A stretch of 24,168 bases of DNA, from contig JBHLQH010000040.1 of NCBI GenBank assembly GCA_048884965.1, forward strand, positions 1 through 24,168, read 5' to 3'. The stretch comes from Candidatus Thorarchaeota archaeon (GTDB lineage Archaea; Asgardarchaeota; Thorarchaeia; Thorarchaeales; Thorarchaeaceae). Under the pieces are notes generated by a model. The model did no database searches and was not told the origin of the DNA. It saw only the letters and a list, made by a program, of their open reading frames with translations. A program made the translations under genes and the position numbers. Below are positions 1 through 24,168 of the stretch, in pieces (within the stretch, counting starts at the first letter, position 1; every line of letters starts with the position of its first letter).

Positions 1-15
1 TTTCGCGAGTGCCAT
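1..15 (-). CDS. 5' fragment of an ORF running off the window edge (MALAK...)
   Basis: ATG at 15 on the minus strand, preceded by SD-like GTGAGGT that lies in the end of the 33-aa ORF; only 5 codons visible. Confidence 0.45.
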
Positions 16-20
16 GTTGA

Positions 21-122
21 TTACCTCACAACAGTTGCGTAAGCGTAGCCTACAGCCTTGGTCGAAGCGACCTGTTTCTTCATCTTCACGAATTCAGTTC
101 GGGTATTAGTTGCTAGAGCCAT
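21..122 (-). CDS. 33-aa basic small peptide MALATNTRTEFVKMKKQVASTKAVGYAYATVVR (not in the ORF track)
   Basis: Manual translation ATG(122) to TAA(21); TATATATA 32 nt upstream suggests a near-leaderless transcript; followed by SD plus a second MALA-starting ORF. Confidence 0.55.
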   Translation of the reverse strand: MALATNTRTEFVKMKKQVASTKAVGYAYATVVR

Positions 123-127
123 GATAT

Positions 128-208
128 TTCACAAGTATATGGTAGCAGATTTAGTATATATACCGAAGCCACAAGTTGGGGTCACAGAAGAAGGTCACAT
201 CTTGTGAC
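128..208 (-). promoter_or_regulatory. Candidate outward-facing archaeal promoter: TATATATA (155-162) with phased TGTGAC-like boxes
   Basis: On + strand GTCACA 194-199, GTCACA 181-186, GCCACA 168-173 (13-bp period), TTCACA 128-133, and inverted TGTGAC 203-208. Confidence 0.6.
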
Positions 209-209
209 T
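129..209 (-). repeat. Left copy of 81-bp inverted repeat (partner 24088-24168)
   Basis: 129-199 is the exact reverse complement of 24098-24168; 3 mismatches at 200-202; then 7 more matching bases. Confidence 0.97.
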
Positions 210-425
210 ATGAACCAAGTAGAAAGGGGTGAAGCGTGCTCTCGATATCTATAATCTAGAGCAAGTTGCAATAATCAAGGACTCTCTCTTGCATAATCTC
301 ATGCTTTGATTTGGAAGTAGAATATTACCTACTACGCTGCTTTCAGGGCAAGCTTAGCAAATTGCTTACAGTACCCTATCGGTTAGGTAATATGTGATAG
401 TGTACGACCCAAAAGACGATCGATA

Positions 426-644
426 ATGAATTCTACAAGAATCATAGGAATAGTACTATCTATTATCCTCTTCACAGTCTGGATTTTTGTTGATATGATA
501 TTCTTCCCATCGGTGGGCGAAACGCTCGGATATCCTGTCTTCGAGCTTGTTGCATACGGCTCATGGTTCGTGATAATTCTAATCATCCTTGTGATACTAT
601 CTATGACAGGCAACATTCCGACACGACAAAGCGGGAGTGAATGA
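426..644 (+). CDS. Small membrane protein, 2 predicted TM helices
   Basis: Two long hydrophobic stretches; ATGA overlap with the SDR start. Confidence 0.55.
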   Translation: MNSTRIIGIVLSIILFTVWIFVDMIFFPSVGETLGYPVFELVAYGSWFVIILIILVILSMTGNIPTRQSGSE

Positions 645-1489
645 TATTGTCTATGGCAGGAAAGACCTGTATTGTGACTGGCGCTAATTCAGGCATCGGA
701 AGAGAAACAGCCTTGGGTCTGGCAAAAGAAGGAGCCAAGCTGATCATGCTTGCAAGGAGCAAGCAGAAAGGTGATGAAGCAAGGAAATACATCATCTCTG
801 CATCCAACACTCAAGTTGACCTAATGCTTTGTGATCTTTCCAGTATGACTGAAGTCCGGAGATTCGCAAGAGAGTTCTCTACGAACTATGATAGACTCGA
901 TGTCCTAATCAATAACGCTGGTGCGGTTTTTTCCAAACGTGATGTGACTCCAGAGGGGTTTGAAATGACCTTTGCAGTCAACTATCTTGCTCCATTCTTG
1001 CTAACACATGAATTACTCCCGATTCTGAAATCAAGTGCACCTTCAAGAATCATTAATCTCACATCTGGACTTCATTCCAGAGCTAGAATTGATCTGGATG
1101 ATTTGCAGTCTAAGAGGAAATACAAGGGCATGGATGCATATCAGACCTCCAAGCTTATGGACTTGCTTTTCACTTACAAGCTTGCTAGGGAATTACAGGG
1201 CACTGGCGTTTCCGTCAATGTTGTGTCACCAGGATTTGTTGCGACGAATCTCGGAAGTAGTTCAGGGAGTCGAATGTCAAAGATCATGTTCGGGATGATG
1301 AAACCGTTCCAGTTAAGCCCTGCAGAAGGTGCAGAGACCTCCATCTATGTTGCAACCTCGTCGGAACTAGAGGGAGTGACAGGAAGGCACTTTGCCAAGT
1401 GCCAAGATAAGGACACATCTGATGAATCGTACGATACTGACTTGCAAGATGAGCTATGGAATCGAACAATCGAGATTCTCGGACTCTAG
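641..1489 (+). CDS. Short-chain dehydrogenase/reductase, retinol dehydrogenase/WWOX-like subgroup
   Basis: TGANSGIG Rossmann motif, INNAG, FAVNYLAPFLLT, catalytic YQTSK (YxxxK), PGFVAT. Confidence 0.95.
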   Translation: MILSMAGKTCIVTGANSGIGRETALGLAKEGAKLIMLARSKQKGDEARKYIISASNTQVDLMLCDLSSMTEVRRFAREFSTNYDRLDVLINNAGAVFSKRDVTPEGFEMTFAVNYLAPFLLTHELLPILKSSAPSRIINLTSGLHSRARIDLDDLQSKRKYKGMDAYQTSKLMDLLFTYKLARELQGTGVSVNVVSPGFVATNLGSSSGSRMSKIMFGMMKPFQLSPAEGAETSIYVATSSELEGVTGRHFAKCQDKDTSDESYDTDLQDELWNRTIEILGL

Positions 1490-1564
1490 ACTGATTATGG
1501 GCATGCCGAAGAACCCTTAAGGGATCACATCCAATATTAACTATAGTTCATACGAGGCTTTCGT

Positions 1565-2008
1565 ATGTGTGAAGTAGAAGAATCAATAGTGCACTCAACA
1601 CTTGTACGGGCCAGTCCCGAGGCAGTCTATGATGCAATGACAACATCCGACGCACTCGATGGATGGTTCACTACAGGTGCTGAAGTGAATCTAAAGCCTG
1701 GAGGTCACATCAAGTTTCGGTGGAAGGATTGGGGTGCTGATAAGGCGACCTCTGAGGATGGAGGTCCAGTGATAGAGGCAGACCGTCCAAGGAGATTTGT
1801 GTTCAAGTGGTTTCCAGCTGGTGACAGCTACAGTACAACTGTAGAGATGGACTTCGAACCGACAGAGGACGGAACAGTCATTCGCCTCAAGGAGTGTGGC
1901 TATAGAGACGACCCTCGAAGTAAGAGAGCGATGCTTGCGTGCGCAACGGGGTGGGGTGAGGCTCTAACTCTACTCAAATTCTATGTAGAGCATGGGCATC
2001 GATACTAG
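1565..2008 (+). CDS. SRPBCC/AHSA1 (START-like) ligand-binding domain protein
   Basis: ASPEAVYDAMT..L..WF, 'PRRFVFKW', 'T.I.L.E.G', C-terminal GW...L..LK helix. Confidence 0.9.
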   Translation: MCEVEESIVHSTLVRASPEAVYDAMTTSDALDGWFTTGAEVNLKPGGHIKFRWKDWGADKATSEDGGPVIEADRPRRFVFKWFPAGDSYSTTVEMDFEPTEDGTVIRLKECGYRDDPRSKRAMLACATGWGEALTLLKFYVEHGHRY

Positions 2009-2066
2009 TATCATGTGTTATGCACAACACTCTTGAGCTGTCGCTTGCTAGGTTCAAATGACCTAG

Positions 2067-2633
2067 ATGAAAAACCAGCAGGAACTGACGCAAGAAGCAC
2101 AAGAGATTCTTAGTCAACTGGACCTTCTCAACCTTCTTGGGAAATATGGAGAAACAAGAGTAGTTGGTAGTGTAGTCTTGGAGCTACTTGTAAAGTTAGA
2201 TTTGGATTTGCATGTCCTGCTATCTACATACCCTCTCATGGAATCAGTGAATAGGATTACAACCGAGTTGCTTGACCATCAACACATCAATGAAGTGAGA
2301 ATCTCAGACTACCGCCCAGAAGGAGTGAAGATTGGGATTGATGAATGTCCAAGTGTTTCTGGTAATTGGACGATAGACATATGGCTCACCAATGATGTAT
2401 CAACGACCGCATTTGGTCACGCGGAGCGCATACTTGCTGAGTTGACTCTTGAAAAGCGCGAGAGAATTCTATCTTTGAAGGAACACTATCACAGACAGGG
2501 TAGGTTGCGTAATGGAATTAGTACGTTGATCTATCAGGCAGTCCTAGATGGAATAACTAATGTGAGAGATTTCGAAAGGAGTCCTGCATATCTGAAATAT
2601 CTTGAGAAACAGGGGAAAGTTGGAACAAAATGA
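2067..2633 (+). CDS. Pol-beta superfamily nucleotidyltransferase-like protein
   Basis: VGS-x9-DLD signature and a third Asp in WTIDIW; helical C-terminus. Confidence 0.65.
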   Translation: MKNQQELTQEAQEILSQLDLLNLLGKYGETRVVGSVVLELLVKLDLDLHVLLSTYPLMESVNRITTELLDHQHINEVRISDYRPEGVKIGIDECPSVSGNWTIDIWLTNDVSTTAFGHAERILAELTLEKRERILSLKEHYHRQGRLRNGISTLIYQAVLDGITNVRDFERSPAYLKYLEKQGKVGTK

Positions 2634-3673
2634 CTGTCAAATTCAATAGATCTGGAACTGAAGCGCTCCTTGATAAATTGAACATTATTGCTGGAGGACA
2701 ATCCCTGTCACAGAGAGATATCAATGAAATCATGAGCAATCGTGTTGTGGATATATGGATTAAGGCCTATGAGTCGTGGATACCAGATGCACGAGCTGAT
2801 TTTGAGAGAGTTCTTGCCAATCTGCAAGAAGACTCGCCAAAAGGTCTTAGTGACTGGGGTGTCCACATAGATAATGGTATGCGTTCTGCGATTGAGAACT
2901 TGGAGAGAATGCAGGCAAATCTTACCTTTCTTTCGGAGTTCAACTGGCCTCAGGCTGAATGGCATGCCCTCAAGTTTCTTCCACAAGGCACTCATATAAA
3001 CGTCGATATCTTTGCTACAGTCGATGGTTTCAACGGGGGCATGTTTAGACCCGGGAAGGTCTTCATCTCTCTTCTATATATGAGTCCATCAAAGCTTGAC
3101 GCTAGTAATTTCAGTCATGAGTTTCATCATAGCGGTTTCGATTTCTGGTGGAAGAAAGCTCCATTCTATGTGAGATCCAATGAACAGAAAGATACAGCGG
3201 AATATTGGGCTCTTAGGTTATTCGAGTATCTAATTAGTGAAGGACTAGCGAATGCATTCTGTTCTCCCACAGCGATTGAGAAGGTGGAGGGAAATTCAGA
3301 GCGGATCATTGTGCATAATGAGATTATACAGGAGTATGAAGATCGATGGGATGAGTTCCATTCCATGTTGGATGGACTCATCCGTAGAATCACCTCAGGA
3401 AACATTGTGAATATCAAAGAAGAATACAATAAACTCACGATGGATCTGTCAGGGAGAGGGCTTCCAATAGGTCATTTCTTCTCTGGACGGATGATTAGGG
3501 AAATGGATAGATCTCGGATAGTACAGCGTGAGCAAATCATCGAGCTTGTGAGAGGGCCATTCTCATTCTTCAAACTCTACAATACGGCTGCAAAAGAGAG
3601 GGGATTGAAGGAGTTCTCAAAGGACCTACTTCAGAATCTAGATTCACTTATAGCGAAATTGGCAGAGAGTTAG
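2630..3673 (+). CDS. Putative Zn-dependent gluzincin peptidase (DUF5700/DUF2268-like)
   Basis: HEFHH (HExxH) plus downstream SEGLA third ligand; ATGA-coupled to the previous gene. Confidence 0.75.
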   Translation: MTVKFNRSGTEALLDKLNIIAGGQSLSQRDINEIMSNRVVDIWIKAYESWIPDARADFERVLANLQEDSPKGLSDWGVHIDNGMRSAIENLERMQANLTFLSEFNWPQAEWHALKFLPQGTHINVDIFATVDGFNGGMFRPGKVFISLLYMSPSKLDASNFSHEFHHSGFDFWWKKAPFYVRSNEQKDTAEYWALRLFEYLISEGLANAFCSPTAIEKVEGNSERIIVHNEIIQEYEDRWDEFHSMLDGLIRRITSGNIVNIKEEYNKLTMDLSGRGLPIGHFFSGRMIREMDRSRIVQREQIIELVRGPFSFFKLYNTAAKERGLKEFSKDLLQNLDSLIAKLAES

Positions 3674-3684
3674 CTGTGAGATAA

Positions 3685-4206
3685 TTGCCATTCACTCCTT
3701 TCCATTTCGGACCTGCCTTACTTGCGGGGATGATTCTATTCCCCTTTTTCGATATTGCAGCACTTATGATATGTAGTGTGATTCTTGACGTAGAGCCGCT
3801 TCTAGTCTTGGTTCTTGAGCTTGGAGGTCCATTACATGGTATAGCTCATACGTATCTTGTTGCCACTATAGTCGCTATAATCGTAAGCGTTGTTCTCTGG
3901 GTCCTGCGAAATCCTATCTCCGCTCTCATCTTGATATTTGGAATCGAGCAAGAGCCAAAGAAAATTCGGATTCTCGTTGCGGGTCTTTTCGGGACCTATT
4001 CTCACGTCTTTATGGACTCCTTTCTATACTCTGAGATGAACCCATTCTTTCCGATGCTTGGAAATCCATTCCTTGGGCTATTCGCATCTAGTATGCTCTA
4101 TCAATTCTGTACCTATTGTGGGATTATAGGTATCTTACTCTTCTTTGTTCGATTCTGTATTATGACCAAAAGAGATTCAACTATAGGTATTGAGAATCCC
4201 TGGTAG
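3685..4206 (+). CDS. Membrane-bound metal-dependent hydrolase-like protein (YdjM/DUF4184-like)
   Basis: MPFTPFH start, D.EP, HG..HT, SHVFMD motifs, several TM helices; TTG start. Confidence 0.75.
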   Translation: MPFTPFHFGPALLAGMILFPFFDIAALMICSVILDVEPLLVLVLELGGPLHGIAHTYLVATIVAIIVSVVLWVLRNPISALILIFGIEQEPKKIRILVAGLFGTYSHVFMDSFLYSEMNPFFPMLGNPFLGLFASSMLYQFCTYCGIIGILLFFVRFCIMTKRDSTIGIENPW

Positions 4207-4219
4207 AAGATGGAATCTC

Positions 4220-4344
4220 ACTGTGTATTATGCTATACTGTATATTGCACACCCCACAAGATTTATATACAAATGATGTACAGTACTAAGTAACGCACAG
4301 TATAATGTGTTACATGATAAGGTGTATCGTACAATGATAAGTGT
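4220..4344 (+). promoter_or_regulatory. padR promoter: TTTATATA (4262-4269) flanked by candidate operator repeats
   Basis: ACTGTGTATTA (4220-4230) inverted against TAACGCACAGT (4291-4301), 9/11; imperfect direct repeat TACATGATAAGGTGT / TACAATGATAAGTGT (4311-4344). Confidence 0.45.
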
Positions 4345-4377
4345 TCAAGGAAACGACAATTATGCGGGTGGTGCCCC

Positions 4378-4746
4378 ATGAGTACCGAGTCCAAGAAGGC
4401 ACTCGAGGAATTCGAGCGCTGGAGCAAGGAAGTAAAGCGAGGTGCAGCCTCTTTGGCTATCCTTGCGGTCCTTGAGGAGCAGGAAGCCTATGGGTATGAG
4501 ATTGTGAATCAGCTAAGCTACAGGGTATCGTTCTTGCAGCTTGAGCAAGGAACTGTCTACCCGCTACTGAGACGGCTAGAACAGAGAGGTCTCTTGAACA
4601 GCCGATGGGATCAACACGATCCTGCAAAGCCAAAGAAATACTACGGTCTCACTTATGATGGTAGAAGAGCTTTGGACATGATGATGGAAACATGGTCTGT
4701 GCTATCTGAAGAAATGAACAAACTAAGTAAAGGAGTTGAAGCATAA
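4378..4746 (+). CDS. PadR family transcriptional regulator
   Basis: YGYEI, GTVYPLLRRLE..GLL, KKYY.LT.G wHTH motifs; SD GGTGGTG. Confidence 0.95.
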   Translation: MSTESKKALEEFERWSKEVKRGAASLAILAVLEEQEAYGYEIVNQLSYRVSFLQLEQGTVYPLLRRLEQRGLLNSRWDQHDPAKPKKYYGLTYDGRRALDMMMETWSVLSEEMNKLSKGVEA

Positions 4747-5838
4747 ATGGCGGACAAGCCTATTGATTTGATTGAGAAGTATTTGGAACGTGTACAGGTA
4801 TACCTCCCCCTAGGAAGCGAGGAGATACTTACTGAGATTAGGACCCACCTCATTGAGGAGGCAGAAAGCCTCGGGCGTGGTCAACTGACCCATGGCTCTG
4901 CCATGCTGGCTATCGAACGGTTTGGCGATCCGAAGGATGCGGCCAACGAATGGGCTGGAACTGGTAAGAAGGTCGGACCTGTACCAGCTGAGTATGCTAC
5001 TCCCCTTGTGAAGATAGCGTTGACATTGATAGCACTAGGAACAGTCTTTGTCGCTGGAGCTGCTATCGTAAGCTATTCAGTCCCAGGTTTCTGGGGCATG
5101 GTTGACTTTGGCTGGAGGATAGGAATGATGGTTGCGATGTCATTACTCTATGCATTCATCATCATTGGAAGTCTCTCCTATCTAGAAGGTAGGGGTAAGC
5201 CTCCTACAGAGAAGACCACGCTGGAAAGTGTTCTTGGTGTTGCAAGTGGTGCATTCAAGCCTAAACCCCGGTCTGATGCTGGTGCTGGATTCTTCTTTGG
5301 AATCATCTTTGCCGCTCTAGTGTTCTCTCCATTCATTCAAGGCATTCTCACCGCTGAAGCACTCCTCTTCGCTAACGTCTTTGCAACCCTGTTGTTGCTA
5401 GAGGCTATCGTCAACTTGATGTTCTTCCTAGTCGGGGAGAATAATGTGAATCTCTCCATGGAAGCTATCATCGGAGGGGCATGGGTAGTTCTGTCCATGT
5501 TCCTGATCAACATAGCATTCCCATTGATTGGATTCTACAATAACACCAACGGGGTCTGGACCTACATGACCTTTGAGGAACTGTTCCAGCTAGCCCCCGA
5601 ATTAGAGATCTTCCTCCCCCTGAATCTGATTTGGGTCTTCGTGGTGTTCATCATCGTCATCACGAACCTTTGGACCGTACTGATGGCCCTTATGAAGATC
5701 CCAATGTACCGCCAGGCTGGTAAAGGCTGGTGGTGGCAAGGCGAGTGGGGTCAGAAGCGATGGAAGAAGTACCAGAAGAAGGACCGTCGTCCAGCTGACA
5801 CAGTCCGAGAGGATGGCTACACCTCTTCCAACTACTAG
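4747..5838 (+). CDS. Multi-pass membrane protein with N-terminal HAAS-like helical domain
   Basis: IEKYL..V..YLP...EI..EIRTHL.E...AIERFGDP.. N-terminus typical of PadR-linked partners; about 6 TM; adjacent to padR stop. Confidence 0.75.
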   Translation: MADKPIDLIEKYLERVQVYLPLGSEEILTEIRTHLIEEAESLGRGQLTHGSAMLAIERFGDPKDAANEWAGTGKKVGPVPAEYATPLVKIALTLIALGTVFVAGAAIVSYSVPGFWGMVDFGWRIGMMVAMSLLYAFIIIGSLSYLEGRGKPPTEKTTLESVLGVASGAFKPKPRSDAGAGFFFGIIFAALVFSPFIQGILTAEALLFANVFATLLLLEAIVNLMFFLVGENNVNLSMEAIIGGAWVVLSMFLINIAFPLIGFYNNTNGVWTYMTFEELFQLAPELEIFLPLNLIWVFVVFIIVITNLWTVLMALMKIPMYRQAGKGWWWQGEWGQKRWKKYQKKDRRPADTVREDGYTSSNY

Positions 5839-5848
5839 TACAGACTTT

Positions 5849-5883
5849 GGGAGCATCGTGATGCTCCCTCTCTCTCTTTTTTT
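5849..5883 (+). terminator. Hairpin plus pyrimidine/U tract terminator
   Basis: GGGAGCATC-GT-GATGCTCCC perfect 9-bp inverted repeat followed by TCTCTCTCTTTTTTT, 10 nt after the stop. Confidence 0.8.
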
Positions 5884-5956
5884 CAATTCGATTTCACTGT
5901 AGCTGCTCTAATCCGTTCAGTTTTATTTCACAGAATAGTCTAATACTTGGATAATA

Positions 5957-7879
5957 ATGAGATTGCGTCTGCAGGCATTAATCATCCTCATACTTGTGCT
6001 CCTAGTTTCATTCCCATATTCAGGAGATGCCTACCCTATATCAACTGATACATCATTTAGAAGTTCAGAGATCTACGAGTCACAAGAACTACTACCTGAC
6101 CCAGCATTTACAATGGAGCCTGCCTATTCCATTCAAGGATCATCTGAGGAGTTTTCGTTCAACTACAAGAATTCGTCATCAGATAACAACGGAGGTGTTG
6201 TTTCCTTGAATTGGACTCATGTTCCAGGAACAGAGCTGGCCTTTGACATGAGAGGATCTTTTCCTGAATGTCAAGAATTCGTATATTTCACCCAAGAGTT
6301 CACATGGGACTTGCACATATTACCAGCAAGTCTGAATCTATCACTAAGATATCAAGTAACTAGAACTGACAGATTCCTGACTGAGTATTCATTAGGATTG
6401 TTCGAGATTAGATTTTGGTTCATTCATCCAGATGGAATCTGGCGTGAGATTGCAACATTTGGGGGCGGCCATGAGTTCTATAGATCGAATTCTCACACAA
6501 TTTCTCGGATATACTTCGCTGATTTGTTTGAGAAGCTCATGACTGGAAGTGATCAAAATTTCTTGCCTGCTGCAAAACTCGCAATTGGTCTAGTTCCAAC
6601 CTGGCGATTCCAAGAGGATAATGGGATACAGTTATGGAGAGAGTTCAATGGATCAATTATCCTAGATATCACTGAGATGGGATTGAGCTCGCTCCATAGA
6701 CGATCGGATACAAGGGTTGAAGTTGAAACACCTGCATTCAATAACTCGTGGCAAGTTGGCAGCTCAGACTCGTTTAGAGATTCGTTCATAGCATCCGATG
6801 ATAGTCTGTATGTACTTACAGTTGGAGAGGTTGCCGGAATGGACTTTGGATCAACTTTGACCAGAGTTGGATTCCGCGGAAATGAGATTTGGAGCAGGAT
6901 TTGGAAAGTATCTGAGGGCATGCTGGCACAATCAGTCGCAGCTACTCCAGACAATGTCTATATTATTGGAACCGTGTATGGTCCCGGACCAAGCTCTGAT
7001 GTTGGAGTCTATGCCCTAGATGTGAATGGCGATCCGCTCTGGAATATCACTCTTGATTATTCTGAGAGTGATTATCCCGGTGATGTTGGTATAAATTCAG
7101 CAGGTGAGATATTCATAGGTATCTCAACTGGACTCTATCCAGAACGAGATGTTCTTATCAAATTGGATAGTACTGGTGAACTACTGTGGGAGGTGTACTT
7201 TGGCTCACCCCATTCGGATCGAGTACAGGATGTTGAGGTCTGTAAAAATGGAAACATCTACACCCGTACGGAACATCTTCTTTCTTTATGGGCCGACGAT
7301 GGCCAAAACCTCTGGTCTAAGATAGGGCGTTTTGATGATGCATATGCTCTTGAGAATGGGAATGTGCTAACTACGAATCCCATATCCTATGGATCGATAG
7401 AGCTAACCTGTTATAATATGGAAGGAAACCAAGAGTGGTCTTCAATTTTTGACGTGAAATACACACAAAACTGGTGGGATTTCGTCACCATCTCGTCAGC
7501 AATGGATGGGCACAATGATACTCTCTTCGTACTTCTTTGGACATATGGAATACATCCAGGACGTTTCCTTTTGCACCTTGACAGCAGTGGCAACCAATTG
7601 CATAATAAAACTCTCTCATTCAGTGAAGATCCCTATGATGTTTACAGGATTCCGCAATATTATGATATGTACATGGCTTCCAATGGATTACTTTATCTTG
7701 TTGGAGAGTATCTGAATCATAATTGGGATTATTCAATAATTATCGGTGTCTATGACTTTGAGGGAGTTGTTTTGGGCATGGTAAACTCGACTCTAATTAA
7801 TTCCTCTGTTGCATTCGTACTTGTGATCGTAGTTTTGATCAGTTTCGAATCGAAAAGAAGAATCTCACATATGGATTGA
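5957..7879 (+). CDS. Secreted, C-terminally anchored protein with probable beta-propeller
   Basis: N-terminal signal helix; repeated G(N/D/E/Q)xxW blade motifs (GNEIW, GDPLW, GELLW, GQNLW, GNQEW); C-terminal TM plus KRR. Confidence 0.75.
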   Translation: MRLRLQALIILILVLLVSFPYSGDAYPISTDTSFRSSEIYESQELLPDPAFTMEPAYSIQGSSEEFSFNYKNSSSDNNGGVVSLNWTHVPGTELAFDMRGSFPECQEFVYFTQEFTWDLHILPASLNLSLRYQVTRTDRFLTEYSLGLFEIRFWFIHPDGIWREIATFGGGHEFYRSNSHTISRIYFADLFEKLMTGSDQNFLPAAKLAIGLVPTWRFQEDNGIQLWREFNGSIILDITEMGLSSLHRRSDTRVEVETPAFNNSWQVGSSDSFRDSFIASDDSLYVLTVGEVAGMDFGSTLTRVGFRGNEIWSRIWKVSEGMLAQSVAATPDNVYIIGTVYGPGPSSDVGVYALDVNGDPLWNITLDYSESDYPGDVGINSAGEIFIGISTGLYPERDVLIKLDSTGELLWEVYFGSPHSDRVQDVEVCKNGNIYTRTEHLLSLWADDGQNLWSKIGRFDDAYALENGNVLTTNPISYGSIELTCYNMEGNQEWSSIFDVKYTQNWWDFVTISSAMDGHNDTLFVLLWTYGIHPGRFLLHLDSSGNQLHNKTLSFSEDPYDVYRIPQYYDMYMASNGLLYLVGEYLNHNWDYSIIIGVYDFEGVVLGMVNSTLINSSVAFVLVIVVLISFESKRRISHMD

Positions 7880-8106
7880 ATCGATATGCAACACCTTGAA
7901 CATTCATAGCCATTCATTGCACAACTACCGTTCCATCATTTAAACCCTCTATTTAAATCGATTTAGAATGCCATTTGAACTAAATTGAACCATCATAAAA
8001 CTTATTCATGGATTATGGGATTTATGATATCTATTAGGTTTCAGAATTCTGCATTCTTCTTAACCATTGTTATATATAGAACCGAGAAGGCTGTTTCGGT
8101 GATTCA

Positions 8107-9186
8107 ATGAAGAAGCACGCTCTAATTAATCAAGCACTCCTTGTGATGCTGCTCTTTCTACTTGTGTCAGCAGTTGCAACTGTGAATGCACAAACAACCG
8201 GTGGCGGTAATGATGATGACGACGATGATGATGATGAAACTACCACTACTGAAACTGAGCAGGAAGACGAGGACGAAGGTACAGAAGACGATGATGATTC
8301 GAACGATCGGGAGTTGGAGATACAAGTGAGTTCAGCACATGCTGAGATCAAATCCAAGCTTGCGTCAGGTGCGAATGAGAACGTCTTCAAGATAGAAGTG
8401 AACACTGGTTCAGATGGTCTTGAGTTCAAGGTCGCATATGAGGAAGAAAATGCCACCACAGAAACTGAGCATGAGTTCAAAGTTCTGTTTGAGAGACTAA
8501 TCGAATACTTAGATGGCAATGAGAATGGAGTATACGACAATGGGAATGATACTGTTCTCCAAGTTCTAGACCTGACACTCTTTGAGCCTATCGAGTATAC
8601 TATTGAGAATGGGACAACTGGTCAAGTGCACATCTTTGATGTTTCTACTACTGATGGCATCTTTACTGCTAGGCTATATGCATCTGGAGAATTCTCTGAG
8701 ATTAACGGGACTGTGGTCGCTCCCAGTGAAGTGAAGATCGATGTCATCATTCGTGATTTCAATTTCACCTCTGATGACTCACTGTTAGCATTGAATGTGA
8801 AGCTCGAAGCTGAAATGGAAACTGAATTCGACTCCGAAACCGAGGATGAGAAGGAAGGTAGAGCCACAGATGAGGCGGAAGTCGAGGTCCTTATGACAGA
8901 TTTCCCTGGATTCTTCTCATGGAAGGAAACCGCTGAGATTGATGGTGTCACCTACGCTGTTAATTCCAGCATTGATGAAGTGGAATTCAATGAACAGAAG
9001 ATCTACCTCAACTATCCCCAAGGCAACGAGATAATCCACGACCCCAAGATAGGCTTCGAGAATGTTCTTGTGAGTCCCAATGGATTGCCATTAGCTGACA
9101 TTCTCATGGACAATTATGTGCCACTCATCGCGATTGTAGCAATAGCTGTGATAGGTATCGCGGTTGCCGCTAGACGGCGAACCTAG
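8107..9186 (+). CDS. Very acidic cell-surface protein with signal peptide and C-terminal anchor
   Basis: Signal peptide, poly-Asp/Thr/Glu linker, several NxT/S sequons, C-terminal TM plus RRR; TATATATA and GGTGA SD upstream. Confidence 0.8.
   Translation: MKKHALINQALLVMLLFLLVSAVATVNAQTTGGGNDDDDDDDDETTTTETEQEDEDEGTEDDDDSNDRELEIQVSSAHAEIKSKLASGANENVFKIEVNTGSDGLEFKVAYEEENATTETEHEFKVLFERLIEYLDGNENGVYDNGNDTVLQVLDLTLFEPIEYTIENGTTGQVHIFDVSTTDGIFTARLYASGEFSEINGTVVAPSEVKIDVIIRDFNFTSDDSLLALNVKLEAEMETEFDSETEDEKEGRATDEAEVEVLMTDFPGFFSWKETAEIDGVTYAVNSSIDEVEFNEQKIYLNYPQGNEIIHDPKIGFENVLVSPNGLPLADILMDNYVPLIAIVAIAVIGIAVAARRRT
8212..8235 (+). repeat. (GAY)8 trinucleotide run encoding poly-Asp
   Basis: gatgatgacgacgatgatgatgat. 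Confidence 0.8.
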
Positions 9187-9195
9187 TTTTCTGAT

Positions 9196-9233
9196 AATCT
9201 TGGAGGGAAATCTCTCCAAGATTCTCTCTTTTT
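9196..9233 (+). terminator. Hairpin plus U-tract terminator between convergent genes
   Basis: AATCTTGGAG-N8-CTCCAAGATT followed by CTCTCTTTTT. Confidence 0.8.
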
Positions 9234-9244
9234 CTGGCAGTTTG

Positions 9245-11341
9245 TTATGTGAGAAGATGACTGTACAGCTTTTCCAGATTATCCGCTTTCTCATAGAAGC
9301 CGTATTTTCTCCAGCTGCTTGCACTAAGTCTAAGCAGTCTAGAGGCTTGTTCAAAATACTTTGGATTGCCCAAGCGTTCCCAGCTCTTTGATAGGACCCC
9401 TATCAAGGAAGAGCCTGTCACTGCGACCTCATAGTCGTATTTCTGAGGGTTTTGCACGGCAACACGATTGAGGGCAATCACAATCTTCACGACTTTTTGT
9501 AGATCCCACTCACTTAGCATTTCAGCCGCAGACGATGCGTGATAGGTAACAGCCATGATATCATCTCTACAGACCATTCCATGGGAAACGAACCATTCCT
9601 GCACCTCTAAGGATCGAAGGACACATTCTGTGAAGACAGAGTTTCTAATGTTCTCGGAAAGCAGATTGTATGAAAGCGAGGCCAGAGATGTGAGAATGTT
9701 TCCAGTGTTCGTTGCATACATATCCGGGACTGTTTCCCGAGACTCCTCAATAGCTTCTATATCTGTGGTTTTCATTGCTAGGTAATGAAGAATCGCCGCT
9801 TCCTCTCTGAAGACCTGAGCTCTTGTCAGGACAGGTCCTAATGCATTTAGAACAACATAGATTGAGAATCTGACCCTGCTCTTAGCCCATTCTCGTCCAG
9901 AAATATCTATGATATCCTGAAGGAACGTACCTATCTTCTCTAGATGTCTTTCACGTTCCGATCCAGTCGCAAGGTAATAGTACTCGGCATTGGCGACACC
10001 CAGACTTTGAAAGATGCTATCGATAGTATGTTCGAAAATTGGCAGATCATCATGAATTAAGCGTCTGAAATAATAGAAATAGAGCTCTATCACTTCCGTG
10101 AGAACTTCTTTTCGTTCACTTATAGTCAACACTGGTGACTCGGATAATGCAGTAAGCAATGTGATATAGTTCTGCAATTGCAGTGACGCTCGTAATGCGA
10201 GCCCTCTCATTCCTTCGCTCTTTCTCAGACGATGGACCAACCCCTTTTTCAGGACTTGGCGTATCTGCTCAAGAATTCCATCGATTCTGCTCTTATAGAA
10301 ACCAATCGTTTCCTTGAAGTCATCATAGCTTGAAACGGAATAGAGCTTCTCAAATATGGCATCTCTATCCAAAATTGAAAAGATATACGCACGTGCAATT
10401 GGAGAGGTGTCCCTTAGATGGTCTGCAAACCTGTTTGCGAACTCATGTAAGAGTGAAATTCGAACATCGATAAATAGGAATGAATATAGAAGAGTCCGTT
10501 CAGACTGCCCAAAATCGAAAGCTTCTGCAGCAGAGCGAAAAGCATCAGTATATTCAGCACCTGAAATCTCTCCCGAAAGGAATCCAACAATCGCTCGTCC
10601 CAGTCTGCAATAGGGGTCATCGCCTTTAATCCGCATCGCAACCTGCTTCAGATCCTCGATTAGCGGTGCACTCGTGCTGGACATAGAACGTGCTAGCTGG
10701 CCCATCTTTATGGTAAATATGCGGGCCATATCATCTTCTATGCCAAGACTTGCCGCGCAGGCACGATCATACTCCCCGTGTAGTGCAAAAACAAGTCCCT
10801 CGTCAAGGGAGGTTGGTGTCTTCTCTACCAATGCCTTCCATCGAGGACGTAGGTCTGCATTATTCAATCTGTTCTCTAGGACCCTTATCATTGCGTCAAG
10901 TTGTGGATCATTTCGAATCGCATCTAGAATTGGGTTCCATGAGAAGGCAACGATATCAGACAAAGAAATGTTCAGTTTATCACGTATGTAGGTATCAAGG
11001 ACATTGTTGGTAATGGATATGTGAATGTCACTAACGATTCCATCCGCAGGGGGTATCTCTGAATCATCAAGCTCGTCTGCTATGATTCGGAATAAAGTGT
11101 CCATGTAGTCTTCGGCCTTTGTCACAAGGGCTACTATCGTATAGCATTTCTTCGACTCTGTGACAATAAGCGTATTATCCTTGAATGCGAGTTGTTTGAC
11201 TTCACCACTCCCCATTGCGTCGCAGAGGGTCTTTGCCGCAGAAATCAAGGCTCCAATAATCATCTCACTCTCTGTTTCTACATAGCTTCTGATGACGACA
11301 GGCACACCGCCCTCGCTGAGTACACCAAGTAGCCGAATCAT
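9245..11341 (-). CDS. N-terminal longin-like domain fused to a long alpha-helical region
   Basis: MIRLLGVLSEGGVPV..helix IGALISAAKTL..GEVKQLAF....LIV......YTIVALV pattern matches longin topology; remainder looks helical. Confidence 0.6.
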   Translation of the reverse strand: MIRLLGVLSEGGVPVVIRSYVETESEMIIGALISAAKTLCDAMGSGEVKQLAFKDNTLIVTESKKCYTIVALVTKAEDYMDTLFRIIADELDDSEIPPADGIVSDIHISITNNVLDTYIRDKLNISLSDIVAFSWNPILDAIRNDPQLDAMIRVLENRLNNADLRPRWKALVEKTPTSLDEGLVFALHGEYDRACAASLGIEDDMARIFTIKMGQLARSMSSTSAPLIEDLKQVAMRIKGDDPYCRLGRAIVGFLSGEISGAEYTDAFRSAAEAFDFGQSERTLLYSFLFIDVRISLLHEFANRFADHLRDTSPIARAYIFSILDRDAIFEKLYSVSSYDDFKETIGFYKSRIDGILEQIRQVLKKGLVHRLRKSEGMRGLALRASLQLQNYITLLTALSESPVLTISERKEVLTEVIELYFYYFRRLIHDDLPIFEHTIDSIFQSLGVANAEYYYLATGSERERHLEKIGTFLQDIIDISGREWAKSRVRFSIYVVLNALGPVLTRAQVFREEAAILHYLAMKTTDIEAIEESRETVPDMYATNTGNILTSLASLSYNLLSENIRNSVFTECVLRSLEVQEWFVSHGMVCRDDIMAVTYHASSAAEMLSEWDLQKVVKIVIALNRVAVQNPQKYDYEVAVTGSSLIGVLSKSWERLGNPKYFEQASRLLRLSASSWRKYGFYEKADNLEKLYSHLLT

Positions 11342-11489
11342 AAGAGCATCAATCAGTTAGTGTTTGTCTAACTACAAACATGGTATGAGAAAAGGATTCT
11401 GGATAGAGTGATTAGATGTGCAATATTTCTGAAGCTGCTTTGGAACCTAGTTTTATATCAATTAAAGATTCATGCCTTTTGTGGTAAAC

Positions 11490-12080
11490 ATGGCAGATGA
11501 CAGCGAAGACAAATACAAGGAAGTGCAATTCGTCCCTCCACAGGAAATTGAACTGAAGAGAATAGACACAGAAGGGTATCTTCTTGATATTGGCGGCGGT
11601 GGCGAGGGCGTTATCGGACAGCTAGAAGGAACTCGAGTCGTCGCGATAGATATGAGAAAGGAAGAGCTTGAGGAAGCCAAGATTGGTGATTACCTTAGAA
11701 TAGTCATGGATGCAACAGATTTGCAGTTTCTGGATGGAAGCTTTTCTACTGTGACAGCATTCTTCTCCATGATGTATATGAATGACGAAACCAAACGAAT
11801 GGTATTCAAAGAAGCAAGTCGCGTCCTCGTTCCAGGTGGCGAGTTCAGACTCTGGGATCTCATAGTTCCCAAGCAGTTCGATGAGAACAAGAAGGTCTAT
11901 GCAGTCATGCTCAAAATCCACTTACCCGACAGAGAGATCGAAACTGGGTATGGCTGTCCTTGGGCTACTCGGGAACAGGATGTAGTCCTGCTCAAGAAAT
12001 TAGGACAAGATGCTGGACTTGAAGTGGTCGAGGAATCCGTGGATGAGCATACATTCTTCCTAAAATACCGAAAGCCATAG
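11490..12080 (+). CDS. Class I SAM-dependent methyltransferase
   Basis: LLDIGGGGEG motif I, VVAID, MDATDLQF.D.SF, RVLVPGGEF; start moved from 11472 to 11490 because TTTTATAT lies about 30 nt upstream. Confidence 0.9.
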   Translation: MADDSEDKYKEVQFVPPQEIELKRIDTEGYLLDIGGGGEGVIGQLEGTRVVAIDMRKEELEEAKIGDYLRIVMDATDLQFLDGSFSTVTAFFSMMYMNDETKRMVFKEASRVLVPGGEFRLWDLIVPKQFDENKKVYAVMLKIHLPDREIETGYGCPWATREQDVVLLKKLGQDAGLEVVEESVDEHTFFLKYRKP

Positions 12081-12217
12081 CACTCAAGATGAAGTAAGAT
12101 GGAGTCTAGGTTCAAAATACTCCATTACATAGATTAACTATTGTTGGTGTCCCGAGCAATCGTTAATAGGTGCTTTGAATTGTCTTCTTGAAGAGCATTT
12201 GCAGAGATGAACTGACG

Positions 12218-13087
12218 ATGTGCGAATACTGCTTCAAACATGGATACGGTGCAAAATGGTATGAGAATGCCCGATTGTATTCGAACGACTTGGCTGACGA
12301 GATCCAAGCCCGAGAATATCTAGAAGAGCAATGGCAGAATATGGAAACGCTCTTCATTCGGAAGATTCTGGGATTCAACTCCATTGGACTTGGCTACAAG
12401 ATGCAGATGCCCATCATTGGACGAGTTATTCGATGGGCAGTGGAACGACAGATCCATAGTGAGAGTCCAAAGAGAAATCCTGTAAGGGCGGATGGGCATT
12501 TTGGTCAGGTCATCCCAATGGAAGATGCTCAACACATCTTGGGCAATCTGGCAGCAGAGCCCATTCTAAAGAACTATTGTCTTTGCCGCTATATGCAGCG
12601 AGGCGTGAAGGATGCTGTGTGTATCAATTTCGGACAGCTTTCTGAGATTATTGCCAAGCATGACCGTTACATCCCAAAGGATGAGAAGTACTGGTTGACT
12701 CGCGAGGAAGCCATCGAAGCCTTGGAGCGTCACAACAAGAAAGGGTATGTCGCGTCAGTCTGGTTCCAACCCGTCCCCTACATCAACGCGGTTTGCTCCT
12801 GTGAGAGCCCTGAATGTGGAGGATTGCGACTGCGGAACGACTTTGGTCTGAGAACCGTGTATAAGGGAGAGTATGTCATTGATATTGACATCGATAAGTG
12901 TCAAGGTTGTCAGAGTTGCGTAAAGATGTGTCAATTCAATGCATTGCGATATTTACCATCTGTGAAACGAGTGATCGTTGACCTTGACAAATGCTTTGGA
13001 TGTGGAGTATGCAGACATGCCTGTAACCACGATGCATTGAACCTAGTCCCACGCGAATCTGTTCCTGGTCAAGCTGGTAAGTATTGA
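12218..13087 (+). CDS. 4Fe-4S dicluster protein with Cys-rich N-terminal extension
   Basis: CQGCQSCVKMC and CFGCGVCRHAC; also MCEYC..H, CLC..C, CSC....C; start likely ATG 12218 (ORF track gives 12188). Confidence 0.9.
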   Translation: MCEYCFKHGYGAKWYENARLYSNDLADEIQAREYLEEQWQNMETLFIRKILGFNSIGLGYKMQMPIIGRVIRWAVERQIHSESPKRNPVRADGHFGQVIPMEDAQHILGNLAAEPILKNYCLCRYMQRGVKDAVCINFGQLSEIIAKHDRYIPKDEKYWLTREEAIEALERHNKKGYVASVWFQPVPYINAVCSCESPECGGLRLRNDFGLRTVYKGEYVIDIDIDKCQGCQSCVKMCQFNALRYLPSVKRVIVDLDKCFGCGVCRHACNHDALNLVPRESVPGQAGKY

Positions 13088-13098
13088 GGTGATGGTTA

Positions 13099-13383
13099 TT
13101 GACAAAGAAGACGAAGATAAACATAGATCACTCGAAATGTGGTGTGAATGTAAGTACTGACCCCCGCGATTGCAGGAAATGCCTGTTTGTATGTGATCCC
13201 GCTGTCTTTCTCATGCATCCAACCCTTGAGAAGCACCCTGACCCGCATAACCCAGATAAATGGGTAGTCGACGCAATCTGGCTCTCAAAATGCACTGGTT
13301 GTATGAAGTGCATCAACGCTTGTCCAGAGCAAGCAATAGAGGTCTTTCCAGGAGATTCGCTAGCAGTCATGAGAGGAATCTAG
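13099..13383 (+). CDS. Small ferredoxin-like 4Fe-4S protein
   Basis: CTGCMKCINACP and C-x10-CRKCLFVC; GAGGTGA SD, TTG start. Confidence 0.85.
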   Translation: MTKKTKINIDHSKCGVNVSTDPRDCRKCLFVCDPAVFLMHPTLEKHPDPHNPDKWVVDAIWLSKCTGCMKCINACPEQAIEVFPGDSLAVMRGI

Positions 13384-13387
13384 TCCA

Positions 13388-14347
13388 TCACCTCAGAGTA
13401 GTAATAGGACGTGATTGGAGCACTACGATTTCTCCATCTCCTACACACCACTCGATGTCTTGAGGACATCCCATCTTTTCCTCAATCTCTATTCCAAGTT
13501 CTATGAGATCCCTCAGGATCTCATCTGAAAGCACAAAGGCCTCTCTTTTAGTTAATGGCGTTTCTACGCATAGCGTGCATCCATTACCTTGGATGAAGGT
13601 CGACTCCTTACTACCAAGGGTTCGACTGATAGATGTCATTGTTTCCCTATCCACGACATAGGTATCCGGAACTACCTTTCCACCTACAAGTGCCTCTCCA
13701 AGTCCCCATGTCGCCTCAATGAGCATGTGGTCCATTCTACTATCGATAACATTGGCTGTGAAGAGGACTCCGGAAATCACAGCATCTATCATTTCTTGGA
13801 TTACCACACCCATCCGAATACTGCTCATTGGAATGTCTTTTGTCTTGAGATATATCGCAGATTGGGGGGATATAGCGGATTGCCATACATTCTTCACTGA
13901 AATGAGAACATCCTCTATCTCCTTAACACAGAGGTAGGTATCTGCCTGCCCTGCAAAGGAAAAAGATCTTCCGTCTTCGATTGATGCGGATGAACGAACA
14001 GCATATCCGTATTTTGCGTGAGTTCTGTTTTGAAGCGTTGAGAACATCTCTTGGAGTTCCAAGATCATCCCATTTGGCAGCTTGGATGGAATGAACACTG
14101 CCTGCAAGTTGGCTGCGAGTTCAAGTATCTCCTCAAAATCTTGTGATTCATCTAACTTTATCATTAGTTCCTTCGCTTCTGGGATGCTTTGAATCATCTG
14201 ATGATAATAGACCCCGGAGATTGCAAACCCTCTGGGAACAGTGAAACCATTCCTTTGGAGTATTGAAAGATTTGCAGCCTTGCCACCATAGTTCTGGATC
14301 TCGTCTGGAGAGATTTCATGTAAGAGTCGCATGGATTTGGTGGGCAT
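13388..14347 (-). CDS. Stand-alone PEP synthase/PPDK N-terminal ATP-grasp (nucleotide-binding) domain
   Basis: GGKAANL, AVRSSA..ED....SFAGQ, IQEMI...SGVLFT, WGLGEALVGG...PD, PQDIEW, ends at LQSRPIT; ATG 14347 follows SD AGGTGA (ORF track gives GTG 14356). Confidence 0.92.
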   Translation of the reverse strand: MPTKSMRLLHEISPDEIQNYGGKAANLSILQRNGFTVPRGFAISGVYYHQMIQSIPEAKELMIKLDESQDFEEILELAANLQAVFIPSKLPNGMILELQEMFSTLQNRTHAKYGYAVRSSASIEDGRSFSFAGQADTYLCVKEIEDVLISVKNVWQSAISPQSAIYLKTKDIPMSSIRMGVVIQEMIDAVISGVLFTANVIDSRMDHMLIEATWGLGEALVGGKVVPDTYVVDRETMTSISRTLGSKESTFIQGNGCTLCVETPLTKREAFVLSDEILRDLIELGIEIEEKMGCPQDIEWCVGDGEIVVLQSRPITTLR

Positions 14348-14360
14348 CCTTCTCACCTAC

Positions 14361-14711
14361 CTAGTCAATCACAAATAATGCGCCTTTGACCCCATCTTCA
14401 TGCTTTATCATGACTCGTTTTCCGTTCAATTTTGCTGGCTCATCTATATTCGTCCCCATGAGTGCAGGTATCTCGAATTCCCTTGTCACAATTGCCAAAT
14501 GTGATCCCAATGCACCAGTTTGGCATACTACACCAGCTAGCTTTGGGAGGACTGGAGCAAGAAACGTAGTACCAGCATCATCGACAAGGACAATCTTCCC
14601 ATCTGCTCCTTCTTTAAGTAGATTGATCACTTCTTGTACTGATGTGATGTATCTAATCTCACCCTCTGCGTCGAGCTTCAATGAGATTAGTCCTTGGGCG
14701 ATTCTTTCCAT
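14361..14711 (-). CDS. Stand-alone PEP-utilising enzyme mobile (phospho-His swivel) domain
   Basis: GVVCQTGALGSHLAIVTREFEIPALMG matches G..xSHxAIVxRE.GIP with the His retained. Confidence 0.9.
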   Translation of the reverse strand: MERIAQGLISLKLDAEGEIRYITSVQEVINLLKEGADGKIVLVDDAGTTFLAPVLPKLAGVVCQTGALGSHLAIVTREFEIPALMGTNIDEPAKLNGKRVMIKHEDGVKGALFVID

Positions 14712-14878
14712 TGGTTATAGCTCCCTTGACTTTCGTGCAAACCCGCAACGCTCAATTTAAGCATGCTGTAGATTAGAATAAGTTCGTACAATGTCGATGT
14801 ATTCCTTTCCATTTGCCCGAAGACTTACATAAGGGAGTGTTCAAGCCATAGAGAATTCTGTGATGGTGAGTTAGCATA

Positions 14879-16036
14879 ATGGAAGTAAGAGAGGTTAACA
14901 AATACCTTCGCCATGTTTCTGATGTCTTCAGTGACATTCTTGCGGAACGAGGACTTCTGGAAAGTAAGCTCTTTCCAGTCAACGAGTACATCAGCGTGTC
15001 ATGTTTCCATACCTACGAATACCTGTATCCGCTCATGAAACTAGTCTGGGATCGAATTACTCCTGAGGAACTAGCGAAACAGAGCAAGACGCTCCTGTCG
15101 GAGGTCCATGCGCTTTCTATCACATACCAGTGGCTGTACTATGGCCTTGGTCGAATGGGAATGGTGTTCAACAAGTATGAGAGCGACCCCTCGAATGAAC
15201 CTGCGGAGAAAAGAGAGCAGTGGAAGTATATCCTCGAGAACTGGTACCGACTTGCCACTTCTTATTTTAACTCCGGAAAACATACTGTTGCTGCATCGGA
15301 TGGAAAGAATCTCGCATTCACTGATGAAACTGTGTCTTGGCTGAAAGACAACCTACAACCAGTGAATGAGGATCAAGTAAAGGCTATGCGTAGGAACATA
15401 GGATCTGTGGAACTGTATGCTTTCTTGGATGAATGTGAGGCTAGAGCTAAACTAATCGATCATGGACCCTATCAGTATAGCGGTGATGAGATTCTTGTCA
15501 TATCCGAATTCACCAGATTATGGGACGGCAAGGGTGAGCCATGGTTGCCATGGTCAAATACAGAAGCACAACTACCATCCTCGAAGCTTGGAGTTGCTTT
15601 TACCATCAAGAATGCTACTGCCTTCTTCAATGATATCGGCACTATGACCATCGAGCCCGGGGATTATTCCTCTCACGTTACGAATGCCTGTGCCTTTGCG
15701 AACCGCGGGGATAAGGTGGTATCGATTGGTCTTGATGAGCTTTCTACCTATGCAGATGCTGCTAATGCTGCCCAGACAGAGCTCTACATGAAATTCGCAG
15801 ATTGGGATAAGAAGAAGCTGATGCTAGCAGGAGCTCTTGCATATTGGCGAGGATTCGTTCGGTTCACTGATAGAGTCGGAGTGACAGACAAGATAGAGTG
15901 GGCTATTGCAAAGCACATAGAGGATGAGCATGTACCCTTCTTTATGGAGAATGATGCCGACCCTGCATTCATAAGATTCGGTCGATTCGATGATGAAATG
16001 GAAGAAGATCCCACACTATATCTGCTACCAGAATAG
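14879..16036 (+). CDS. Uncharacterised 385-aa soluble protein, candidate acceptor-binding subunit of the split dikinase
   Basis: Long ORF with GGTGA SD; divergent from the swivel/ATP-grasp genes; function inferred only from context. Confidence 0.6.
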   Translation: MEVREVNKYLRHVSDVFSDILAERGLLESKLFPVNEYISVSCFHTYEYLYPLMKLVWDRITPEELAKQSKTLLSEVHALSITYQWLYYGLGRMGMVFNKYESDPSNEPAEKREQWKYILENWYRLATSYFNSGKHTVAASDGKNLAFTDETVSWLKDNLQPVNEDQVKAMRRNIGSVELYAFLDECEARAKLIDHGPYQYSGDEILVISEFTRLWDGKGEPWLPWSNTEAQLPSSKLGVAFTIKNATAFFNDIGTMTIEPGDYSSHVTNACAFANRGDKVVSIGLDELSTYADAANAAQTELYMKFADWDKKKLMLAGALAYWRGFVRFTDRVGVTDKIEWAIAKHIEDEHVPFFMENDADPAFIRFGRFDDEMEEDPTLYLLPE

Positions 16037-16047
16037 GGAGCCTGTTC

Positions 16048-16584
16048 ATGATGGAACCAAGTGAGATACTAATTCAGGTTGGACGGGCAAGAGACCTCTA
16101 TAATAGAGGACTGCAGATGAAAGATCCTGCCGCTTTTGAAGAATCACTATCAATCTCTTTGAGTCTTCGCAAGTTAATTGATTCCTCAGATAAGGAGGAA
16201 CTTGCCAAGGAAATCAACCAATTCGAGCATCTTGATGGTGGCTTGAATGCCCATATCTTCAATTGTATGAAACTGCTTGGTCGCTATGAAGATATCCTAC
16301 CCTATCTGGAGAGAACGCTTCAGTATCTCAATAACGATAGAAACCCAGATCTCTGGCGCCAACTTGGATTGCTATATCTTGTGCAAAAGAAAGACTTGGA
16401 GAAGGCAGTTGAAGCATGGAAAAAGGCAATAGAACTCGATTCATCGTTCCTAGAACGGTTTCCAGGTCTTAATGTAGTCTATACCTATACTGCACTAAAA
16501 TCAACAGGAAAACACGTGAGCTGGAAAGTCATTCATGCTGATCTCGAAACAGGTGAGTTCTCTGTTTCAATTGGGACAGACTAA
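16048..16584 (+). CDS. TPR-repeat protein
   Basis: PDLWRQLGLLYL....LEKAVEAWKKAIELD TPR consensus. Confidence 0.8.
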   Translation: MMEPSEILIQVGRARDLYNRGLQMKDPAAFEESLSISLSLRKLIDSSDKEELAKEINQFEHLDGGLNAHIFNCMKLLGRYEDILPYLERTLQYLNNDRNPDLWRQLGLLYLVQKKDLEKAVEAWKKAIELDSSFLERFPGLNVVYTYTALKSTGKHVSWKVIHADLETGEFSVSIGTD

Positions 16585-16600
16585 GTCTGGAGTGGTATCT

Positions 16601-24168: not shown

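Follow-up and report, generated by a model that had tools for sequence, protein, structure and literature searches.

Structure of the locus

The window, by which we mean the whole stretch of 24,168 nucleotides that was analysed, coincides with contig C40, one of 99 contigs in a Candidatus Thorarchaeota assembly of 4.09 Mb. The minus strand at its left end encodes a small basic protein, ORF A, and the first five codons of a second frame, ORF B (Table 1). The ATG of ORF A is at positions 122-120, with a gap of 32 nt between it and the TATA box, and five nt separate the stop codon of A from the ATG of B, a layout that is the same in relatives. Both frames begin with M-A-L-A, written in different codons. 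A preliminary description, made from the letters of this stretch, had reported ORF A at 21-122 of the minus strand as a 33-aa frame 32 nt past the TATA box, and every one of these details was right; the ribosome-binding motif that it placed in the last codons of A is likewise present, and the second frame that it saw running from position 15 to the edge, with its differently coded MALA start, is completed on contig C29.

Extension of the contig, which had been proposed as a check, joined the left end of the window to contig C29. The first 77 bases of C40 are the last 77 bases of C29, the 60- to 77-mers of this overlap occur on no other contig, and an overlap of this kind is the usual trace of a k-mer assembler. 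Read through into C29, ORF B encodes 26 aa and is a paralogue of A; in a full-length alignment the two share the start, a basic middle, an ST.A[IV]..AY...R block, and a terminal Arg. The profile of the family matches A with an E-value of 6e-16 and B with 2e-11. A 9-bp hairpin and a T-rich run lie 3' of B, with the stop codon of B inside the hairpin, and the 81-nt stretch around this hairpin folds with z = -3.85. The gene of a 250-aa membrane protein with a weak match to ECF-transporter S-components starts about 75 nt past the hairpin. Because the hairpin and T-run follow B directly, the unit is a two-gene operon (promoter, A, B, terminator) and no long array, and positions 1-211 of the minus strand are best explained as the promoter and the first one and a half genes of a two-gene microprotein operon. 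The tandem array first envisaged at this site therefore stands as a pair of related small peptides with more copies elsewhere in the genome, and falls as a long array: the unit is A and B followed by the hairpin and T-run, or A-B-C at other sites.

Table 1 Features of the window and of related loci (coordinates without a locus name refer to the window)
Feature	Location	Strand	Remarks
ORF A	21-122 with stop (24-122 without)	minus	33-aa basic microprotein, ATG start, TAA stop
ORF B, first five codons	1-15, ATG at 15-13	minus	rest on contig C29
ORF B, complete	L001:9861-9938	minus	
Shine-Dalgarno-like GTGAGGT for ORF B	23-29	minus	overlaps last codons and stop of A
Start-site region, CTTGTGAAA then ATC	123-135	minus	directly before ATG; conserved in 16 loci
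TATA box TATATATA	155-162	minus	
Box array upstream of TATA box	167-208	minus	presumed transcription-factor sites
Box TGTGGCT	167-173	minus	part of array
Box TGTGACC	180-186	minus	part of array
Palindrome GTCACA-N3-TGTGAC	194-208	minus	part of array
Second promoter copy	24087-24168	plus	right contig end, pointing outwards
Inverted repeat	129-209 and 24088-24168		81 nt, 96% matched
ORF C, own-genome loci	L002:1581-1700, L006:7011-7127, L028:3276-3392		
Regulator	L006:5911-6642	minus	244-aa winged-helix protein, divergent from C9 cassette
RimJ-like GNAT (Acetyltransf_3) gene	L002:1730-2302	minus	adjoins cassette; second such locus L026
All-TPR protein, 316 aa	L028:1803-2750	minus	divergent from C53 cassette
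B+C call P0043	L032:1142-1354		listed as one 70-aa protein

Promoter and contig ends

The TGTG starts in the box array upstream of the TATA box are spaced 13 bp apart. Across 16 loci from approximately 14 genera, the promoters align without gaps from the palindrome GTnACA-N4-TGTGAC to the start site, and include GTGACCC and GTGGCTT boxes 13 bp apart, then the TATA box, and CTTGTGAAA about 10 nt before the ATG. The window promoter (124-211; nhmmer E = 1e-21) aligns with the 15 other loci. Applying the distance that is usual in archaea between TATA box and start site, we infer a 5' UTR of about 10 nt and thus a nearly leaderless mRNA. A search of the own genome with nhmmer recovered five full copies of the promoter, and partial copies that precede an MFS paralogue, a Bactofilin-domain gene, and one more gene. 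In the partial TGTGAC-box promoters ahead of the 420-aa Bactofilin-domain protein and the MFS_1 paralogue, no peptide cassette lies between promoter and gene (L029:3126-4385, L030 = C8:55970-56027).

The repeated promoter mentioned in the preliminary description is real and takes the form of an 81-nt inverted repeat (Table 1). At the right end the contig stops about 10 nt short of the expected ATG of another cassette, which probably starts there; the repetition suspected past this end is accordingly represented by an outward promoter copy and a probable further cassette, and not by a long array. The 24-kb contig is bracketed by inverted promoter copies that both face outwards, and such copies could allow inversion of the 24-kb segment. 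That C40 begins and ends in repeats explains the assembly break, and cassette repeats do break assemblies in practice.

Distribution of the gene family

Searches of the own genome by tblastn and a small-ORF HMM located cassette copies on contigs C81, C1, C9, C32, and C53 and at the C5/C11 junction, so that with the window copy and the right-end promoter copy added to these six other sites the genome has at least eight. The number per genome is 5 to 10. Within the taxonomic family of this genome, the A/B profile matches 22 of 24 genomes, representing 16 genera (E-values down to 1e-16), and 40 of 43 genomes in a second, larger sample (E <= 1e-4). The matches are nearly always tandem pairs with intact frames. 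None of 157 genomes from 26 other Asgard families has a match at E <= 1e-4. The search for homologues and further MALA frames across Asgard genomes that had been suggested at the outset thus yielded many, all within one family of Thorarchaeota, and among the genomes searched A and B constitute a multi-copy gene family restricted to that family. We define its members by a length of 26-38 aa, an M-A-[LF]-A start, and a C-terminal ST.A[IVL]..[AS]Y block followed by 2-5 residues and ending in Arg. The window copy has the length and motif in both A and B, the tandem A-B order with the Shine-Dalgarno motif inside A, and the TGTGAC-box promoter.

Databases hold little on these proteins. Sixty small proteins, almost all 29-40 aa long, match the profile in a library of 1.84 billion proteins, and the ten that we looked up are unnamed or listed as 'hypothetical protein'. 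Five peptides of the own genome were looked up in a collection of 15 billion proteins and none is present. A, B, and C have no meaningful match in Pfam, NCBIfam, the ESM Atlas (searched by features), Rfam (E up to 1), or the PDB sequences (searched by profile); the lone database line for A is a sub-threshold hit to CreS_N (E 0.065, 14 bits against a cut-off of 27). No description of the A/B family was found in the literature on small proteins and microproteins of Thorarchaeota and other Asgard archaea.

Coding evidence

Several lines of evidence establish that ORFs A and B are conserved coding genes. Between the B copies on C29 and C11 there are 10 differences in 78 bases, every one of them synonymous. 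Among copies of A, pN/pS is below 1 in 14 of 15 pairwise comparisons (0.08-0.71), the exception being a near-identical pair with 5 differences (pN/pS 1.38), and third-position changes dominate most comparisons. Most values lie between 0.3 and 0.7, indicating moderate constraint outside the conserved block. The motif has been kept across approximately 14 genera in different codons. Further, the terminal Arg-Arg of B is written AGG AGG where ORF C follows and a Shine-Dalgarno sequence is needed, and AGA CGC in the window copy; since the pair is kept where no such sequence is needed, it is the residues themselves that are selected. The protein-level conservation that the two MALA starts had hinted at is thus borne out: A and B are related and under protein-level selection, with intact frames.

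These observations bear on the proposal that the cassettes are starter cistrons, which would mainly serve as a dispersed module with a strong, regulated promoter and with a leaderless start to load ribosomes for downstream genes coupled through Shine-Dalgarno sequences, the peptides themselves having little function. In the own genome, the five full copies hardly differ in promoter and 5' end, which suggests gene conversion or a recent spread; several unrelated operons begin with the cassette; and the middle of A is only moderately constrained, all of which would fit. However, the uniformly synonymous differences in B, the recoded motif across genera, the Arg-Arg end, and the many stand-alone copies with their own terminators all count against this proposal, and we regard it as distinctly improbable.

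A supposed fusion of B to C into a protein of approximately 70 aa, considered as Rosetta-stone evidence, was rejected. Six public ENA entries (P0026, P0043, P0051, P0052, P0062, and P0063) give B and C as a single protein of 70 aa, and P0043 does so only if the TAG stop of B is read as Gln, which marks it as a gene-calling artefact; the artefact was established at the P0043 contig, and the five sibling entries share its Arg-Gln-Ile junction.

ORF C and the ends of the cassettes

A third frame, ORF C (34-42 aa), follows B in the cassettes on C81, C9, and C53 and in 11 of the 19 relatives' loci that were fetched. The window copy is without it and ends after B with the hairpin, and since ORF C is present in some copies and not in all, it is optional. 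The N-terminal part of C is variable, while its last twelve residues are nearly invariant and end in VLALEAT. The stop codon of C forms part of an 11-bp hairpin with a T-run behind it, and compensatory changes are seen at two of the base pairs. Conservation of the RNA hairpin alone as the cause of the invariant end is ruled out by the cassettes linked to a winged-helix (wHTH) regulator gene, which have the same LEAT ending in other codons and with a different hairpin; the ending of the peptide is therefore conserved in its own right.

What follows the last frame varies. Downstream of the cassettes on C81 and C9, and also in several relatives, lies a convergent gene, as it does for roughly 40% of the cassettes seen, and the cassettes are therefore not obligatory leaders of a downstream gene. 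About one quarter have no terminator and run directly into an MFS gene, the start of which, directly after B, takes the place of ORF C (C1, L009, L013, L019). On C11, the stretch between B and the MFS gene (L004:250-500) holds two further small, unrelated ORFs and repeated GGTCAC boxes at intervals of about 10-11 bp; the boxes may be a second operator array.

This layout raises the possibility of a leader that acts in cis, in which ribosomes that translate A, B, and C, and that may pause at the conserved residues of the C-terminus, would keep the terminator hairpin from forming or, in a variant, would block a termination factor, and so tune read-through or translational coupling into a transporter gene. 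Such a leader would account for the conserved residues directly before the stop codons and the variable N-terminal parts of ORF C, for the position of the last stop codon inside the hairpin in both the window copy and the C-type cassettes, for the MFS genes directly after B, and for the ECF-S-like gene 75 nt past the hairpin of the window copy. However, the frequency of convergent neighbours is difficult to reconcile with it, and the most widely conserved type of cassette, which stands beside the wHTH gene, has no co-oriented downstream gene. Two or three paralogous frames with a conserved N-terminus are unlike an arrest peptide, the cassettes showed no alternative anti-terminator fold, and T-runs are the main basis of termination in archaea. 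We therefore consider the cis-acting leader, in either form, rather unlikely.

Properties and predicted structure of the peptides

The peptides are strongly basic (pI 10.3 for A and 11.2 for B) and hydrophilic (GRAVY -0.01 for A and -0.39 for B), and sequence analysis found no transmembrane segment, signal peptide, or hydrophobic stretch in either. Neither contains Cys. Conservation is concentrated at the two ends, the extreme N-terminus and the C-terminal helix, and the middle is variable. An AF2 model of A, built on an alignment of 52 sequences, predicts a helix at residues 21-32 only (pLDDT of the block 83), with low confidence for the rest. The idea that these were toxins, put forward in the preliminary description, fits poorly with the GRAVY values, the want of a hydrophobic segment, and the single predicted helix of 12 residues. 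Complex prediction for A, C, and B with B as the partner returned a score of 0.02 and a partner pLDDT under 50, and weighs neither way on binding. We also considered a microProtein of the kind that acts as a decoy of a bigger protein, which has no sequence support because no larger protein of the own genome carries the A/B or C motif at an E-value below 1.

Neighbouring genes and the PadR-like regulator

Genes next to the cassettes encode transporters (MFS_1, MFS_3, EamA, and an ECF-S-like protein), flavodoxin, a RimJ-like GNAT, a methyltransferase, a TPR protein, a nitroreductase, and a PadR protein; SDR and HDAC proteins were among the further neighbours scanned. Homologues of one neighbouring gene bear the NCBI name Candidatus Thorarchaeota and so identify the lineage. 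The approximately 25 neighbouring proteins scanned include no maturase, peptidase, or ABC exporter, and no radical-SAM, YcaO, or lanthipeptide synthetase protein. Of the genes that were to be looked for nearby, transporters are present in this set. Genomically, the cassettes are associated with a PadR-like regulator and, in many cases, with transporters of the efflux type.

Two neighbours deserve a separate remark. The RimJ-like GNAT gene adjoins a cassette at two loci, and since A and B would start with Ala after removal of Met, a usual substrate of acetylation, a link between the two might be imagined, although this is pure speculation. The all-TPR protein is divergent from the cassette at C53, at this one locus; TPR domains often bind C-terminal peptides.

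The regulator gene is a conserved neighbour. Of the 22 family genomes with an orthologue of it, 15 have this gene divergent from a cassette and about 200-600 bp away, as determined by coordinate comparison. In G010, which has a single detected cassette in both searches, and in G017, which has one cassette in the first search and two weak matches in the second, the cassette stands beside the regulator gene. The AF2 model of the regulator (pLDDT 87.5) is closest to PH1932, an ArsR homologue of Pyrococcus (1ULY, 2CWE; E approximately 1e-8), then to VanR and PadR, and is predicted to combine a wHTH domain with a helical dimerisation domain and to be without a TPR peptide pocket. The own genome has four further paralogues. 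Cassettes linked to the wHTH gene, which are the most widely conserved type, use a different promoter, in which a GGTTTG-N5-CAAACC palindrome abuts the TATA box. This is the classic position for a repressor.

The gene neighbourhoods are also informative about two ways in which the peptides might be processed or exported. RiPP precursors, one of the readings offered in the preliminary description, would here depend on maturation enzymes whose genes lie away from the cassettes. The family consists of small paralogues scattered over the genome, in which a Tyr is invariant and a Ser-Thr pair conserved, as might be the case for such precursors, and the prochlorosins, for which dispersed precursors are known, provide a precedent. 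However, the peptides have no Cys, their conserved C-terminus and variable middle show no division into leader and core, and no maturation, peptidase, or ABC gene is among the neighbours scanned, and we regard this reading as highly improbable.

Alternatively, the peptides could be an exported leaderless set of signals or antimicrobials, pumped out by MFS_3, EamA, and MFS_1 proteins and sensed through the wHTH regulator. They are cationic, short, and made in sets of two or three, the cassettes recur beside MFS_1, MFS_3, and EamA genes, and one cassette per genome is divergent from the regulator gene, as in shp/rgg. Set against these points, the peptides are very hydrophilic, with no Trp, and an amphipathic, membrane-active face in them would span 12 residues at most; neither a double-glycine nor any other processing site was seen in them, nor an ABC exporter, peptidase, or immunity gene near the cassettes. 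The regulator resembles PadR and PH1932 and has no TPR pocket for a peptide, and the family is near-universal in its archaeal family, whereas bacteriocin loci are patchy. Export of this kind is improbable in our view.

A proposed role as trans-acting microproteins

We favour the explanation that A, B, and C are trans-acting microproteins whose C-terminal helix binds a shared partner within the regulon, and we give it about an even chance of being correct. It is preferred on account of the stand-alone copies, the protein-level selection, the presence of the same motif in A and B, and the pairing with a regulator over that with a downstream gene. The conserved residues that abut the stop codons, the last stop inside the hairpin, and the cases of read-on into MFS genes count against it, as they would fit a cis-acting leader too, and so does the moderate constraint on A outside its conserved block.

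In the proposed mechanism, the TGTGAC-box promoter would drive a nearly leaderless mRNA, with A translated from its 5' end and B by coupling through the Shine-Dalgarno motif inside the end of A, and the unit would end at the hairpin and T-run that include the stop codon of B. The products would be largely disordered basic microproteins acting in trans, and activation of the regulon by the box-binding factor would induce them along with the MFS, EamA, or ECF-S-like membrane proteins. Through the conserved amphipathic helix of 12 residues at the C-terminus (ST.A[IVL]..AY...R), they would dock on a partner in the cell that they share, most probably one of the regulators or transporters that belong to this regulon.

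In a more tentative extension, with the odds somewhat against it, A, B, and C would be parts of a new Thorarchaeota-specific circuit, in which disordered microproteins under a PadR-like repressor and a TGTGAC-box factor switch transporters or regulators through their C-terminal helices. The microproteins would serve, for example, as anti-repressors or as gate-keepers of MFS and EamA pumps, and the circuit would have been copied before several efflux operons. The family is likely to be a significant part of the physiology of its lineage, given that it is near-universal there, present in 5-10 copies per genome, and accompanied by a conserved promoter and a paired regulator, and it may relate to the control of stress or efflux.

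Asgard archaea are uncultured relatives of the ancestor of eukaryotes, and annotation of their genomes depends almost wholly on homology, so that genes of 26-40 codons escape it. The cassettes further provide a defined set of promoters and operators for studies of transcription regulation in Asgard archaea.

Comparison with known systems

Small archaeal proteins have been described in Methanosarcina mazei, in which the small proteome has been charted by Ribo-seq (PMC11456600), the 23-aa sP26 binds glutamine synthetase (bioRxiv 10.1101/2020.05.06.080432), and MtrR is a regulatory microprotein (PMC13370731). The Thorarchaeota genes resemble these in being unannotated archaeal frames of 20-40 codons with soluble products thought to bind a larger protein. 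However, the M. mazei microproteins are single genes with a demonstrated partner, whereas those of Thorarchaeota are paralogous pairs or triplets under one promoter in 5-10 copies, and the two groups have no sequence similarity.

Leader and arrest peptides such as TnaC, ErmCL, SpeFL, and MgtL precede transporter or resistance genes. They share with the cassettes the short frames before transporter genes, conservation next to the stop codon, and the overlap of the stop with a terminator hairpin. The Thorarchaeota cassettes differ in that they often stand alone or face convergent neighbours, consist of coupled paralogous frames with a conserved N-terminus, and have no alternative RNA fold that we could find.

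Among leaderless multi-peptide bacteriocins, aureocin A70 and enterocin L50 are also encoded by tandem genes for several cationic peptides of about 30 aa. In contrast to these, A and B have no hydrophobic core and no Trp, are not accompanied by immunity or ABC genes, and are near-universal in one archaeal family instead of patchily distributed. In the Rgg/SHP systems of the RRNPP group, small peptide genes are divergent from an HTH regulator, with exporters nearby, and the same arrangement is present in Thorarchaeota. The regulator there, however, is without a TPR domain, the peptides are hydrophilic and without signals for export or processing, and the host is an archaeon.

Proteins with a fold like the one predicted for the regulator are PadR of the Bacillus subtilis padC system, LmrR of lmrCD, and VanR, with the PDB entries 5X11, 7Q34, and 5Z7B, and the archaeal PH1932 (1ULY/2CWE). 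As in the PadR systems, the gene of the Thorarchaeota regulator and its presumed target operon point away from each other, and the TATA box has a palindrome directly beside it. The target in those systems is an enzyme or a pump, whereas here it is presumed to be three microproteins; the window copy, unlike the PadR-linked cassettes with their palindrome promoter, uses the TGTGAC-box promoter. Small regulatory proteins and divergent modules of the PadR type are thus of known kinds, and their combination in Thorarchaeota is new.

What the first reader, a model, noticed from the sequence alone, without database searches (positions are those of the whole stretch)
14879..16036. Unknown 385-aa protein as the missing acceptor-binding third subunit
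Seen: transcribed divergently from the swivel gene across 167 nt; soluble, aromatic-rich, with motif-like segments ERGLLESKLFPV and YAFLDECEAR...DHGPY. Its size suits a substrate-binding domain. From memory and unverified, similar sequences occur beside stand-alone PEP-utiliser mobile domains in bacteria. Inference: specificity subunit of an undescribed three-component kinase.
Basis: inference. Interest (0 to 1): 0.75.

Follow-up and report, generated by a model that had tools for sequence, protein, structure and literature searches.

The report
New-fold partner of split phospho-histidine kinase
This Asgard archaeal gene encodes a conserved protein with no detectable structural relative that most likely holds the molecule phosphorylated by a three-protein, ATP-driven phospho-histidine relay, next to a relative of a phosphate-removing lyase; the gene set has not been studied.

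Summary
ORF 14879-16036 (+) encodes a soluble 385-aa protein (P0001), 167 nt from and divergent to a 116-aa phospho-His swivel gene, which is followed by a stand-alone ATP-grasp gene.

P0001 matches no Pfam or NCBIfam model. Its AlphaFold model is very confident (pLDDT 96), yet no solved structure resembles it, including the rifampin-binding domain.

- In 201 Asgard genomes, the stand-alone swivel occurs only in genomes that carry P0001 (49 of 52 against 0 of 149). It always lies within about 6 kb of a P0001-family gene.
- Swivel and P0001-like domains are fused in Actinomycetes, for example in a Gordonia 575-aa protein.
- A complex prediction passed with controls. It places the swivel stretch containing His71 on P0001's conserved, arginine-rich face.

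The module has a fourth part. P0001 is next to a DUF7065/DUF7064 (Rv3169-family) protein in nearly every locus examined, in archaea and in Actinomycetes. That protein is a homologue of 25-phosphosteroid lyase.

Best reading: ATP-grasp, swivel and P0001 phosphorylate an unreactive hydroxyl group, and the lyase homologue expels the phosphate, giving an ATP-driven dehydration. The substrate is unknown.

This scan reached the same reading earlier for the same module in other Asgard genomes.

The parts
14879..16036 (+). P0001, 385 aa. It belongs to an uncharacterised family with no Pfam or NCBIfam model and is the proposed acceptor-binding and phosphotransfer subunit.
   Evidence: AF2 model pLDDT 96.4. 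No PDB relative found. Predicted to bind the swivel through its conserved face R24/R172/E187/R189/Y303.
14361..14711 (-). P0002, 116 aa. Stand-alone PEP-utilizers phospho-His swivel domain with invariant His71 in a G-[SA]-H motif.
   Evidence: PF00391 E 1.1e-10. His71 is invariant in 27 homologues. It occurs only in genomes that carry P0001.
13388..14356 (-). P0003, 322 aa. Stand-alone PPDK_N ATP-grasp nucleotide-binding domain, 4 nt downstream of the swivel gene.
   Evidence: PF01326 E 1e-74. It aligns to the N-terminal 310-340 positions of the PEP synthase, rifampin phosphotransferase and PigC models. It is conserved beside the swivel in other loci.
14712..14878 (.). 167-nt divergent intergenic region between the swivel/ATP-grasp operon and the P0001 operon.
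   Evidence: No inverted repeat was found.
16601..17482 (+). P0005, DUF7065/DUF7064 (Rv3169-family) protein and homologue of 25-phosphosteroid lyase. The ORF opens at 16535, but homology begins at the ATG at 16601.
   Evidence: Pfam and NCBIfam. AF2 pLDDT 89.5. Foldseek top hits are 25-PSL 9g4c/9g2i/9fzn, E 3.6e-14, TMq 0.71. The family profile hits the 25-PSL sequence at E 3e-9. The homology match begins at 16601.
16048..16584 (+). P0004, a 178-aa TPR-like protein inserted between P0001 and P0005. It was found only in this window among the loci compared.
   Evidence: Weak TPR hits below the Pfam cut-offs. No tblastn match in 29 other Asgard loci.
12188..13383 (+). Fe-S pair: a 299-aa protein with a C-terminal 2x[4Fe-4S] domain (12188-13087) and a 94-aa ferredoxin-like protein (13099-13383). 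They are recurrent neighbours and possibly accessory.
   Evidence: Fer4 hits. The same pair lies next to the module in L035 and L037, which belong to other Asgard families.

Best explanation
P0001 is the third, substrate-side subunit of a split phospho-histidine dikinase-type enzyme. That enzyme is coupled to a phosphate lyase.

Proposed steps:
1. The ATP-grasp protein (P0003) binds ATP and loads His71 of the free swivel protein (P0002). As in PEP synthase, PpsAB, HpeHI and rifampin phosphotransferase, this probably gives AMP + Pi + His~P. This step is inferred from family membership.
2. The loaded swivel docks on the conserved arginine-rich face of P0001 (R24, R172, E187, R189, Y303). Docking is predicted, not measured.
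3. The phosphoryl group passes to a hydroxyl group of a substrate held by P0001. This step is inferred.
4. The adjacent 25-phosphosteroid-lyase homologue (P0005) eliminates the phosphate. The net result is an ATP-driven dehydration, or a related carbocation-type reaction, of an unreactive and possibly tertiary or isoprenoid alcohol. This step is inferred from homology and gene linkage.

P0001 takes the role that the rifampin-binding-like domain plays in known small-molecule dikinases, but no likeness to that domain was detected.
For: Gene linkage:
- In 30 Asgard loci P0001 homologues lie next to a P0005 homologue. Most also lie next to the swivel and ATP-grasp genes, in at least four different gene orders: divergent, co-directional, tandem duplicated swivel-P0001 pairs, and separated by 1-6 kb.

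Phyletic profile in one sample of 201 Asgard genomes:
- P0001 occurs in 52 genomes.
- A strong P0005-like gene occurs in 51 of these 52 and in 2 others.
- The stand-alone swivel occurs in 49, all of them among the 52, and in none of the 149 P0001-negative genomes.
- The swivel always lies on the same contig, within about 6 kb of a P0001-family gene.
- The five Asgard families that carry it show the same patchy pattern for all three genes.

Gene fusions:
- P0150 (516 aa, metagenome) and P0184 (575 aa, Gordonia otitidis, WP_007239118.1) have an N-terminal PF00391 swivel followed by a P0001-like domain.
- Actinomycete loci hold three swivel plus P0001-like units each. They are followed by an Rv3169-family gene (E 3e-118), the same family as P0005, with a PPDK_N-plus-swivel protein nearby.
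- A Nitrososphaerota-like contig has a swivel gene directly upstream of a P0001-like gene.

Predicted complex of P0001 with P0002:
- ipSAE 0.76 (median of 0.84, 0.76 and 0.68); the best of 3 controls scored 0.00.
- In the tool's calibration this mark was reached by 58 of 80 solved complexes and 2 of 110 mismatched pairs. These counts hold only roughly here, because my own alignments were used.
- The runs agree in at least 88% of contacts, and the partner's pLDDT is at least 87.
- No similar complex has been solved, so a pass from memory is unlikely.
- The interface includes swivel residues 65-71, the stretch with His71. Of its 34 P0001 residues, 14 are conserved positions, against 4.7 expected (P 2.9e-5).

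Lyase homologue:
- P0005 resembles 25-phosphosteroid lyase by fold (E 3.6e-14, TMq 0.71) and by sequence profile (E 3e-9).
- 25-PSL works with a kinase as an ATP-dependent dehydratase (PMC8449060, PMC11061730).

Fused counterpart in the same genome:
- Contig C13 carries a 905-aa rifampin-phosphotransferase-type kinase (ATP-grasp, middle domain, swivel).
- It is followed 7 nt later by a 322-aa Rv3169-like protein.

Conserved residues:
- Five conserved arginines in P0001 (R24, R92, R124, R172, R189) suit the binding of a phosphoryl group or an anion.
Against: No substrate, pocket or catalytic residue of P0001 was shown. Its fold gives no functional hint.

Three loci (L031, L032, L035) have P0001 and P0005 with no swivel or ATP-grasp within 6 kb. 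In those genomes the swivel sits beside a paralogous P0001/P0005 pair.

Actinomycete clusters carry a PPDK_N protein with its own fused swivel as well as three swivel plus P0001-like units. A simple donor-swivel-acceptor scheme does not explain this.

The known 25-hydroxysteroid kinase is an unrelated, ADP-forming, single-protein enzyme that is not linked to its lyase. The analogy is therefore functional only (PMC8449060).

The 25-PSL/AttH superfamily also contains hydratases and pericyclases, so phosphate elimination by P0005 is not certain.

Related genomes are not independent observations, and interface conservation can partly reflect structural clustering of conserved residues.
Confidence: 0.62

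Rival explanations
1. P0001 is an adaptor or regulator of the swivel protein rather than the acceptor-binding subunit. It would dock His71~P and present it to P0005 (or another protein) that holds the substrate. Alternatively it would control the phosphorylation state of the swivel, as PEP synthase and PPDK regulatory proteins do.
For: The predicted interface is with the swivel itself and covers the His71 stretch. P0005 is the most constant neighbour and, from its homology to 25-PSL, should bind a phosphoester. No pocket in P0001 was demonstrated.
Against: The swivel has Gly, not the regulatory Thr, two residues before His71 (compare PMC12167813). A 385-aa protein that is 57-91% identical across Asgard orders, with many conserved Arg, Tyr and Trp residues outside the interface (R92, R124, H195-Y198, W225, W309, Y322), is more than an adaptor would need. 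In the fused counterpart on contig C13 this position is held by a substrate-binding domain.
Confidence: 0.15
2. P0001 is a phosphoryl-donor-side domain. It would bind an alternative donor (PEP, polyphosphate, acyl phosphate or a phosphoester) and load the swivel, or it would run a phosphoester-to-phosphoester exchange.
For: Actinomycete clusters already have a PPDK_N protein with its own swivel, plus three extra swivel plus P0001-like units. Some Asgard loci have P0001 and P0005 without an ATP-grasp gene nearby. HpeH alone catalyses phosphate exchange between phosphoester and phenol (PMC12167813).
Against: In the window and most Asgard loci a dedicated ATP-grasp gene is co-transcribed with the swivel, which accounts for the donor side. 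No nucleotide- or PEP-binding family or fold was detected in P0001.
Confidence: 0.08
3. P0001 and P0005 form a kinase-independent two-protein enzyme, for example a hydratase, cyclase or isomerase of a lipophilic compound. Proximity to the split kinase would then reflect only a shared pathway.
For: The P0001-P0005 pair is the tightest linkage and occurs without swivel or ATP-grasp in L031, L032 and L035. AttH-family relatives of P0005 are cofactor-free hydratases and pericyclases (bioRxiv 10.1101/2025.10.20.683597).
Against: Swivel and P0001-like domains are fused in bacteria. The swivel was found in none of the P0001-negative genomes searched. The complex prediction passed with controls at 0.00. 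The closest solved relative of P0005 is specifically the phosphate lyase.
Confidence: 0.08

Closest known systems
Two-component small-molecule dikinases HpeHI, CreHI and phenylphosphate synthase PpsAB, and the fused rifampin phosphotransferase RPH and PigC/RedH (PMC12167813, PMC4844700)
   Same: An ATP-grasp (PPDK_N) domain and a phospho-His swivel domain, with no PEP/pyruvate TIM barrel. The ATP-grasp is a separate protein, as in HpeI and PpsB. The swivel is expected to shuttle between an ATP site and a second substrate site. A small-molecule hydroxyl group is the likely acceptor.
   Different: In the known enzymes the swivel is fused to the C-terminus of a rifampin-binding-like substrate domain. 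Here the swivel is a free 116-aa protein. The candidate substrate subunit (P0001) shows no detectable sequence or fold likeness to that domain. Where P0001-like domains are fused to a swivel (Actinomycetes), the order is swivel first. The module is coupled to a lyase homologue, which is not part of the Hpe, Cre or Pps systems.
25-hydroxysteroid kinase plus 25-phosphosteroid lyase of Sterolibacterium denitrificans, an ATP-dependent dehydratase (PMC8449060, PMC7411048, PMC11061730; PDB 9fzn, 9g2i, 9g4c)
   Same: A kinase paired with a phosphate-eliminating C-O lyase. P0005 is a sequence and fold homologue of 25-PSL. The proposed net reaction, ATP-driven removal of an unreactive hydroxyl group, is the same.
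   Different: 25-HSK is a single, ADP-forming kinase with a ternary-complex mechanism. It is unrelated to PEP-utilising enzymes and is not encoded next to its lyase (PMC8449060). Here the kinase side is a three-protein phospho-His relay and is tightly linked to the lyase homologue. The host is an anaerobic Asgard archaeon, and the substrate is unlikely to be a steroid.
PEP synthase and pyruvate phosphate dikinase
   Same: Homologous ATP-grasp and swivel domains, and the same expected His~P chemistry.
   Different: P0001 is not the PEP/pyruvate-binding TIM barrel (no Pfam hit). The genome has a separate full-length PPDK-type gene on contig C32.
AttH/CrtC-type hydratases, including the archaeal hydroxy-GDGT synthase Hgs (bioRxiv 10.1101/2025.10.20.683597; PDB 2ich, 7a0q)
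   Same: P0005 shares the double beta-barrel fold. These enzymes act at tertiary carbons of isoprenoids, which hints at the substrate class.
   Different: They need no kinase. P0005 is closer to 25-PSL (E 3.6e-14 against 2.8e-9) and belongs to DUF7065/DUF7064 (Rv3169 family), not to the AttH Pfam families.

Membership tests
RPH / HpeH / PpsA-type small-molecule dikinases | PPDK_N ATP-grasp nucleotide-binding domain | tested here: met
   The neighbouring gene P0003 matches PF01326 at E 1e-74. This feature belongs to the module, not to P0001 itself.
RPH / HpeH / PpsA-type small-molecule dikinases | Phospho-His swivel domain with a conserved catalytic His | tested here: met
   P0002 matches PF00391 at E 1.1e-10. 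His71 is invariant in 27 homologues. It is a free protein here, not fused to the substrate domain.
RPH / HpeH / PpsA-type small-molecule dikinases | Substrate-binding domain homologous to the rifampin-binding domain | tested here: inconclusive
   P0001 has no NCBIfam hit to the RPH, PRK06241 or PRK08296 models at E <= 0.01. hhalign of the P0001 family against the genome's own 905-aa RPH-type protein gives probability 0.2%. Foldseek found no PDB match at E <= 0.001. VIA-align found none at Z >= 5 among 48,161 chains, and the best Z in the second look was 4.3. No likeness was found, but a missing fold match does not exclude it, and residues 1-135 were barely tested.
RPH / HpeH / PpsA-type small-molecule dikinases | Dikinase chemistry (ATP to AMP + Pi + phosphorylated acceptor through His~P) | not testable with these tools
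   This needs enzyme assays.
PEP synthase / PPDK | C-terminal PEP/pyruvate-binding TIM barrel (PEP-utilizers_C) | tested here: not met
   Neither P0001 nor any gene of the module has a Pfam hit to it. The P0001 model is a helical bundle plus a 7-stranded sheet, not a TIM barrel.
Kinase plus 25-phosphosteroid-lyase type ATP-dependent dehydratase | Lyase subunit homologous to 25-PSL | tested here: met
   P0005 by Foldseek: 9g4c_B E 3.6e-14, TMq 0.71. Family profile against the 9fzn sequence: E 3e-9, with shared H..YYFN and G.RD.SWG.R motifs.
Kinase plus 25-phosphosteroid-lyase type ATP-dependent dehydratase | Kinase homologous to 25-HSK | not tested
The paper describes it as a single ADP-forming kinase with little similarity to known phosphotransferases (PMC8449060), which differs in kind from this three-protein relay.
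Kinase plus 25-phosphosteroid-lyase type ATP-dependent dehydratase | Phosphoester intermediate eliminated to an alkene | not testable with these tools
   This needs biochemistry.
ChpXY / CupA CO2-hydration proteins (lead from the ESM Atlas) | Match to PF10216 | tested here: not met
   The Atlas feature score was 0.90 with only 152 shared features. There was no Pfam hit at E <= 0.01.

The most novel reading that the evidence does not exclude
P0001 defines a new protein fold that receives phosphate from a free phospho-histidine carrier. With the ATP-grasp protein and the 25-PSL-like lyase it forms an undescribed four-protein 'dikinase-dehydratase' that removes unreactive hydroxyl groups without oxygen or radicals, possibly tertiary hydroxyl groups on isoprenoid lipids. 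The system would be shared by Asgard and other archaea and, in fused form, by Actinomycetes.
Probability: 0.3. Interest if true: 0.85.

Novelty: new variant of a known kind. Interest (0 to 1): 0.72.

Why it matters
Swivel-histidine dikinases are known with only two kinds of second-substrate domain: the PEP/pyruvate barrel and the rifampin-binding-like domain. A third, structurally unrelated partner domain would widen this enzyme class, especially with the phosphate carrier as a free protein.

Coupling to a homologue of 25-phosphosteroid lyase suggests that ATP-driven dehydration, known so far from one bacterial sterol pathway, is a more general anaerobic strategy. It would extend to Asgard archaea, the closest known prokaryotic relatives of eukaryotes.

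The family is large (164 clusters at 50% identity), has no Pfam or NCBIfam model and no solved structure, and is readily testable with four small soluble proteins.

Tried and rejected

- The search for related loci with the wide alignment A1 failed because no conserved 7-10-column stretch exists.
- The search for fused forms longer than 675 aa found none, which is weak evidence.

**Searches for relatives of P0001**
- The PDB sequence profile search gave only MbnC at E 0.13, which is not significant.
- Foldseek on the PDB gave a best E of 0.17 with TM about 0.1.
- VIA-align wide gave a best Z of 4.7, and the second look gave 4.3, to HIV Vif, with no biological sense.
- Rifampin phosphotransferase, PEP synthase, PPDK and terpene synthases did not appear in any of these lists.
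- The Atlas leads ChpXY (0.90) and terpene synthase (0.88) were not supported by Pfam or by fold search.
- hhalign of the P0001 family against the genome's own RPH-type 905-aa protein gave probability 0.2%.

**Long bacterial relatives**
- The C-terminal extensions of P0217 (Burkholderia ambifaria, 726 aa), P0240 and P0169 matched neither the P0005 profile nor the swivel profile and have no Pfam domain.

**Other**
- No inverted repeat was found in the 167-nt divergent promoter region.
- Literature on DUF7065, DUF7064 and Rv3169 gave no functional study, and the paper describing the 25-PSL structures was not in the library.
- The metagenome scan with the Nitrososphaerota-type relative returned a single short contig.
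Full report
**1. Observation**

The window belongs to an Asgard (Thorarchaeota-type) genome: contig C40 of a 4.09-Mb assembly that is 95.7% complete.

ORF 14879-16036 (+) encodes 385 aa (P0001). The quoted motifs lie at residues 23, 180 and 194.

Upstream, 167 nt away on the opposite strand, lies a 116-aa gene (14361-14711, P0002). It matches the PEP-utilizers swivel domain (PF00391, E 1.1e-10). Four nucleotides after it comes a 322-aa gene (13388-14356, P0003) that matches the PPDK_N ATP-grasp domain (PF01326, E 1e-74) and nothing else.

P0001 has no Pfam or NCBIfam match.

**2. P0001 is a real, conserved family without a known fold**

- The word-indexed search found 281 relatives. Most are 385-390 aa and 57-91% identical, from Thor-, Hod- and Promethearchaeota and Methanomethylicia, and all are annotated 'hypothetical'.
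- An exhaustive HMMER search of 1.84 billion cluster representatives found 164 clusters. Named members come from Nitrososphaerota, Bathyarchaeia, Gordonia and Burkholderia.
- In an 84-sequence alignment, R189 and G196 are invariant. R24, P197, Y198 and G318 are at least 90% conserved. R92, R124, R172, E187, H195, E210, W225, Y303, W309 and Y322 are also well conserved.
- AlphaFold2 gives a very confident model (pLDDT 96.4, pTM 0.93). It has an N-terminal helical bundle, a seven-stranded sheet (residues 192-283) and C-terminal helices.
- No solved structure resembles it. Foldseek's best E is 0.17. VIA-align against 48,161 representative chains finds none with Z >= 5, and the second look gives a best Z of 4.3. 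A PDB sequence profile search found nothing significant.
- In particular, rifampin phosphotransferase did not appear. Its rifampin-binding domain is the substrate domain of all characterised small-molecule dikinases, and HpeH aligns to it over 473 residues (PMC12167813).
- hhalign of the family against this genome's own 905-aa RPH-type protein gives probability 0.2%.
- Caveat: residues 1-135 were barely covered by the fold comparisons, and a missing match does not prove a new fold.

**3. Linkage to the swivel and ATP-grasp genes**

*Gene order.* tblastn on 30 Asgard loci shows several arrangements:
- In the window's own family, 17 loci have the same arrangement as the window: ATP-grasp and swivel on one strand, P0001 divergent from them.
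- A second family has lyase-like, swivel and P0001 genes in one direction.
- A third has P0001 without a swivel within 1.5 kb.

Longer stretches add more arrangements:
- a swivel directly upstream of a 458-aa P0001 variant;
- two tandem swivel-P0001 pairs (L038);
- cases where the swivel and ATP-grasp genes lie 1-6 kb away.

*Phyletic profile.* The same sample of 201 Asgard genomes was searched three times.

| Gene | Genomes with it | Overlap with the 52 P0001-positive genomes |
|---|---|---|
| P0001 family | 52 | - |
| Strong P0005-like gene (E < 1e-70) | 53 | 51 of 52, plus 2 others |
| Stand-alone swivel of this type (open frame 116-153 aa) | 49 | all 49 |

- None of the 149 P0001-negative genomes has the swivel.
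- The three P0001-positive genomes without a swivel are a fragmentary hit and two assemblies that are 72% and 77% complete.
- By comparing coordinates, every one of the 49 swivels lies on the same contig, within about 6 kb of a P0001-family gene.
- Within the window's own family the trio is present in the same 18 of 43 genomes, which suggests joint gain or loss. Related genomes are not independent, so I give no formal statistic.

*Fusions.* Two clusters carry an N-terminal swivel fused to a P0001-like domain: P0150 (516 aa, metagenomes) and P0184 (575 aa, Gordonia otitidis WP_007239118.1, annotated 'PEP-utilizing enzyme').

A Nitrososphaerota-like contig has a swivel gene 33 nt upstream of a P0001-like gene.

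*Other dikinase genes.* The genome also has a PPDK-type gene (C32) and an RPH-type gene (C13). The split pair is therefore an extra system, not a broken housekeeping gene.

**4. Predicted docking**

The P0001 and P0002 alignments were co-folded.
- The score (ipSAE) was 0.76, the median of 0.84, 0.76 and 0.68. The best of three controls scored 0.00.
- In the tool's calibration this mark was reached by 58 of 80 solved complexes and 2 of 110 mismatched pairs. These counts hold only roughly here because my own alignments were used.
- The runs agree in at least 88% of contacts, and the partner's pLDDT is at least 87.
- P0001 has no detectable solved relative, so a pass from memory is unlikely. The model supports binding but does not show it.
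- The interface contains swivel residues 43-50 and 65-71 (His71 is residue 71). On P0001 it contains R24, L27, S29, L31, F32, R172, G175, F182, L183, E187, R189, T255, Y303 and A307.
- Of 34 interface residues, 14 are among the 53 best-conserved positions, against 4.7 expected (hypergeometric P 2.9e-5).
Which P0001 residues touch His71 itself was not listed.

**5. The fourth component**

The most constant neighbour of P0001 is the gene at 16535/16601-17482 (P0005; DUF7065 + DUF7064, Rv3169 family). It is present in nearly all 40 Asgard loci examined, usually 3-40 nt downstream. In the same-genus genome G164 it lies 4.3 kb downstream of P0001.

- Its AlphaFold model (pLDDT 89.5) is a double beta-barrel.
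- Foldseek's top hits are the three 2026 entries of 25-phosphosteroid lyase (9g4c_B E 3.6e-14, TMq 0.71). These rank ahead of AttH (2ich, 2.8e-9), kievitone hydratase and fungal pericyclases.
- The family profile also finds the 25-PSL sequence at E 3e-9, with shared H..YYFN and G.RD.SWG.R motifs that are invariant in the P0005 family.
- 25-PSL eliminates phosphate from a tertiary 25-phosphosteroid that a kinase has made. Together the two enzymes act as an ATP-dependent dehydratase (PMC7411048, PMC8449060, PMC11061730).

Two further observations tie swivel kinases to this lyase family:
- In the actinomycete loci the gene right after the swivel-P0001 fusion is an Rv3169-family protein (E 3e-118).
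- On contig C13 of this genome, a fused 905-aa RPH/PRK06241-type kinase is followed 7 nt later by a 322-aa Rv3169-like paralogue, and then by a histidine-phosphatase-like gene. Similar ~320-aa paralogues occur in many of the sampled genomes, though their neighbours were not checked.

The window's module therefore looks like a split version of that pair, with P0001 in place of the middle, substrate-binding domain.

**6. Mechanism**

- *Shown by computation:* the domain identities, the linkage, the fusions, the predicted docking and the homology of the lyase.
- *Inferred from family knowledge:* ATP + His71 gives His~P (+ AMP + Pi), as in PEP synthase, PpsAB, HpeHI and RPH (PMC12167813, PMC4844700).
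- *Inferred:* the phosphoryl group passes to a hydroxyl group of a substrate held by P0001, and P0005 then eliminates phosphate.
[quoted passage not shown] A dikinase that spends two anhydride bonds would make such a phosphorylation irreversible.

The substrate is unknown. The hints are weak:
- the AttH/25-PSL superfamily acts at tertiary isoprenoid carbons;
- neighbours in various loci include MFS transporters, a recurrent Fe-S protein pair, a DSP-type phosphatase, HGD-D-like proteins and B12-radical-SAM genes;
- the actinomycete clusters add a PPDK_N-swivel protein, a biotin carboxylase set, a CoA ligase, a thiolase and a phosphatase/SRPBCC protein. This resembles catabolic logic of the Hpe type, meaning phosphorylation, carboxylation and dephosphorylation (PMC12167813).

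**7. Rivals**

P0001 could be:
- an adaptor or regulator of the swivel (0.15);
- a donor-side domain (0.08);
- part of a kinase-independent pair with P0005 (0.08).

Some facts keep these open: three loci lack a nearby swivel, and the actinomycete architecture includes a PPDK_N protein with its own swivel plus three extra swivel-P0001 units. The fusions, the exclusive co-occurrence and the fused counterpart on C13 favour the acceptor-subunit reading (0.62).

**8. Comparison and novelty**

The module works like the two-component small-molecule dikinases and like the kinase-plus-25-PSL dehydratase. It is not a plain member of either group:
- the swivel is free;
- no likeness between the candidate substrate subunit and the rifampin-binding domain could be detected;
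- the kinase is unrelated to 25-HSK.

I class it as a new variant of a known kind.

Earlier follow-ups in this scan reached the same reading on other Asgard genomes. I saw those notes only after my own tests. They are not independent evidence.

Noticed in passing
G000 contig C13, locus L075:3379-7772: The same genome has a fused 905-aa rifampin-phosphotransferase/PRK06241-type kinase (ATP-grasp, middle domain, C-terminal swivel). It is followed 7 nt later by a 322-aa Rv3169-like (25-PSL/AttH-fold family) protein and then by a histidine-phosphatase-like gene. This looks like a fused counterpart of the window's split module. Similar ~320-aa paralogues occur in many of the sampled Asgard genomes, but their neighbours were not checked.
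   Followed up: partly
L050-L064, L073, L074 (Gordonia, Nocardia, Rhodococcus, Pseudonocardia, Geodermatophilus and related genomes): Actinomycete clusters hold three swivel plus P0001-like units (fused or adjacent) and an Rv3169-family gene. They also hold a 580-aa PPDK_N+swivel protein without a TIM barrel, BCCP, biotin carboxylase, a carboxyltransferase, a thiolase, a Tyr-phosphatase/SRPBCC fusion, an AMP-binding ligase and a LuxR regulator. This looks like an undescribed catabolic pathway with phosphorylation and carboxylation steps.
   Followed up: partly
window 12188-13383: An Fe-S pair (a 299-aa protein with an unassigned N-terminal 225 aa plus a 2x[4Fe-4S] domain, and a 94-aa ferredoxin-like protein) recurs next to the module in two other Asgard families (L035, L037). 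First-stage notes on other genomes mention it too. Its role is unknown.
   Followed up: partly
window 16048-16584: A 178-aa TPR-like gene is wedged between P0001 and the lyase homologue only in this window. In the other Asgard loci compared, apart from G164, the two genes are almost contiguous. In the same-genus genome G164 they are 4.3 kb apart.
   Followed up: partly
window 16535-16601: The ORF of the lyase homologue opens at 16535 and overlaps the TPR gene, but homology begins at the ATG at 16601. The real start is probably 16601, 16 nt after the TPR stop codon.
   Followed up: yes
L039:11576-16707 and L037:22-1701: Three tandem B12-binding radical-SAM genes flank the module in one Asgard family, and one such gene is present in another. 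Enzymes of this class desaturate and methylate archaeal tetraether lipids, and an AttH-like hydratase acts after them (bioRxiv 10.1101/2025.10.20.683597). This is a lead towards a lipid substrate.
   Followed up: no
L033:8406-8852, L034:8411-8869: A dual-specificity/Tyr-phosphatase-like gene directly follows the lyase homologue in the paralogous module of one Asgard genus. Phosphatase genes also sit in the actinomycete clusters and after the fused kinase on C13.
   Followed up: no
window 9245-11341: A 698-aa protein on the minus strand has no Pfam or NCBIfam match. Another first-stage note calls it longin-like. I did not examine it.
   Followed up: no
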